NCBI GenBank assembly: GCA_964605145.1 | Contig: CAZSBG010000015.1 | Location: 373-64,372, forward strand | From: an uncultured Cytophagia bacterium | Lineage (GTDB): Bacteria; Zhuqueibacterota; Zhuqueibacteria; Thermofontimicrobiales; Thermofontimicrobiaceae | Direction of reading: 5' to 3' | Length of the DNA: 64,000 nt | Shown here: positions 1-64,000 of the stretch, in pieces | Numbering within the stretch: the first letter of the stretch is position 1 | Layout: every line of letters begins with the position of its first letter | Translations under genes and position numbers: made by a program | The notes under the pieces: model-generated | Told to the model about the DNA's origin: nothing | Databases searched by the model: none | Seen by the model: the letters and a program-made list of their open reading frames with translations, nothing else

Positions 1-286
1 TCATTTCTCCCTCAGGTTCGCCCAGCGCAACGCGTTCATTTGGCTGGCATTGCCTCAGCCGAACAGAGATTTCATCGTTCGCCCGTTCTTTGATGATCAA
101 TTCGAGGAACGGCTCTTTTTCGCCGGAATAAATGGAGTAATCGTGAACCAAATTTTCGCCGGGAAATCCGATGGGGATGTGTTGCCCGGCGCGGAAATTT
201 ATGTCCCCTCGTTCGATTCGAACGACGTAAACCGTTGAATTTATATGTCGAATTCCCAGACATTTATGAGTACTTTTTCTTGCCAC
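1..286 (-). CDS. Ferredoxin-NADP+ reductase-family FAD-binding oxidoreductase, N-terminal part (runs off the window edge)
   Basis: Not in the ORF track. Manual translation from GTG at 286 gives MARKSTHKCLGIRHINSTVYVVRIERGDINFRAGQHIPIGFPGENLVHDYSIYSGEKEPFLELIIKE...VRLRQCQPNERVALGEPEGEM, which carries the FNR-type F(R)AGQ and YSI-S motifs. Confidence 0.7.
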   Translation of the reverse strand, partial: MARKSTHKCLGIRHINSTVYVVRIERGDINFRAGQHIPIGFPGENLVHDYSIYSGEKEPFLELIIKERANDEISVRLRQCQPNERVALGEPEGEM

Positions 287-418
287 AATAGCACTCTTAA
301 CTTGAATAAAATCTCAAAATCCAAGAACCAAATATCAAATAAAATTCAAAAAAATAATATTCAAAATGCATCGATCTATCAGTGAAATCTGCGTTCATCC
401 ATTGGATCAGTGCCCCAA

Positions 419-1858
419 TTATTTTTTGGCCAATGGATTGAAAATATGGATCGCTTTGTTCGCCACCGCGTCCGCTGCTTCGCCGATTCCCTCCGGCAGC
501 GTGGGATGCGCGTGAATGGTGAGCGTCAGATCATCGACGTGGGAAGCGGATTCCACGGCAAGCGCGCCTTCAGCGATCAAATCCGATGCGTGCGGACCAA
601 CGATATGCACTCCAAGTACGGTGCCGGCATCGGCATCGGACACGACCTTTGTCAGGCCATCGATTTCACCGATGGTCATGGCACGACCCAATGCCCGGAA
701 CGGGAACACGCCGGTTTTCACTTCGTAGCCTTCTTTCTCCGCTTCTGCCTCAGTCATTCCCACGGTAGCGATTTCCGGATCACTGAAAATAACGCCCGGA
801 ATGGCCAGATTATCAAACGCAGCCGGTTCACCGGAAATTACTTCCGCCGTAACTTTGCCCATGTGCGATGCACGATGAGCCAGCATCATCCCAACCACAA
901 TATCTCCAATTGCGTAAACGCCGTCCACATCGGTTTCCATGCGGTCGTTCACGTTAATGAATCCGCGCTCGTCCGTTTTCAGCCCCAGCTTGTCCAGGCC
1001 GATGTCGTCGGTATTGGGTCGCCGGCCAACAGCGACCAGCACTTTGTCGGCTTCCAGCGTTTTGGTTTCGCCGTTTTTCACATAGCTAATTTCAGCGCGA
1101 TTGTTTTTCACCTTTACGGACTTCACTTCACTGCCAAGCTGCAAATCGATTCCGTTTTTCTTCAGCGATTTTTCCAGAACTCGTGCCACTTCCGGGTCGA
1201 GTATGGGAAGCAGTTTCTCCTGGAATTCCAGCACGGTCACTTCCGCACCCAACTTTCGGTACACGGTTCCCAACTCAATCCCGACCGAACCGGCGCCGAT
1301 GACAACCATTTTCTCCGGCACTTCCGGCAGTGACAGCGCAACCGAAGAATCGATGATGACTTTCCCATCGAATGGCAAGCCTGGCAATTCAATCGGACGC
1401 GAGCCGGTGGCAATGATGATGTTTTTATATTCGAACCGCTGCAGGCCTTCGCGCGTATCGACCAGAATGTGGCCGTGCTCGGTAAAACTGGCAGTCCCCT
1501 GAACCACGTCCACGCCATTTTTCGAAAGCAATCCTTCGATTCCCTTTCGCAGTTTCACCACCACGTCGTTTTTCCATTCGTGCAGCTTTGCCAGGTCGAC
1601 TGAAACATCTTTCGCGATCAGCCCCATTTCTGCGGCTTTGGCTATGTGCTGCTTCAATCCGGACACTTCAATCATCGCTTTGGACGGTATGCACCCCCAG
1701 TTGAGGCAGACGCCTCCCAACTGGTCTTTTTCAATGAGTGTGACTTCCTGTCCCAATTGAGCCGCCCGAATCGCGGCCACATAACCACCCGGACCGGCTC
1801 CCAATACGATGGTATCCACGCTTTGTGTAAAATCTCCAACTACCATTTTCATCTCCAT
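419..1858 (-). CDS. lpdA: Dihydrolipoyl dehydrogenase (E3)
   Basis: GAGPGGYVAAIRAAQLG, redox-active GGVCLNWGCIPSK and C-terminal HAHPTLPE; located in a 2-oxoacid dehydrogenase operon. Confidence 0.95.
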   Translation of the reverse strand: MEMKMVVGDFTQSVDTIVLGAGPGGYVAAIRAAQLGQEVTLIEKDQLGGVCLNWGCIPSKAMIEVSGLKQHIAKAAEMGLIAKDVSVDLAKLHEWKNDVVVKLRKGIEGLLSKNGVDVVQGTASFTEHGHILVDTREGLQRFEYKNIIIATGSRPIELPGLPFDGKVIIDSSVALSLPEVPEKMVVIGAGSVGIELGTVYRKLGAEVTVLEFQEKLLPILDPEVARVLEKSLKKNGIDLQLGSEVKSVKVKNNRAEISYVKNGETKTLEADKVLVAVGRRPNTDDIGLDKLGLKTDERGFINVNDRMETDVDGVYAIGDIVVGMMLAHRASHMGKVTAEVISGEPAAFDNLAIPGVIFSDPEIATVGMTEAEAEKEGYEVKTGVFPFRALGRAMTIGEIDGLTKVVSDADAGTVLGVHIVGPHASDLIAEGALAVESASHVDDLTLTIHAHPTLPEGIGEAADAVANKAIHIFNPLAKK

Positions 1859-1954
1859 TCCTACATTTTTTTTGCCTCAAAGTCTCAAAGACTCGAAGTT
1901 AATATTATATCTTAAAACCGCAACAGCGGCCTGTATTCACTATTTATTGCCACC

Positions 1955-4153
1955 TTAGAAGAAAACTTTGTACAACAGTCGAACATTTCGCCCCGGTTCC
2001 GGCATTATTTCTTTCACGCGATTCAAATGCCTTCGGTACTCCGAATCTCCGATGTTTTCAACTGTCAGTGAAATTGTATGCAACAATTTCCAGTGTGACA
2101 AAAGATACTGAATCGTTAAATCATGTATTACAAACCCATCTGTGGGCTGTTCGAACTGGTCGAGGCGATTTTGCCGATCCGCTCCTTTCGTGTCAAAAAT
2201 GATGGACAATGGCCCACGATGATATCTAACCTCGAATTTGCCGGATAGCGGCGGCATTCGCGGAATAGGCTGATCTTCATCAATTAATTGTCCATGAACA
2301 TGCTGAATTTGTGTGGCGAACGACATCCAGTCTACCGGCGTCCAACTCAGCGACAATTCAAGGCCTGTCATGATCGCGTGCAAGCCGCTGTATTGATACA
2401 GGAACAAATCCGCACGTCGCCAGCTTCTTTCTCCGGTGTTTCGCGGAAAAATAAAATTCTGCAAATCATTCCTGAAAACAGCAGCCCGAATTGAGCCATG
2501 CGTGAACTCATATTCGCCAAACAGCTCAAGTCCAATACCTTTTTCAGTATTCAAATCCGCGTTCCCGACTTCATACGAATAAGCCGCCAAATGCGGCCCC
2601 TCGGAAAAAAGTTCTTCCACGCCCGGCGCGCGAAATGTTCGAATGACAGAGGCGCCAACCATAAAATCAGGCAGAAAATGGTAATGCCCGGCCAGCGCCG
2701 CGGATATTCCGGCAAAGTCACGTTTTCGGATATTCCCGACGCGCCGCGAATAGTAGCTTTCTTCAGGTTGAACCAATTTCCCATCGATCCGAAGGGTACC
2801 GTTGAACGACCATCGTCCCCGAATATATTCATTGTAAATATATGCGGCCGCTGCCAATTCCTTTGTTTCCGGCGTAAACGTGAGTCCGCCGGAAGCGTAA
2901 TCACGATGCTCTCCCCAAATTCCGATTCTCGCATTATGAAGCGGTCCGCATTCGCAAAAATGCAAAATTGCCGACGCGTTGTGGGTCACCACGCCGAATT
3001 CCATGCCAATAGTCCCGGACGATTCGATCTCCTCGTGCTGGTAGCGCGAGTACTGGTGTTTCAGGTACAGATGCCGAATCATCGCTGTTGGGATGTTAAA
3101 TTGTCCCTCCGTGATAAGGTGCTGCCTGAGCATATCGATATCCACGCCATTGGGATGCCCGGCAAGGGGATCCGGGGGAATTCCGTACCTGGAATCGTAC
3201 ACACCTCCGGACATGCCAACATGCCCCCAATCGCGAACCAGACTGAAACCGGCTGAGCCGTTCACTGTCTGAATATCCGTATTCCCAAGCTCGCCAGCCG
3301 GTGTATTTACATTGCCGGCAGAGCGATAGCTGAAATCGGTTCGAACCGCCAGACCTCCCACGGGCACACTCAGCTCGAAAGCGCCGGCACCGCCCTGGTT
3401 CACACTTTCACCGTTCAGCGTGACCGATCCGGTTATCCTCTCCGGAAAAACGCGCGGAATGGATTCCCGAATCACGTTGATTACGCCGGCCATGGCGTTC
3501 GAGCCATAGATCAAGGCTTCCGGGCCGCGAACCACCTCGATACGCGTTGTGGTCATCGGGTCGATGGATACCGCGTGATCAGCCGATGTTGTGGAGAGGT
3601 CGCCGGTGCGCTCGCCATCTTCCAGCAAAAGCAGTCTGTCGCCGCCAAGCCCCCGAAGCACCGGCCGCGCCGGCGCCGGCCCCATGGTAATTTTATCCAG
3701 GCCCGGCTCATTTTCCAGAGCTTTGGCAATGGTCATGCCGAGATTCTGCCGCAGTTTTCGGTCCGCAACAACAATATCCGGATTTTCCACGGTAGAATCG
3801 CCCCGCGCACGATGCGCGGAGACCGTCACATCGCCGATCATCATCGGCGCCATCACAACACGAAAAATTTTCTCCGTAACCTGGCCATCTTTTATTCTTA
3901 TCTGCTCAACAGTCTCTTTATAACCGAGGCGATACGTCTTTACCGAGTGACGACCGACCGGAATATTTTCGAATCGAAATGTCCCATCACTTTTTACCCG
4001 CTGCCAGAAATGAATCTCCTCGATGAGCAAATAGACAAACCCCACAGATTCTCCTGTTGCAGCATCTACCACGCGTCCGCTCAAGACACCTGACCCGGGA
4101 GTGTGTGCTTCCACCCGCGGGACATAGTCGACAATATTCATTATAAAGAACAA
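1955..4153 (-). CDS. TonB-dependent outer-membrane receptor with N-terminal carboxypeptidase-regulatory-like domain (ZnuD-like subfamily)
   Basis: Plug motifs RPVLRGLGGDR, ADHAVSIDP and RIEVVRGPEALIYGSNAMAGVINVI; C-terminal MPEPGRNVRLLYKVFF; start codon uncertain. Confidence 0.88.
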   Translation of the reverse strand: MFFIMNIVDYVPRVEAHTPGSGVLSGRVVDAATGESVGFVYLLIEEIHFWQRVKSDGTFRFENIPVGRHSVKTYRLGYKETVEQIRIKDGQVTEKIFRVVMAPMMIGDVTVSAHRARGDSTVENPDIVVADRKLRQNLGMTIAKALENEPGLDKITMGPAPARPVLRGLGGDRLLLLEDGERTGDLSTTSADHAVSIDPMTTTRIEVVRGPEALIYGSNAMAGVINVIRESIPRVFPERITGSVTLNGESVNQGGAGAFELSVPVGGLAVRTDFSYRSAGNVNTPAGELGNTDIQTVNGSAGFSLVRDWGHVGMSGGVYDSRYGIPPDPLAGHPNGVDIDMLRQHLITEGQFNIPTAMIRHLYLKHQYSRYQHEEIESSGTIGMEFGVVTHNASAILHFCECGPLHNARIGIWGEHRDYASGGLTFTPETKELAAAAYIYNEYIRGRWSFNGTLRIDGKLVQPEESYYSRRVGNIRKRDFAGISAALAGHYHFLPDFMVGASVIRTFRAPGVEELFSEGPHLAAYSYEVGNADLNTEKGIGLELFGEYEFTHGSIRAAVFRNDLQNFIFPRNTGERSWRRADLFLYQYSGLHAIMTGLELSLSWTPVDWMSFATQIQHVHGQLIDEDQPIPRMPPLSGKFEVRYHRGPLSIIFDTKGADRQNRLDQFEQPTDGFVIHDLTIQYLLSHWKLLHTISLTVENIGDSEYRRHLNRVKEIMPEPGRNVRLLYKVFF

Positions 4154-4161
4154 TTTGGAAT

Positions 4162-5427
4162 TTATATCACATCCACCAGCATTCGCATGGGATCCTGCAA
4201 TAATTGAATAATGTGATTTAGAAATCTCGCCACCACCGCTCCGTCAAGGATTCGATGATCGAATGAAACGACCAGCGGCATCATGGTACGAACTACGATT
4301 TCATCGTCTTTCACGACCGGCTTTTTTCGAGCTGCCATCACGCCCAGAATTGCCACCTGGGGATGCTGGATAATCGGCGTTGCGTGAATACCGCCGATGC
4401 CGCCAGGATTGGTGATGGTGAATGTGCCGCCGCGTAAATCTTCCAGGTCAATTTCCCGGTTCCGCGCCTGTGTCGATAGATTTTGAATTTCTTCAGCAAT
4501 TTGAAGAATACTCCTCTTGTTGGCATCTTTTACAACAGGCACCATCAATCCCTGGTCTGTATCCGTTGCAATGCCGAGATGGAAGTAATCCTTGTACACC
4601 AGGTCGCCGCTTTCCTCGTCCAGAGAACTATTGACCTCAGGGAATGCCTGCAGCGCGGACACAACCGCTTTTGCGATGAACGGAGTAATGGTCAATTTTA
4701 TGCCGCGCTGCTCGGCCATGGGTTTCTGCCGTTTCAGCACATCGAACAGATCGGTCACATCGACCTCGTCCGTATGCGATACATGCGGAATGGTTGAAAA
4801 CGACCGAACCATCACTTCGGCGATTCGCTTGCGAATGCCCTTGAGTGGCTCTCTCCGAACAGGGCCGTATTTTTCAAAATCAAAGCCCAAGGTGGACGGC
4901 TCGTGACTGACTGCTGCAGCGCGAGGAATTTTTGGAGGCGCAGCAGGCGCTTCCTTCACTGCGCGACGCACATCATCGTCGGTCACTCGGCCGCGTGGTC
5001 CGGAGCCGGACACTGTATTGATGTCCACGCCCAATTCCCGCGCCAGATGCCGGGTATGCGGCGTGGCCAGCGCGCGTTTTGTCGCGGCAGGTTTCTCTTC
5101 CAGCACCGGTTCTTTTTTCACATCCCCAGACGGCGCAGCGGCTTCCTTGACCGGCGGTTCAACTTCCGGCTGTTCGCCTTCGATTTCCTGGTTTGTTTCA
5201 AGAATAATAATCGGATCACCGACTTCAACAATATCCCCGGGATTGCGGGGAATCTCTAATATTTTTCCATCTGCCGGAGATGGCAGCGTCACGACTGCTT
5301 TATCGGTTTCTATCTTAATAATCGTTTGATCTGCTTTAACGGCATCACCGACCTGAACTTCATAACCGACGATCTCAGCTTCATGAATGCCTTCTCCGAC
5401 ATCCGGTAATCGGAATACATATCTCAT
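4162..5427 (-). CDS. pdhC: Dihydrolipoamide acyltransferase (E2)
   Basis: Lipoyl domain ETDKA, E3-binding GSGPRGRV and catalytic FDHRILDG. Confidence 0.92.
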   Translation of the reverse strand: MRYVFRLPDVGEGIHEAEIVGYEVQVGDAVKADQTIIKIETDKAVVTLPSPADGKILEIPRNPGDIVEVGDPIIILETNQEIEGEQPEVEPPVKEAAAPSGDVKKEPVLEEKPAATKRALATPHTRHLARELGVDINTVSGSGPRGRVTDDDVRRAVKEAPAAPPKIPRAAAVSHEPSTLGFDFEKYGPVRREPLKGIRKRIAEVMVRSFSTIPHVSHTDEVDVTDLFDVLKRQKPMAEQRGIKLTITPFIAKAVVSALQAFPEVNSSLDEESGDLVYKDYFHLGIATDTDQGLMVPVVKDANKRSILQIAEEIQNLSTQARNREIDLEDLRGGTFTITNPGGIGGIHATPIIQHPQVAILGVMAARKKPVVKDDEIVVRTMMPLVVSFDHRILDGAVVARFLNHIIQLLQDPMRMLVDVI

Positions 5428-5428
5428 T

Positions 5429-6406
5429 TTAAAACTCCATTGTTTTATGTATTGCTCTTACAACACGTTCAGTATTCGGGTAATTATGTTCCTCCATTTT
5501 TGCCAGAGGAGGAATGATGTCGTAACCGGTCACGCGCTGAATTGGCGCCAACAGATGGAGAATACTTCTCTCTCCCACCTGGGCTGCAATTTCCGACGCC
5601 ACCCCAAACGAGCGCGGCGCTTCCTGAACAATAACCAGTCGACCGGTTTTTTCAACGGAAGCGGTAATTTTTTCAATATCAAACGGGTTAATCGTGCGCA
5701 AATCAATCACTTCGGCATCCACGCCTTCCTTGCTCACGTGCTCGGCAGCATCGAGGCAGAATGGCACCATAGCGCCCCAGCCGATCAGCGTGATGTCGTT
5801 TCCTTCGCGCACAACATCTGCTTCGCCGATGGGCGTTCGGTAAATTTCATCCGGGACTTCGACTTTTTTCAGCCGATAGAGCCGCTTCGGTTCCAAATAT
5901 ATCACCGGGTCCGGATCTTCAATGGCGGAAATGAGCAATCCTTTTGCATCGACAGGATTGGACGGGATGACCACTTTCAGCCCGGGAAGATGCGCAAAAT
6001 GCGCTTCCGTACTTTCCGAATGATGCTCCAGCGCTCGAACGCCGGCGCCATAGGGCGCACGCACGACCAGCGACATGCCATACCGTCCCTGACTGCGGTG
6101 CCGGTACCGGGCGACGTGTCCCAAAATTTGATCGAATGACTGATAAATAAATCCCATGAACTGAATTTCAGCGACAGGTTTCATACCATGGATAGCCATA
6201 CCCACGCTGGCCCCAACGATGGATGATTCTGCCAGCGGCGTATCCATCACCCGCGCTTCACCGAATTTTTCGATCAATCCCAGGGTTGCCCGGAACACAC
6301 CACCGTCGACTCCCACATCTTCGCCCAGGACAACCACAGTTTTATCTTCTTCCATTTTTTGGAATAACGCTTCATTTATCGCCTGAATCATAGATTTTCG
6401 TGCCAT
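5429..6406 (-). CDS. pdhB: 2-oxoacid (pyruvate) dehydrogenase E1 beta subunit
   Basis: GEDVGVDGGVFRAT, DTPLAES, EIQF and EHHSES motifs. Confidence 0.92.
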   Translation of the reverse strand: MARKSMIQAINEALFQKMEEDKTVVVLGEDVGVDGGVFRATLGLIEKFGEARVMDTPLAESSIVGASVGMAIHGMKPVAEIQFMGFIYQSFDQILGHVARYRHRSQGRYGMSLVVRAPYGAGVRALEHHSESTEAHFAHLPGLKVVIPSNPVDAKGLLISAIEDPDPVIYLEPKRLYRLKKVEVPDEIYRTPIGEADVVREGNDITLIGWGAMVPFCLDAAEHVSKEGVDAEVIDLRTINPFDIEKITASVEKTGRLVIVQEAPRSFGVASEIAAQVGERSILHLLAPIQRVTGYDIIPPLAKMEEHNYPNTERVVRAIHKTMEF

Positions 6407-7467
6407 TATTTTACCCCTCCTTTCCCGGAGAATTCTCTGACCTCTTCCATTTGTTCTTTCAGATGCCAGGGCATTTCCTTGTAAATATATTTGAACATGT
6501 CCGCGGGATCCGCAGGTTCCTCGGCTTCGTAACCTTTCACCGCTTCATCCACTTCCTTTGTACATTCTGCAATCAGTTGTTTATCCTTTTCTTCGGTCCA
6601 GCCACGGCTGTTCATCATAAAAATTTTCAGCCGATTGATGGGATCTTTTTTCTCCCATTCTGCCAGTGCTTCCGGTTTACGGTAACGCGTGGCATCGTCG
6701 GCCGTTGTGTGGTCGCCCATGCGATAGGTAACCAGTTCAATCAGCGCTGGCTTGTTATTCTTTCGCGCAGATTCGACGTATTTTTTCACTGTGGAGTACA
6801 CAGCAAAAATATCGTTACCGTCAACCCGAACGCCATCGATGGTATAGGCGGCTGCTTTTTCAGCAATTGTTTCCGTAGCGGTCTGTTTGCTGAATGGCAG
6901 GGAAATCGCCCACTGGTTATTTTGAATGACAAAGACGACCGGGGCTTTGAACACGGCTGCCATGTTCAGGCTTTCGTGGAAATCACCCTGAGAGGTCGAT
7001 CCATCCCCGGATGAGGACAAGGCAACGTTCTTTTCGCCTTTCAATTTCCCGGCCAGCGCAATACCAACTGCATGGGTCAAATGCGACGCAACAATAATCG
7101 AAGTCGGCGTCACCCGAATATTCTCCGGAATTTTTGCGCCTCGCTCATCGCCGCCCCAGAACATTAACTGATCTTTCAGCGAAATTCCCAGGGCGAACAA
7201 TGCACCGTATTCACGAAACGCGGGTACAAACCAATCATTGGATTGCAGGGGCAATGCCATTCCAACGTTGGCAGCCTCCTGTCCACGAACGGATCCCATG
7301 GTGCCTAACCGGCCCTGTCTCTGCAGGCTCAGGGCTTTGTCATTCCAAATTCGGGTCAGGTTCATTAACCGATACATATTGACGATATCATCGTCAGTGA
7401 TATCGGCAATTGCTTTTTCATCGCAATTTCCTTTTTCGTCTAATATCTGAATTAATTTTGGTTTCAT
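6406..7467 (-). CDS. pdhA: 2-oxoacid (pyruvate) dehydrogenase E1 alpha subunit
   Basis: LQRQGRLG, ThDP motif GDGSTSQGDF...NNQWAIS, YRMGDHTTADD; RBS AGGAG before ATG at 7467. Confidence 0.92.
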   Translation of the reverse strand: MKPKLIQILDEKGNCDEKAIADITDDDIVNMYRLMNLTRIWNDKALSLQRQGRLGTMGSVRGQEAANVGMALPLQSNDWFVPAFREYGALFALGISLKDQLMFWGGDERGAKIPENIRVTPTSIIVASHLTHAVGIALAGKLKGEKNVALSSSGDGSTSQGDFHESLNMAAVFKAPVVFVIQNNQWAISLPFSKQTATETIAEKAAAYTIDGVRVDGNDIFAVYSTVKKYVESARKNNKPALIELVTYRMGDHTTADDATRYRKPEALAEWEKKDPINRLKIFMMNSRGWTEEKDKQLIAECTKEVDEAVKGYEAEEPADPADMFKYIYKEMPWHLKEQMEEVREFSGKGGVK

Positions 7468-7581
7468 AATGACTCCTGTTATCGTTTGAATTTTCATCAC
7501 AACAACATGATTCGTTTTAACATTTATTTTTAGTATTTATCTTTAAATCCAAAAATCGTTTCCAAATTTCGAATAATGTGG

Positions 7582-8379
7582 TTACGCTATCTTTTGAAGC
7601 CCATGCAAGAGACTGAAATCCTGGTCATTCATCATGGCCATATTTTTATTATCCAGAGAATGTATTTCTCGTTCAAAGACCTGCTCGAAGTGGTTCATCA
7701 ATTTGGCTTTGACTCGCGCGCGCGATGGTTCATATCCAATGACTTCATTTACGGTAATCAGCCTAACACCTTCAAGGCCGCAGGGACGAATATAATCGGC
7801 AGGCTCCTTTTCTCCCCCGATATTCATCGCAAAACCGTAACTCGTCACCCATTTGGACACATGAATTCCCATGGACGCGATTTTATTATTTCCAAGCCAC
7901 AATCCGATTTGCGCTGTTACATTCCTTTTTCTGCTTGCTTTGATTCCGAAACCTCTCAGCGTTCGTAATCCCACTTCTTCGAGCCGGTACATGTATTTCG
8001 AAAGGTTCTGTTCGTGTGGTTTTAATTTCAAAATAGGATAACACACAAGCTGCCCCGGCCAGTGATATGTCAATCCGCCACCGCGAACGGTTTGCACAAA
8101 ATCAATTCCCCGCGACTTGAAATAGGAAATTGGCCTGAGCAAATCAGAATGTTCCAAATCTCTGGCTCCAACTGTCAGCGTAGGCGAATGCGCAAGGAAT
8201 AAGACAACATCCGGAATCACATCGTCTGATCGCAAATGTGTGAGTTTGTGCATCAGACTGTCTGTCTTTGCAAGACTCAACACACCTAAATCCTTCACTG
8301 CACAAAAATTTTGATTCACATCCACGGCTGTCATCTTTTTCAATCCAAGTAATTGTGAAATGAATGAATCTGTATTCAT
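7582..8379 (-). CDS. lipB: Lipoyl(octanoyl) transferase
   Basis: RGGGLTYHWPGQLVCYPI, KIASMG and IRPCGL motifs; adjacent to the pdh genes. Confidence 0.88.
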   Translation of the reverse strand: MNTDSFISQLLGLKKMTAVDVNQNFCAVKDLGVLSLAKTDSLMHKLTHLRSDDVIPDVVLFLAHSPTLTVGARDLEHSDLLRPISYFKSRGIDFVQTVRGGGLTYHWPGQLVCYPILKLKPHEQNLSKYMYRLEEVGLRTLRGFGIKASRKRNVTAQIGLWLGNNKIASMGIHVSKWVTSYGFAMNIGGEKEPADYIRPCGLEGVRLITVNEVIGYEPSRARVKAKLMNHFEQVFEREIHSLDNKNMAMMNDQDFSLLHGLQKIA

Positions 8380-8397
8380 CTATTTAAACCCCGATTC

Positions 8398-11300
8398 TTA
8401 TTTGATTTTCACCACAACAAAAGTAATATCATCCTGATTCGGCTGACAATCGCACCAGTTTTCTCCGGCAAGCACCAGTTCCTGAATTATTTCCCTGGAA
8501 GAACTTTCAGCCGTTTCCTGAAAAGCGGATTGAACTCTGTCATAATTGAACTGTTCTTTACTCGAATTGAAAAGCTCCACCAGGCCATCGGACAAAAACA
8601 GAAGTGCATCACCTTCGTTCAAATCGAGCTCTTTCAACTCATACTCCAAATCCACAAACGCGCCGAGGGGCATTCCCTTGAGCACAATTTGCTCGACAGT
8701 TCCTGTTTCTTTCCGATAATGGAAAAAAGGCGGCATGCCCGCGGATGACGCGATCAATTTTTTATTTTTGATTTTAATCAGCGTCAGCGCCATGAACAAA
8801 TTGCCAAACTTCATTTTCTTTATTGTGCACGTACATTTTTCGAACATTTCGAGAATGTCGAGATGCTGCACATCTGATGTGAACGCCCATTTGATCGCTG
8901 ACACCATGATGCCGGCCTTCAGACCATGACCGGTTGCATCGCCCACCGCGATATTCAATGTCCCGTCATCAGATTCGAAAAAATCGTAATAGTCGCCACC
9001 CACTTCCGTGGCCGTCTTCATATACACAGCAATTTCAAGGTCTGGTAAATCCGGCACATCATTTGGCAGCATTGACAATTGTAATTTCCGCGCTTCTTCC
9101 AGCTCAAGCGTTTTGCGCTCATCTTCCGACTGCATGAATTTTGCCTGGGCTTCTGCTGCCTGAGCTCTCAGTTCGGCTTCAATAACTTTCGATTTTTCAC
9201 GCTCCCGATGTATCAATCTTTTTCGTTGCACACGATCCACGGCCAGAACACCGGCGACAAAAATTAATGAATAAAGAATGAACGCCCATTTTGTTCGCCA
9301 GACCGGCGGTGAAACTGTAATTTGAATTGACGCCCCCTCTTCATTCCAGAGGGCATTATTATTACTGCCTTTCACACGGAAAATATATGTTCCGGGATTC
9401 AAATTCGTAAATGTCACATAATGCCTGTTTCCAGCACTCACCCATTCTTTATTTAATTTTTCCAGCTTATAGGCAAATTGATTCTTTTTTGGAAAAGTGT
9501 AACAAAGCGCTGCAAACTCAATTGAAAATGAATTTTGATCGTAGGACAACTGAATATTCTGGTCCAAATCTTTTTTAAGTGAAATCCTGCTGACTTCACT
9601 TTTGTTTTCTGTTTTATTCAAAACCTGAAAATCAGTGATCACAATGGGTGGAACAAACGCATTATCTTTTACATCATCAGGGAAAAAGTGGTTAAAACCA
9701 TTTATTCCACCAAAATACATTATCCCTTCAGAATCCATATAATAAGACATTACATTGAACTCATTGCTCTGCAGTCCATCAGACACATCAAAGGTTCGAA
9801 TATCTCCAGTTTCCGGATTGAACCTGGCCAAACCGCTGTTCGTGCTCACCCAGAAATTTTTTTGGCTATCTTCCAGAATTCCATGAATGACATTGTTTGG
9901 CAAACCGTCTTTCATCGTATAATTACTAAATGTCTCATCTTTTGCATTGTATTCGTTCAAGCCGACTGTCGTCCCCACCCAGATGATTCCTGCTTCATCT
10001 TCAATAATAGATATGATATCATTACTCGATATGCTTCCGTATTGACTTGTATCCTTTTTAAATCTCGTAAACTTCTCCTTAACCGGATCGAACCGATTCA
10101 AGCCATTGCTCGTCCCTATCCAAAGAGCGCCCTCACGATCCTTCAGCAACGTCTTTATTGAATTATTGCTCAAGGATTCGGTATTTTCGGGATTGTTAAA
10201 ATAGCGCTTAAAAACTCCTCTATCAGGATCAAAATGATTCAGTCCATTCACAGTGCCAATCCACAACGTTCCATCATCATCGCGGATGATAGTCGTAATG
10301 TTATTGTGAGACAAACTGTTCGCATCATTTGGATTATGAAAATATGCTGTATTTTTTTTCGATTGCTGGTCATATCTATTTAATCCTGATACCGTACCTA
10401 TCCACAACATGCCATTATTATCCCAGAGCAAGCTCTGTATATAAAAATTACTGAGAACGCCATTATCATCTTCAGGTGTAAAATGCTCGAATTCATTTAG
10501 TGTCGGATCGTATTTATTCAAACCGAGACCGGTGCCATACCAGATAGCTCCGTTGTTATCCACAGTAATCGCGCGTACGTTGTTGTATCCGTGTCCTTCA
10601 GGATAGCCATAGCGTTTGACATGCGCAAACTTATTGGCCACAGGGTTATATTTATTAATTCCCCCACCCGACGTTCCAATCCACAAAGCGCCGGCACGAT
10701 CCATTAACAAAGAAATGACTTTGTTGTTACTCAGGCTTGCCGGGTTTAACGGATCGTTTATATAGTTAGTAAACTTCCCCGTGTTTTTATCGAATTTATT
10801 CAATCCCCATTGCCAGGTACCCACCCAGATATTCCCAGACTTATCCTCGGCAATACATTTCATATAATTTCTCCAGGTGCTTTCCGGCTGCCCCTGGTCA
10901 ATGCGATAATGAGTGAACGTCCCCTTCTCAGGATTGAATTTTTCAAGACCGCCGTCTGTGGTAATCCACAACGCGCCATTCTTATCTTCATGAATCGATG
11001 TTATCCAATCATCAATCAAACTTTGCGGATCAGAAGGATCATGAGTATAATGCCTAAACGAATTCATCTCCCGATCGAAATAATTTAAACCTCCCCGACC
11101 TGCATCTAAATCACCGGTGCCAATCCATAGTCGACCGGACATATCTTCGTGTATGGCGCTGATAAAATTATGGCTTATGCTGTTCGGATCATCTTCATCA
11201 TGTGTAAATCGCGTGAATGAATTCCCGTCATCTTCGAGTCTGTTAAGGCCCTCCGCTGTACCAACCCACAAGTATCCGTCACTATCCTGAAAGATTTCCC

Positions 11301-11787
11301 TGATCTCACTGCTGCTCAAACTTTTCTCATTTTCAGGATCATGCGTGTAATGCACAAAGGTTTCAGTGGATTTTTCGAATTTATTCAGGCCGTTATATGT
11401 TCCCACCCAGATGAAACCGTCATTATCTTCATAAATTGACCAGATGAAGTGATTACTAATGGAGGTTGTATCATTGGGATCATAGCGATACACTGTGAAT
11501 TTATAGCCATCGAATTTATTTAAGCCATCCTGTGTTCCAAACCAGAGATAGCCCTCGCTATCCTGCATCATACAATTGACCACACTTTGAGAAAGTCCCT
11601 GCTCAAGTGAAAGTCGCTCAAACCGAATATCCTGAATCTGTGCAAAGCCATTAACGCTGAATATTAGTAAAAATAAAATCCGTATTTTAATTTTAATAAA
11701 TCCGTGATATTTTCCGGTCACCGATCTTTTATTCATCCTGCTCACAAGTATATCACGACCTGGATGTATAACTGGCTGTTTAATCAT
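8398..11787 (-). CDS. Periplasmic beta-propeller (Reg_prop/Y_Y_Y) sensor fused to a SpoIIE/PP2C phosphatase
   Basis: Many 'EDxxGxLWIGTxxGLN' repeats, NPGTYIFRVKGSN, a TM helix, then EVGGDYYDF, GDATGHG, SDGLVE and QDDITF. Confidence 0.9.
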   Translation of the reverse strand: MIKQPVIHPGRDILVSRMNKRSVTGKYHGFIKIKIRILFLLIFSVNGFAQIQDIRFERLSLEQGLSQSVVNCMMQDSEGYLWFGTQDGLNKFDGYKFTVYRYDPNDTTSISNHFIWSIYEDNDGFIWVGTYNGLNKFEKSTETFVHYTHDPENEKSLSSSEIREIFQDSDGYLWVGTAEGLNRLEDDGNSFTRFTHDEDDPNSISHNFISAIHEDMSGRLWIGTGDLDAGRGGLNYFDREMNSFRHYTHDPSDPQSLIDDWITSIHEDKNGALWITTDGGLEKFNPEKGTFTHYRIDQGQPESTWRNYMKCIAEDKSGNIWVGTWQWGLNKFDKNTGKFTNYINDPLNPASLSNNKVISLLMDRAGALWIGTSGGGINKYNPVANKFAHVKRYGYPEGHGYNNVRAITVDNNGAIWYGTGLGLNKYDPTLNEFEHFTPEDDNGVLSNFYIQSLLWDNNGMLWIGTVSGLNRYDQQSKKNTAYFHNPNDANSLSHNNITTIIRDDDGTLWIGTVNGLNHFDPDRGVFKRYFNNPENTESLSNNSIKTLLKDREGALWIGTSNGLNRFDPVKEKFTRFKKDTSQYGSISSNDIISIIEDEAGIIWVGTTVGLNEYNAKDETFSNYTMKDGLPNNVIHGILEDSQKNFWVSTNSGLARFNPETGDIRTFDVSDGLQSNEFNVMSYYMDSEGIMYFGGINGFNHFFPDDVKDNAFVPPIVITDFQVLNKTENKSEVSRISLKKDLDQNIQLSYDQNSFSIEFAALCYTFPKKNQFAYKLEKLNKEWVSAGNRHYVTFTNLNPGTYIFRVKGSNNNALWNEEGASIQITVSPPVWRTKWAFILYSLIFVAGVLAVDRVQRKRLIHREREKSKVIEAELRAQAAEAQAKFMQSEDERKTLELEEARKLQLSMLPNDVPDLPDLEIAVYMKTATEVGGDYYDFFESDDGTLNIAVGDATGHGLKAGIMVSAIKWAFTSDVQHLDILEMFEKCTCTIKKMKFGNLFMALTLIKIKNKKLIASSAGMPPFFHYRKETGTVEQIVLKGMPLGAFVDLEYELKELDLNEGDALLFLSDGLVELFNSSKEQFNYDRVQSAFQETAESSSREIIQELVLAGENWCDCQPNQDDITFVVVKIK

Positions 11788-11874
11788 TCAAATACTTTGT
11801 TTTTCCATGTATCCGTTTTTGTTCATTTCTTTTCACCTCACGGCTATCCGACAGTATCGCACCGTATCAATTCG

Positions 11875-12546
11875 TTATTTTTTCCTTGCCCACGTTTTTT
11901 GAATATAACTTTCAGCATCCGGTGTTTTACACGACGTATCTCCATGATCAACATCAACAACACCAATCCGTTTCGCAGCATCTGATGCCAACCTCCTTAA
12001 ATGTGAATTGCGAATTCCGATCGCGATGAGAGCATTATTCATGGCCTCTCTCGTTCTGTTTTTTGCTTCATGAATTTTATTTTCGATGATTTTCACGTAA
12101 CCTTCAAAATAGCTGTCTGGAAGTTCATTTTTTTCCACAGCAATTTTGGCCATTAACATCCATCCGGCCCGACCAATCCACTCATCATCCGATTCTATCC
12201 AGTCCTCCATCTTCGTCTGTTTGAATGGAGTATTGAAAATAACATTTCCAACAAGCGAATCCACAACCATATAATATGAGGTTTCACGAACCCATTTTTC
12301 AGCCAAATTTGGTGTCATATTTTTCGGTTCAGCAATCATTGTTGCCAATGTCTGCGCATCTGCGTTGTTCGTATCCCACAGTTGAATGGCCAATTGGTGA
12401 TCTTTTCTAATCTCTTTTTTCAGTTCTTTGAGATTTGCAAAGCTGACACCAAATTGGTTGTTACCAGCGCCGTGTCTTTTATAGACTTTTCGGTTTTGAG
12501 CCGTGCCCATGGTTTCGAGCCTTTCCATCACCTCGTGAAAATCCAT
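11875..12546 (-). CDS. DNA alkylation repair (AlkD-like HEAT) protein
   Basis: Family-typical motifs FGVSFANLK, MNNALIAIG and IGVVDVDHGDTSCKTPDA. Confidence 0.8.
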   Translation of the reverse strand: MDFHEVMERLETMGTAQNRKVYKRHGAGNNQFGVSFANLKELKKEIRKDHQLAIQLWDTNNADAQTLATMIAEPKNMTPNLAEKWVRETSYYMVVDSLVGNVIFNTPFKQTKMEDWIESDDEWIGRAGWMLMAKIAVEKNELPDSYFEGYVKIIENKIHEAKNRTREAMNNALIAIGIRNSHLRRLASDAAKRIGVVDVDHGDTSCKTPDAESYIQKTWARKK

Positions 12547-12658
12547 GAAATCTCCTTTTTATTTTACAACGATTACGAATATTCATTTATTTCATAAATG
12601 TCATTATCTATTTGATTAAGAATTAACCTGTTTGATTCACTTAAATCTTTTTTTCATG

Positions 12659-13600
12659 CTAAAACCGTTTTTTATAAACATGGCAGTATGGTCTTTTTCC
12701 AGTTTTCTGATAATAATCCTGATGGTAATTTTCCGCAAGCCAAAAATCATCCGCTTCAGTTATTTCCGTTGCCACGTATAATCCTTTATCTTCCAGGATT
12801 TTCACCAGCTTCTCCGCCGTCTTTTTCTGTTCTTCATTGGTATAAAAAACAGCCGAGCGGTACTGATCTCCAATATCCGGTCCCTGGCGATCTACCTGAG
12901 TTGGATCGTGGATTTCGAAAAACAATTTCGCTAACGTTTCAAAATTGGTCTTTGCAGGATCGAATACAACCTCCATTGTTTCTGCGTGGCCGGTGGTGCC
13001 GCTGCACACCTCATTATAAGTGGGATTTGATGTATGTCCCCCCATGTATCCAACATCCGTGGAAACAACCCCTTTCACATCCTTGAAAAGGTGCTCCACG
13101 CCCCAGAAACATCCGCCGGCGAAATAGGCCCGTTGAACATGCTGTTCTGTTTTTGCCTCCTGTTCAGACGGGATGAAATTCAATGAAATGGAATTGACGC
13201 AATGCCTGGTATTTTTATCTGTAAAACCTTCACCCAGGAAAACATGGCCCAGATGAGCGCCACAGTTATTGCAAATAATTTCTGTCCGTATCCCATCAGC
13301 ATCCGGGACTCGTTTTACAGCGCCGGGAATTTCATCGTCAAAACTGGGCCAGCCGCAGTGGGCGTCGAATTTATCGTCCGAGCGGTAAAGCGGGGCATCA
13401 TAACGCTTGCAGGTGTACGTCCCTTTCACATCATGCTTGTAATATTTGCCGGTAAACGGCCGCTCGGTTCCTTTGTGAAGAATCACATATTCTTCTTCTT
13501 TGGTTAACTCATTGTATTTCATTTTTCTTTCCTGTGATATGGTTAAAGAATTTAACATGAAAACCAGAATTAGGGTAAGGAAAAAAATCGTCTTTTTCAT
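12659..13600 (-). CDS. msrAB: Exported bifunctional peptide methionine sulfoxide reductase MsrB-MsrA
   Basis: Signal peptide MKKTIFFLTLILVF; MsrB motifs GWPSF and RHCVNS; MsrA motifs GGCFWG and AENYHQDY. Confidence 0.92.
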   Translation of the reverse strand: MKKTIFFLTLILVFMLNSLTISQERKMKYNELTKEEEYVILHKGTERPFTGKYYKHDVKGTYTCKRYDAPLYRSDDKFDAHCGWPSFDDEIPGAVKRVPDADGIRTEIICNNCGAHLGHVFLGEGFTDKNTRHCVNSISLNFIPSEQEAKTEQHVQRAYFAGGCFWGVEHLFKDVKGVVSTDVGYMGGHTSNPTYNEVCSGTTGHAETMEVVFDPAKTNFETLAKLFFEIHDPTQVDRQGPDIGDQYRSAVFYTNEEQKKTAEKLVKILEDKGLYVATEITEADDFWLAENYHQDYYQKTGKRPYCHVYKKRF

Positions 13601-13634
13601 TTCAATCACCTCTGATATCCCTGTGAATTTATTT

Positions 13635-14489
13635 TTATTGATTTTTAATGAAGGTGCCGTTCCTGAATTCCTGGAATGCAACATCCAATTCTTCCTGACT
13701 GTTCATCACAATGGGGCCACGCCAGGCAATGGGTTCATTGAGGGGCGGGCCGGATATGCATAAAAATCGAACAGGTTCACCTGATGTTTCAATCACGATT
13801 TTTTCACCCTTGTCAAAAATGACCAGTTGACCTTGCTGAACCAATTCTTTTTGCTGCGGGTGAAAAAGTCCCTGCCCCTCAAAGACATAGGCAAATACTT
13901 TATCCTTACTTCGTGTATTTTTTTCGAACGATGTATGGGGTTTCATTGAAATATCCAGAAATTCTGTTTCAACGATCAGATCCTTCACAGGGCCACGGGT
14001 ACCATATATCGTTCCGGCAATGATTTTGATACTGACATTTTCATTAATGGACATTTCCGGAATCTGGTCTTTTTTAATTTCCTGGTAACGCGGTTGCATC
14101 ATTTTCCGGGCGCCGGGTAAATTCACCCATAACTGGAATCCACGCATGTGTCCTTCTACTTTTCTTGGCATCTCCTGATGTACAATTCCGCTCCCGGCTG
14201 TCATCCACTGCACATCGCCGGATTCAATGATTCCCTCATTTCCGATGCTGTCACCGTGTTCCACCACGCCATGCATCATGTACGTCACGGTTTCAATGCC
14301 GCGATGAGGATGCCAGGGAAATCCTGCGAGGTAATCATCCGGGTTGTCCGAACCGAAATCGTCTAACAATAAAAATGGATCCAATAATGGATTCTCATAA
14401 TACCCAAACACTCTGTTCAATTTCACGCCGGCACCTTCCAATGTCGGTTTGGCGTTTAAAACTTTATGAATACTTCTTGTGGTTTCCAT
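13635..14489 (-). CDS. Pirin family protein
   Basis: DPFLLLD, WHPHRGIETVTY, QWMTAGSGIVHQE and GPIVMN. Confidence 0.92.
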   Translation of the reverse strand: METTRSIHKVLNAKPTLEGAGVKLNRVFGYYENPLLDPFLLLDDFGSDNPDDYLAGFPWHPHRGIETVTYMMHGVVEHGDSIGNEGIIESGDVQWMTAGSGIVHQEMPRKVEGHMRGFQLWVNLPGARKMMQPRYQEIKKDQIPEMSINENVSIKIIAGTIYGTRGPVKDLIVETEFLDISMKPHTSFEKNTRSKDKVFAYVFEGQGLFHPQQKELVQQGQLVIFDKGEKIVIETSGEPVRFLCISGPPLNEPIAWRGPIVMNSQEELDVAFQEFRNGTFIKNQ

Positions 14490-14536
14490 TTTCTCACCTA
14501 TTTTACTATTGATATGGTTAACGCTGCCCATAATTT

Positions 14537-15103
14537 TCATGAAGCCTCATACGCTGATTTTAACCAACCTTTTAGCTCTGCATCGACATCCTCAGGTGTA
14601 CCTAACCTCACCCGATGACTGACCATAGCATTAAAGCTTTTAGATGCCTCCAGCCGATCGGTCGGTGCTACGCCCTTCAAGTTGATCCCCACGTCCACTC
14701 GCGTGGCTGTTGAAGGTTGGATAATTGCAAATTGTTTATTCCGCCTCAAACTGACATACGTTTTCTTCGGTGCAATCTGAACATCCCCACCAAATTTTGT
14801 TACCAATTGGATGAGTGCATCATAAACCTTCCGCAGGGCTTCCTTTTTTCCTGAGTACTGTGTGTCAACCAAATCATTTTTAGTCATTTGTTCATTTGAG
14901 GTCTTCTGCAGAAATAAATGCGTAACGGTATTGGCGAAACCATGGGTCATGCCATGTTCCGATTTCAAATATTTTACAATTTCTCCATGTTTGGCTAATT
15001 ATGATATTCCGATAACTTCATGCCACTCCTCCAAATTTTTCCCTGTCTTTTCCTTGAGATTCCGAATCATCGATGCCAGCATTTCTTCCGGTGATTTTGC
15101 CAT
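14537..15103 (-). pseudogene. DUF4287/DUF5655-type protein interrupted by an in-frame TAA at 14999-15001
   Basis: From ATG at 15103: MAKSPEEMLASMIRNLKEKTGKNLEEWHEVIGIS*LAKHGEIVKYLKSEHGMTHGFAN..., continuing in frame into ORF 14537..14968 (PKKTYVSLRRNKQFA). Confidence 0.75.
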
Positions 15104-15131
15104 GCCTCTCGTCCTTTCTTCTGAAAATCGT

Positions 15132-15695
15132 TTATTTGAAAATTAATTTAGCTGAAGCATCTTCCACATAATAAATTTCATGACCATCAATCCATTTCCC
15201 GTTTTTCAGATACTGTGATTTGCTGTGCAAGCGGCCGTCTTCCAGTATTTCTCCGCTTCCCTTCACTTCCGTGATTCCATTTTTATTCCCGGTCACAAAT
15301 TCGTGGCTGACAAATTTATTGCTGTCCATGCTGAATGTGCCCTGTGTGAAAAATCCTGCTGTTGTGAAATAAAAGAATTTCAGTTTCTCCTCTTCTTTTT
15401 CCCACATTACAATGGTTTCCCCGCCGTACTCGCCATCATTCAGCGAATGCATAATTCTTACAGCCTGACCGTTTAAAATCAACTCCAATTTCTGAACATC
15501 AACCGTTGGATTTTCCGCAGTTGAATTCACAAACTCACTGCGCCATGTCTTTCCGATGAAAGGTGAAAGTGGTTTCAAGTGTTCATTCATCAACTTGGTC
15601 TGCACTTCTTTTTCCTGCGCAATTATGCCGGTTTGAAATAATATAAATCCAACCAGTAAGACAAATATGCCTGTTCTAAATTTAGTGTATTTCAT
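15132..15695 (-). CDS. Secreted hypothetical protein (probable beta-barrel/lipocalin-like fold)
   Basis: Signal peptide followed by LKPLSPFIGKTW; no recognised catalytic motif. Confidence 0.6.
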   Translation of the reverse strand: MKYTKFRTGIFVLLVGFILFQTGIIAQEKEVQTKLMNEHLKPLSPFIGKTWRSEFVNSTAENPTVDVQKLELILNGQAVRIMHSLNDGEYGGETIVMWEKEEEKLKFFYFTTAGFFTQGTFSMDSNKFVSHEFVTGNKNGITEVKGSGEILEDGRLHSKSQYLKNGKWIDGHEIYYVEDASAKLIFK

Positions 15696-15796
15696 TCATC
15701 AATCCTTTCTCCATTGAACGGGATATTAGAATATTTTCAACTAATTCAATGGTTTTAGCGCACCGATTTTTGATGATTCTTGACCATCTCAGCAAA

Positions 15797-16630
15797 TCAG
15801 GGCGCAGCGGTAGGATCCCAGCCTGTCACCAAATTTTCATCCAGAGAATCCAATACCCCTAAATCTTCCTCTCTGATACTGAAATCGAATACATTTACAT
15901 TTTCAATAATTCTTTCTTTGTGACTCGATTTTGGAAGCACAATAAAATTATGATCCAAAGCCCAACGAATTAATATTTGGGCCGGTGATTTGTCGTATCT
16001 TTTGGCAATTTTGACCAGCTTGCTGTCATTAAGTTTTCTTCCACGAGTCAACGGACTGTATGCTTCCAAAGCGATTTTAGCTTTATTGCAAAAATCAATT
16101 ACCTCCAACCTGCTCTTAAAATTGTAAGGACTGAGCTCAATCTGATTCACAGCAGGAACCACCTGGCAGTTTTTCAGAAGTTCTTCCAGATGGTGCCCCA
16201 TAAAATTACTGACCCCGATAGCCTTGCATTTGTCCTCCAACAACAGCACTTCCATCGCTTTCCATGATTCAAGCCGAATTCCCTGCACCGGCCAGTGCAT
16301 CAGGTAGAGATCGATATAGTCCACACCAAGCTGTTCCAGGCTGCGTTCGCATGCGTCCAGCGTGGATTCGTATCCCTGGTCGCTGTTCCAGAGCTTCGTG
16401 GTAAGAAAGATTTCTTCTCTGGGAATGTCTCTTTCTCTTATGGCTTTTCCTACCGACACCTCGTTTCCATAAATCCTGGCTGTATCAATATGGCGATAGC
16501 CGGTCGCCAGAGCGTATTTCACCGCGTTTATCGTTTTTTCTCCTTCCGGTATTTGCCAGACTCCAAGCCCAACAACAGGAATTTCATAACCATTATTCAA
16601 GGCCTTTTTCTGATTCATTATTCCAGTCAT
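15797..16630 (-). CDS. Aldo/keto reductase (2,5-DKG reductase-like)
   Basis: GYRHIDTARIYGNE, LTTKLWN, DLYLMHWP, IGVSNF and LPKS. Confidence 0.93.
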   Translation of the reverse strand: MTGIMNQKKALNNGYEIPVVGLGVWQIPEGEKTINAVKYALATGYRHIDTARIYGNEVSVGKAIRERDIPREEIFLTTKLWNSDQGYESTLDACERSLEQLGVDYIDLYLMHWPVQGIRLESWKAMEVLLLEDKCKAIGVSNFMGHHLEELLKNCQVVPAVNQIELSPYNFKSRLEVIDFCNKAKIALEAYSPLTRGRKLNDSKLVKIAKRYDKSPAQILIRWALDHNFIVLPKSSHKERIIENVNVFDFSIREEDLGVLDSLDENLVTGWDPTAAP

Positions 16631-16674
16631 GTTCGCCTCCCGATATAACCTGTTATTCTGCTTTGTTCAATGAA

Positions 16675-17086
16675 TTATTTCGAATCCTGGTTTAGTGCAT
16701 TCTCCAATGCATGCCAGGACAGTGTAGCGCACTTCACACGAACAGGAAACTTCGCAACACCTTTTAACCCCATCAAATCGCCAAAATCATCACAACTTTC
16801 CGGATCAGAAACTCCCCGCATGGCATCAATCATTTCACTGATGGTCTTCTTTGCCTGGTCCACCGATTTTCCCTTCACCGCCTCTGTCATCATTGATACC
16901 GTGGCCTTTAAATTTGAGATATTGGATCGTTTCTTCATCACTCACCCCCAGAATCAATTTACTATGCTCACCGCATACCGGATTATCAAATTCCACCCTG
17001 AAACCCTCACCCTCTATCGCTGCAAAATTACGGGGTTTTCGGTAATGATCCAGCATTACTTCCTGGTATAAATCTTGGAATTCCAT
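16675..17086 (-). pseudogene. sufU: SufU/NifU-family Fe-S assembly protein, frameshifted
   Basis: N-half DLYQEVMLDHYRKPRN...NPVCGE...KFKGHG (ORF 16835..17086) and C-half KATVSMMTEAVKGK...FPVRVKCATLSWHAL (ORF 16675..16941) lie in different frames; the GCAIS motif is missing. Confidence 0.85.
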
Positions 17087-17302
17087 TATCTAACCTGGAT
17101 TATTCATTGTAATTCATTAAGGAATCCAGATAGCCTGAATGGTGCTTAATTCAGAATTCGTTATATCAAACTCTGTTAAATTTTACACACCTCGTTAATC
17201 TCACTAATAACATAAAGTTAAATATATTTAGGTTGAAATCTATGAATAATTTAGGCTAAAAAACTTCTTCGCTTTTTTTACCGTTTCTTCAGATGTATTA
17301 TT
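17086..17302 (-). pseudogene. Probable 3' remnant of a SufS-like cysteine desulfurase, split by MITE copy 1
   Basis: Removing the MITE plus one TA gives ...NNTSEETVKKAKKFFR* with a TAATG stop/start overlap onto sufU. Confidence 0.45.
17093..17256 (-). mobile_element. 164-bp MITE, copy 1 (TA-flanked)
   Basis: Ends ACCTGGATTATTCA...TGAATAATTTAGGC with TA at 17091-92 and 17257-58; similar along its length to 20888-21051 and, reversed, to 28881-29044. Confidence 0.88.
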
Positions 17303-17346
17303 GAAATTAATAAATTATTTTTCATTCGAAATTTGCAGTACTCATT

Positions 17347-17910
17347 TTACGATTTCCATTTGATATTGCAGCCAATGCTCGGTATCTGATTTTCGTCCAC
17401 AGGCTTTCCTGCCAGTATGGCTTCCAGTGCATTTCGAATATCGATGCCTGTCACAGGTACGCTGTTTTCAGGGCGTGCGCCGTCCATTTGACCGCGGTAT
17501 ACGCATTTCAAATCTTTATCAAAGATGAAAAAATCCGGCGTACAAGCCGCGTCATAGGCCCTTGCAACATCCTGAGTTTCATCGTACAGATACGGAAATG
17601 AATACCCCAGTTTCTCTGCAACCAATTTCATTTTTTCTGGTGAATCTTCAGGGTACGACTCCACATCATTTGAATTAATCGCAATGAACGAAATACCTTT
17701 TTTTCGGTAATCATTGGCCAACTCCACAATGCCTTTCTGAACATGCTTCACAAAAGGACAATGATTACAAATAAACATAATGACTGTTGCTCTATCTGAT
17801 TTCAATTCTTTCAACGATTTCATTTCATCACTGATTGTGTCTTTCAGGGTAAAATCCGGGGCTAATGTTCCCAGTTCTATCATGCTTGATGGTGTCCGAG
17901 CCATAGTCAA
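17347..17910 (-). CDS. Thioredoxin-like AhpC/TSA redoxin family protein
   Basis: FICNHCPFV, AYDAACTPDFF and PSIGCNIKW. Confidence 0.9.
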   Translation of the reverse strand: MTMARTPSSMIELGTLAPDFTLKDTISDEMKSLKELKSDRATVIMFICNHCPFVKHVQKGIVELANDYRKKGISFIAINSNDVESYPEDSPEKMKLVAEKLGYSFPYLYDETQDVARAYDAACTPDFFIFDKDLKCVYRGQMDGARPENSVPVTGIDIRNALEAILAGKPVDENQIPSIGCNIKWKS

Positions 17911-17919
17911 ACCTCCTCA

Positions 17920-18336
17920 TTATTTAAATTTTTCATGAAAATCTTTCAACGTAATCTCATCAAATAAACTCTCCAGTTTCGACTGAATGCGTTCCATTGA
18001 TTTTTTGATCGCGCAGTTCTTGTCACGGCCACATTTGCTTGGTCCATTGTCATGAACACAATCCACTAATTTAAATGGGCCATCAACTGCTTTGATCACA
18101 GAACTGACGCTGATTTCTTCCTCTGACTTGTTTAAGTAATATCCACCCCGAACTCCCTGAACTGATACGATCATCTGGCTTCTTGCAAGATTTTGCAAAA
18201 TTTTTCCCATGAGATCCAGTGAAATATTAAACTTCTCCGAAAGTTCTCTGGCCGTCGTTAACTCACCAGGCAACTTCTTTGACATATAATCCAGCGCGAT
18301 CAGGGCGTATTCAACTTTCTTACTGAATTTGAGCAT
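17920..18336 (-). CDS. Rrf2-family transcriptional regulator (IscR-like, three Cys)
   Basis: wHTH with SVQGVRGGYYL; C-terminal DCVH...KCGR..NC. Confidence 0.9.
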   Translation of the reverse strand: MLKFSKKVEYALIALDYMSKKLPGELTTARELSEKFNISLDLMGKILQNLARSQMIVSVQGVRGGYYLNKSEEEISVSSVIKAVDGPFKLVDCVHDNGPSKCGRDKNCAIKKSMERIQSKLESLFDEITLKDFHEKFK

Positions 18337-18340
18337 AACA

Positions 18341-18365
18341 ATACCAGACTAATTTAGTCTTATTT
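18341..18365. promoter_or_regulatory. IscR type-1-like operator, site 1
   Basis: ATACCAGACT-AATTT-AGTCTTATT (GACT-N5-AGTC palindrome) directly upstream of the Rrf2 start. Confidence 0.7.
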
Positions 18366-18403
18366 TTATACAAAAAAAATCCTGATTGGTTCCCGACATC
18401 CAA

Positions 18404-18428
18404 ATACACGACTTTTTTAGTCCTATTT
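18404..18428. promoter_or_regulatory. IscR type-1-like operator, site 2
   Basis: ATACACGACT-TTTTT-AGTCCTATT, a second GACT-N5-AGTC copy just downstream of the predicted -10. Confidence 0.7.
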
Positions 18429-18437
18429 TATATTTAT

Positions 18438-18466
18438 AATATAATCTATCTCGTTTTAAAAGTCAA
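18438..18466 (-). promoter_or_regulatory. Sigma-70-type promoter of the Rrf2 operon
   Basis: TTGACT-N17-TATATT on the minus strand. Confidence 0.6.
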
Positions 18467-18501
18467 GTACTTTTTTTCATTTTTTTGAAAGGCTTTACGG
18501 A

Positions 18502-19611
18502 CTAACGCACAGTGAGCATTGTGGGAATGATTGCGCCTTCAGTGGCCAGATAATATCTCAGCAAGTTCGCGGTAAGGCAGGAATGAACCGGGATGACTGC
18601 GATCAAATCACCAATATTCAGTTTGTTCAGAATTGAATCCGGCATGCGAACCACGCCGTGCTCCTGGGACAGGCAGGAAACGAACGCTCCGGGGATTATT
18701 GAGCCCCAACCTTTTTCTTCCATTAATGCAATATAACCGTAAAGAGTGTCGCCATTTCTATCCACGATACGTTCTTTGGACAAATGAATCGCACCGCCGT
18801 AAATGACAATTTCACCGCGTGAAGCATGTTTGGCAACAATGGGGCAGGCAACCACCACAGCAATATCCGCTTCCTCGCAGACGCCGAGATTGAGCTGCAT
18901 GGCATCGTAAAACACAAAATTCCCGGGCCGAATTTCATCCACGCCGCTGAAATCGTGCACGAGGCTGCACGACGGCGTATCTCCCAAAGACAGTTCGATA
19001 TTTCGAACTCCCTTTTCCCCCAAACGCAATTTCATTGATTGAAGCCGAGCCACAGTTTCATCGTAAATCCGCCGAATTTTTTCCAGCGAGTCTGCGTGAT
19101 AGGCGTGCCCGGAATGGGTGAGCAGCCCTGCGAAATTCAACCGACGCGAGTCCTTCATTTTCTCAATGATTGAGAAAGCAGCCTCAACATCGTCCCAGGA
19201 AGTGCCTGTTCTGTGATAGCCGACATCAACCTTCAGCCAGACATCCGCCGGGGACAGGAGAGTTGCCTCCAAAAACGCGACCGATTCGATGGATTCAACC
19301 AGCAAGCCTAAATTGATCTGCTGAGCCAACAGATTAATCTGAGCTATTTCCCGCACATTGACAGGGAACGCGATCGTAATATCGTTCCAGCCATGGTCCG
19401 CAAAATAGCTGGCCATTTCAACCGACGAGACTGTGATTGCCTCCACACCAAAATCACGAAACCACTCACCAATAGCTGCGGATTGATGCGTCTTAAAATG
19501 GGGGCGAAAGCTGATGTTGCTGCGGTGGGCTTTTTCCATCATTTTTTTGATATTCTGTTTTGCTCTGCTTTTTTCAATAAAGAGCGTTGGTTTTATTATT
19601 AATGAAGTCAT
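18502..19611 (-). CDS. PLP-dependent D-threonine aldolase/D-serine dehydratase (alanine racemase-fold) enzyme
   Basis: FRPHFKTH, GLLTHSGHAY, EIRPGNFVFYD, SQEHG and PVHSCL; start uncertain (19611 or 19635). Confidence 0.85.
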   Translation of the reverse strand: MTSLIIKPTLFIEKSRAKQNIKKMMEKAHRSNISFRPHFKTHQSAAIGEWFRDFGVEAITVSSVEMASYFADHGWNDITIAFPVNVREIAQINLLAQQINLGLLVESIESVAFLEATLLSPADVWLKVDVGYHRTGTSWDDVEAAFSIIEKMKDSRRLNFAGLLTHSGHAYHADSLEKIRRIYDETVARLQSMKLRLGEKGVRNIELSLGDTPSCSLVHDFSGVDEIRPGNFVFYDAMQLNLGVCEEADIAVVVACPIVAKHASRGEIVIYGGAIHLSKERIVDRNGDTLYGYIALMEEKGWGSIIPGAFVSCLSQEHGVVRMPDSILNKLNIGDLIAVIPVHSCLTANLLRYYLATEGAIIPTMLTVR

Positions 19612-19778
19612 TTTTTCCACTGTTAAAGAATTCATTTTGAAAAAAAATAGAGAAGTATTATTGAAGCATTTAACTTTTTTCAAAGATGCAGCTATCTCAT
19701 TTTTAAGCAGGAACAGAGATAACAATCCGTCAAATCCGCGTCATCCGTGTTCCATATATTTTTTAGACATTTGCAAGT

Positions 19779-21090
19779 CTACTTCTCACTCGCCAACATA
19801 AACACCGCAAACGAAGCCAGCCAATGCTCCCCCACGTAATCGCCGCTGGCCACGTTTTTCAAGGCGTCTTCAGCATGCCGATCGGCTGCATCGATCAGAG
19901 TTTTCCGAACCGGATCGTCGGCCGGGAGCGCATTGGCAATGCCTTTCATGCACCAGGCGCGGCTCAAATTAAGTCCATCTAAGTGCACGATTTTGGGATC
20001 GCTGCGGTCGCCAACCACAGCCGGCTCCAGCAGGGATTTTGGTTCGCCATTTTTCAAATCCGGAAGAAAACTATGGAACCACTCCGCAAATTTTTCAGGA
20101 CTCAATACGCGCCTCATCAAATCCGCTTCCAAAAGGCAGGGGGAGAAAAAATCCTCGCCGCCCGGTTCCCATTGAGCCGGACACGCTTCGTCGCCTCCAA
20201 AATATGTCAGGCTTCGTTCGAGGATCAAAGCCTCCAGTTTTTCATTTCCGATTTCGCGGGCGTAGTCCAAACCAAAAGCCAGTCCGAACGCGGTGTTCGG
20301 ATGCACCCCGGTTCGAATGGGATAGGTTTGTTTGGGCAGAAAATCCAGGTAACGATCTGCGATGGCTGCTGCCAGTGGCTCAAGATTTTTGGCCCACATT
20401 CGTCCGTCCGAATCGTCCCAGCCGCGAAGCTCTTCGGCTAATTTCAGCAGCCAGGCCCAACCGTACATGCGCTCGAACGATTTCCTGCTCGGCTGGTGCA
20501 GATAATCCACTTCCTGCTTGACATTTTCAGCAGTCAAATTTTGATGAATGGCCGCGCGAATTTCGCCTTCTTCCTGCAAATTTGGAAAAAGCTTCACAAG
20601 TCGAATCAACATCCAGTGGCCATGAACCGAAGAATGCCAGTCGTAACAGCCATAAAAAACCGGGTGCAAATTGCCTGGCGGCAGCACTTCCTTTTCGGAA
20701 TTCATGACGTGATCCATTTTATTGGGATATTCCCGATGGATGCACTTCAGCGCCAGCGCAGCAAAATGAGAAGCAGTTCTGGTTGTTAATTTCGCTTGTT
20801 CAATGGCTTCATTTTTCATATTTTGAGCCACTTGCGGATCGAATGAGCGCGCATGGCCAGAGCAAAAGCCGAATGCCATTCCACTTAACCTGGAATATTC
20901 ATTGTAATGCATTAAGGAATCCAGGTAGCCTGAATGGTGCATAATTCCGAATTCAGTATATCTAACTTTGTTAAATTTCATATATCTGATTAATTTTTAT
21001 AATAACAATAAGTTAAATATCTATTGTTTGAAATTTGTGAATAATTCAGGTTAAAATGATCAATAAAAAATATTTCTGGAATTTCAACAT
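19779..21090 (-). pseudogene. DUF2891-family secreted protein with a MITE inserted in its signal-peptide codons
   Basis: LHPVFYGCYDWHSSVHGHW, FERMYGWAW, HLDGLNLSRAW and GEHWLASFA. Excising the MITE restores MLKFQKYFLLIILSGMAFGFCSGHA from ATG 21090, which has a GGAG RBS. Confidence 0.8.
20888..21051 (-). mobile_element. 164-bp MITE, copy 2 (TA-flanked)
   Basis: Ends ACCTGGAATATTCA...TGAATAATTCAGGT with TA at 20886-87 and 21052-53. Confidence 0.9.
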
Positions 21091-21106
21091 CGTTACTCCG
21101 AATAGT

Positions 21107-22258
21107 TCAATCTGAATTATTTGAAAGTTTATGAATCTCCGCCATGATCGCGTCGACTTCTTCTTCAGTATTGAAAAAATGAGGCGAAATTCGAATGCCG
21201 GCATCCGGGCGCCAGTCGATGAGAAAATCGCGCTTCAATAGTTCCTCTGAAATACGTTGACTGTTTTCCATTTGAACCACCACGGTGCCGCCGCGGTGTT
21301 CAGGCTCAAGCGGACTGTTTACCTGAAATCCATATTCGTTGGCTCGACAGATGATACGTTCGGTCAAATTCAGCGAGCGTTTTCGAATATTTTCCACACC
21401 GACATCCCGAATAATTTCGTAGCCGGCCTTCACCGCATAAAGCGCCGGCAGGTGCGGCGTGCCATTTAAAAATTTGAATCCGCCATTTTTCGTAAATCGC
21501 ATCTGTTTTTCAAAAGCAAATGGATCAGCATGAGCCATCCACCCGGTGAGGCGTGGCTGCAATTTTTCGGACAGATCCGGGCGTACGTAAAGATAGGCAG
21601 CTCCCGGACCACCGCACAACCATTTGATGGAGCCGCCCACGACAAAATCAATGTTCAGTTGCTGCACATCCACAGGTACTGCGCCCACGGATTGATACGC
21701 ATCCAGCACCACGTACGCGCCGCAATCATGGGCTTTTTCTATTATCGGCTCCACCTGCTGAAGGTAAGCGCTCTTGAACAGCACGTGCGAAATGGGAACG
21801 AGCAGGGTATTTTCATCGATGGCATCCACAATTTTTTCGGTGAAAACTGTCATGCCATCCTCGGATCCCACGATTTCGATTCTCGCGCCAGCCGGTTCAT
21901 GCGACTGGTACAGATACATCACCGATGGAAAATTCATTGCGCTGTAAACAATTTTATTTCGTTTCCCGCGAAAATCAAAGCAGGAGAGAATAACTGCCTC
22001 GGCAATGGTCACGTTCTGATGCATGGAAACAGAATTTTTTGGCGCGTTGATAATGTCCGCCAGAATATTCCCGACTTCACCGATGAATTCCCACCATCCC
22101 TCTGACCAGGCGCGGACACCTCGCCTCGACCAGATGTCCGCATAAGTTTTGAGATTGTCATACACACCACGTGGCATGGCGCCCAGTGAATTGTTAATCA
22201 AGTAGGTCGTTCTCTCCAGGATGGGGAATTCGTTTCGCCATTTCAGCAATTCTTTCAT
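21107..22258 (-). CDS. Kynureninase-like class V PLP enzyme
   Basis: YLINNSLG, DAYQSVG, GGSIKWLCGGPG and GWMAH. Confidence 0.8.
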   Translation of the reverse strand: MKELLKWRNEFPILERTTYLINNSLGAMPRGVYDNLKTYADIWSRRGVRAWSEGWWEFIGEVGNILADIINAPKNSVSMHQNVTIAEAVILSCFDFRGKRNKIVYSAMNFPSVMYLYQSHEPAGARIEIVGSEDGMTVFTEKIVDAIDENTLLVPISHVLFKSAYLQQVEPIIEKAHDCGAYVVLDAYQSVGAVPVDVQQLNIDFVVGGSIKWLCGGPGAAYLYVRPDLSEKLQPRLTGWMAHADPFAFEKQMRFTKNGGFKFLNGTPHLPALYAVKAGYEIIRDVGVENIRKRSLNLTERIICRANEYGFQVNSPLEPEHRGGTVVVQMENSQRISEELLKRDFLIDWRPDAGIRISPHFFNTEEEVDAIMAEIHKLSNNSD

Positions 22259-22309
22259 TTATAATCCTTTTGGAGTTTCAAACTATCGGGGTTTATTACT
22301 CAATGCACT

Positions 22310-23458
22310 TTAAATAAATTCAACCTCAACATTCAATTCCACAGGCAAGCCCTGATCCGGCGTAACCAGCATATTCTTGACGTCATACGGAATTTTTATT
22401 TTCTGTGAACCGGTTTTTCCTTCAACTTTGTTTTGAATTTTGAAAAGCATGGTTTTGTTCGGGTGAAGTTTTATATTTTCCGGGACAGACAAACCTGATA
22501 CATCCCCTGCTTTTTCCAATTCGAAGCATACCTGGGAGCTGTTGTGAATCTGAACATAGGCCCGGCCTTTTCCTACTATTTTCACCTTTGGATTCAACAG
22601 CGTCACAGATTCCTCGAAGATCGGCTTCAAGAATTCTTCGGCACCAATGAGTAAATTTTCGTAGTACACAGCCGTTCGTTTGTTATCCAGCGCGTTTCTG
22701 ATGGCATCGCGTGATTTTTCTTTGGAAAACACCAGCGTCATGGGACGATGCGCGCCGCCGGCCAAATCAAATCCAAGACCGGTCGGCGGATGCACATCCG
22801 AATTTCCGAACATGGTCAGATTTTTATCCAGCGCCCATTGAAAAACGGTTGGGTAATAATCGTACCAGTTCACCACTTCAATGCCCTGGAACAAACCTTT
22901 GTCGAACAATTCGGTGTGCTCCGGCCACCATTTTGCTCCATCCGGAGCCTGGGCCTTCCAGCCGGGATGATTCCAGAATACAAACGCGCCCTGGTCGTTG
23001 GCAATTTGAATCGACTTTCTCCAGTCTTCGTTCTCAATTGCGTTCTCATCGGTTACAAAAATCGCATTAAAATGCCCGGGTGGCATGGATTTGGTAATTT
23101 CGACGCCTTTGATTAATATAATGTCCAATTCATCGGCCTTTGATTTTGCAATTTCATAGGGACGTTTAAGATCCTTTTTAACATCATTCTTGTGCGGCTG
23201 ATATTCAAGGTGATCCGTAATCGAGATTGCATCCAGTCCCTCTAACCAGGCTTCTTCAACGCGAGTGGTTGGCCAAACCGAACCATCGGAAAAAACCGTG
23301 TGCATGTGAAAATCGCATTTCAGGGTGAAATAGCCGGGAATGTTCGGAATTGCAACTTCAGTTCGGCCTCTTTCCTGAGAATAACCCGTCGAAAAAGACA
23401 AGCAGCTCATCGCCGCAACGAGAATTAAATTAAATTTCTTGAACAGATTGAATTTCAT
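22310..23458 (-). CDS. Secreted PHP-domain phosphoesterase
   Basis: Signal peptide; CDFHMHTVFSDG, ITDHLE, WNHPGW and GNSDVH. Confidence 0.85.
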   Translation of the reverse strand: MKFNLFKKFNLILVAAMSCLSFSTGYSQERGRTEVAIPNIPGYFTLKCDFHMHTVFSDGSVWPTTRVEEAWLEGLDAISITDHLEYQPHKNDVKKDLKRPYEIAKSKADELDIILIKGVEITKSMPPGHFNAIFVTDENAIENEDWRKSIQIANDQGAFVFWNHPGWKAQAPDGAKWWPEHTELFDKGLFQGIEVVNWYDYYPTVFQWALDKNLTMFGNSDVHPPTGLGFDLAGGAHRPMTLVFSKEKSRDAIRNALDNKRTAVYYENLLIGAEEFLKPIFEESVTLLNPKVKIVGKGRAYVQIHNSSQVCFELEKAGDVSGLSVPENIKLHPNKTMLFKIQNKVEGKTGSQKIKIPYDVKNMLVTPDQGLPVELNVEVEFI

Positions 23459-23586
23459 TTTGCCTCCAAAATAGCGTCCATTTTTTTTCTGATTATAAAA
23501 AAAATCTACCACCAGCAGGTTACAAAAGTATTAATAATTCATTTCATTTCTCATAATTTTGCATTATTCAAATCCTTTCTCCGCCC

Positions 23587-23664
23587 TCAGCGCTCGCTCT
23601 GAATGCCCGGTTCGCTGGAAGAGTGGCCGGCTTTATCGATGATCCACAATTCCCATTTCGCCAT
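23587..23664 (-). pseudogene. Short remnant resembling the C-terminus of proline iminopeptidase
   Basis: Translates as MAKWELWIIDKAGHSSSEPGIQSER*, similar to the catalytic-His motif AGHSxxEPGI of prolyl aminopeptidases. Confidence 0.45.
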
Positions 23665-23665
23665 T

Positions 23666-24565
23666 TCAAATTATTTTGAAATCAAACGTTTTCTTTCCCA
23701 CTAAAATCGCGCGCATATTCCAGTCAAACGCTTTCGAGATTTCCGTGTGCGCCGCAAAACCGCATTTCTCACAGGATATTTCCGCACGATCTTTCAGGTA
23801 GCAGCCGATGTTCATTCGGCCATCCGGCTCAGCGCTGGCAATCAGCCAGTCGTGACAGCGCCAGGTATTTTTTTTCAATCCCTCCAGCGTGGAACCCGAA
23901 TCGAGAATGGGGAAACCGTCCTGCTTCATTTTTATCAACTGATCAAGGACTGCGATTCGCCGATCTTCCGGCAGCCACAAATTTTCCGAATTGGGGAACG
24001 GATAGTAAAATTGAATCGTGACTCCCTTCACCAGTGGCGCGAGGAATTTTATCAAATCAGGAATTTCACCATCGTTCAAACTCGTGATAGTAATATTGGC
24101 CAAAATCTTGGGATGGTTTGATTTTTTAATATTCGAAATGATTTTTTCAAAACAAGTACCGCGATTTTTTTCGTGCGTTTCTTTCAGCCCGTCGACGCTC
24201 ACCCACACCACATCTGCCGAGGATTCGATAGGCAGGGTGCCATTGGTGGTAATTCCCACGCGAAAGAATTTTTTCCTGGCGTACAAAACAAGGTCTTCGA
24301 AAGTGTGCTCGCCATCGCGCCACAGAAACGGTTCGCCGCCTTCAAAGATGAGCAGCCTGACGCCCCTCTCGTACAGCGAATCCATGACCCGGACTGCCTC
24401 ATCGAATGAAATGCTCAGCTGCTTCATTTTCCAAAAAGGGCAGGACCGGCATTTCAGGGCGCAGCGATACGTAATTTTGAAGCCAGCCAGCAAGGGCACT
24501 TTTTTACCAAATACTCGCGCAGCAATGTTGTGTTTCAGAAAATAGAGGTAGTGGGATTTTATCAT
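23666..24565 (-). CDS. Radical SAM protein
   Basis: CxxxCxxC (CALKCRSC), EGGEPF and TTNGT; additional C-terminal Cys cluster. Confidence 0.9.
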   Translation of the reverse strand: MIKSHYLYFLKHNIAARVFGKKVPLLAGFKITYRCALKCRSCPFWKMKQLSISFDEAVRVMDSLYERGVRLLIFEGGEPFLWRDGEHTFEDLVLYARKKFFRVGITTNGTLPIESSADVVWVSVDGLKETHEKNRGTCFEKIISNIKKSNHPKILANITITSLNDGEIPDLIKFLAPLVKGVTIQFYYPFPNSENLWLPEDRRIAVLDQLIKMKQDGFPILDSGSTLEGLKKNTWRCHDWLIASAEPDGRMNIGCYLKDRAEISCEKCGFAAHTEISKAFDWNMRAILVGKKTFDFKII

Positions 24566-24757
24566 TATAACGATTCTTAAATTTATCGAAGGATCTGTTT
24601 TGCTTCATTTCGGACATATTATTTTTTTGGCCATTATTCTATTTGGAACCACGCCAAGGTTGGGTGCACTCTCCGAAATCTTGATATTCACTTTTCGCGT
24701 TTTTTTCATTTTCTATTTTTCTGCGTGTTCCGTGGGCAAAAAATCTTTCACTAATTT

Positions 24758-26227
24758 TTATTCCAGTTCACTCGCTTTTTGTTGAACGATGTCCCAGGCA
24801 AGCGCCACATCCTTCCACGTCGTTTTCAAATTTCCGATGGCCAGGCGGATGCCGAAATTCCCTCTCAGCTTCGTATGCGAGAGGAATACCTGGCCGGTGG
24901 CGTTTATTTTTTCCAGCAGATTTTCATTCATCGAATTGATGTCGGCGATTGCTTTTTCTTCGTTTGTATTTTGAAATGAATTCGGGATGTATCGAAACAC
25001 CAGCGTGCTGAAGGGCACCGGCGCCAGCAACTCAAAATTGGAATGGGAATCGATCTTCACTTTCAATTCACGCGCGAACGAAATGTGTTCGCGGATGGCC
25101 GAAATAATGCCCTCGCGCCCCAGCGAGCGGATGATCATCCACAATTTGAGCGCCCGAAACCTGCGTCCCAAGGCCACGCCCCATTCCATATAGTTCGTGG
25201 TTTCCTCCGCTTCGGCAGTGCGAAGATATTCCGGCGTCAAACTGAACGCCTGCTTCAAAACCTCCGGCCGCCGGCAGAAAAGCACGCTGCAATCGATGGG
25301 AGTGAACATCCATTTGTGGGGATTCACGATGATGGAATCGGCCATTTCCCAGCCTTCGAACAAAAGCCGCATCTCAGGCAGCACCGCAGCAGAGCCGCCA
25401 TACGCCGCATCCACGTGGAGCCAGATATTATTTTTCCGACAGATTTCAGCGATCTTTTTCACAGGATCGACGCTGGTCGTCGATGTTGTTCCCAGCGTGG
25501 CAATTACGCAGATTGGCTTAATTCCATTGGCTATGTCTTTTTCGATCGCGCTCTCAAGCGCCTCGGCATCCATTTCAAATTTTTCGTTTGTTGGAATTTT
25601 TCGTATGCCTTCCTGGCCAATACCGAGAACGATAGCCGATTTTTCAATGGAGGAGTGGGACTCCTCAGATGTGTACATGGCCAATGGCGGAATGTCGCTT
25701 CTTCCAGCCAGTCCCTTTTGCCGAATATCGAGATTGGCCCGCTCCCGGGCCGCGGCCATGGCGCATAAACTTCCCACGGACGCGGTATCATTGATAACGC
25801 CTTGAAACTGATCCGGCAATCCCACCATTTGGCGCAGCCAGTCCAGAACGACCTCCTCCAATTCCGTGGCTGCCGGCGAAGTTTTCCACAGCATGGCATT
25901 CACATTAAGCGCGCTGGAAAGCAGCTCGCCGATGATTCCCGGGTATGAACCAGTGATGGAAAAATAGGCAAAAAATCGGGGATGATTCCAGTGGGTAATG
26001 CCTGGAATGATAAGTTTCTCAAAATCTTCAAAAATCTTTTCGAATTTCTCCGAATGCCCAGGCGGAAGCTCCGGCAACTGTTTTCTTATTTCTCCAGGTT
26101 TCGTCTTTGCCAGCACCGGGAAGTCATCCATTTTTTCGAGGTAACGGGCAATCCACTTAACCACATCGCCAACGCTTTTTTGAAACTCGTCCGGCAGCAT
26201 ATCCCGATGTTCGTTTTCTTCTTCCAT
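24758..26227 (-). CDS. Group II pyridoxal-dependent decarboxylase (aromatic-L-amino-acid decarboxylase-like)
   Basis: THWNHPRFFAYF, SPAATELE, WLHVDAAYGG, NPHKW and LGRRFRALKLW. Confidence 0.9.
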   Translation of the reverse strand: MEEENEHRDMLPDEFQKSVGDVVKWIARYLEKMDDFPVLAKTKPGEIRKQLPELPPGHSEKFEKIFEDFEKLIIPGITHWNHPRFFAYFSITGSYPGIIGELLSSALNVNAMLWKTSPAATELEEVVLDWLRQMVGLPDQFQGVINDTASVGSLCAMAAARERANLDIRQKGLAGRSDIPPLAMYTSEESHSSIEKSAIVLGIGQEGIRKIPTNEKFEMDAEALESAIEKDIANGIKPICVIATLGTTSTTSVDPVKKIAEICRKNNIWLHVDAAYGGSAAVLPEMRLLFEGWEMADSIIVNPHKWMFTPIDCSVLFCRRPEVLKQAFSLTPEYLRTAEAEETTNYMEWGVALGRRFRALKLWMIIRSLGREGIISAIREHISFARELKVKIDSHSNFELLAPVPFSTLVFRYIPNSFQNTNEEKAIADINSMNENLLEKINATGQVFLSHTKLRGNFGIRLAIGNLKTTWKDVALAWDIVQQKASELE

Positions 26228-26384
26228 TATTTATCTCCAAATATGTTGTTGAAAATATTCCACGATACCTTCCGCCTTTATTTCAAAGCGTGTCACTTTT
26301 CCATTCTTTCACCCTTCCATTGTTCCCCTGAACAAATCCCCTCGAATGAATCGCTTACAATCTTATGCTTCTATTTCATTTAGT

Positions 26385-26413
26385 AAAATAATAGAATTCC
26401 ATCTAAATGTCAA
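26385..26413 (-). promoter_or_regulatory. Possible sigma-70 promoter for the leftward operon
   Basis: TTGACA-N17-TATTTT on the minus strand. Confidence 0.4.
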
Positions 26414-26575
26414 GACAGATTATTCAAAAAGCAGTCGATTTGAAAAATTTTTGCTCATGGAAAAATTCTATAAGAATTTGTTTGATTTAACGAATATTTT
26501 TTTTATATTTTTACCTTGAGAGAGGACAAGAGTTATTCGAAATAGATATCAAGCTTAATTCTGCGGAGGAGAATA

Positions 26576-28387
26576 ATGGGCAAAACGATAATTGAAAAGA
26601 TAATTGAATCTCATAGCGATAGACATGTGAAGCCGGGCGATATTGTCGATGTTTCCATCGATGCGCGCGTGGCACGCGATTTCGGTGGCGCCAATGTTGT
26701 GAAGAATATTCGGGACAGCAACCTGTCCATCGAAAACCCGGAAAAAACATTTTTTACGTTCGATTGCAACCCGGGAGGTTCTGACCAAAAATACGCCACC
26801 AATCAGCATATTTGCCGGCTTTTCGCCCGGGAAACCGGCATCAACGTATTCGACATCGACCAGGGCATCGGCACTCACATCGCCATCGAAAAAGGCCTGG
26901 TGAAACCTGGCGGCACATTCATTTCAACGGATTCGCACGCTAATATCATGGGCGCCATCGGCGCGTTCGGCCAGGGCATGGGCGATCAGGATATTGCGGC
27001 GGCCTGGGCTTACGGGAAAATCTGGTTCAAGGTCCCGCCCACTGTCAAAATTATTTTGAAGGGAAAACCGGCGCCATTAGCCACGGCAAAAGACCTTACG
27101 CTTGCAATTTTGAAGGAAACCGGTGCGAATGGTTTGTTAGGCTGCGCGTCCGAAGTGTACGGCGATATTGTCGACGATCTGGACCTGGCGGCGCGCATCA
27201 CCATTGCCTCGATGAACACGGAAATGGGCGGCATCATCATGCTGTTCCCGCCCAATCAGGAAGTCATCGATTATTGCAATCACGCCAATGGAAAGAAAGT
27301 TGAGCCTGTGTACGCCGACGAAGACGCCGAGTACATTCGCGAACTTGTTGTCGACATTGAAGGCCTGGAGCCGCTTATTTCCAAGCCGGGACACCCGGAA
27401 GATGTGATTACCACGTGCGATATTGCGGACATCAAAATCGACTCCGCGTTCATCGGCTCGTGCACCAATGGCCGTTACGAAGACATGGTCGAAGCCGCGC
27501 GAATTCTCAACGGACGGAAAGTGGCGCCGGGCGTGGTGCTGAAAATTGTGCCTGCCACAAATTCGGTGTGGAAGCGTTGCCTGGATGACGGACTCATCGA
27601 AATTTTCAAAACTGCCGGCGCGCTGGTGGGCAATGCCGGTTGCGCCGGCTGTGCGAACGGACAAATCGGACAAAACGGGCCGGGGGAAGTCACCATCAGT
27701 ACGGGGAACAGGAATTTTACCGGCAAGCAGGGAAAAGGCGAAGTGTACCTGGCTTCACCGGCAACGGTTGCGGCTTCGGCAGTTTCCGGGATCATCACCA
27801 TCGCGAAACGCATTCCGAGAAATCCGACTTTATTTCAATCCGGCATCCTAAAAAGAAAGCAGCGCACCGAAGAAAAAGCACCCGAAAAATCAGGGGCAAA
27901 ACCAACCGTGGTTCAGGGACGAGTGTGGGTCGTCCGCCACGATAATATCGATACGGACATGATTTTCCACAATCGCTATCTGGCTATCACCGATATCGAA
28001 CAAATGGGCCAATACACGTTCGACAATCTCAAGGGCTGGGAAGATTTCGCGAAAAAGGCGAAGCCGGGCGATATTGTGGTTGCCGGTAAAAATTTTGGCG
28101 CCGGCAGTTCCCGGCAGCAGGCTGTGGACTGTTTCAAAAGCCTCGGCATTTCGCTTATCATTGCTGAATCGTTCAGCGCTATTTACGAACGCAACGCCAT
28201 CAATGCCGGTATGCCGATTCTTCGCGCTGACCTTTCGAATACGGATATTCAGGACGGTGAGCAGATTCGCGTGGATTTTGAAACAGGAAAGATAGATCGA
28301 TTGTCCGGGAATCAATCGATTAATGGTGAGCCTTTTTCCAGCGTTCAAATGGAAATTTATATGAGGGGCGGATTGTTGGGAAATTAA
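26576..28387 (+). CDS. Fused aconitase-family hydro-lyase (LeuC/HacA-type large subunit plus LeuD/HacB-type small subunit)
   Basis: TDSH, IGSCTNGR, CAGC and STGNRNF.G; after a linker, DNIDTD and NFGAGSSR. Confidence 0.88.
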   Translation: MGKTIIEKIIESHSDRHVKPGDIVDVSIDARVARDFGGANVVKNIRDSNLSIENPEKTFFTFDCNPGGSDQKYATNQHICRLFARETGINVFDIDQGIGTHIAIEKGLVKPGGTFISTDSHANIMGAIGAFGQGMGDQDIAAAWAYGKIWFKVPPTVKIILKGKPAPLATAKDLTLAILKETGANGLLGCASEVYGDIVDDLDLAARITIASMNTEMGGIIMLFPPNQEVIDYCNHANGKKVEPVYADEDAEYIRELVVDIEGLEPLISKPGHPEDVITTCDIADIKIDSAFIGSCTNGRYEDMVEAARILNGRKVAPGVVLKIVPATNSVWKRCLDDGLIEIFKTAGALVGNAGCAGCANGQIGQNGPGEVTISTGNRNFTGKQGKGEVYLASPATVAASAVSGIITIAKRIPRNPTLFQSGILKRKQRTEEKAPEKSGAKPTVVQGRVWVVRHDNIDTDMIFHNRYLAITDIEQMGQYTFDNLKGWEDFAKKAKPGDIVVAGKNFGAGSSRQQAVDCFKSLGISLIIAESFSAIYERNAINAGMPILRADLSNTDIQDGEQIRVDFETGKIDRLSGNQSINGEPFSSVQMEIYMRGGLLGN

Positions 28388-28430
28388 ACCATTTCATTCG
28401 GTAGGTATATAAAGAATTGGTGATTGTCTT

Positions 28431-28721
28431 ATGGCTTTAGCAAATTTTCTTCAAAATAAAAGAAATGAAATCCTCGCCATTTCTAAAAAACATGGGGCAT
28501 TCAATCTCAGAATCTTTGGTTCTGTGGCCCGAGGCGAATATGATGACTTAAGCGACATTGACATTTTAGTTGATGTGGAAACTGGCACAAGTTTATTCGA
28601 TCTCGGGGGATTATCTATCGAATTGGAAAATCTGCTTGGAAAAAAAGTAGATATTGTAACCGAAAGGGGACTCAGAAATCGAATTCGAGATAAAATACTC
28701 AAGGAGGCAAAACCTTTATGA
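28431..28721 (+). CDS. MntA-type minimal nucleotidyltransferase antitoxin
   Basis: FGSVARGE...SDIDILVD (GSx10DxD) and KVDIV. Confidence 0.88.
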   Translation: MALANFLQNKRNEILAISKKHGAFNLRIFGSVARGEYDDLSDIDILVDVETGTSLFDLGGLSIELENLLGKKVDIVTERGLRNRIRDKILKEAKPL

Positions 28722-29234
28722 GGGATGATCTTGAAAGAATCATAGATATTGATGAAGCAATTGTTAGGATTGAGAAATATGCTCACTATGGAAAAGTAGA
28801 ATTTGAGAGAGAAGAATTAATCCAAAATTGGATTATCCATCATCTACAAATTATCGGTGAAGCTGCAGCGAAACTCTCTAACCTGAATTATTCACAAATT
28901 TCAAACAAAAGATGTTTTGATTAATGTTATTAATGAATTTAATCAGATATATGAAATTTAACAAAGTTAGATATAATGAATTCGGAATTAAGCACCATTC
29001 AGGCTATCTGGATTCCTTAATGCATTACAATGAATAATCCAGGCTAAGGAATTCAGACTAAATCATGATCAAATTCCATGGGATAAAATTATCGGAATGC
29101 GGAACATTCTTGTACATAATTACTTTGAAATTGATATAGAAATCGTTTGGGCCGTTATTTTAAACGACTTGCCCGACTTAAAAATAAAAATTCAAAATCT
29201 TATAACAACTCTGAATACAGAAAACAGTAAATAA
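28718..29234 (+). pseudogene. HepT/DUF86 HEPN RNase toxin disrupted by MITE copy 3
   Basis: Removing 28881-29046 gives ...LQIIGEAAAKLS-KEFRLNHDQIPWDKIIGMRNILVHNYFEID...ENSK*, with an intact RX4H motif. Confidence 0.9.
28881..29044 (+). mobile_element. 164-bp MITE, copy 3 (TA target duplication shown by ORF restoration)
   Basis: Ends ACCTGAATTATTCA...TGAATAATCCAGGC with TA at 28879-80 and 29045-46. Confidence 0.92.
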
Positions 29235-29258
29235 ATTGAAATAAAAATTGGGGCCGTA

Positions 29259-30824
29259 ATGAAAATTTTCAAACCAGTACTTCTGTTTTTATTTTTACTC
29301 ATTCTGTTTTTACCGATGCAATCGCAAGCCTGCACCACTGTGATGGCCGGTAAAAAAGCAACCAAAGACGGTTCGGTGATCGTCGCCTACGCTTCGGACA
29401 GCCGCACCTCCCGAACCTGGTTCAACATCATACCGCATCAGGATTACAAGGCCGGCGCTTTGTGCGCTGTTTATAAAAACACGAAGCTGACCAAGAGTCC
29501 AAGCGATTTATCCAAAGCGATTTTCGTTGGCAATATTCCGCAGGTTGCTGAAACGTACAAATTCATCAATACATCGTATCCGTGCATGAACGAAAACCAG
29601 TTGATGATTGGCGAATCCACATTTGGCGGTTGGGACACGCTTCGCAACAAAAACGCTATGTTCACCATCGAAGAATTGTGTCGCATTGTACAGGAACGCG
29701 CCAGCACGGCTCGCGAAGCCATTTTAATTATCGATGAATTGACAAAACAGTACGGCTACAATGACGCCGGCGAACATCTCGCAATTGGCGACAAAAACGA
29801 AATCTGGTGCCTTGAAATTTTGGGCTGCGGACATGACCAGATCGGCGCAGTCTGGGCGGCCCAGCGCGTGCCGGATGATCATGTAAGCGTGGACGGCAAC
29901 GGCAGTCGAATTCGGCAGATCGACCTCGATGATCCGGAATACTTTATGGCCTCGGACAATGTCTTTGATGTGGCCATCAAATACGGCTGGTGGGATCCTG
30001 AAAGCGGCGATCCATTTGAATTCTGCTACGCATACGCGCCAGACAACAGAACAAGCCTGGCCACCCGCCGGCGCGAATGGCGCGTTTTGGATTTGTTAGC
30101 GCCTTCGTTGAAGCTCGATCCCAATTCCGAAAACTACCCGTTTTCAGTGAAACCGGACAGCCTTGTCAAAATTCAGGATGTCATGGCGATTATGCGGGAC
30201 ACGTTCGAAAATACCCCGTTCGACATGACCAAAAATATGATTGTGAAAAATAAAAAGGGCGAAGCTGCTAAAAGTCCTTACGCCAATCCGTTTATGCATT
30301 ACGATATGATGCCGCTGTTCAAAGTGAACGGAGGCTGGAACGAAATGGGCGAGCGAACCATTGCCCGGTATTACTGTAATTTTGTGTTCGTGGCCCAGGC
30401 CCGCGACTGGCTGCCGGACCCCATCGGCGGATTGGTGTGGTTTGGCTATGACAACCCGGCCATGACCGCCTACGCGCCAATTTATGTCGGAATAACCGAT
30501 GTGCCGGATTCCTACAAAATCAATGGACGCGGTGGCTTCAATCACGATTGCGCGTGGTGGGCGTTCAACCGCGTGGCGGATTTGTCGGCCCAAAAATGGG
30601 GCTGGATGCGATTGGATGTGGACTCAGCCCGAATCGCTGTTGAACAAAGAGCTTTTTCTCAACAAAAGGAAATCGAAGAAAAAGCAGTGTACCTGTTTCA
30701 GAAAAATCCCAAAAAAGCGAAAAAATTTCTGACCCAATACAGCAATGAATTTATGGAACGAATTGTTCAGGATTGGTGGAAATTAGGCGATGATTTGTGG
30801 ACCAGGTATACCGGGAAGTTTTGA
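29259..30824 (+). CDS. Secreted C69-family dipeptidase (Ntn hydrolase)
   Basis: Signal peptide ending SQA followed by N-terminal nucleophile CTT; MNENQLMIGESTFGG and WAAQRVPDDH. Confidence 0.9.
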   Translation: MKIFKPVLLFLFLLILFLPMQSQACTTVMAGKKATKDGSVIVAYASDSRTSRTWFNIIPHQDYKAGALCAVYKNTKLTKSPSDLSKAIFVGNIPQVAETYKFINTSYPCMNENQLMIGESTFGGWDTLRNKNAMFTIEELCRIVQERASTAREAILIIDELTKQYGYNDAGEHLAIGDKNEIWCLEILGCGHDQIGAVWAAQRVPDDHVSVDGNGSRIRQIDLDDPEYFMASDNVFDVAIKYGWWDPESGDPFEFCYAYAPDNRTSLATRRREWRVLDLLAPSLKLDPNSENYPFSVKPDSLVKIQDVMAIMRDTFENTPFDMTKNMIVKNKKGEAAKSPYANPFMHYDMMPLFKVNGGWNEMGERTIARYYCNFVFVAQARDWLPDPIGGLVWFGYDNPAMTAYAPIYVGITDVPDSYKINGRGGFNHDCAWWAFNRVADLSAQKWGWMRLDVDSARIAVEQRAFSQQKEIEEKAVYLFQKNPKKAKKFLTQYSNEFMERIVQDWWKLGDDLWTRYTGKF

Positions 30825-30876
30825 TAATTTTAAGATTTTTACATACCAAAATAATTTATTAATCTCAAACATCACT

Positions 30877-31125
30877 ATGGACACATATAAAATATCAGAA
30901 AATGAGATAGCTTCTTTAAAAATTCAATTCGAGATATTCAAGAAACTTGACATGTCTCAAAAATTATTACAGACCTTTGAGCTATCTGAAAATTTACAAG
31001 ATATTACAAAATCAGAAATCCAGAAAAATCATCCTGAATATAATCAAAAGCAAATTGTTCGACTTTTTCTAAAACGGATATTGGACAAAAAATTACATCA
31101 AAAAATTTACAGTAATTTATTTTGA
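30877..31125 (+). CDS. Small hypothetical protein, likely partner of the downstream nucleotidyltransferase
   Basis: Low-GC 82-aa ORF (IQKNHPEY) coupled to the next gene. Confidence 0.55.
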   Translation: MDTYKISENEIASLKIQFEIFKKLDMSQKLLQTFELSENLQDITKSEIQKNHPEYNQKQIVRLFLKRILDKKLHQKIYSNLF

Positions 31126-31130
31126 AATCT

Positions 31131-31700
31131 ATGACCGGTCAAAAAAAATTCTTGTCAAACATCATTCGCAATTTGGATGTAGCAAATATCCCGTATATGA
31201 TATGTGGTTCACTGAGCAGCTCATTATACGGGGAGCCCAGAGCAACAATGGATATTGACATAATCATTAAATGTGGGATAAAACAAATTCAAAAATTTAT
31301 TCATGAATTTCCAGAAAATGATTATTACGCTGATTTAGATTCTGCTGAAGAAGCATTAAGAACAAAATCTATGTTCAATATCATTGATTTAAATAGCGGC
31401 TGGAAAGCTGATTTCATTTTTCTTAAAGATAGTGAATTTGCGCATGAAGAGTTCGCAAGAAGAAAATCGGCCAAATTACTTGGTATTGATCTGAAGATTC
31501 TATCAGAAGAAGATACAATTTTAAGTAAACTTGAATGGGCAAAAATTGGGGAGTCAGAGCGTCAATTTCGTGATGCCCTCGGCGTAGCAATTGCAAAATG
31601 GGAAGTTATAGACTTCAAATATTTAAAAAGTTGGGCTCGTAAAATTGATGTCGAAACTTTATTAGACAAATTATTAGAAGAAGCGAAAAAACTACAATAA
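31131..31700 (+). CDS. Nucleotidyltransferase-fold protein (DUF6036-like)
   Basis: YMICGSLSSSLYGEPRATMDIDI, EDTILSKLEW and SERQFRDA. Confidence 0.8.
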   Translation: MTGQKKFLSNIIRNLDVANIPYMICGSLSSSLYGEPRATMDIDIIIKCGIKQIQKFIHEFPENDYYADLDSAEEALRTKSMFNIIDLNSGWKADFIFLKDSEFAHEEFARRKSAKLLGIDLKILSEEDTILSKLEWAKIGESERQFRDALGVAIAKWEVIDFKYLKSWARKIDVETLLDKLLEEAKKLQ

Positions 31701-31736
31701 GACATGTGATACAGGAATAATCGATAAGGACAAAAT

Positions 31737-32999
31737 ATGGCAAAGACGTTCGCTGAAAAATTATTAGCAAAACAGGCAGGATTGAACGAAACCATTGCCG
31801 GTCAGATTGTGACGGTAAAGCCGGCTCACCTGTTGACCCACGATAATACCGCCGCCATCATCGGCAAGATTGGGAAAGAACTGGATAAATATGGCGTTGT
31901 CAATGATGAGCTTTCCGTGATTGTGCTCGACCATGTGGTGCCGGCGGCCAATGAAAAAACCGCTGCCAATCACAAAGCGGTCAGGGAATTTGTGAAAAAA
32001 TTCGGATTGAAAAATTTCTTCGATGCCGGGGAAGGAATCTGTCATCAAATCGTGATTGAAAAAGGATTTGCGATCCCGGGAACCATCATCGTTGGTAGCG
32101 ATTCGCATACCTGCTCGTATGGTGCGCTGGGCGTATTTTCAACCGGCATCGACAGAACAGAAGCGGCCGCGCTCATGCTGACCGGCGAAACCTGGCTGAA
32201 AGTACCGCAGAGCATTAAAATTTCATTAAAAGGTACATTTGCTCCCGGCGTTTCTGCCAAAGATTTGGTGTTGCAAATTATTGGCGATATCAAAGCCGAC
32301 GGCGCTAATTACTGTTCGGTGGAATTCCACGGGGAAATTCACAATCTCACCATCGAAGAACGCATCACCATCGCCAACATGGGCGTGGAAATGGGCGCCA
32401 AAGTCGCTGTTTTCCCGGTCGATGAAAAAGCCGAAGCGTATCTGGAATCGGTCGGCGTTCCGAGGGGCAGCTACGATAAAATCTGGGCGGATGACGGCGC
32501 TAACTATATTTGCGAATTGAATTACGATTTGTCCGCGCTGGAGCCGGTGGTGGCCAAACCGCACACGGTGGACAATCTCGCCAAAATTTCTGAAGTGGAG
32601 GGCATCGAATTGCATCAGTGCCTGTTGGGAACCTGCACCAATGGTCGGCTGAGCGATTTCGAAATAGCCGCTTCCATTGTAAAGGGAAAGAAAATCTCTC
32701 ACAATGTGCGATTTCTTATTTTGTCGGCGTCCCGTTCTGTATTCAATAAGGCCATTAAATTGGGATACATTGAAACACTGAGCGAGGCCGGCGCCATGAT
32801 TTTACCGACCGGCTGCGGCCCCTGTCTCGGCGCGCATCTTGGAGTGCTCGCCCCGGGCGAAGTCTGCCTCAGCACGGCCAACCGCAATTTCAAAGGGCGC
32901 ATGGGCTGCAAAGAAGCGGAAATTTACCTTGCCAGCCCGGCCACGGTTGCTGCTTCGGCCTTGACCGGTAAAATCACTGATCCGCGAAAGATTTCATAA
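31737..32999 (+). CDS. 3-isopropylmalate dehydratase/homoaconitase-family large subunit
   Basis: GICHQ, GSDSHTC, GTCTNGR, GCGPCLG and STANRNFKGRMG. Confidence 0.9.
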   Translation: MAKTFAEKLLAKQAGLNETIAGQIVTVKPAHLLTHDNTAAIIGKIGKELDKYGVVNDELSVIVLDHVVPAANEKTAANHKAVREFVKKFGLKNFFDAGEGICHQIVIEKGFAIPGTIIVGSDSHTCSYGALGVFSTGIDRTEAAALMLTGETWLKVPQSIKISLKGTFAPGVSAKDLVLQIIGDIKADGANYCSVEFHGEIHNLTIEERITIANMGVEMGAKVAVFPVDEKAEAYLESVGVPRGSYDKIWADDGANYICELNYDLSALEPVVAKPHTVDNLAKISEVEGIELHQCLLGTCTNGRLSDFEIAASIVKGKKISHNVRFLILSASRSVFNKAIKLGYIETLSEAGAMILPTGCGPCLGAHLGVLAPGEVCLSTANRNFKGRMGCKEAEIYLASPATVAASALTGKITDPRKIS

Positions 33000-33017
33000 G
33001 CCCAAGCAAAATTATTC

Positions 33018-33134
33018 GCCACCAAGACTCGAAGACTCAAAGAAACTGAAAGCAGAGCTATATTTGCTTCAACAAATTATGGCCATTAAAATAAACAAAT
33101 TCAGTTTTTCTTCGCGACTTGGCGTCTTGGCGGC
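33018..33134. repeat. Imperfect palindromic intergenic element
   Basis: GCCACCAAGAC(TCGAAGACTCAAAG)...GTCTTGGCGGC arms; a similar left arm occurs at 1874-1898. Confidence 0.5.
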
Positions 33135-33165
33135 ATAATATATCGACAAACCTACGAGGAAAAAT

Positions 33166-33657
33166 ATGTCAGAACATAAAGTATGGAAATATGGAAATGA
33201 TATCAATACCGATATGCTTTTTCCGGGGAAATATACATACACATGCAGCACTGCCGAAGAAATCAAACCGCATTTGTTAGAAGACCTGGATCCAAATTTT
33301 GCCAGCCAGGTGAAACCGGGCGATATTATTTTCGCGGGAAGCAACTTCGGCTGTGGCAGCTCGCGGGAGCAACCGGCGCTGGGCCTGCGCGCCGTGGGAA
33401 TTCAGGCCGTTGTTGCCAAAAGTTACGCCCGAATTTTCTATCGCGCGGCCATTAACCAGGGCTTGCTGCTCATCGAATGCCCGGAAGCCATAGATGCATT
33501 CAAAGAAGGAGATGCGGTTGAACTTGATTTGCAGAACGGAACCATCATCGTGGGTGGACAGAAATTCTCTTTCCCGACCTTGCCGACGGAGATTTTGGCT
33601 ATCCGAGATGCAGGTGGCTTGCTGGAATGTACCCGCCAAAAATTGGAAAGTCGATAA
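33166..33657 (+). CDS. 3-isopropylmalate dehydratase/homoaconitase-family small subunit
   Basis: DINTDMLFPGKY, NFGCGSSRE and SYARIFYR. Confidence 0.9.
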   Translation: MSEHKVWKYGNDINTDMLFPGKYTYTCSTAEEIKPHLLEDLDPNFASQVKPGDIIFAGSNFGCGSSREQPALGLRAVGIQAVVAKSYARIFYRAAINQGLLLIECPEAIDAFKEGDAVELDLQNGTIIVGGQKFSFPTLPTEILAIRDAGGLLECTRQKLESR

Positions 33658-33713
33658 TTTTTTTCTGATGAAAAATTGATTTTCGAAACCATTGTGCGTA
33701 AAGGAACGGTCTC

Positions 33714-36560
33714 ATGAAAAAATATTTTTTCTTCGTATGGACACTTGTTTTTATTTTTCAATTGCATGCCCAGGAATTTGTCAATATTACGTTTCGCCAT
33801 TATTCTTCCAATCCCGGGGTTACCAGTGCGTTCGTGCCGGGCTCATTCAATAATTGGGGAAATAATAGCAATGGCAACATTTCTCCCACCGATCCTTCGC
33901 TGATGACTTTCGTCGATTCTTTGGGATGCTGGATTAAGGATTACCGCTTTCAGGTCGGTTCAACCCACTATTATAAATTCAATGAAAATGGCACGTCTGA
34001 TGGATGGCTGCCGGACCCGTTGAATCCATTGAGGGAAACCGGCGGGTACAACAATTCGATTTTGCAGGTCAATGAACTGATGACATTCGAAACGCTACCC
34101 CAAAACGGCGCGGTTATTTCGGAACAAGAGCCGGAGCTCGTCCTCGGCGTGTTCACGACTGAAAACGATTCCCTGCTTTTAAGCCAGTCCACAATTACGC
34201 TCAATGAAACTATTGCATCCACGTTTGAGAACTGGTTCGTCACGGACCTTTCCCTTCTCAAATATTCGCTGCCGGAATTGAGCAACGGCAACCACAAAAT
34301 TGTACTGAACATCACCACAAAAAACGGAAAAACATTATCCGACTCCGTAAGTTTCACCTACCAGGGCGCATCGCCGGAGATTCGCCCTCTGCCGTCCGGG
34401 GTTGTGGATGGAATTAATTACATCGATCAATCCACGGTTACGCTGGTGTTGCACGCGCCATACACAAAGGATTTTGTGTACGTCATTGGCGATTTCAACG
34501 ACTGGAACGTAGATCAAAATTATTTCATGTATAAAACGCCGGACTTACAGCGATACTGGCTGACCATTGAAGAACTCAATCCGAACCAGGAATATGCATA
34601 CCAGTATTTTGTCGATGGTGAAATTAAAATTGCTGATCCATATACAGAAAAAATTCTCGATCCGTGGCATGATCAATACATCACCGATGCGACCTACCCG
34701 GACCTAAAATCTTATCCCACGGGAAACACGACTGAAATCGTTTCTGTTTTTCAAATAGACGACGATGAGTACGAATGGCAATCCACGGATTACAGTCGGC
34801 CGGAAAAGAAAAATTTGGTCATTTACGAATTATTGATCCGCGATTTTGTAGCTGAGCACGATTACAAAACGCTCATCGATTCTCTCGGTTATTTCGAACG
34901 CCTCGGCATTAACGCCATCGAAGTGATGCCGGTTTCGGAATTCGAAGGCAATGAAAGCTGGGGTTACAATCCGTCGTTTTATTTCGCGCCGGACAAATAT
35001 TACGGACCGAAAAATGAACTGAAGCGATTCATCGATGAATGCCATAAGCGCGGTATCGCGGTTATTCTGGATATCGTGCTCAATCACTCGTTTGGGCAAT
35101 CACCGCTGGTTCGGCTTTTCAGCGAAGGCCTGTATGGCCCGCCTTCAGCAGACAACATCTGGTACAACAACGACTACGATCCAAATTATGCCGGCTATCA
35201 GGCGCGGCACCCCTACAATGTTGGTTATGATTTTAATCATGAAAGTTATTCGACGAAACAATTCATCGATCGTGTGAACGCATTCTGGATCGAGGAATAT
35301 CGAGCCGACGGATTTCGGTTCGACCTGACAAAAGGTATGACGCAACGAGTGAGCTATACCAGCAATGGCAATTATAATGAATCCCTTGCCAGCTCGTACG
35401 ATGCGTCGCGAATCGCCATTTTGAAACGAATGGCAGATCAAATCTGGGCTGTCGATTCCACCGCCTACGTCATTCTGGAACATTTCTGTGACACCACCGA
35501 AGAAAAGGAGCTTTCCGATTACGGGATGATGCTGTGGGGAAATTCAAATTATAATTATACGGAAGCAACCATGGGCTACCATGATTCCAATAAATCCGAT
35601 TTTTCGTGGGGCTATTACAAAACTCGCGGCTGGGCCAATCCCCATTTGGTAACCTACATGGAAAGCCACGATGAAGAGCGGCTGATGTACAAAAATCTGG
35701 AATACGGAAATAGCTCCGGCAGCTATTCAATTAAAGAATTGGGAACCGCGTTGAACCGAATTAAGTTAGCTGCCGCGTTTTTCTTCACTTTGCCCGGGCC
35801 GAAAATGATCTGGCAATTTGGTGAATTGGGATATGATTATTCGATAAATTACGATGGCCGTCTTGGGAACAAACCCATTCGGTGGGATTATTATCAGAAT
35901 CAAGATCGACGCAATTTGTATGAAACGTATTCAGAGTTAATTAAGCTTCGAAAAGAAAACGCGGCGTTCACCAGCCCAAATTCCCAGGTGGCCCTTGCAG
36001 TCGGCGGTTCGAACAAACGGATTAATATCTCCCACGAAACAATGAATGTAACAATCGTCGGTAATTTCGGTGTGACAACTGCGAGCATCAACCCGGCGTT
36101 CCAGCACACAGGTGTTTGGTACGATTATTTTTACGGCGACAGCCTGACAGTGACAGACATCGGCCAACTCATTTCATTGAACGCCGGCCAATTTCATATT
36201 TATACGGACAAGAAACTCGTTTCGCCCGGCTCGGGTATCATTGACAAAGTAGAAAAATTCGAGACAGAAGCGCCGGTGAGTTTTCAGCTTTATCAGAATT
36301 ATCCCAACCCGTTCAACTCGACGACGACAATCCGGTATACCTTGAACGATCTGCAACCGACGTTTACGAAAGTGCAGATTTTCAACATCCGCGGACAACA
36401 CATCAAAACGCTGGTCGCAAAGAAGCAGGCCGTCGGATTCTATCAGGTTGAATGGGATGGCACCGACGAAAACCAGGCGCCTGTCAGCAGTGGCGTGTAT
36501 TTGTACTCCATTAAATCAGGAGCTGAGTCAATCTTGAAAAAGCTGGTTCTGGTGAAGTAG
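33714..36560 (+). CDS. Secreted GH13 alpha-amylase-family glycosidase with T9SS/FlgD-like CTD
   Basis: WGYNP, DIVLNH, DGFRFD, ILEH and ESHDEE; C-terminal QNYPNPFN...WDG...SGVY. Confidence 0.9.
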   Translation: MKKYFFFVWTLVFIFQLHAQEFVNITFRHYSSNPGVTSAFVPGSFNNWGNNSNGNISPTDPSLMTFVDSLGCWIKDYRFQVGSTHYYKFNENGTSDGWLPDPLNPLRETGGYNNSILQVNELMTFETLPQNGAVISEQEPELVLGVFTTENDSLLLSQSTITLNETIASTFENWFVTDLSLLKYSLPELSNGNHKIVLNITTKNGKTLSDSVSFTYQGASPEIRPLPSGVVDGINYIDQSTVTLVLHAPYTKDFVYVIGDFNDWNVDQNYFMYKTPDLQRYWLTIEELNPNQEYAYQYFVDGEIKIADPYTEKILDPWHDQYITDATYPDLKSYPTGNTTEIVSVFQIDDDEYEWQSTDYSRPEKKNLVIYELLIRDFVAEHDYKTLIDSLGYFERLGINAIEVMPVSEFEGNESWGYNPSFYFAPDKYYGPKNELKRFIDECHKRGIAVILDIVLNHSFGQSPLVRLFSEGLYGPPSADNIWYNNDYDPNYAGYQARHPYNVGYDFNHESYSTKQFIDRVNAFWIEEYRADGFRFDLTKGMTQRVSYTSNGNYNESLASSYDASRIAILKRMADQIWAVDSTAYVILEHFCDTTEEKELSDYGMMLWGNSNYNYTEATMGYHDSNKSDFSWGYYKTRGWANPHLVTYMESHDEERLMYKNLEYGNSSGSYSIKELGTALNRIKLAAAFFFTLPGPKMIWQFGELGYDYSINYDGRLGNKPIRWDYYQNQDRRNLYETYSELIKLRKENAAFTSPNSQVALAVGGSNKRINISHETMNVTIVGNFGVTTASINPAFQHTGVWYDYFYGDSLTVTDIGQLISLNAGQFHIYTDKKLVSPGSGIIDKVEKFETEAPVSFQLYQNYPNPFNSTTTIRYTLNDLQPTFTKVQIFNIRGQHIKTLVAKKQAVGFYQVEWDGTDENQAPVSSGVYLYSIKSGAESILKKLVLVK

Positions 36561-36570
36561 GGGGAATTTT

Positions 36571-37290
36571 ATGTGCCGAATGATTCTTTGCGCGGGAAAA
36601 TCCAATCTCAACTGGCTCATCGATGACATGATCGAAATGGCTTCCGACCGAAACGAAAGGCATGAAGAAAATGAAAATACAGAATTCAGGCACGAAGACG
36701 GCTGGGGAATCAGCTATCTTTCAGGGAATCGATTGAAGACGTTTCATTCTCTCGCGCCAATTTTCGATGATCCACAAATCGATCAATTTAGAAATCTTGA
36801 ATCCCGGCTCGTTATTCTGCACACAAGGCATGCTTCAAAGGGAGCAGTTGATATTCACAATGTTCACCCCTTTGAAGCTATTCTCAATAAAATTCCCTAC
36901 GTTTTCTTTCACAATGGCACTGTTCGCGACGAACTTGTATTCGACGAGCAATTCAACGTCAAAGGAACTACCGACTCGGAGCGTTATTTCTATTATCTCC
37001 TGTCTTCAAATGAAGAAAAACTGAATGCTATTTCCCTGAAAAAAAAACTCGGTGCTTTGACTAATTTTACAGGAGCAAACTTCATTCTTTCAAACGGAGA
37101 GACTTCATTTGTCACAAACTGGTGGGCGATCAATCCCAATTACTATCGAATGAAAATGTTAGCCGAAAACGAATTCACGCTTTTTTCTTCTGAAATTTTG
37201 CCTCATTATAAAAATCATTCCTGGACTTTTCTTGAAAATCATGATATTTTTGAAATTGATACATCGACCCACACGGCGACTCGATCTTAA
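36571..37290 (+). CDS. Class II glutamine amidotransferase-like protein
   Basis: N-terminal MCRM, HEDGWG, HTRHAS, NVHPF, HNG and GTTDSE. Confidence 0.85.
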   Translation: MCRMILCAGKSNLNWLIDDMIEMASDRNERHEENENTEFRHEDGWGISYLSGNRLKTFHSLAPIFDDPQIDQFRNLESRLVILHTRHASKGAVDIHNVHPFEAILNKIPYVFFHNGTVRDELVFDEQFNVKGTTDSERYFYYLLSSNEEKLNAISLKKKLGALTNFTGANFILSNGETSFVTNWWAINPNYYRMKMLAENEFTLFSSEILPHYKNHSWTFLENHDIFEIDTSTHTATRS

Positions 37291-37476
37291 CTTCATGATA
37301 CATATTTTTCTATTTCAACCTTTTGACGATTATAATTTCAGCAGCCAGTTTCGATGAAATTTTTTTTCCGTATTTAAAAATCATTTCTTGTTTTTAATAA
37401 AATCAATATTTATATTATATTGTTGGCTTAATCGCCAAATCCTCATTAATTCTTCTTAACAAATGGAGGTAAAAAT

Positions 37477-39390
37477 ATGAAACTGTTGTTTAAAACATTT
37501 TTCCTTTTTATCATTCTATCTTTATTTTTTAACCTGCCCGCCTTTGCGATTGACACGTACAAGCCCTCAACAGGGTATCACAATTACAAGGCGCTCACTA
37601 AATCCCTGGAAGATTTGGCCAAGCAAAATAAAAAAATAACCAAGCTTTCGTCCATTGGAAAAACGCTTCAGGGCCGCGACATCTGGATGATTCAGATTTC
37701 CGGGGACAAAGGCAAAGCACCGGAAGAAAAACAGGCGCTTCTCATCTGTGGGAACCTGGAAGCCGACCATGTTGTCGGCAGCGAAGTCGCTCTTGGCATT
37801 GCTGAAAAATTAGTAAGCGGCTACGGTTCGGACCTGGAAATAACCAACATTCTCGACTCACGAACATTTTACATCATTCCCAGAATTAATCCGGATGGCG
37901 CCGAAATGTTTTTCGAAAAAACACTGACAGACATCGAGGGAAATCTGAAGCCCCGCGATGACGATTACGACTGGCTCATCGACGAAGACGGACCGGAAGA
38001 TCTCAATGGCGATGGATTAATCACGCTCATGCGCGTGAAGGATAAAGATGGCGAATGGTTCATGGACAGCAAAGATAATCGCGTCATGTTCAGGAAAAAA
38101 CAGGAAACATCGCTGGACAGCCTTTACAGCGTTTACCCGGAAGGAATCGACAATGACGGCGACGAGCTTTACAACGAAGACGGCCCTGGGGGATTCAATA
38201 TCAATCGAAATTTCCCGCACAATTTTGGCTACGACATTAAAGGCCTCGGCGTTTATCCAGCATCTAAAAACGAAACACGTGCGGTCATTGATTTTATGAA
38301 TCGCTACATTCCATCATTGAAAACCCAGCCGCATAAAAATATTTGCAGCGTGCTGATTTTTTCAAAATTCGATAATCTGGCAGCATCCCCCGGCATCGAA
38401 TGCGGGAAGCCGGAATTCCCGGAAGTCAGAAAAGAAGATGATGCCCCCAGAACATCATTCCGTTTTGGCAGAAGACGTTCATCAAGTCAGGGTGCGCCCG
38501 GGGGCAAGGCCAAAAATCCCCAGCCACAAAAAACCGAAGACAAAGATTTACCGCTATTCAAAAAAGTGAGCGAGAATTATAAAAAAATCACCCATATTGA
38601 GAGCGCTGTGTCTGAAAAACCATTTGGCTCCATGCTGGAATGGGCCTACTTTCAATACGGCGTACCTTCCTTTTCGAGTAATTTATGGTCGCCACGAAAC
38701 GAAAAGAAAGATAAACCAGAAAAAAAGGAAGGCGACCTCGAACAACAAGAAAATGAACAACAACGTCCGCAGGGAAGAAAGGGCGCGAGTCGCCAATTTT
38801 CCGGGGATCGAATCTCTAAGAAATCTTCACAATCTCAATCCAAAAGTAAGGGTTCCCGCTGGCTAAACTGGATAGAAAAAAATAATAATGGGGTGGGATT
38901 TGTGGATTGGGAAACTTTTCAGCACAAACAACTTGGAGAGGTCGAGATCGGTGGTTTTTACCCCTATCTCAAAACGAATGCTCCTCACAGTTTAATCGAC
39001 TCGCTCAGCCAGAGCCATGCAAAATTCGCTCTTTATCTGGCATCTCAGTTTGCTGAAATTAAAATGGATTCTCCGGAGATTAAAAAATTATCCACTAATT
39101 TATACGAGTTAAAAATTAAAGTTCACAACACAGGGAAATTTCCATACGCAACTGAAATGGGTCAAAAAAGCCGAAACGTCACTCCCATCGTATTACGCTT
39201 GAAATTCGAAGATGATGAAAGCATGAAACTTTTTGGCGGTGAAAAACGCCACGACCTTCGCAACCTGGAACCGGGCGCGGAAAAGGAATACAAATGGGTC
39301 ATTATTTCTCCCCCGGGCAAAAAAATTGATTTCAATTTATTGGCTCGGAAAGGCGGCGGAAAATTCAATTCATCGGTCGTTCTGGAGTAG
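37477..39390 (+). CDS. Secreted M14 carboxypeptidase homologue with degenerate Zn ligands
   Basis: SIGKTLQGR, INPDG and NINRNFP present, but GNLEADH replaces the HxxE motif. Confidence 0.8.
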   Translation: MKLLFKTFFLFIILSLFFNLPAFAIDTYKPSTGYHNYKALTKSLEDLAKQNKKITKLSSIGKTLQGRDIWMIQISGDKGKAPEEKQALLICGNLEADHVVGSEVALGIAEKLVSGYGSDLEITNILDSRTFYIIPRINPDGAEMFFEKTLTDIEGNLKPRDDDYDWLIDEDGPEDLNGDGLITLMRVKDKDGEWFMDSKDNRVMFRKKQETSLDSLYSVYPEGIDNDGDELYNEDGPGGFNINRNFPHNFGYDIKGLGVYPASKNETRAVIDFMNRYIPSLKTQPHKNICSVLIFSKFDNLAASPGIECGKPEFPEVRKEDDAPRTSFRFGRRRSSSQGAPGGKAKNPQPQKTEDKDLPLFKKVSENYKKITHIESAVSEKPFGSMLEWAYFQYGVPSFSSNLWSPRNEKKDKPEKKEGDLEQQENEQQRPQGRKGASRQFSGDRISKKSSQSQSKSKGSRWLNWIEKNNNGVGFVDWETFQHKQLGEVEIGGFYPYLKTNAPHSLIDSLSQSHAKFALYLASQFAEIKMDSPEIKKLSTNLYELKIKVHNTGKFPYATEMGQKSRNVTPIVLRLKFEDDESMKLFGGEKRHDLRNLEPGAEKEYKWVIISPPGKKIDFNLLARKGGGKFNSSVVLE

Positions 39391-39458
39391 CATTATTGTG
39401 TTCTCTTGAAAAAAGGTTTTTTAACTATTTGACAATCCCATTTGGAGGTATTAATAAA

Positions 39459-41270
39459 ATGAAATTTAATTCAAATAAAATACTGTTTCATCTCACAATA
39501 GTTGCTCTCATATCACTTTTCGGGGCTTCCCTGGTATTGGCTCAAAATTACCTGCCCCGAACCTGGAAAACAAGAAAGGTGAATCTTTCATTTAATCGCT
39601 ATTACGACTGGAAAGAAATGGAAGACGCGCTTCGAACACTGGAGCAGGCGTATCCCAAGTTTCTCAAACTCCGATCAATCGGGAAATCTTTTCAGGGTCG
39701 CGAAATGTGGTACATGACCGTCAACAATCCGGACACCGGTGATGAAATGGATAAAAGCGCCATGTACATCGACGCCAATATTCATGGTAACGAAGTACAG
39801 GGCGGAGAGGTTTGTCTGTACACTATCTGGTATTTGATGGAAAACTATCAATACAATGAATACATCAAAGAACTGGTCGATCAGCGGGTGTTTTATCTTT
39901 TTCCATCAGTGAATCCGGACGGAAGGGACCTGTGGTTGCATAAAGGAGCCTCGGCGCGCTCCAGTCAGCACCCGTATGATAACGATGATGATGGTCTCTA
40001 CGATGAAGATGGTCCTGAAGATATGGACGGCGACGGGGAAGTGGGTTCCATGTTCATTAAGGTAAAACCCGGGGAGGGCACATATCGATTAAACGACCTC
40101 GGAGATCAACTGGTGCCTATCAAAAAAAATGTGGAAGGGAAAAAGGATGAAATAGGCGATTACAAATACGTCGGTTCAGAGGGCATTGATAATGATGGCG
40201 ACGGCCGCTATAATGAAGACGGCGGAGGTGGATATGATCCCAATCGCGATTTTGCCTCGTATTGGCAGGCGAAATCCATTCAGCGCGGCGCAGGCGATTA
40301 CCCTTTCACATGGATTGAATCGCAGCACACAAGAAATTTCCTGTATTCTCATCCAAATATTGCCGGCGTTCAGGCATTCCACAATTCAGGCGGAATGATT
40401 TTAAGGGGACCGGGCGTTCAGCTTCGCGGAGAATACAAAGGGGCTGATCTTTCTGTTTATGATGAGATTGGGAAAAAAGGTGAAAAGATCATTGAAAATT
40501 ACCGCTATATTGTTATCTGGAGCGGACTCTATTCGGTATGGGGCGGCTTTATCGATTTCACCCACGATCTGCTTGGCATTTACTCTTATTCAAATGAACT
40601 CTGGACCTCCCGCGCTGATTTTGACAAAGACGGAAGAGCCAGTGAAGAGGAGCGGGAATTTTTTGATAAATATATTGATATGCAGAACACAGTCATTCCG
40701 ATGCATGAAATTGAACATCCCCAGCTCGGCAAGGTCACCATCGATCAGGACAGAACCAAATTAAGCGGTCGCGTTCCACCGGCCTGGTTATTGGAAGAAC
40801 TATGTCATCGTAATATGGCATTCACATTATTGCACGCTTATGAAATGCCGCTCCCGGTCATTAAAGATGTCACTTATGAAAAAATTGCGGGTAAACTTGG
40901 CAAACTGAAAGTGACGATTTACAACGAACGTCTTATGCCAACCATGTCGGCAACAGCCATAGAGAGAAAAGTTCAGCGGCCGGACATATTATCAATTGAC
41001 GGAAAGATCAAAGTTGTTGCGGCCGGCATGAACAAAAGTTCGAGATTGGCCAATGTGCCGGCAAGATACAGGCGGTATTTCCTTCGCGCGGATGACAGCG
41101 ATGTAGAACTCATCGATCAAAAGGATTTGAAAAATTTAAAGCTTCTCCGAGGCATTCCCGGCAAGGCAGAAGTCCAATATGAATTTCTCGTGGAAGGTAC
41201 CGGCACGGTCACTGTAAAACTGGATTGCCAGAAAGGTGGTACTCATCGAAAAGCCATCACCCTGAAGTAA
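39459..41270 (+). CDS. Secreted M14 zinc carboxypeptidase
   Basis: ANIHGNE (HxxE), VNPDGR, DPNRDF, AFHNSGG and SNELW. Confidence 0.88.
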   Translation: MKFNSNKILFHLTIVALISLFGASLVLAQNYLPRTWKTRKVNLSFNRYYDWKEMEDALRTLEQAYPKFLKLRSIGKSFQGREMWYMTVNNPDTGDEMDKSAMYIDANIHGNEVQGGEVCLYTIWYLMENYQYNEYIKELVDQRVFYLFPSVNPDGRDLWLHKGASARSSQHPYDNDDDGLYDEDGPEDMDGDGEVGSMFIKVKPGEGTYRLNDLGDQLVPIKKNVEGKKDEIGDYKYVGSEGIDNDGDGRYNEDGGGGYDPNRDFASYWQAKSIQRGAGDYPFTWIESQHTRNFLYSHPNIAGVQAFHNSGGMILRGPGVQLRGEYKGADLSVYDEIGKKGEKIIENYRYIVIWSGLYSVWGGFIDFTHDLLGIYSYSNELWTSRADFDKDGRASEEEREFFDKYIDMQNTVIPMHEIEHPQLGKVTIDQDRTKLSGRVPPAWLLEELCHRNMAFTLLHAYEMPLPVIKDVTYEKIAGKLGKLKVTIYNERLMPTMSATAIERKVQRPDILSIDGKIKVVAAGMNKSSRLANVPARYRRYFLRADDSDVELIDQKDLKNLKLLRGIPGKAEVQYEFLVEGTGTVTVKLDCQKGGTHRKAITLK

Positions 41271-41292
41271 TAGCAGATTCGACAATTCACTG

Positions 41293-41329
41293 AAGCGCTC
41301 CCAGCAATTATCTGAGAGCGCTTTTTTTT
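41293..41329 (+). terminator. Rho-independent terminator
   Basis: AAGCGCTCCCAG...CTGAGAGCGCTT followed by a T-tract after the M14 stop. Confidence 0.75.
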
Positions 41330-41684
41330 GCTTCAAAATCAATGCATTCAAAATTTGTTTCCAATTTCAGCAATATTTTCAATCTCTCATCAACAGCATA
41401 TTCGATCAAATTTTAACCACTATTTCTCACCTAATTCTATTTACTATTAAACAGACGTGTAATACAGTAATTTTCTTTTTTGTAATTCTAATTTCAAACT
41501 TGTTTACCAATTTTGTTATCGGCCCGCTAATTGTTTCACTTCTAACATTTCTATTTCATTCATTCTGTATTTTTCTTCTCATCTTTTTTACTTAAACTTA
41601 TTTTATTAAATTTTAAGACTTAAGACAAGTCATGCAATGGCAACTTACTTTTATTTTGTATACTTAAATAGACAACCGTTCAAT

Positions 41685-41701
41685 TTGGTATTGTTATTGC
41701 C
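41685..41701 (+). promoter_or_regulatory. Candidate sigma-54 (-24/-12) promoter
   Basis: TTGGTATTGTTATTGC (GG-N10-GC), about 70 bp upstream of the operon start, after a long AT-rich intergenic region. Confidence 0.45.
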
Positions 41702-41772
41702 TGATTAACGAATGAAACATTTGATGAATTCAATTATCATAAATTCGCTAACAGACTTTTCAAAAACAAGAG

Positions 41773-43473
41773 ATGATTATGTTGATCAGGGAATCCAAAA
41801 AACGAATACTCATTTTAATCATTGCAGCGCTTTTAATATTACAAGCTCTTATGTCTGAAAATTGTGTGGCACAAACGTATGACATCAATAATGCCGCAGA
41901 AAAATCTCATCCCTGGATTTCCGATATCAATCCGGCCATGGTATCTTTTCAATACGGCCAGGTCTCCCTTGGTTTCAGGTCGTTCCATCTTGGTTTTTTA
42001 CAGGACAAAGCGCTTGGTCTTAATGAGAGTCATATCAGTGCCAGTTTTCCATTTCATTTACCATTGGAAATTGGTATTGGGTGCGACCTACGGTATTTCT
42101 CTGCCGGAATTTATTCAGAATTGCAGAGCTCGCTGTTATTCAGCCGAAAAATTGTATCTCAGTTTGGAATTGGACTCAAAGTGGGGCTGATACGATTTGG
42201 TTTTTCCAGGGATAATTTTTCGACTATTCATGAAAACGACCCATTACTCTCGGGAAACCTCGGTGTAAATGGTTTAAATATCGGAGCAGGAGCCTATTGG
42301 AATCCCGGCAACTGGTCTGTGGGAGTTGCATTGAATCATTTAAATCAACCCAATATGGGATACCAGACATCTGCGCATTTGCTACGGGATATTTCAGCCG
42401 CAGTGGGCTACCGTTTTGGTTACATCACCCCCACAGTGCTCATTCAAAACGATGGTTTAAATGTTCGATACGGGCTGGCTATTTCTGCAAAACGGGAACG
42501 ATGGGGGACCATCAGGTTTTCATACGAAAATACCATGCCTTTCAAAATGGAAATACAGTTCAGTCTTTCCCAGAATAACAAGCTGCAATATGGACTTGAT
42601 GTTCCACGACAGCACATGAGTTCAGTATCCATGGGATCTCATGAAGCGATTTACACACATATTTTCGATCGGGGACCTGACATTGGGCAGCCAGAAATAC
42701 TTTTATCCACAAATGAAATACAAATTTTTGAAGAGAACATTGTAAGAAGCATGCCTTCCGATATGTACCCATCGGAACTCGAACGCCTGACAGAGTTAGC
42801 GCCGGATTATCTGAAAACCGCGGGGAGTTTCAGAAACCTGCTTATTATTCCAACAGGAAACTTAAGCCAGTATGAGTCAGAAAAAATTCGGCAGGAGCGC
42901 TACCTCAGATTGGGACAAGAAATTCAAAAGAAACTATCGCAGCATCCCGGGCTGCAGCTCATTCTGCAAACCGAAGAAACATCACTAAAAGATGCACGCG
43001 CATTCAAACACTTTTTGCAAAAACATCGGATTGCGGTTTCTGATGATATCGGGATCGCTGCACTGACTTCCACCGGAGAATTGAACCTGTCCGGTTTCTA
43101 CCCGGGAAAGGAAAATGAAACCCGACAGAAACCGAAATGTTCGCAGGATCATCTTTCCATCACAATGATGGTCCCGGGTAAAATTCGCCATGTTAAAGAG
43201 TGGACATTGGACATCAAAAATAGCAGGGACAAAGTGATCCGTTCATTTCAGGGCAGAGACAAACTCCTGGAAAACATTGTGTGGGACTGGAAAAATAACT
43301 GGGGAGAGCTGGTGCCGGCAGGAAAATACTTTTGCCATTTATCCCTCAAAACCATGAGCGATCAGGTGAAAACCTCTTCATCCAAAGAAATATCGGTCAC
43401 AAAAATAAATCGCAAAATCGTCTTGCAGTTCAAAAGACAAAGAAATTTACAGGTAAATAAATTAGTACCCTGA
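41773..43473 (+). CDS. PorP/SprF-like T9SS outer-membrane beta-barrel fused to C-terminal domains ending in a FlgD-like Ig domain
   Basis: Signal peptide; INPA, alternating beta-strands, ENDPLL, GVALNHLNQP and GSHE (PorP/SprF hallmarks); then WDWKNNWGELVPAGKY. Confidence 0.72.
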   Translation: MIMLIRESKKRILILIIAALLILQALMSENCVAQTYDINNAAEKSHPWISDINPAMVSFQYGQVSLGFRSFHLGFLQDKALGLNESHISASFPFHLPLEIGIGCDLRYFSAGIYSELQSSLLFSRKIVSQFGIGLKVGLIRFGFSRDNFSTIHENDPLLSGNLGVNGLNIGAGAYWNPGNWSVGVALNHLNQPNMGYQTSAHLLRDISAAVGYRFGYITPTVLIQNDGLNVRYGLAISAKRERWGTIRFSYENTMPFKMEIQFSLSQNNKLQYGLDVPRQHMSSVSMGSHEAIYTHIFDRGPDIGQPEILLSTNEIQIFEENIVRSMPSDMYPSELERLTELAPDYLKTAGSFRNLLIIPTGNLSQYESEKIRQERYLRLGQEIQKKLSQHPGLQLILQTEETSLKDARAFKHFLQKHRIAVSDDIGIAALTSTGELNLSGFYPGKENETRQKPKCSQDHLSITMMVPGKIRHVKEWTLDIKNSRDKVIRSFQGRDKLLENIVWDWKNNWGELVPAGKYFCHLSLKTMSDQVKTSSSKEISVTKINRKIVLQFKRQRNLQVNKLVP

Positions 43474-43538
43474 CAATTTTGGAATTCGCCAAACATTTTT
43501 AATAAATACTTCAAATCGAAAAAAACAGGAGTTGAAAA

Positions 43539-44471
43539 GTGAAAAAATCAGCACATTGCAAAATCAGAAAATCATTTGTAAACCTGAGCCAGTTGATTCT
43601 GATATTGGGCATTGTATTTTTTCTATTCAATGCAACACCCATTCAAGCCAAAGGGAGAAAAGCGCCAAAGGGACAAATTGAAGCTCAAAAATCACAAGCT
43701 GGAGAAAATAAAAGTGAATCAGAGAAAGCGGGCAAACTTACCGTTTGGAAAATTATTGAAATGACGGACTGGTTATTTTGGCCATTTGTTTTAATCATCA
43801 CGACAGGCATCATGCTAATTACCTACCGGGGGCTCTATGAATACAGGGAAAAGTCCCGTTCACAATCGCTAATGCAGGGAAAAATACGACTGAACGACTT
43901 AAAACAACTGATCCGCATGAATCGTGGACCAAATCCCACGCGTGCCTGGCGGCTTTTTCATCAAATGTTGGTGACATTCGATAAAACGCGCAAAGCTGAA
44001 CCGATCGGGGATGATGTCAACCAATTCCTGAATACAGAACGCGATTCATTCGAATCCTTCAACAGGATAACGAGCTTTCTTTCGGATACGGCCGGCGCAT
44101 TGGGATTGCTGGGGACGGTGTGGGGTATTTTTCAAACGTTCCACGCTGGCAAACTGGACGGCCCCACCATTCTTCAGGGAATGAGTATTTCACTCGTCAC
44201 CACCCTGGTAGGACTCATAATCAGTGTGGCCCTGAACATGGGTTCAACCTATATTTTTACAATGTTCAATGGCCAGTTGAATGTTTTGTCCAATCGTGCG
44301 GAAGCGGTGCGTCAGATTTTGTTAGCCCATGAAACAAAAGGCACAAAGCCACAGCCGGCGCCTGTTGAAGAAAGTGATTATGACATCCAAACCGTGGAGA
44401 TGAATTATCAGCCGCGACCGAAAGCGCGCGCCAAGCGAAACCTGGATGTGGCATATCAATCGAATTATTAA
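43539..44471 (+). CDS. MotA/TolQ/ExbB proton channel protein
   Basis: AGALGLLGTVWGIFQTF...GMSISLVTTLVGLIISV TM motifs. Confidence 0.9.
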   Translation: MKKSAHCKIRKSFVNLSQLILILGIVFFLFNATPIQAKGRKAPKGQIEAQKSQAGENKSESEKAGKLTVWKIIEMTDWLFWPFVLIITTGIMLITYRGLYEYREKSRSQSLMQGKIRLNDLKQLIRMNRGPNPTRAWRLFHQMLVTFDKTRKAEPIGDDVNQFLNTERDSFESFNRITSFLSDTAGALGLLGTVWGIFQTFHAGKLDGPTILQGMSISLVTTLVGLIISVALNMGSTYIFTMFNGQLNVLSNRAEAVRQILLAHETKGTKPQPAPVEESDYDIQTVEMNYQPRPKARAKRNLDVAYQSNY

Positions 44472-44520
44472 TTTTCTACTTTTCACAAAGTGACTTTTTT
44501 TGAAGACAGGTGAAGTTACC

Positions 44521-45891
44521 ATGAAACCAACAAATTCCAGAATATTGACTAACCGAACGGTTGTATCCCTCGCTGTTTTGACAATGCTACTCTTTCCAGC
44601 AGTCTTTGCCGGTCCTCATCATTTTCCCGATGCAATTGGGGCAGGCATCGATGGAACCGCATTTCACAAGACCAGTCTGGATAGCCTGACTTTGGTTTAC
44701 AATAATGTGACAGCGGGCGAATTCCCCAAAATCGTATCTCTTGTTACGGTAACCAATGACGCCGGCTTCGTGATTGGCGAGTTGGATGAGGACAATTTTG
44801 AAGTAAGAGAGGATGACATTCGGGAATTACCCATCCTGGTGGAAGAACTCACCGGCCACGAAATTGGATTTAGCGTGATTCTGGCTTTGGATAGAAGCGG
44901 AAGCATGCGGGGCCAACCCATCGATGATTCAAAAGTGGCTGCAAGTGCGTTTGTCAACCTGATGCAGGGCGAAGACCAATCGGCTATTGTTAGTTTTTCG
45001 CATCAGCCGCAGACGGATTCTCCCTTCACCAATATTAAGGACTCTCTGAATGCGGCCATTAACAGAATGGAAGCCATGGGAGGCACCGCAATTTATGATG
45101 CACTGGTTCATTCTGTGTATTTGTTTACCAGTGACCTGAAAAACCGGGCCATCATATTAATGACCGACGGTGCGGATAAGGACAGCCAATACAGTTACAA
45201 TGAAGCGCTGACTGCCATAATCTCCCATGAAATTCGCGTGTTTACAATCGGCCTGGGACTGAATCCAAACAGTCCTGAAGAGAACACGCTGAAGGATCTG
45301 GCCAAACAAACCGGAGGATTGTATTATTACAGCCCCACATCCAGCGATTTGGAAGAAATCTATCGGGCGATTTCCAAACTATTACATCATCGTTACCGCG
45401 TGACATACACTACACATAATCCGGCAAAAGATGGAAGCCGGCGTTACGTTCAGATCGATGTGAATGTAAACGGCAACAACAGCGCCGATACCTCCAGTTA
45501 TGTGGCGCCGTATGAGGAAATTCCGATTGATCCGCCAGTGGATCCGCCAATTGATCCGCCGGTCGATCCGCCAACTCCACCGGACCCTCCGGTGGAACCG
45601 GAAGAACCGCCGGATGAACCTGAAATTGAAGTCACTCCCAATCCATTCACACCAAATGACGATGGCATCAATGATTGGGTTGAATTCAAAAAAGGCGATA
45701 ACACGCCTTCTGATTGGGTGATTTCAATTATGAACCGATCAGGCCTCGAAATTAAAACCTTAAGCAATGGAGAAAAATATTGGAATGGCCGGGATGAAGC
45801 TGGAAATTTGATGCTACCTGGATGTTATCTGTATCTGATTACTGATAGTAACCAGGTCATTCATCGCGGGCTTTTAAACTTGATTCGATAA
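44521..45891 (+). CDS. Secreted VWA-domain protein with Pro-rich linker and gliding-motility-associated (type B-like) CTD
   Basis: MIDAS motif DRSGS/T/TDG; (DPPx)n linker; PNPFTPNDDGINDW...MNRSG...WNG...GCYLY...GLLNLIR. Confidence 0.85.
   Translation: MKPTNSRILTNRTVVSLAVLTMLLFPAVFAGPHHFPDAIGAGIDGTAFHKTSLDSLTLVYNNVTAGEFPKIVSLVTVTNDAGFVIGELDEDNFEVREDDIRELPILVEELTGHEIGFSVILALDRSGSMRGQPIDDSKVAASAFVNLMQGEDQSAIVSFSHQPQTDSPFTNIKDSLNAAINRMEAMGGTAIYDALVHSVYLFTSDLKNRAIILMTDGADKDSQYSYNEALTAIISHEIRVFTIGLGLNPNSPEENTLKDLAKQTGGLYYYSPTSSDLEEIYRAISKLLHHRYRVTYTTHNPAKDGSRRYVQIDVNVNGNNSADTSSYVAPYEEIPIDPPVDPPIDPPVDPPTPPDPPVEPEEPPDEPEIEVTPNPFTPNDDGINDWVEFKKGDNTPSDWVISIMNRSGLEIKTLSNGEKYWNGRDEAGNLMLPGCYLYLITDSNQVIHRGLLNLIR
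45529..45573 (+). repeat. 12-bp tandem repeat (GATCCGCCRnnn) encoding a DPPx linker
   Basis: gatccgccagtg gatccgccaatt gatccgccggtc gatccgcca. Confidence 0.8.
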
Positions 45892-45948
45892 TACCACCAA
45901 AAGTAAATACTAACTAATCGCATGTTTAACAAATTAAGGAGATGGACC

Positions 45949-47928
45949 ATGAGACAGACAAAAAAGCTACAATCCGCAAAATTTATGAAAAAAGTTGCCA
46001 TCGGAATAATTGGACTTTTTATGATGGCGACTGTCAGTGAATCTTTGGTTTTCGCTGATGGAAATGAACAACTGGGTATTGACTTACCGGTATATACCGG
46101 AAAATATGATGTTGGTGTGACAAGTCTGGGTTCTTTAGGCTTGCGTGGAGAAGCCACAGCTTTGATGAAAATTCCGGAAGACGCAGAAATCGTTGCAGGC
46201 TATGTATATTTCAGCGCGTATTCTGATGTAACGCCGGCGCAGCTTGGCGATATTATTGTCACGCTGAGCAATGATGAAGGCAGCACAGTGACGAAAAATG
46301 CATCGCTCATTGGCTATTCAACTGAAGGTGCAATGCAAAGCTTCACCTATCGCGCCGATGCGACCGAAGTATTGGTATTGGGTGAACATCGCTACCACGT
46401 TGATGATGTGCAGCTTCCGGTACGGCCCACCAGTGGCGGTATTTATGGCGGCGGTCTCGTTGCAATTTACAGTCTGGACAATCTTCCGGAATCGAATATC
46501 TGGATTGCAGATGGTTTGGATTATTTCAATGCGGCCAGCGAATTACCATTAACCAAAACCGTTTCTTTCCCGATTGAAGGAAATCGCTTTGAACGCTGGG
46601 GTTCCGTCAAAATTTTCGCTGGTGTCGACGATCGCAACAGCGCATCGGGTGTCTGGTACAAAATGGGTTTCGGCAGCTCACCTTCCGGCGATATCGCTGA
46701 TACGGATGGCGCAGTCGATTATAACAATTCATCGAATGCCGATCCAAATATCGATACCAACCCGCTTTCGGATGGCATTGGAATCAGACGTCATTTTTCA
46801 ATGGTTGAATTCATTGTCCCGGTTCGATCGGAAGAAGACTGGGCATCATTTCAATTGGAATCACAGACCGACAATCCACAATTGCCGGCGTTAAGCGGCG
46901 TGTGGAATATGGTTGCTTTCAAACTTCCTCTTGAAGAAACCGGATGCGGCAGCATTGGCGACAGGGTTTTCTATGATAAAAATTCCGATGGCGTTCGCGG
47001 ACCTTTTGAAATGGGGCTTCCCGCAGTTAATGTGATGCTATACCAGGACAATGGCGACAATCTGTACCAACCTGAAAGCGATACGTTTGTGGATAGCGTG
47101 CGCACTAATCGTCTCGGATTTTACCTGTTTCAAAATCTCGATGCCGGCACTTATTTCGTTGACATCGATCATCCGTATATGAATGAGAGCAATGTTGCGC
47201 TGACAACAAATAACGATCCGACCGATCCCATCGTTTTGGAAGAATGCGAGGCCAATCTAAATGTTGATTTCGGGTTCATCCTGACCGATCGCGAACCTGT
47301 TGTTTCCGTTGAAATTGATTCATTCAAATACATCTTCAAATTCGGTGATATCATGCTGAATTGGGCTGCTCAATCCGAAACCGAAAATCTCGGGTATGAA
47401 ATTTCCCGAAGCGATTCGGAAAATGGAGAGTACCAGATCATCAATACAGAGGTCATTCCCTCTTCAAATAGCGCGGGTGAGACACATCATTACACGTATG
47501 TTGATTCCGACGTGGAAGAAGGTCAAACCTATTATTACAAAATCTCTGATGTCGACGTTACAGGAACAACCACGGATATCATTGGACCGTTCCCTGCAAC
47601 GGCGCAGAGCACTTCGGTTTTCAATTTTTCCGATGATGGTCAATTGCCTGAAAACCATCAATTAGGCTCAGCCTATCCCAATCCGTTCAATGGCAGAACC
47701 AATATCAAATTCTATATGAATAAGACCGGTATGGTGAAAGTTGAATTATACAATCTGCTGGGCCAAAAAGTCCGCAGCCTGGTTTCTGAAATCAGAATTG
47801 CCGGATTCCATTCAGTTTCATGGGATGGCAAAAACGATTTTGGCAAAGACCTGGTAAGCGGAGTGTATCTCTATCGCATGACAACTGATAATTTCAAAGC
47901 AACTAAACGCATTTTGTACCTGAAGTAA
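45949..47928 (+). CDS. Secreted protein with SdrD-B-like domain and type A/FlgD-like CTD
   Basis: RBS AAGGAG; signal peptide; GSIGDRVFYDKNSDG, SETENLGY and AYPNPFN...WDGKND...SGVYLY. Confidence 0.8.
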   Translation: MRQTKKLQSAKFMKKVAIGIIGLFMMATVSESLVFADGNEQLGIDLPVYTGKYDVGVTSLGSLGLRGEATALMKIPEDAEIVAGYVYFSAYSDVTPAQLGDIIVTLSNDEGSTVTKNASLIGYSTEGAMQSFTYRADATEVLVLGEHRYHVDDVQLPVRPTSGGIYGGGLVAIYSLDNLPESNIWIADGLDYFNAASELPLTKTVSFPIEGNRFERWGSVKIFAGVDDRNSASGVWYKMGFGSSPSGDIADTDGAVDYNNSSNADPNIDTNPLSDGIGIRRHFSMVEFIVPVRSEEDWASFQLESQTDNPQLPALSGVWNMVAFKLPLEETGCGSIGDRVFYDKNSDGVRGPFEMGLPAVNVMLYQDNGDNLYQPESDTFVDSVRTNRLGFYLFQNLDAGTYFVDIDHPYMNESNVALTTNNDPTDPIVLEECEANLNVDFGFILTDREPVVSVEIDSFKYIFKFGDIMLNWAAQSETENLGYEISRSDSENGEYQIINTEVIPSSNSAGETHHYTYVDSDVEEGQTYYYKISDVDVTGTTTDIIGPFPATAQSTSVFNFSDDGQLPENHQLGSAYPNPFNGRTNIKFYMNKTGMVKVELYNLLGQKVRSLVSEIRIAGFHSVSWDGKNDFGKDLVSGVYLYRMTTDNFKATKRILYLK

Positions 47929-47940
47929 ATTCGTTCGATT

Positions 47941-47975
47941 CACCCTCCCGATGGCCTTTTGCTTTCGGGAGGGTG
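47941..47975 (+). terminator. Strong intra-operon hairpin (terminator or RNA stabiliser)
   Basis: Perfect 11-bp stem CACCCTCCCGA...TCGGGAGGGTG with only a short T-run. Confidence 0.6.
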
Positions 47976-48015
47976 TTTCAATCGCACTCATTTTTATCAT
48001 CACAGGTAAAAGGCC

Positions 48016-48420
48016 ATGGGAAAAAGCAATTTAATGATTCGGATGATTGATATTGTATTTATACTTCTTTTTGGATTCATTGCTGTTTCGCAAATCGATA
48101 CCACCGCAGCCATCGATCCGCCAAAAAGCAGCGAAGCCATGGAAGGCGCGCCGGCCGACGCCAAAACAATTATTATTGGCGTGAAAAAGGATGGCACCTT
48201 TCCGGTCGATGGCGGAAAACACGTCTTAAAAAATACCTATCAATTGCGTCGTTTTTTACTGGAGAAAGCCAGCCAGGCAGATAAAAAGGGGAATCAATTG
48301 GGCGTTCGGATTCGGGCGGATTGGGATTCCCGCGTTGAACATGGTCTGGCTGTCGCCCGAATATGCAGGGAATTAGGACTTTCAAAAGGGCTGGATGTCA
48401 TTAAATTTGTGTCAGAGTAA
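48016..48420 (+). CDS. ExbD/TolR-family protein
   Basis: TM segment MIDIVFILLFGF with the conserved Asp; VRIRAD. Confidence 0.88.
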   Translation: MGKSNLMIRMIDIVFILLFGFIAVSQIDTTAAIDPPKSSEAMEGAPADAKTIIIGVKKDGTFPVDGGKHVLKNTYQLRRFLLEKASQADKKGNQLGVRIRADWDSRVEHGLAVARICRELGLSKGLDVIKFVSE

Positions 48421-48429
48421 GGGGCTATC

Positions 48430-48828
48430 ATGAATATGAACACTCGCCTGATGATCAGGCTCATCGATGTCGCGCTGATTATACTTCTGGGATTCATCGC
48501 CATCAGTCGGCTCAAAACAGAATTTGTGGATCTTTCCTCGTCGACTTCAGAGGTGAGAATGTCTCAAAATTTTCATGAGGCAACTCTCACCGTTTATCGT
48601 AATTCTTTCAAACTAAACGATCGCGGAAATTCGTGGACAGGGCGATCCATTCAGGATTTGGAACACGTTCTTATCAACAAGAACAATTTATACGCTCGTC
48701 AGAAAACGAAACTTGTTGTAACCATAGAGCCTCACAAATCGTGCATTATGCAAAAATTAGTCGATGTTTTTGATGTCTGTCATCGGAATAAAATTGAGAA
48801 GAGTTTGAGCTATGAAAGCTATAACTGA
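48430..48828 (+). CDS. Second ExbD/TolR-family protein
   Basis: TM segment LIDVALIILLGF with the conserved Asp; MQKLVDVFDVC. Confidence 0.82.
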   Translation: MNMNTRLMIRLIDVALIILLGFIAISRLKTEFVDLSSSTSEVRMSQNFHEATLTVYRNSFKLNDRGNSWTGRSIQDLEHVLINKNNLYARQKTKLVVTIEPHKSCIMQKLVDVFDVCHRNKIEKSLSYESYN

Positions 48829-49897
48829 TTATATAAGTAAACAAAACAACCTTCATTTGCTATCAGCATGGATCACCTTAGGCATCATGCTGATATTGTT
48901 CATCCTTGCACAGATATTTTCATTCACAAGTCTTGCAGATAAATCAAAATTGAAAAACACCAAAATGGAAGTCCGGGAACTTATTAAGCTGTCTTTTACG
49001 CCGCAAAAACTGAAAAAGCAATCCCGAACCCAAGGATTTGAAATCAAGAAGGCCTCCTACACAAAAACGCAGGGGAATAACAAGAAACACAGCGCCAGAA
49101 AATCTCAAAACAAGATGAACATTTCCTCGCTTGTTCAGGGTTTTGATTCCAAAAAACTGATTTCCAAAGAAACCAGAGCTGCACGGCGAGGCGTGGCCAG
49201 TAAATCGATCAATCACTCTGCCGGCGTTTCGACCGATGTTTCCAGGCAGAGCCGGAATCTGGAGGATTTCGATATTTTGGGGCAACTGTCCAATCACCGA
49301 ACAGCGATGGCTTCCTCCAAACGGGCTGCAAGGGGAGGCAATGGCGGACCTAAAATTTCCCTGGGAGGTAGCAGTTCCGTTGGAACAGGCACAGGATCCG
49401 GCACTGATGGAGTCGCTTTAAGCGGACGCGGCACCAGTCGAGCCACGAGAGGCAGCAGCTCCGGTGTTGGCGGTGCGAGCATTTCTCTGCCTTCCGGTTC
49501 AGGCGGCGGCAATGCGTCTCTGGACCTGCATGCGCTGATCAAATGGATGAAAGCGCATCCGGGAGCCATTCCAAAATTAGTCGCCTATGAAATGGGTCAA
49601 CAGGGCGGCGATTTATCTTCAAGCATCCCATTCATGTTGAATGGCCGAAATTTTCGATTCTTCCTTTCCTGCAATGAAACTGAATTGCTGTTAAGAATTT
49701 GTCTCGTAGAGGGCAACAATTTTACCCTGTTGAAAGATAATGGAATTCGCGAAGAGAGTAATTTTTTAACCATTGGAGATGTGGTTCGGGAAAACAGCAA
49801 AATTACATCTCTTATCAGTTCCCGCAGAGCGCCGGGAGATAAGGCTGCTGCGTTTTACCAGATATTCTGGGCCTGGTGGAAAACTCAGGAAAAATGA
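48812..49897 (+). CDS. Single-TM protein with Lys-rich and Gly/Ser-rich linker and unknown C-terminal domain (TonB/TolA-like architecture)
   Basis: N-terminal TM, long low-complexity linker and globular C-terminus, directly after two exbD genes. Confidence 0.6.
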   Translation: MKAITDYISKQNNLHLLSAWITLGIMLILFILAQIFSFTSLADKSKLKNTKMEVRELIKLSFTPQKLKKQSRTQGFEIKKASYTKTQGNNKKHSARKSQNKMNISSLVQGFDSKKLISKETRAARRGVASKSINHSAGVSTDVSRQSRNLEDFDILGQLSNHRTAMASSKRAARGGNGGPKISLGGSSSVGTGTGSGTDGVALSGRGTSRATRGSSSGVGGASISLPSGSGGGNASLDLHALIKWMKAHPGAIPKLVAYEMGQQGGDLSSSIPFMLNGRNFRFFLSCNETELLLRICLVEGNNFTLLKDNGIREESNFLTIGDVVRENSKITSLISSRRAPGDKAAAFYQIFWAWWKTQEK

Positions 49898-49982
49898 TCT
49901 TCCAAAAAACGTGTAACATAATTTAAGATCCATCTATTGAACGAATACTTTACAGGTACAAACGTGGAGGTGAATACTTGAA

Positions 49983-51455
49983 ATGGAACGAAAGATGAAA
50001 TTAATAATCCGGTTATTGGCGAGCGCCTGGCTCATCAGTGTACTCGGGTGCGCCTCATCCGGTGGCAAATACGTAAAGAAATTGAACGTCCCACCCGGTC
50101 TCGATAGCACCACGGTAGTTCGATCTTTGGAGATTGCCAACAACAGTTTTGTCTCTACGAAAAAGGAAAAAAAGGCTGAGATTCTCTCCAAAAAAGGGAA
50201 GAAAGATTTAGACCAGGTCGATGAATTTTGGGCCTACCTTGAACAGGACATGAAAAAACAGGCCAAACTCAGTTCATCTGATAAAAGACAATTTGACCGT
50301 AAAATGAACCTGGGTTCCCAGAACCTCGCGAAATGGAAAAAATTAACCAACAATGGCACCAATGAATCTCGCGCAAAAGAAGCCATGAAGTATTGTCAAC
50401 AGGCCAAACAGCATTTGGAGACGGCTGTAAAACTCAATCCCTTTGATAAAAACGCCAGGGTATTACTGGCCGTAACCTATTACAATTTGCAACACATGTT
50501 TGGTCTTGAAAAAAATTATGAAAAATCAATTGAAATACTTGAGAGACTTACACGAATAGAAAAAGGCGAGCATGAATTGTTCCGACTACTGGCTGAAAAC
50601 TATCTAGCCGTAAAAAATTATGAGCAAGCTATGCTGAACTTCCAGCAAGCGCAAAAAATCATGCTGAAAATAAGCTTTGAAGCGCCGCCGGATACTTCCA
50701 TGCTTTTCTATTATATGTATGCCCAGGGCGATGCCTATGCCCGCATGCACGATGAAGTTCGCGCTCTGAAGGCATTCCAGGTTGCAGAAACATTTGCCAG
50801 ATCACCACAGGAAAAAGCAGATCTGGATAATTATATAAAATGGATTCAATGGGATAACGGAAATATCCGTGCCTCAGAATTATATGACAAAATCCTTGCC
50901 CTGGAATTTGAAAAAAAATTTGACCCCATGGCGCAAGCGTGTGAAAAATTAATCCCCATGCTGAAAACGAAAAAAGCGAAGATGAGCGTCTACCATAAAC
51001 TTGCTGTGGTAGAATTTGAAATATTAGGAAGGAAGGCTCAGGCGGTCGAGCGAATGCGGATGGTGTACGAAACACTGGAATACGAAAATTTCGGAATGAC
51101 ACCAAAAGAAATTCAGCCATTTTACGACAGTTATGGCGCCATGCTTTATCGACTTGGCGTTGAAACCAGGGATAAACAGGAGAAAAGACTGGCGTTGGCA
51201 TATTTCAACAAGGCCGCTTCATTTAAATGGGAGCAGGTGGCAAAAGCTCATATTGAATTGGTAACGCTGTTATGGAATGATCCGGAACAGGCAATTTTTC
51301 ACGGAAAAAAGGCATTGGCAAATACCAATGGCCTGACTAACGAAGAATCGGACGAACTACTGTCGCTGATGGTGCGGGCGCACAAGAGCGCAGGGCTTTA
51401 TGATGAAGCCAGGGAATATTTCACCAAATGGAAACAATCCAGGAGCAAGTTATGA
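49983..51455 (+). CDS. TPR-repeat lipoprotein
   Basis: Lipobox VLG-C; helical TPR-like repeats (AVKLNPFD, LAENYLAVKNYEQA, AQGDAYARM). Confidence 0.8.
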   Translation: MERKMKLIIRLLASAWLISVLGCASSGGKYVKKLNVPPGLDSTTVVRSLEIANNSFVSTKKEKKAEILSKKGKKDLDQVDEFWAYLEQDMKKQAKLSSSDKRQFDRKMNLGSQNLAKWKKLTNNGTNESRAKEAMKYCQQAKQHLETAVKLNPFDKNARVLLAVTYYNLQHMFGLEKNYEKSIEILERLTRIEKGEHELFRLLAENYLAVKNYEQAMLNFQQAQKIMLKISFEAPPDTSMLFYYMYAQGDAYARMHDEVRALKAFQVAETFARSPQEKADLDNYIKWIQWDNGNIRASELYDKILALEFEKKFDPMAQACEKLIPMLKTKKAKMSVYHKLAVVEFEILGRKAQAVERMRMVYETLEYENFGMTPKEIQPFYDSYGAMLYRLGVETRDKQEKRLALAYFNKAASFKWEQVAKAHIELVTLLWNDPEQAIFHGKKALANTNGLTNEESDELLSLMVRAHKSAGLYDEAREYFTKWKQSRSKL

Positions 51456-52102
51456 GAAGGAAAAAATTGCGTATAGCAAAGGTCATTTTTATAATATCTT
51501 TTATTCTAACATGGTTGATAAATTCGAACGTATTTAGTCAATCCAATAGCATACACCTCGATCAGGAAATCGTTCAGACCACGACGGTCACCAATAAAAA
51601 ATTGATCAATTTTTTCACTGAAGATTTTATGATCCCGGAAGAAAAAATCGAAAAAATGGTTATTTACGATTTATCCGGGGATGGTTTTGGGGAACGGGAT
51701 ATCGCCAGAACCTATCCCGGCGGGAAGTTCTATCTTCTCACCCCAAGCAGCAAGGCTCAGAAGATAATGAACTTGTGGAGCTTTGGGGGCAATATTAAAT
51801 TTACTGCAAACTCCAATGATTCTCCGGAACGATTCGAGCATGCACCGGATTCTGTTCGCGCCATGGGAGCTATTTTTGCTTCTGTACTTCGGGGATTGAG
51901 AAGAAATTATAAAGGCATTCCGATCAAGCTTCATCTGGAACAAACGAATGATGTCACTTCGGTTGAAATGTGGGGCTATAAAAAAGGTTTGATGGATTAC
52001 AATCCGTTACCAGTGAATAAAGTCCCGGAAGAAGTGCCGGTCTTGAAGTTAATATATTTGGAAAAAACAGTTGTGGACAGTGTGTTTGTTAACGCGAATT
52101 AA
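51452..52102 (+). CDS. Exported hypothetical protein
   Basis: ATGA overlap with the TPR gene, AGGAG RBS and a signal peptide-like N-terminus. Confidence 0.65.
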   Translation: MRRKKLRIAKVIFIISFILTWLINSNVFSQSNSIHLDQEIVQTTTVTNKKLINFFTEDFMIPEEKIEKMVIYDLSGDGFGERDIARTYPGGKFYLLTPSSKAQKIMNLWSFGGNIKFTANSNDSPERFEHAPDSVRAMGAIFASVLRGLRRNYKGIPIKLHLEQTNDVTSVEMWGYKKGLMDYNPLPVNKVPEEVPVLKLIYLEKTVVDSVFVNAN

Positions 52103-52147
52103 TTTTAAACTGAAAATCCTCCGTTTCTATTTTCTAACTTTTTCACA

Positions 52148-53002
52148 TCAGGAATCCCCTCTTTTGAGGGGATTCCATTTTATTCCGAGAACGTTTCTTG
52201 CGTAAAGCACGCTTTCCCGAACAATGTTATCCTCCTTTTGCAATGCCGACCTTTTATCAGGCTCTGCCTCTACCGGCAGTTCCAGAATAATTTTTTCGAG
52301 CTCCGCCTTTTCTGTCAAAATAGCCAGCGCGCGAAACAAATCGATATTTCCCTGTCCCAATGCAACGCCGGTGACTTTGAATCCGTAATTTTGCAGTTGA
52401 ATGGAATAATCCTTGAAATGGGTTGTAAAGGCAAACGGCGCCATTTTTTCAGCTGCGACGAGAGGATCTTCAAGCGTCATCATTGCATTGCCCAAATCGA
52501 GGCAAATACCAATATTCGGGCTATTCACAGATTCAACAATTCGAATTAACTCTTCTGTTGAAACATCGCCATGATTTTCGATGGCTACTTTTATGCCGGC
52601 ATTTTCCACTTCCGATTTAATCTCCTGCAAATATTTGATCGCCTTTTGAACCTCGGCTTCCACATCAGTTTTTTTATTGAACCGGTCAAAGCCAATAAAA
52701 GTACGGAGTATTTGACTTTCAAGGGCTGAGCAAATTTCCATCTCGTTTTTCAAATATTCTGTTTCAACACCCATGGCGCCGTATTCCAGAAAAATATTCT
52801 TTTCTTTCACAGAAGCGACAATTTCCTCCAAATACTGTCTGTCACGACTCTCCAAATGCTGGGGATCAATTTGAAATCCATCCAGGCCAAGTTCTTCGAC
52901 GCGTTCGATAAAATCGAACAGGGTCATTTTTTGCTTCGGCGCAAAATCCGGATGTGCGCCAAAAGCAAGGTGATAACTATAACTGTCTAAACCTAATTTC
53001 AT
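52148..53002 (-). CDS. Sugar phosphate isomerase/epimerase (xylose isomerase-like TIM barrel)
   Basis: AIENHGD, CLDLGN, THFKD, LGQGNID and LE metal ligands. Confidence 0.85.
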   Translation of the reverse strand: MKLGLDSYSYHLAFGAHPDFAPKQKMTLFDFIERVEELGLDGFQIDPQHLESRDRQYLEEIVASVKEKNIFLEYGAMGVETEYLKNEMEICSALESQILRTFIGFDRFNKKTDVEAEVQKAIKYLQEIKSEVENAGIKVAIENHGDVSTEELIRIVESVNSPNIGICLDLGNAMMTLEDPLVAAEKMAPFAFTTHFKDYSIQLQNYGFKVTGVALGQGNIDLFRALAILTEKAELEKIILELPVEAEPDKRSALQKEDNIVRESVLYARNVLGIKWNPLKRGDS

Positions 53003-53009
53003 CCTGTCC

Positions 53010-53948
53010 TCATGGAATCATAATAATTTTGATGGCCTCACCTCTTCCAATCATTTCAACCGCATCAAGGTAGTGCTCAAAATCCGTTTTTTGGGTGATC
53101 ATTTTTTCAGTATTAATTTTACCGGCAGATATCATATCAACGATCGCTTGTAAATCCTCATTTATCAACCATTTTGAATTATGGATTGTCAATTCGTGGT
53201 CAAACATGGGGTAAAGCGGTAATTCAATATTTCCCTCTGAATACGCGAAAACAACGATTGACTCACGCGCCATGTAAACTGCGTTTTGATACGCGGTTTT
53301 GTTGCCGGTGCATTCGATGACAACATCGAACCCAGTCTGTTTCAAATCATTGATTAGAGCTTCGTCCCGGGTGTCAACTGCATCGTCCACACCCAGCTCC
53401 AATGCCAATTCCAGTCTATCTCCCCGAATATCGAGCGCAGTGACATGAGCAGCGCCGTAGACTTTCACAATTTGAAGAGCTGCCAAACCGCCGGATCCGC
53501 AGCCGGATACAGCGACTTTTTTCCCGTTGTAATCACCAACTTTTCTCACCGCCCGGTGGACGCAGCCAAACAATTCAGACATGGCCAGTTGTTCCAGCGG
53601 GATATTTTTTGGAGCTCGCGCCAACAAACCCTTCTCTCGGGTGACAAACTGAGAATACAAGGGAGGACCGCCCAAACCGGATAAAACAACGTGATCGCCA
53701 ATTTCGAAATCGTGCACTTTTTCACCAATATCAACAACCACGCCGGCTCCCTCATGGCCGGGAAAACCGGGAATTCCATACTCCACATATTCCAAATCAT
53801 GATACAACCCCTTATTCACTTTCCAGTCGTGCTGATTGCACAGGGAAACCACTTTCATTTCAATTAACAACTCGTCATCGAGTGGAGTCGGTTTTTCTAT
53901 TTCTACTATTTCAAAATTACCGGGTTTGTTTATTAGAATTGATTTCAT
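53010..53948 (-). CDS. Zinc-binding medium-chain dehydrogenase
   Basis: SLC..D, GHEGAG and GCGSGG Rossmann motif; lacks the 4-Cys structural Zn lobe. Confidence 0.85.
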   Translation of the reverse strand: MKSILINKPGNFEIVEIEKPTPLDDELLIEMKVVSLCNQHDWKVNKGLYHDLEYVEYGIPGFPGHEGAGVVVDIGEKVHDFEIGDHVVLSGLGGPPLYSQFVTREKGLLARAPKNIPLEQLAMSELFGCVHRAVRKVGDYNGKKVAVSGCGSGGLAALQIVKVYGAAHVTALDIRGDRLELALELGVDDAVDTRDEALINDLKQTGFDVVIECTGNKTAYQNAVYMARESIVVFAYSEGNIELPLYPMFDHELTIHNSKWLINEDLQAIVDMISAGKINTEKMITQKTDFEHYLDAVEMIGRGEAIKIIMIP

Positions 53949-54352
53949 TTTTCGCTTTCTAATTTTGAAAAAATAAATCCCCAAATTTTTTCATTTACCT
54001 TCTTCACATTTCCATAATCATTTAACACTTCATCTTTTTCAAAGGTCACAAAATCATCGTAATCGCCTTTTTGCCTCCGCTCAAATGCGATAGCATATAT
54101 CTTTGCAAATTCGATTGGAAAAATTTTCGGCCTGATGAATTCCCTGTTGAACCACCCCTGCAATTGCTTGTGCTTGCTCGTTGAGAAATCCATCAACAGC
54201 CCCAATTCACTTACAGAATAAAAAAGAGAATAATAAATTCTATTCTCTGCTAAATGCAACAAATTATTTTCAAGGCATGTGTCAATTTCGGTATAACATA
54301 GCCTCGCTTTTTCAATTCGATATTCAATAAGTTCTCTTTTGTTATACGCCAT
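53945..54352 (-). CDS. HEPN-domain protein (UPF0332-like)
   Basis: NRIYYSLFY, SKHK and RRQKGDY; paired with an MNT gene. Confidence 0.85.
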   Translation of the reverse strand: MAYNKRELIEYRIEKARLCYTEIDTCLENNLLHLAENRIYYSLFYSVSELGLLMDFSTSKHKQLQGWFNREFIRPKIFPIEFAKIYAIAFERRQKGDYDDFVTFEKDEVLNDYGNVKKVNEKIWGFIFSKLESEK

Positions 54353-54665
54353 AAAATACTCCCGTTTTTATGACATTCTCTCTGTAAGGAGTACTTTCCT
54401 TATTTAGTTCAGAAAACTCATAAACTTTCACATCTGTGTAAATTTCGTTTTCCAGTTCAAATAAAGCGATCTCGCTCCACACTTCATTTTCTAATCTCCA
54501 GTCAACTTTATCGTTGAAGGTGACAACGATATCAAAGTCCGAATCTTCTCGTTTGTTTGAGCCTACCCTCGATCCATAAAAATAAAGTCCGGCATATTTG
54601 GAAAATTTATGCTTCAATAGGTCATGAATTTTTTGAACAACCTTTTGGTCGTCTTGACTAATCAT
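54342..54665 (-). CDS. Minimal nucleotidyltransferase (MNT)
   Basis: YGSRV...DSDFDIVV. Confidence 0.85.
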   Translation of the reverse strand: MISQDDQKVVQKIHDLLKHKFSKYAGLYFYGSRVGSNKREDSDFDIVVTFNDKVDWRLENEVWSEIALFELENEIYTDVKVYEFSELNKESTPYRENVIKTGVFYGV

Positions 54666-54776
54666 CAGTTCGCCCTAATTTATTCAGGTTCTATTATGAT
54701 GATAAATTTAATAAATATTTATTTTGTACACAAGCAGTTTTTACATGTTAGATTAGATTTTAATTGAGTAAGCTTT

Positions 54777-57700
54777 TCACCTCAAAAATCCCTTACTATC
54801 CAAATATGCCTCACAGCGTGTAATAATCCCGGCATCGTTTCCATGTTCATCAAATTGAATCGTAAGATATGGTTTTCCGGCAACCTCACGCACATAGTGT
54901 TTTATGTATGAATCAGGCCCACATTTGAAGTTTGTAATATAGATTAAATGGAAATTTTTATATTGACTTGTCCAACGCGCAGCCTGTAAAATTTTTCGAC
55001 CGTAATTCCAGTACATATTTGCATTGATATCTGAAATATCGATAGACTCAATATCGAGGAAATCCATTGGAACGATATTGATGCCATAAAATTTGCGTAA
55101 CTTTGCCGGCACATTCAAATTCACCATTTTATCATACATGTTGTAACTGCGCCCCAGAAAGACAATCGCCTGTTCGTTTGAATTCAAAATTGTCTGGACA
55201 GCTTCATGCCCCTCCTGATTAAGTTCTTTTTGAAATTTGTTCCAGGCGTTGTAAGCAGCATCCACAGCCCGATCACTTTCCTTGCCGCGAACTCCCAGGG
55301 TTTCGGCCATCTTTCGGAACTGTTTTTTTACCTGGTCTTTCCCGAGGCGATAACGGAGTGTCGGTGATAAAATTTTGTCCGCATGGGGCATAAACGCCGG
55401 TGTCGCGCGAAGCACATAACAGAGCGTCTGCCCCCAGGGACAAAAATATGAATTGGTTTCTTCGAACTTCGTCTCAGCATCCACTACATTTGGGACGAAT
55501 AGATAATCACAGCCTTTTTCGATTAAATTCAACGCATGACCATGCGCTACTGTAATTGGAAAGCATGGCTCTGCAACGCGGCTTTCTACGCCAGCGTTGA
55601 TAATTTTCCTGTTCGTTTCATCCGAAATGATTACCGGGAAACCCAATTCCCTGAAATAGTTGAACCAGAGTGGAAACTGATCATAATAATATATACTCCG
55701 TGGAATGCCAATGGTCTGCTCCCGGCTGCCCTCAGTTCGAAAATTTTCTAATAGCAGCGCATCTCTTTTTTCGAAAAGATCAGGGATAATCGGTTCGCGC
55801 TCCAGTTTAATTTCCCTGCGATACCGCTCAGCACACTTGTCACCCCAGTAGGTCTTTTTGCCCTCGACGGTAAATTCCTGGATATCACAAAAATTTGTGC
55901 AACCTTTACAGGTGAACGAGCGAAGTTGATATGTGATATTTTCGAGATCGAATCCCCTGAACGATGTTTTACTTCCTGTCCGCGTCACCTTTTCCTGCGC
56001 AAGGAGCGCCGCGCCAATAGCCCCGAGAATTCCATTATATGGCGGCACAATCACCTTTTTTTTCAAGACCGTGGCAAATGCCGCTGCCACAGCATCGTTG
56101 TACGCAGTTCCACCCTGGAAATAAATGACATCTCCAATTTTTCTCCCGCCAACCACGCGGTTGAGGTAATTTGTAACAATGGAGTACGCCAACCCGGCCA
56201 CGATATCTTTCTTTTCAGCGCCACGTTGCAAATAGGGATTAATTTCTTTCTCCATAAAAACCGTGCATCGCTCGCCCAGGCGAATGGGGTGCTTCGACTT
56301 AAACGCCAGATCTGCAAATTCTTCCTTTATCCGAATTCCAAGTTTTTCTGCCTGTTCCTCCAGAAACGAACCGGTGCCGGCAGCGCACGCTTCGTTCATC
56401 GTAAAATCAACAACAATGCCGTCTTCAATGGAAATATATTTGGAATCCTGTCCCCCGATATCGAAAATTGTATCGACCACTGCTTTGGTGTGCGTGTGAC
56501 TGATGTGCATGGCGCCGGTTTTATGAGCGGTAATTTCATCCTTAATCGTGTCGGCATTTATCAGTTCGCCAATCAATTCCCGCCCGGACCCGGTGGTGCC
56601 CACACCTCGAATATCGATGATTTCAGCCAATTCATTTTCAATTTCAGCCAGACCCTTTTTAACAACCTCTATGGGCCTTGCCTGGGTTTTTGTATAAATG
56701 CCTTTCAATAGCCGTCCCCGTTCGTCAATCACTGCCAATTTTGTCGTCACAGAACCAATGTCGATTCCAATAAATACCGGTATTTTTTTGAGATTTTTCT
56801 GTATTTCAAATGGAATTTCCAGATGGCGCATCAGTGTTAATTTTTCTTTTCGGATTGATTCCAGTACATCGAATTGTTTTGATTGCGTTCCAATTTGAGC
56901 CAACTTCTGCTTCAGATGATGCACCGGCATGACATCAGTTCGTTCACTAACGAGCAATGCCGCGCCTAACGACTCCATCCATGCATGATTTGCCGGGACG
57001 AAAAGAGAATCGTTGTTCAGGCCGAAAACTTCTTTCACGGCCTCGACAATGCCCTTGTTTGCCGCCACGCCGCCGATAAATACCACAGGAGGTATTACCT
57101 CTTTGCCTTTAATAATCGTCCCTTTAAAATTCCTCACCACTGCCAGACACAATCCCTTCAAAATTTCCGGCGGATGAAATCCTTTCTGCTGGGCGTGAAT
57201 CATATCGGATTTGGCAAACACAGAGCATCGACCGGCAATATTTGCCGGTTTGCCGGCGTTCAACACAATATCGCCGACATCCTCCACCGTGTAAAGCAAG
57301 CGAGACGCCTGCTGGTCAATGAATGAACCTGTGCCGGCAGCGCATTCACCATTCACTTCGTAATCCAAAATTCCGGTTAGCCCTGAATTTTCAATATCCA
57401 AAATCATATATTTTGAACTATCTCCCCCCATTTCAAGGACTGTTTTCACATCCGGATGGAGACTTCCCACGCCGCGGGCAATTGCCCTGAATTCATTTTC
57501 ATAGGGAATATTTAATACGCGGGAAATGATTTTTCCGCCAACACCTGTGGCTGCAATTTTGATGTTAGATTGGGCAGGTAAATGTTCAAGCAAGGGCTGA
57601 AGAAGCTTAAATGCAGCGCGCAGAGGTTCTCCCTGAATTCGCTGATATTTTGTACTCAAACAAGAAAATGCAGCGTTATGTGTCAACCGATGCGTAAATG

Positions 57701-57848
57701 GGGGATTGAAGTGTTCCTGATTTTTCCTGTAAATCTCATTTAATTTTGGTTCATTATTCTCATGGGTCACAATACTTAATTTGATACTCACGGAACCAAT
57801 ATCAATACCAATATAAAACGTATCACTGTTGAATTCCAATTTATTCAT
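54777..57848 (-). CDS. CoA-substrate-specific enzyme activase (two BadF/HgdC-type ASKHA modules plus DUF2229)
   Basis: GIDIGS and CAAGTGSF each occur twice, with GRCSVF/ERCTVF; EPCFPI and FKCGPDS. Confidence 0.9.
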   Translation of the reverse strand: MNKLEFNSDTFYIGIDIGSVSIKLSIVTHENNEPKLNEIYRKNQEHFNPPFTHRLTHNAAFSCLSTKYQRIQGEPLRAAFKLLQPLLEHLPAQSNIKIAATGVGGKIISRVLNIPYENEFRAIARGVGSLHPDVKTVLEMGGDSSKYMILDIENSGLTGILDYEVNGECAAGTGSFIDQQASRLLYTVEDVGDIVLNAGKPANIAGRCSVFAKSDMIHAQQKGFHPPEILKGLCLAVVRNFKGTIIKGKEVIPPVVFIGGVAANKGIVEAVKEVFGLNNDSLFVPANHAWMESLGAALLVSERTDVMPVHHLKQKLAQIGTQSKQFDVLESIRKEKLTLMRHLEIPFEIQKNLKKIPVFIGIDIGSVTTKLAVIDERGRLLKGIYTKTQARPIEVVKKGLAEIENELAEIIDIRGVGTTGSGRELIGELINADTIKDEITAHKTGAMHISHTHTKAVVDTIFDIGGQDSKYISIEDGIVVDFTMNEACAAGTGSFLEEQAEKLGIRIKEEFADLAFKSKHPIRLGERCTVFMEKEINPYLQRGAEKKDIVAGLAYSIVTNYLNRVVGGRKIGDVIYFQGGTAYNDAVAAAFATVLKKKVIVPPYNGILGAIGAALLAQEKVTRTGSKTSFRGFDLENITYQLRSFTCKGCTNFCDIQEFTVEGKKTYWGDKCAERYRREIKLEREPIIPDLFEKRDALLLENFRTEGSREQTIGIPRSIYYYDQFPLWFNYFRELGFPVIISDETNRKIINAGVESRVAEPCFPITVAHGHALNLIEKGCDYLFVPNVVDAETKFEETNSYFCPWGQTLCYVLRATPAFMPHADKILSPTLRYRLGKDQVKKQFRKMAETLGVRGKESDRAVDAAYNAWNKFQKELNQEGHEAVQTILNSNEQAIVFLGRSYNMYDKMVNLNVPAKLRKFYGINIVPMDFLDIESIDISDINANMYWNYGRKILQAARWTSQYKNFHLIYITNFKCGPDSYIKHYVREVAGKPYLTIQFDEHGNDAGIITRCEAYLDSKGFLR

Positions 57849-57935
57849 CCCTCCGATAAATAAAAAGGAAAACAGCTATGGCCGATTTCCTTTTAATTCA
57901 CTACCGGACACTTTTCAAATTATGTTCGGTAGAGC

Positions 57936-58056
57936 TGTCATTCCCGCATGTTTTTGGCGGGAATCTCCCAAAATTTTGTCAAATGGATGTCCGATAGAAG
58001 CAGAGCCTGTAATCCCTTAAAATACAATGTAAATATACAGGCATTCGGGCATAACA
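57936..58056. repeat. REP/dRS3-like palindromic intergenic element
   Basis: TGTCATTCCCGC-ATGTTTTTG-GCGGGAAT hairpin, then GGATGTCCGA...TCGGGCATAACA arms enclosing an inner GCCTGTA...TACAGGC palindrome. Confidence 0.5.
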
Positions 58057-58208
58057 ATTTGATCAAAAATGTCATTTTGGAAAAGCATCCGGTAGTGAGC
58101 CTTTTAAATAAATTTTCACTCCAAATGTAAATAATGGAAAACGAAACAAGTGTTATAAATTGAATAATTATTCATCTTCCGATTCTAAATAGCTGTTTAA
58201 CCTTTCAA

Positions 58209-59261
58209 TCAAACGTTTCCCAACTCAAGAAAATCAAGAAGCGAGACGCCGGATTTCAAAATCAATGGCGCTATGAATGGTTCGCCATTTGGCGTAGCCT
58301 GCGTGATGACAAGCATTGCACTGATGGGATGCTCAAGTGAGAGTTCCCGCAAGAACTGGTGGTACACGTTTTCCCCGGTTCCACGGCCCAGCAGTGTCTT
58401 CTGCACATTGAAATAATCAACCTCGGTTTTGGCCTCAGACAATTTTTCCACAGCGCTGGCGTAATTATCCACAAATTGTTTATATCTTTCCTCACCATTG
58501 GAATATTTTATCGCCAAATACCGCAGAAACATTTTTCGCACTTTTCCGCTGGGCAGCGCCTGGGTCATCTTGTCAGCAATCTGCTTGTCATCGAACAGAA
58601 AATGAATAGAAAAATCCACCAGTTCCTTTAACAAATTCAGCTCCACATATTTGGTGAATTTTCGCATTGCCTCTGAATCTTTGTAATGGAGATTTTCACC
58701 CAGGTATTGAAATTGACCGCCAAACGGTTTTTTCAATCTTGCAGCCATGTACGCCAGATCAGCCGCTTGAGAGACCTTCTGATCAACCTCGACCATATCG
58801 CCGGAACCAGGATCGCTCACTTCTTTCGATTTCAACAATTCCACGGATTTAGCGACAGATTCATTGACCTTTTTATCCAATTCCTTGATCGCGATTAGCG
58901 CCGAATAGGCATCTTTATAGTGTCCAACACCGATTGCCCGATCACCAAAATCTGAGAGAAACTGATTCGGCAACGGGGACAATTCATCTTGAATTTGCTG
59001 CCCATATTTATCATTGATTTCCTGATAGATGGATTCCAATTCCTTCCGTTGTTCATCGGTCAATTTTTCAAAATCGATCCAGTTACGCTCGGCAAATTTT
59101 CGAAGCGCCGCAATGTCTTTCTTCTTAACTGAAAGATACACCGATGAACTGGTATTCATCATGTGAAATAGAATGGAGTAATCACTATAAAAATACGACA
59201 GGCTCAACAAATGTATAATCAAATCATGGGAATTTTCAATTGAATAAAAATCGGTCTGCAA
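58209..59261 (-). CDS. Hypothetical mostly helical cytoplasmic protein
   Basis: 350-aa ORF, GGAGG RBS before TTG, own promoter upstream; no family recognised. Confidence 0.65.
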   Translation of the reverse strand: MQTDFYSIENSHDLIIHLLSLSYFYSDYSILFHMMNTSSSVYLSVKKKDIAALRKFAERNWIDFEKLTDEQRKELESIYQEINDKYGQQIQDELSPLPNQFLSDFGDRAIGVGHYKDAYSALIAIKELDKKVNESVAKSVELLKSKEVSDPGSGDMVEVDQKVSQAADLAYMAARLKKPFGGQFQYLGENLHYKDSEAMRKFTKYVELNLLKELVDFSIHFLFDDKQIADKMTQALPSGKVRKMFLRYLAIKYSNGEERYKQFVDNYASAVEKLSEAKTEVDYFNVQKTLLGRGTGENVYHQFLRELSLEHPISAMLVITQATPNGEPFIAPLILKSGVSLLDFLELGNV

Positions 59262-59323
59262 AACAAACCCTCCGGCAAGTTTTTGAATGTAACTATTTTA
59301 GTGAATTCTGAAAAAGAAGTTAA

Positions 59324-59352
59324 AATATAGCATAAATAGGGGTAATAGTCAA
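59324..59352 (-). promoter_or_regulatory. Sigma-70-type promoter for 58209..59261
   Basis: TTGACT-N17-TATATT on the minus strand. Confidence 0.55.
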
Positions 59353-59420
59353 GGGAAAATTGGGGGGAGAGGCATCAAAGTGAATACTTCCTGATTAAGA
59401 TTTTAGGTATAATTTGCATT

Positions 59421-59828
59421 TTATTCTACAATATTTTCTATTTCCTTTTCCATAAACTTCAACAAGTAATTGAAAAGACGCGTATACTGATTTCTTATTT
59501 TATTAAAAATTTCTTTTGCAGCATCCTCATCATAAATATGAGAAGTACGATTTCGATCCATAAGCATATCAATCCAAAGCTCCCCGTTTTCGATCATTTT
59601 TATTTTGAAGGCTTCCTTGATTGCCTGTCTGGGACTGTTCGCCTCGATTCCCTGAAAATTTAAATAGCTTTTCATCAATTTCCAACTCAACTCGAATGTA
59701 AATTCAAATCTTTGAATAACCGCATCCACTAACATATCTTCCCGAATATTGGAATATATCCCCTCATTTAATCTTTCATAGGCATGAGAGAAATCAGTAA
59801 ACAACTCAACGATTCTACTTTTTTTCAT
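59421..59828 (-). CDS. HI0074-family nucleotidyltransferase substrate-binding (HEPN) protein
   Basis: DAVIQRFEFTFELSWK, SPR and RNRTSHIYD (RX4H). Confidence 0.9.
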   Translation of the reverse strand: MKKSRIVELFTDFSHAYERLNEGIYSNIREDMLVDAVIQRFEFTFELSWKLMKSYLNFQGIEANSPRQAIKEAFKIKMIENGELWIDMLMDRNRTSHIYDEDAAKEIFNKIRNQYTRLFNYLLKFMEKEIENIVE

Positions 59829-60111
59829 AAATCACTACTCCATTGTCAACATGTTTTTTTAATTCAGCTTTTCGAATGTCCTGGTACAATAAAACATCAA
59901 ATTTCTGAGGAGTGTGAATATTCTCCTCCAATTGATCATGAATTAAATTGATATCCGTCGAAGTTAAATTCTCACCATAAATTGCCAAATCAATATCCGA
60001 TGTTTCCGAATAGCGATTCGTTGCCCTTGAGCCAAACAACATCACTTTTTCAACCGATTTCAATTCAGAAAATACATTTATGATTTGTTCGCGGATTGAA
60101 TTAGGTAACAT
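59815..60111 (-). CDS. Minimal nucleotidyltransferase (MNT/HI0073-like)
   Basis: LFGSRA...SDIDLAI. Confidence 0.9.
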   Translation of the reverse strand: MLPNSIREQIINVFSELKSVEKVMLFGSRATNRYSETSDIDLAIYGENLTSTDINLIHDQLEENIHTPQKFDVLLYQDIRKAELKKHVDNGVVIYEKK

Positions 60112-60146
60112 TTACATTCTCAATATATTTGTTTTCTTTTATAATA

Positions 60147-60192
60147 ATTTTACTACAATCATTATTAAATGTCAAGAGAAAAATTTCTTGAC
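60147..60192 (-). promoter_or_regulatory. Sigma-70 promoter with overlapping palindromic operator for the MNT-HEPN pair
   Basis: TTGACA-N17-TAAAAT (60175 to 60147); GTCAAGA-N8-TCTTGAC inverted repeat over the -35. Confidence 0.6.
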
Positions 60193-60214
60193 TGGCATAA
60201 TTTGTTGAAAAATA

Positions 60215-60247
60215 AAATGGCTATACCTGATGTTGGGATAGCCATTT
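60215..60247 (-). terminator. Hairpin terminator downstream of the large secreted protein gene
   Basis: AAATGGCTAT...ATAGCCATTT stem, followed by a T-rich tail on the minus strand. Confidence 0.6.
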
Positions 60248-60319
60248 CGCTCAAGATGTTACGTTTTTTTGAAATTAAACGTATCATATTCAACAGGTGT
60301 AATATTTTTTTTAGAAATA

Positions 60320-63300
60320 TCACTTCGCAAAAATTAACTTTCTATTCAATACATGCTTACCCGCAGTCATTCGGCAAATATAAATCCCGCTGCTCACACG
60401 CTGGTATTGTTTATCCTCGGCATTCCAATTCACTGAATGCGTTCCTGTTTCTTGTACACTATTTATTAAAGTTTTCACCCTTCTTCCCGTCAAATCGAAT
60501 ATTTCGATTTTTACATTGCTTTGTTCGGGCAGGTCATAAGTAACAGTGGTTGTTGGATTGAAGGGATTAGGATAATTTTGAGACAGCGAAAAAGAATGAG
60601 GTTTTTTGTTTTCAGAATAATTGATAATGTTTGATTTACTATTATCATAAAGATTTTTTACTTCACTAGCTGACAAAGTCCTATTATAAATTCTGATATC
60701 ATCAATCTTCCCTTTAAGCGATCGATTCAAACTATTTACAATACCATAATTATCGTGATAAGTACCTACCATTAAATAATCAGAATCATCAATATGGTAA
60801 CCAGAATAATTATTACTATTGTCATAATTTCCGTTAACATAAACTGTATTTGTAGTCTGCGATCTTACAAAAACAACATGATACCATCTCGATTTTGAAA
60901 AAGGAATTGAAGTAATTAAGTCTGAAGAGGATGAAGAACTTGTTCCGAAAGTATTTCTGATATAATTGGTATTATCTCGCGTAATGATATCTCTCTGCCA
61001 TCCTGTATCGTGTGCTTTGCTTAGCAAGTAGTCTTGATTTTTGTTGTCTGTACCAGGCGAATACTCAACATCAAAGTAGACCCAAAAAGAGATGGACTGA
61101 ACTTGATTTATAATTCTACTGCTTCCAGGTAATTCTATATAATCACGATTACCATCAAAATGATAGGCACTATTAGAATCTCCAAAACGATCTTGAGACA
61201 TAGATGCACCGACTACATTTCCATGAAAACCATTACCGCTTTCGTCATCAGCATTTCCTGAAAAGGAATAAAAAGCGACTAATCCTTGATTCCCCTGGGA
61301 ATTGCCTACCCATTGGCATACGGCTTTAAATAACTCAAATGTATTCGAATTATAGGAAGCATAGCCAGCCCAAAAGGCAATGCGTCCGCTTTGATATTGC
61401 CGAATAAAACTGTGAATGTTGCCGCTCCCATAATCCCATTCCGTAAGAACCGTTGCATCAGCAATAACATTTTTAACAGCCGCACCTCCCCAACCAGTAC
61501 ATTCTTCGATAATATCATTTTTTTCAACTGATGTTCCCAATGGATTATCAAAAACCGCTTTGGCATAACTTGCCCCCACATTACTATATTGAGAAGTGCC
61601 GAACCATTCAGAAATACAAGTTGTGTTGTAGCCACCGCCACAAATTATTGAAGGAGCTCCGCCAATTAAAACTATACCACCGCCATTTTTAATATAATTT
61701 TCCAATTTTGCAGATAATGAAGAACCATCGCCATCATAGTCATGAACTAAAAGTAGATCATAATCAGAAAAATCGGAAGGGATTGCTGAAGCCTTAGTTA
61801 TGTTGTAATTTAAATTTTCCAAAACAGATTCGATTGCAGAATCATAGTATTTTGCCAAATAAAAACATTCATTAGATAAATTATTATCTGATTTAACAAT
61901 TAGAGTCAAATTAAGATATTGAGGACTATTACCCGCATTCGCTGAACTTATTGTTATAGTGGCATTATAATTACCTTCAGATAGATTTGCAGTATTATAA
62001 TTAACGGTAACTTGATCCTGTTCACCTGTAGAATTCCCACTCGAAGGAGAGCAATTTAGCCAATTTCTATTGTCGCTAATGGAGTAGGATAATGTGCCAT
62101 TGCCTGAATTCCAAACCTTGAAAATTTGACTTGAAGCATCGGTTCCAGTAGTGATTGTTTGGGAAAGTGAAACCGGGCTGTATCCAATTTCAGAATTTTG
62201 GGCTTCACTAACGCTTAGATCAATTGAGATTGTTTGAGGACTATTACTCGCATTTGAAGAGCCTATTGTTATCGTCGCGTTATAATTACCTTCAGAAAGA
62301 TCGGTAGTATTATAATTAACAGTGATTTGATTCTGTTCTCCAGTTGAACTTCCACTGGAAGGAGAACAATACAACCAATTGGAATTGTCACTAATTGAGT
62401 AAGAAAGTGTCCCATCACCTGAATTCCAAATCTTAAAATATTGAGTCGAGGCATTCGTTCCCTCAGTGCAAGTTTGTGATAAACTTGTCAGGTTCAATGC
62501 GATCTCTGGTGTAGTAATCTGTTGTTCAGTTAATTTTGCAAGAAATATATCAGGCTTGCTATCACCCTGACTCGTCAATGAAAATGGCTCGAAAGTGGCA
62601 TAGCCACGGAATCTCCCGGTAACATAAATTTCACCCGAATTTGTTACAACAACACCCTCACCACAATCATAGCCACCGGATGGACTGCCAGCTTTTTTTA
62701 CCCACTGTACATCACCATCTAAATTATATTTGGCAATAAATATTCGATCATCATCATTTCCATGAAAAATAATTGGATCAAATCTCGCTTCGTCCTCAAA
62801 ATAACCTGTTAAATAAATGTTACCCTGCGAGTCTGTGGTTATCGCTTTACCTACATCATTTTCACTATTTGCACCAGCTTGTTTAATCCAAATCACATTT
62901 CCATATCTGTTATATTTCGCTATAAAGATATCCATTAAACCATAGCTAGTAATGCTTTTTGAATCAAAATATGCTGTCAAACCAAAATCACCTGTGATAA
63001 TTAAATTTCCATAATCATCTGTTGCTATTCCATAAGCATAAACAGAAGAACCATTTCCTCCAGCACTTTTTGCCCATTTGAAATTACCATTAGAGTTATA
63101 TTGAACAATAAAAATATTATGATTCCCCCAACCACAATTAAACTGATTATTGCCAAACCTCGTAGATTCCTCAAAATGGCCTGTAATAGAAATGTTATTT
63201 GAATTATCTATGGTTATTGCACTGATAATATCCTTATGTTCCCCACCGTCACTTATTGCCCAAACCACAGCTCCAGAGGAGTTAAATTTTGCAATTAAGA

Positions 63301-63934
63301 TATCTTTGTACCCTTCACTCAACAAGTTAAAGGAGCCAACTTTAGCTGTATTGCGAAAATTACCGCACACATATATATTCCCAGAATTATCTACGGTTAA
63401 ACAACATGGATCTGCAGACCATCCTGAACTTGCACTCTTGAATTCTCCTTCAATTTGTTTTGCCCATTTTACATTACCGGATGCATCCATTTTCAGTAGA
63501 AAAAGATCCGTATAAGTCGCTGAAAACGAACAAGAACCAAAGGTAATCGATTCAGCAAAATATCCTGAAATATAAATATTTCCGAATCTATCGGTAGCAA
63601 CGGATGTTCCTCCATTATAATCCTGTACACCAAAGTTTTTTGCCCAAATTATATTCCCTGAAGCATCATATTTCGCAACAAAAATATCAGTAGTACCATT
63701 GGCAATTAAGTTCACTGAGCCGAAACTGGCAGAACCATAAAAATATCCGGTAATGATAACATTCCCTGAAGGATCTGCTGCAACGGCATACGATTTTTCT
63801 GTTGATGTTCCCCCTGCTTGCCGGACCCAGTCAAAATTGGGCTCATCGGCTTTTACATAGTTAACAGAAAGGAGAGTAAAACATGCAAATAAAACTGTTT
63901 GTATTAATCTTTTTCTAGTTTGGAAATGTTTCAT
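60320..63934 (-). CDS. Large secreted protein: SBBP beta-propeller, two BACON-like Ig repeats, GATase-like domain, LamG/concanavalin domain and T9SS/FlgD-like CTD
   Basis: Repeats DxxGNIYITGYF...DIFIAKY, duplicated IWNSGDGTLSYSISD, GKIDDIRIYNRTLS and QNYPNPFNP. Confidence 0.85.
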   Translation of the reverse strand: MKHFQTRKRLIQTVLFACFTLLSVNYVKADEPNFDWVRQAGGTSTEKSYAVAADPSGNVIITGYFYGSASFGSVNLIANGTTDIFVAKYDASGNIIWAKNFGVQDYNGGTSVATDRFGNIYISGYFAESITFGSCSFSATYTDLFLLKMDASGNVKWAKQIEGEFKSASSGWSADPCCLTVDNSGNIYVCGNFRNTAKVGSFNLLSEGYKDILIAKFNSSGAVVWAISDGGEHKDIISAITIDNSNNISITGHFEESTRFGNNQFNCGWGNHNIFIVQYNSNGNFKWAKSAGGNGSSVYAYGIATDDYGNLIITGDFGLTAYFDSKSITSYGLMDIFIAKYNRYGNVIWIKQAGANSENDVGKAITTDSQGNIYLTGYFEDEARFDPIIFHGNDDDRIFIAKYNLDGDVQWVKKAGSPSGGYDCGEGVVVTNSGEIYVTGRFRGYATFEPFSLTSQGDSKPDIFLAKLTEQQITTPEIALNLTSLSQTCTEGTNASTQYFKIWNSGDGTLSYSISDNSNWLYCSPSSGSSTGEQNQITVNYNTTDLSEGNYNATITIGSSNASNSPQTISIDLSVSEAQNSEIGYSPVSLSQTITTGTDASSQIFKVWNSGNGTLSYSISDNRNWLNCSPSSGNSTGEQDQVTVNYNTANLSEGNYNATITISSANAGNSPQYLNLTLIVKSDNNLSNECFYLAKYYDSAIESVLENLNYNITKASAIPSDFSDYDLLLVHDYDGDGSSLSAKLENYIKNGGGIVLIGGAPSIICGGGYNTTCISEWFGTSQYSNVGASYAKAVFDNPLGTSVEKNDIIEECTGWGGAAVKNVIADATVLTEWDYGSGNIHSFIRQYQSGRIAFWAGYASYNSNTFELFKAVCQWVGNSQGNQGLVAFYSFSGNADDESGNGFHGNVVGASMSQDRFGDSNSAYHFDGNRDYIELPGSSRIINQVQSISFWVYFDVEYSPGTDNKNQDYLLSKAHDTGWQRDIITRDNTNYIRNTFGTSSSSSSDLITSIPFSKSRWYHVVFVRSQTTNTVYVNGNYDNSNNYSGYHIDDSDYLMVGTYHDNYGIVNSLNRSLKGKIDDIRIYNRTLSASEVKNLYDNSKSNIINYSENKKPHSFSLSQNYPNPFNPTTTVTYDLPEQSNVKIEIFDLTGRRVKTLINSVQETGTHSVNWNAEDKQYQRVSSGIYICRMTAGKHVLNRKLIFAK

Positions 63935-64000
63935 GTTTAGCTCCACTATTTGAATCATTATAAGATTTTATTAATTATAGATACATAATAATAGAAACCT

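Follow-up and report, generated by a model that had tools for sequence, protein, structure and literature searches.

The Agl-Glt machine of Myxococcus comprises one TolQ-like and two TolR-like subunits, TonB-like and TPR proteins, outer-membrane barrels and a VWA surface protein. It is named in PMC12204202, the accessible part of which describes TM-anchored vWA 'force transducers' whose genes adjoin TPR-tolQ-tolR-tolR genes. For Flavobacterium, the accessible part of PMC9143113 describes a mobile type-B adhesin, SprB, held by a PorP-like barrel, SprF, and gives the anchoring of type-B cargo as the known role of the PorP_SprF family. We compared these and the Ton and PorK/L/M/N (GldK/L/M/N) systems with an operon in the window, i.e. 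the whole 64,000-nucleotide stretch of DNA that was analysed, and found no published description of the gene set, or module, that it carries.

Layout and products of the operon

Nine co-directional ORFs span 41773-52102 on the + strand, with neighbouring genes 9-87 nt apart and two overlaps (g6/g7, 17 nt; g8/g9, 28 nt). The coordinates agree with the original prediction of nine closely spaced, partly overlapping genes, except that the operon had been started at 41685 and its first gene begins at 41773. A terminator-like hairpin at 41294..41329 (+; 7-bp stem, T8 run), read directly, ends the upstream carboxypeptidase genes and is separated from the operon by an AT-rich gap of ~440 nt; it is absent from the consensus scan, which does not allow loops as long as its 13 nt. 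A second one at 52151..52176 (+; 11 pairs, 7 G-C) separates the operon from the convergent genes that follow.

The first gene, g1 (41773..43473, +), encodes a PorP/SprF-family outer-membrane barrel. Residues 53-293 match PorP_SprF PF11751 with 59.5 bits (cut-off 22.3), the score against TIGR03519 is 70.1 bits, under the cut-off of 90.55, and a Gln follows the likely cleavage site of the signal peptide. The structure model (mean pLDDT 83) forms a beta-barrel at about residues 62-327, for which Foldseek returned FadL and the T9SS translocon protein PorV as structural matches (8gl6_F: E 1.1e-7, TMt 0.53, rmsd 4.3; 6h3i_F: TMt 0.56). Both the family and the fold expected of this gene are thus confirmed, as are the extra C-terminal domains: a 270-aa extension is modelled as an alpha/beta domain (~356-431) followed by a FlgD-Ig-like sandwich (~447-552), and W477, W504 and Y519 do not vary across 31 sequences. 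As in SprB-SprF, the gene of a PorP-like barrel has a neighbour that encodes an adhesin-like protein with a type-B CTD, but the module's barrel has this extension and its own motor genes, whereas motion in Flavobacterium comes from GldLM. The similarity to FadL-type transporters would also suit an energised import, in which the motor gates the FadL/PorV-like barrel through g7 for TonB-like uptake and the surface protein captures the substrate, by the same logic as Ton-dependent receptors paired with surface-exposed binding proteins. We hold this to be very improbable, as neither plug domain nor Ton box was recognised, the role known for PorP_SprF is cargo anchoring (PMC9143113, accessible part), and the cargo domains (VWA, FG-GAP, Ig) look adhesin-like.

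The gene g2 (43539..44471, +) encodes a divergent ExbB/TolQ-type stator subunit, whose 48.8 bits against MotA_ExbB PF01618 make it the weakest of the genome's nine matches to this family; the Thr of GTVWG and a Thr in TM3 are invariant in its family (42/42). Two different ExbD paralogues follow further downstream, g5 (48016..48420, +; PF02472, 48.9 bits) and g6 (48430..48828, +; PF02472, 31.0 bits), with the TM Asp (D12 and D13, respectively) invariant in 43/43 members of each paralogue family. The operon therefore encodes, as had been read from the letters, an ExbB/TolQ-family stator with two unlike ExbD, and by sequence the residues needed for proton flow are all retained.

The candidate force transducer g7 (48812..49897, +) matches no Pfam or NCBIfam family. 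Its N-terminus has a single TM helix with S18/T22, RELxxL is a further conserved motif, and ~175 aa of disordered, Gly/Ser/Lys-rich linker lead to a C-domain that spans ~125 aa; in the model, a helix covers 14-58, pLDDT is <50 at 59-103 and 125-234, and ~90 at 235-361. This topology, which agrees with the TM-linker-globule protein first proposed, is shared with TonB/TolA, but the TonB hallmarks (TonB_C, the conserved His in the helix, the Pro-rich linker) are missing. Fold searches with the C-domain gave no clear match to solved structures and retrieved no TonB chain, and hhalign gave a probability of 0.1% for its comparison with TonB_C domains from the same genome. We thus rejected g7 as a plain TonB_C protein. 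In one KSB1 genus (L052 and L035), a canonical ExbB (121 bits) replaces the module stator genes, and the g7 homologue has an x3-His TM helix resembling that of two TonB_C proteins of the window's genome while retaining the g7 C-domain.

The module resembles the Ton system: genes for an ExbB-family stator, for ExbD that retain the TM Asp and for a third protein, in which a long linker joins a single TM helix to a globular C-domain, lie together. It differs by a g7 devoid of TonB_C and conserved His, by the lack of a linked TonB-dependent receptor, by its two ExbD paralogues and by its partners (PorP, TPR lipoprotein, g9 and T9SS cargo). Note that the order ExbB-ExbD-ExbD-transducer-TPR is common among Bacteroidota Ton genes, which would be expected if ordinary Ton or Tol genes merely lay beside T9SS genes. 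This explanation is close to refuted: synteny with porP and type-B cargo is kept across phyla, g7 lacks TonB_C, and the module ExbBs form a separate clade, with a branch of length 6.08 (SH-aLRT 100) between them and 6/7 canonical paralogues. Canonical sets and receptors are moreover found elsewhere in the genome (seven ordinary ExbB paralogues scoring above g2, nine TonB_C and 38 Plug matches), in line with the earlier view that this is not an ordinary Ton or Tol locus.

The operon ends, as predicted, with a TPR lipoprotein and an exported protein. The former, g8 (49983..51455, +), matches TPR families and carries a lipobox (VLGC) whose Cys23 is invariant (25/25). The latter, g9 (51428..52102, +), has a signal peptide, likely cleaved just before a Gln, and no Pfam or NCBIfam match; it belongs to a small unannotated family, with only 145 representative clusters of homologues at E <= 0.001 among 1.84 billion, and is the most conserved module gene (close relatives share 72-78% identity). 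A stator followed by a TM-linker-globule protein and a TPR lipoprotein is reminiscent of tolQRA ... cpoB, and a TolQ-TolR-TolA-like set with a CpoB-like TPR lipoprotein could act as a Tol-Pal-like tether that secures PorP-cargo complexes to the envelope or locally stabilises the outer membrane, driving neither motion nor export. In its favour, the accessible part of PMC12204202 argues that, outside Proteobacteria, CpoB is a lipoprotein of the outer membrane and interprets PorE as a fusion of CpoB, TolB and Pal, and the accessible part of PMC9143113 reports porE-like genes adjacent to porP-like ones. Against it, Pfam and NCBIfam searches found no TolB, Pal or OmpA-type domain within the operon and, as the original prediction had it, no TonB-dependent receptor either; g7 has no TolA/TonB C-domain by sequence, and the set is strictly paired with a single cargo gene, which points to a role specific to that cargo. 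We consider such a tether improbable.

Between the stator genes lie two genes for exported cargo proteins. The first, g3 (44500..45891, +), matches VWA (72.8 bits), CHU_C (43.6 bits) and the type-B T9SS CTD (TIGR04131, 37.9 bits, cut-off 35), and has the MIDAS motif DRSGS at residue 131; the second, g4 (45922..47928, +), matches DUF3344, SdrD_B and the type-A CTD (TIGR04183, 45.1 bits, cut-off 23). Both had been recognised as such from the sequence. The gene g4 is limited to the closest relatives, with orthologues in 4/20 loci (L036, L037, L038, L051). In the widespread form of the module, the cargo is a protein of ~1000 aa with Big_5, FG-GAP, Ig, CARDB and CHU_C domains, encoded upstream of porP, and the window's arrangement, in which exbB and exbD flank the cargo genes, is a form derived within KSB1. 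The hybrid ExbBD-PorP-VWA machine originally proposed thus stands for its gene set, its barrel and its non-TonB_C g7; the VWA adhesin is not a core part.

The same point bears on Agl-Glt. As far as the part lists go, the two share a stator of one plus two subunits, a TonB-like protein, TPR proteins, barrels and, in the window, a VWA protein, but the module's cargo goes by T9SS and VWA is not a constant feature of the module family. The vWA force transducers of PMC12204202 resemble the module in their TolQ-like and two unlike TolR-like proteins, TPR proteins and a protein of TonB topology without TonB_C. Their transducer C-domain is a vWA, however, whereas that of g7 is another domain; the window's VWA is a secreted T9SS cargo, and the accessible part of that paper describes neither PorP nor a CTD cargo.

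Recurrence of the module

The synteny that had been expected is conserved in KSB1 and well beyond the phylum. All eight families are present in 17/20 KSB1 loci, the three exceptions being L053, cut by the contig start, L044, without detectable ExbD1, and the L052 variant. The order cargo-PorP-ExbB-ExbD-ExbD-g7-TPR-g9 is complete in 16/24 loci from other phyla, and six of the remaining eight are cut by contig ends; these loci are titled Calditrichota, Rhodothermales/Balneolales (two isolates), Gemmatimonadota and JdFR-76, taxon names outside KSB1 and Bacteroidota being record titles, with some KSB1 MAGs visibly mislabelled. Carriers include Rhodohalobacter / Balneolaceae isolates (L277, L293). 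L287 has one ExbD only. Chance association is unlikely, as the same set turns up in many genomes.

The stator genes invariably come with g7, g8 and g9, and in nearly all cases with a long-extension PorP barrel and a type-B CTD adhesin-like protein. Some loci titled Gemmatimonadota carry motor-g7-g8-g9 without adjacent porP or cargo (L295 has neither in 7 kb of upstream sequence), and the motor part may therefore not need an adjacent PorP. Within KSB1, g7 (64 of 167 genomes) and g9 (62 of 167) are found together in the same families. The module is present in 62/167 KSB1 genomes and missing from 105/167, and is therefore accessory. The window's genome carries two modules, which contain its only two strong PorP and its only two strong type-B CTD genes. 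Ten of 15 good module-less KSB1 genomes have no PorP_SprF match, and in the other five the matches are mostly in frames of 337-357 aa, hence without C-terminal extension.

T9SS motor genes

The original prediction took T9SS to be energised by PorL/PorM and called for a check of gldL/gldM and sprA. That premise misfits KSB1, where SprA is over cut-off in 163/167 genomes and GldL and GldM in 0/167 (5/5 control Bacteroidota positive), a count that does not prove absence since the GldL/GldM models are insensitive, the true gldKLMN operons of L323 and L324 scoring <32 bits. The divergent GldL/M/N of these two loci had no phmmer match in the window's genome. Outside KSB1, 13 module-bearing genomes all have SprA and lack a credible match to the GldL profile A5, and in the Bacteroidota sample TIGR03513 is matched by 105 genomes, which include none of the nine bearing the module.

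These data would fit a substitute T9SS motor, with ExbB-ExbD-ExbD-g7-g8-g9 as a PorK/L/M/N analogue that exports type-B or all cargo via SprA without GldL/GldM. P. gingivalis reportedly has the operon order porP-porKLMN, which the module's part list (lipoprotein, stator, periplasm-spanning part and periplasmic protein behind porP) parallels. Like PorK/L/M/N, the module has, beside a PorP-family gene, genes for a predicted proton-driven stator, a part that spans the periplasm, a lipoprotein of the outer membrane and a periplasmic protein, as well as a probable functional tie to CTD cargo. Its stator is nevertheless of the ExbB/ExbD type, no sequence relation of module proteins to GldL, GldM or GldN was detected, and its lipoprotein is a TPR protein, not an FGE-sulfatase fold. 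Furthermore, the 105 KSB1 genomes without the module still have SprA, so it is not a general T9SS motor, and in the class of G539 only 6/141 genomes match A5, hence most lack GldL and module alike. With the insensitivity of the models added, we regard a substitute motor as rather unlikely.

Proposed working of the module

The locus is probably a dedicated proton-driven trans-envelope machine serving PorP-anchored T9SS type-B cargo. We infer that its parts are physically coupled. Proton flow through ExbB5-ExbD1-ExbD2 would be converted to force; the TM helix of g7 would dock on the stator, with its long linker crossing the periplasm in a TonB/TolA-like manner, and its C-domain would engage an outer-membrane assembly of the PorP extension, g8 and g9. 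The cargo would be exported by SprA/PorV and then held by PorP, and the force would act on the PorP-cargo complex. As the cargo differs between loci, it does not point to any one output; the likeliest outcome may be that an adhesin is moved or re-oriented at the cell surface, or that the last export step and the hand-over to PorP are driven. Judged from its genes, the operon, with its recurring gene set, seems to encode a hitherto undescribed energised surface machine.

Organization of the operon and its surface proteins

The operon is made up of nine ORFs on the + strand (g1 to g9; 41773-52102), separated by gaps of 9-87 nt and overlapping in two pairs. Upstream, at 41294-41329, a hairpin carrying a T8 run is separated from it by an AT-rich gap of ~440 nt; an 11-bp hairpin (52151-52176) lies downstream, followed by convergent genes. 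None of the flanking genes is related to the operon: they code for two M14 carboxypeptidases, a dehydrogenase, a TIM-barrel enzyme and an amylase bearing a C-terminal domain (CTD) of type IX secretion (T9SS). The CTD of this alpha-amylase-family protein (33714-36560, + strand; 948 aa) is of type A, and ordinary type-A cargo is thus present in the same genome.

Profile scans recovered every domain that the original prediction had named in g1-g6 and g8, and gave no family match for g7 and g9 (Pfam and NCBIfam). The assignment of g1 as a PorP/SprF barrel is borne out by PF11751 (PorP_SprF; 59.5 bits, cut-off 22.3); the score against TIGR03519 (70.1 bits) is under the cut-off of 90.55, indicating that g1 is a divergent member of the family. 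Its structural model (mean pLDDT 83) displays a beta-barrel at residues ~62-327, an alpha/beta domain at 356-431 and an Ig-like sandwich at 447-552, and with Foldseek the barrel aligned with FadL and with the T9SS translocon protein PorV (8gl6_F, TMt 0.53; 6h3i_F, TMt 0.56). The two cargo-like proteins are also as described: g3 combines a VWA domain, with an intact MIDAS motif (DRSGS at residue 131), and a C-terminal type-B sorting domain (TIGR04131, 37.9 bits versus a cut-off of 35; CHU_C, 43.6 versus 27), and g4 carries DUF3344 and SdrD_B domains followed by a C-terminal type-A domain (TIGR04183, 45.1 bits versus 23).

The PorP gene lies beside a type-B CTD gene in the window, in 17/20 loci fetched from KSB1 (Zhuqueibacterota, the phylum of the host genome) and in 16/24 other loci. 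With custom profiles, PorP and the type-B CTD each gave just two strong matches in a census of this genome (G000), the four of them lying within two copies of the module, i.e. the set of genes for PorP, ExbB, type-B cargo, two ExbD, g7, TPR protein (g8) and g9. Type-B cargo is anchored by PorP-like proteins, and SprB/SprF have no PorE partner, according to PMC9143113, in which the words ExbB, ExbD, TonB and MotA do not occur.

The g8 protein matches TPR families and has a lipobox, in agreement with its designation as a TPR lipoprotein. Three tandem paralogues of g8, scoring 246-275 bits with its profile, are found in the same genome (G000:C104:9549-13990, - strand), among other lipoprotein-like genes and remote from any module. 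The g9 family is small, with 145 representative clusters at E <= 0.001 among 1.84 billion; a usable match for g9 was not obtained from the ESM Atlas, and a profile search of PDB sequences with g9 gave nothing. Loci titled Gemmatimonadota (L288:5067-7244, L295:11708-14107 and L301:5674-7827) encode a fusion of g9 with ~500 aa of C-terminal sequence, in which EF-hand-like motifs occur.

Distribution of the module

Matches to g7 were present in 64/167 KSB1 species genomes and matches to the g9 profile in 62/167, in the same families; these counts take in the unpublished genomes G158 and G162, without which they are 62/165 and 60/165, respectively, and the same two genomes are part of all further counts over 167 genomes given below. 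Seventeen of the 20 fetched KSB1 loci contain all eight gene families. Fifteen of these have the order of the window, with the cargo gene between exbB and exbD, and two have the cargo gene upstream of porP, which constitutes the second type of module. The three others are cut by a contig start (L053), have a split PorP and no detectable ExbD1 (L044), or are a variant (L052). On contig C14, G000 itself has another module, which belongs to this second type; its g9 gene lies at the end of contig C136, and its TPR gene, which was not found, presumably falls in the assembly gap.

A pattern scan with the g7 alignment, using one genome per species, yielded 79 loci, whose titles include Calditrichia/Caldithrix, Rhodothermales, Balneolales, Cyclonatronaceae, Gemmatimonadota and JdFR-76. 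We annotated 24 of them with profiles built from the KSB1 genes, two being from cultured isolates (L277 and L293), and observed the full order cargo-PorP-ExbB-ExbD-ExbD-g7-TPR-g9 in 16. Six of the other eight are cut by contig ends, L287 has a single ExbD, and L295 lacks porP and cargo upstream. Outside the window's type, the cargo is usually a ~1000-aa protein containing Big_5, FG-GAP, Ig, CARDB and CHU_C domains. Among 401 sampled Bacteroidota genomes, nine matched the g9 profile. Synteny is thus conserved in other genomes, within KSB1 and beyond, and the gene module is real, conserved and multi-phylum.

The stator proteins and the candidate transducer

Proton-driven motors of 5:2 stoichiometry power flagella, Ton uptake, Tol-Pal, Myxococcus gliding, Zorya defence and, as GldLM, the T9SS. 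The stator-like proteins of the operon match ExbB and ExbD families: g2 scores 48.8 bits with PF01618 (MotA_ExbB; cut-off 22.9), and g5 and g6 score 48.9 and 31.0 bits, respectively, with PF02472 (ExbD; cut-off 25.4). The transmembrane (TM) Asp, expected in both ExbD proteins, was read in g5 and g6 and is invariant in 43/43 sequences of each paralogue. Likewise, the Thr of GTVWG and the TM3 Thr, at the conserved TM2/TM3 positions of ExbB, are invariant in 42/42 module ExbBs. In a quick version of the ExbB tree, a branch of 6.08 (SH-aLRT 100) parts six of the seven canonical paralogues of the genome from the 42 module ExbBs, among which the 17 of the window's type group as a nested clade; the seventh canonical ExbB, with a branch length of 10, was placed inside the module clade, a placement that is untrustworthy. 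The module ExbBs outside the window's type (L065:2064-3668, - strand; L277:7103-8674, + strand; and other type-II loci) are 409-694 aa long and bear Ig-like domains (Big_1) after TM3, with no further TM helix; going by the usual ExbB topology, these domains would be cytoplasmic. We also considered a defence system and rejected it, since the PADLOC matches to g2 were limited to ZorA/MotA and were weak and generic (20.2 bits).

Canonical sets are present elsewhere in G000, which has nine MotA_ExbB matches in all (the two in the PorP clusters being the lowest-scoring), nine TonB_C and 38 Plug matches. A Ton system serves TonB-dependent receptors; the operon encodes none, and the closest of the 38 Plug matches, located in the window, is ~38 kb away from it. 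Similarly, Tol-Pal loci encode TolB and Pal together with TolQRA, and such domains are absent from the operon. The lack of a TonB-dependent receptor and of Pal/TolB, on which the original prediction had relied to set the locus apart, thus held in the Pfam and NCBIfam scans of the nine proteins.

The product of g7 shares its topology with the TonB family: in the model, one TM helix is followed by a disordered stretch of ~175 residues and a confidently predicted globular C-domain (alpha-alpha, six strands, alpha). Hallmarks of that family are lacking. TonB_C (PF03544) was not detected, either with Pfam and NCBIfam profiles or by hhalign against the TonB_C profile of the genome (probability 0.1%), and the Ser-x3-His of the TonB TM helix is missing, the x3 position never being His in 25 sequences. 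S18 of the helix is Ser in 17/25 and the x3 position is Thr in 19/25 and Ser in 4/25; a Glu ~20 residues past the helix is kept in 21/25. Fold searches with the model gave no clear structural relative (best VIA Z 6.1, with FcpB and TipC2; best Foldseek E 0.13), and TonB chains are absent among the matches listed. The hits from a profile search of PDB sequences with g7 were all low-complexity artefacts, falling on Gly/Ser linkers in single-chain antibodies. The relatives of g7 have no Pfam domain and are annotated as hypothetical proteins, with one exception (DUF3482 domain protein).

A variant module seen at two loci of one genus, L052 (G154:C20:13700-27800) and L035 (G156:C401), has no ExbD at the locus. 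There, a canonical ExbB (121 bits in L052) immediately precedes the g7 homologue, whose TM helix has the x3-His, as in two TonB_C proteins of G000, and whose C-domain is still of the g7 type. This natural variant supports a putative transducer role for g7. Complex prediction of the g7 C-domain with the PorP extension, g8 and g9 (score 0.00, mark 0.32) is uninformative either way.

The closest published parallel that we found, in section 8 of PMC12204202, concerns 'force transducers' that have a TM anchor and a vWA domain and are encoded next to TPR-tolQ-tolR-tolR genes. The stator genes are laid out as in the module, but the transducer domain is a vWA there, and g7 has no VWA match in profile scans; moreover, PorP and T9SS cargo, both present in the module, go unmentioned in that section. 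Literature searches turned up no account of ExbBD genes linked to PorP; relevant gene lists may be contained in the supplementary tables of PMC12204202 and PMC11683472. The main text of the latter, a paper on KSB1, does not contain 'secretion', 'motility', 'gliding', 'TonB' or 'ExbB', and a literature search for KSB1 together with T9SS returned no papers.

Relation of the module to type IX secretion

The genome (6.29 Mb, 215 contigs, 94.8% complete) encodes SprA (726.7 bits) and PorV (261 bits), the two components whose presence was to be checked. GldL and GldM, whose absence was also to be checked, were matched in this 94.8% complete assembly neither by profiles, which are insensitive to divergent forms, nor by the divergent GldL/M/N proteins of L323 and L324 used as queries; with these queries GldN gave no match either. 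The profiles found GldL and GldM in 5/5 control Bacteroidota; among the 167 KSB1 genomes, none was over cut-off (one weak match each), while SprA was matched in all 167 and over cut-off in 163. L323 (G355:C1:3889000-3902500) and L324 (G443:C2:358000-371500), from the class of genome G539, are divergent gldK-L-M-N-like operons whose GldL and GldM score under 32 bits, below the Pfam and TIGR cut-offs. Since these are real gldKLMN operons, standard profiles under-call T9SS motors outside the class Bacteroidia.

Other candidate motor genes of G000 were inspected. At L064 (G000:C92:4000-22000), a GldK-like FGE-sulfatase protein of 442 aa is flanked on one side by a CsgG/TPR protein and on the other by an Ig-repeat protein of 2809 aa that carries a type-A CTD, and gldLMN genes are absent nearby; the neighbours of the GldK-like FGE-sulfatase genes of the genome are not gldLMN-like. 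L066 (G000:C35:20000-39900) has the gene order sprA, M28 peptidase gene, exbB-exbD-tonB. The M28 neighbour of sprA recurs in 9/13 KSB1 genomes and the Ton genes in 1/13, the same-genus one, and we rejected this Ton set as the KSB1 T9SS motor. The T9SS motor of KSB1 may be so divergent that current profiles miss it.

Could the module itself be that motor? In the 13 module-bearing genomes outside KSB1, the divergent queries detected no credible GldL, and SprA is present in all 13. However, two observations speak against a general T9SS motor role: the module is missing from 105/167 KSB1 genomes, and the class of G539 matches the divergent GldL profile in only 6/141 genomes. KSB1 genomes that have no module mostly lack PorP as well (no match in 10/15). 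The module thus tracks PorP and type-B cargo rather than the T9SS in general. It is conceivable, although we consider it rather unlikely, that the module is an independently evolved counterpart of PorKLMN in FCB-group lineages having SprA/PorV and no detectable GldL/GldM, i.e. a second kind of T9SS-coupled motor in which a new force transducer, combined with a stator of the Ton/Tol type, would power export and/or gliding-like surface movement of PorP-held type-B adhesins.

Overall, the best reading of the module is that of a putative proton-driven machine of the envelope, dedicated to a type-B surface protein held by PorP. If true, it adds a coupling in which a Ton/Tol-type stator is joined to a T9SS outer-membrane anchor via a transducer with an unrecognised C-domain. 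The module places three unannotated families, g7, g9 and the PorP extension, in a testable context. It also raises the question of how type IX secretion is energised in KSB1, where SprA is over cut-off in 163/167 genomes and GldL/GldM in none, a question that the module's presence in two cultured isolates makes open to genetics.
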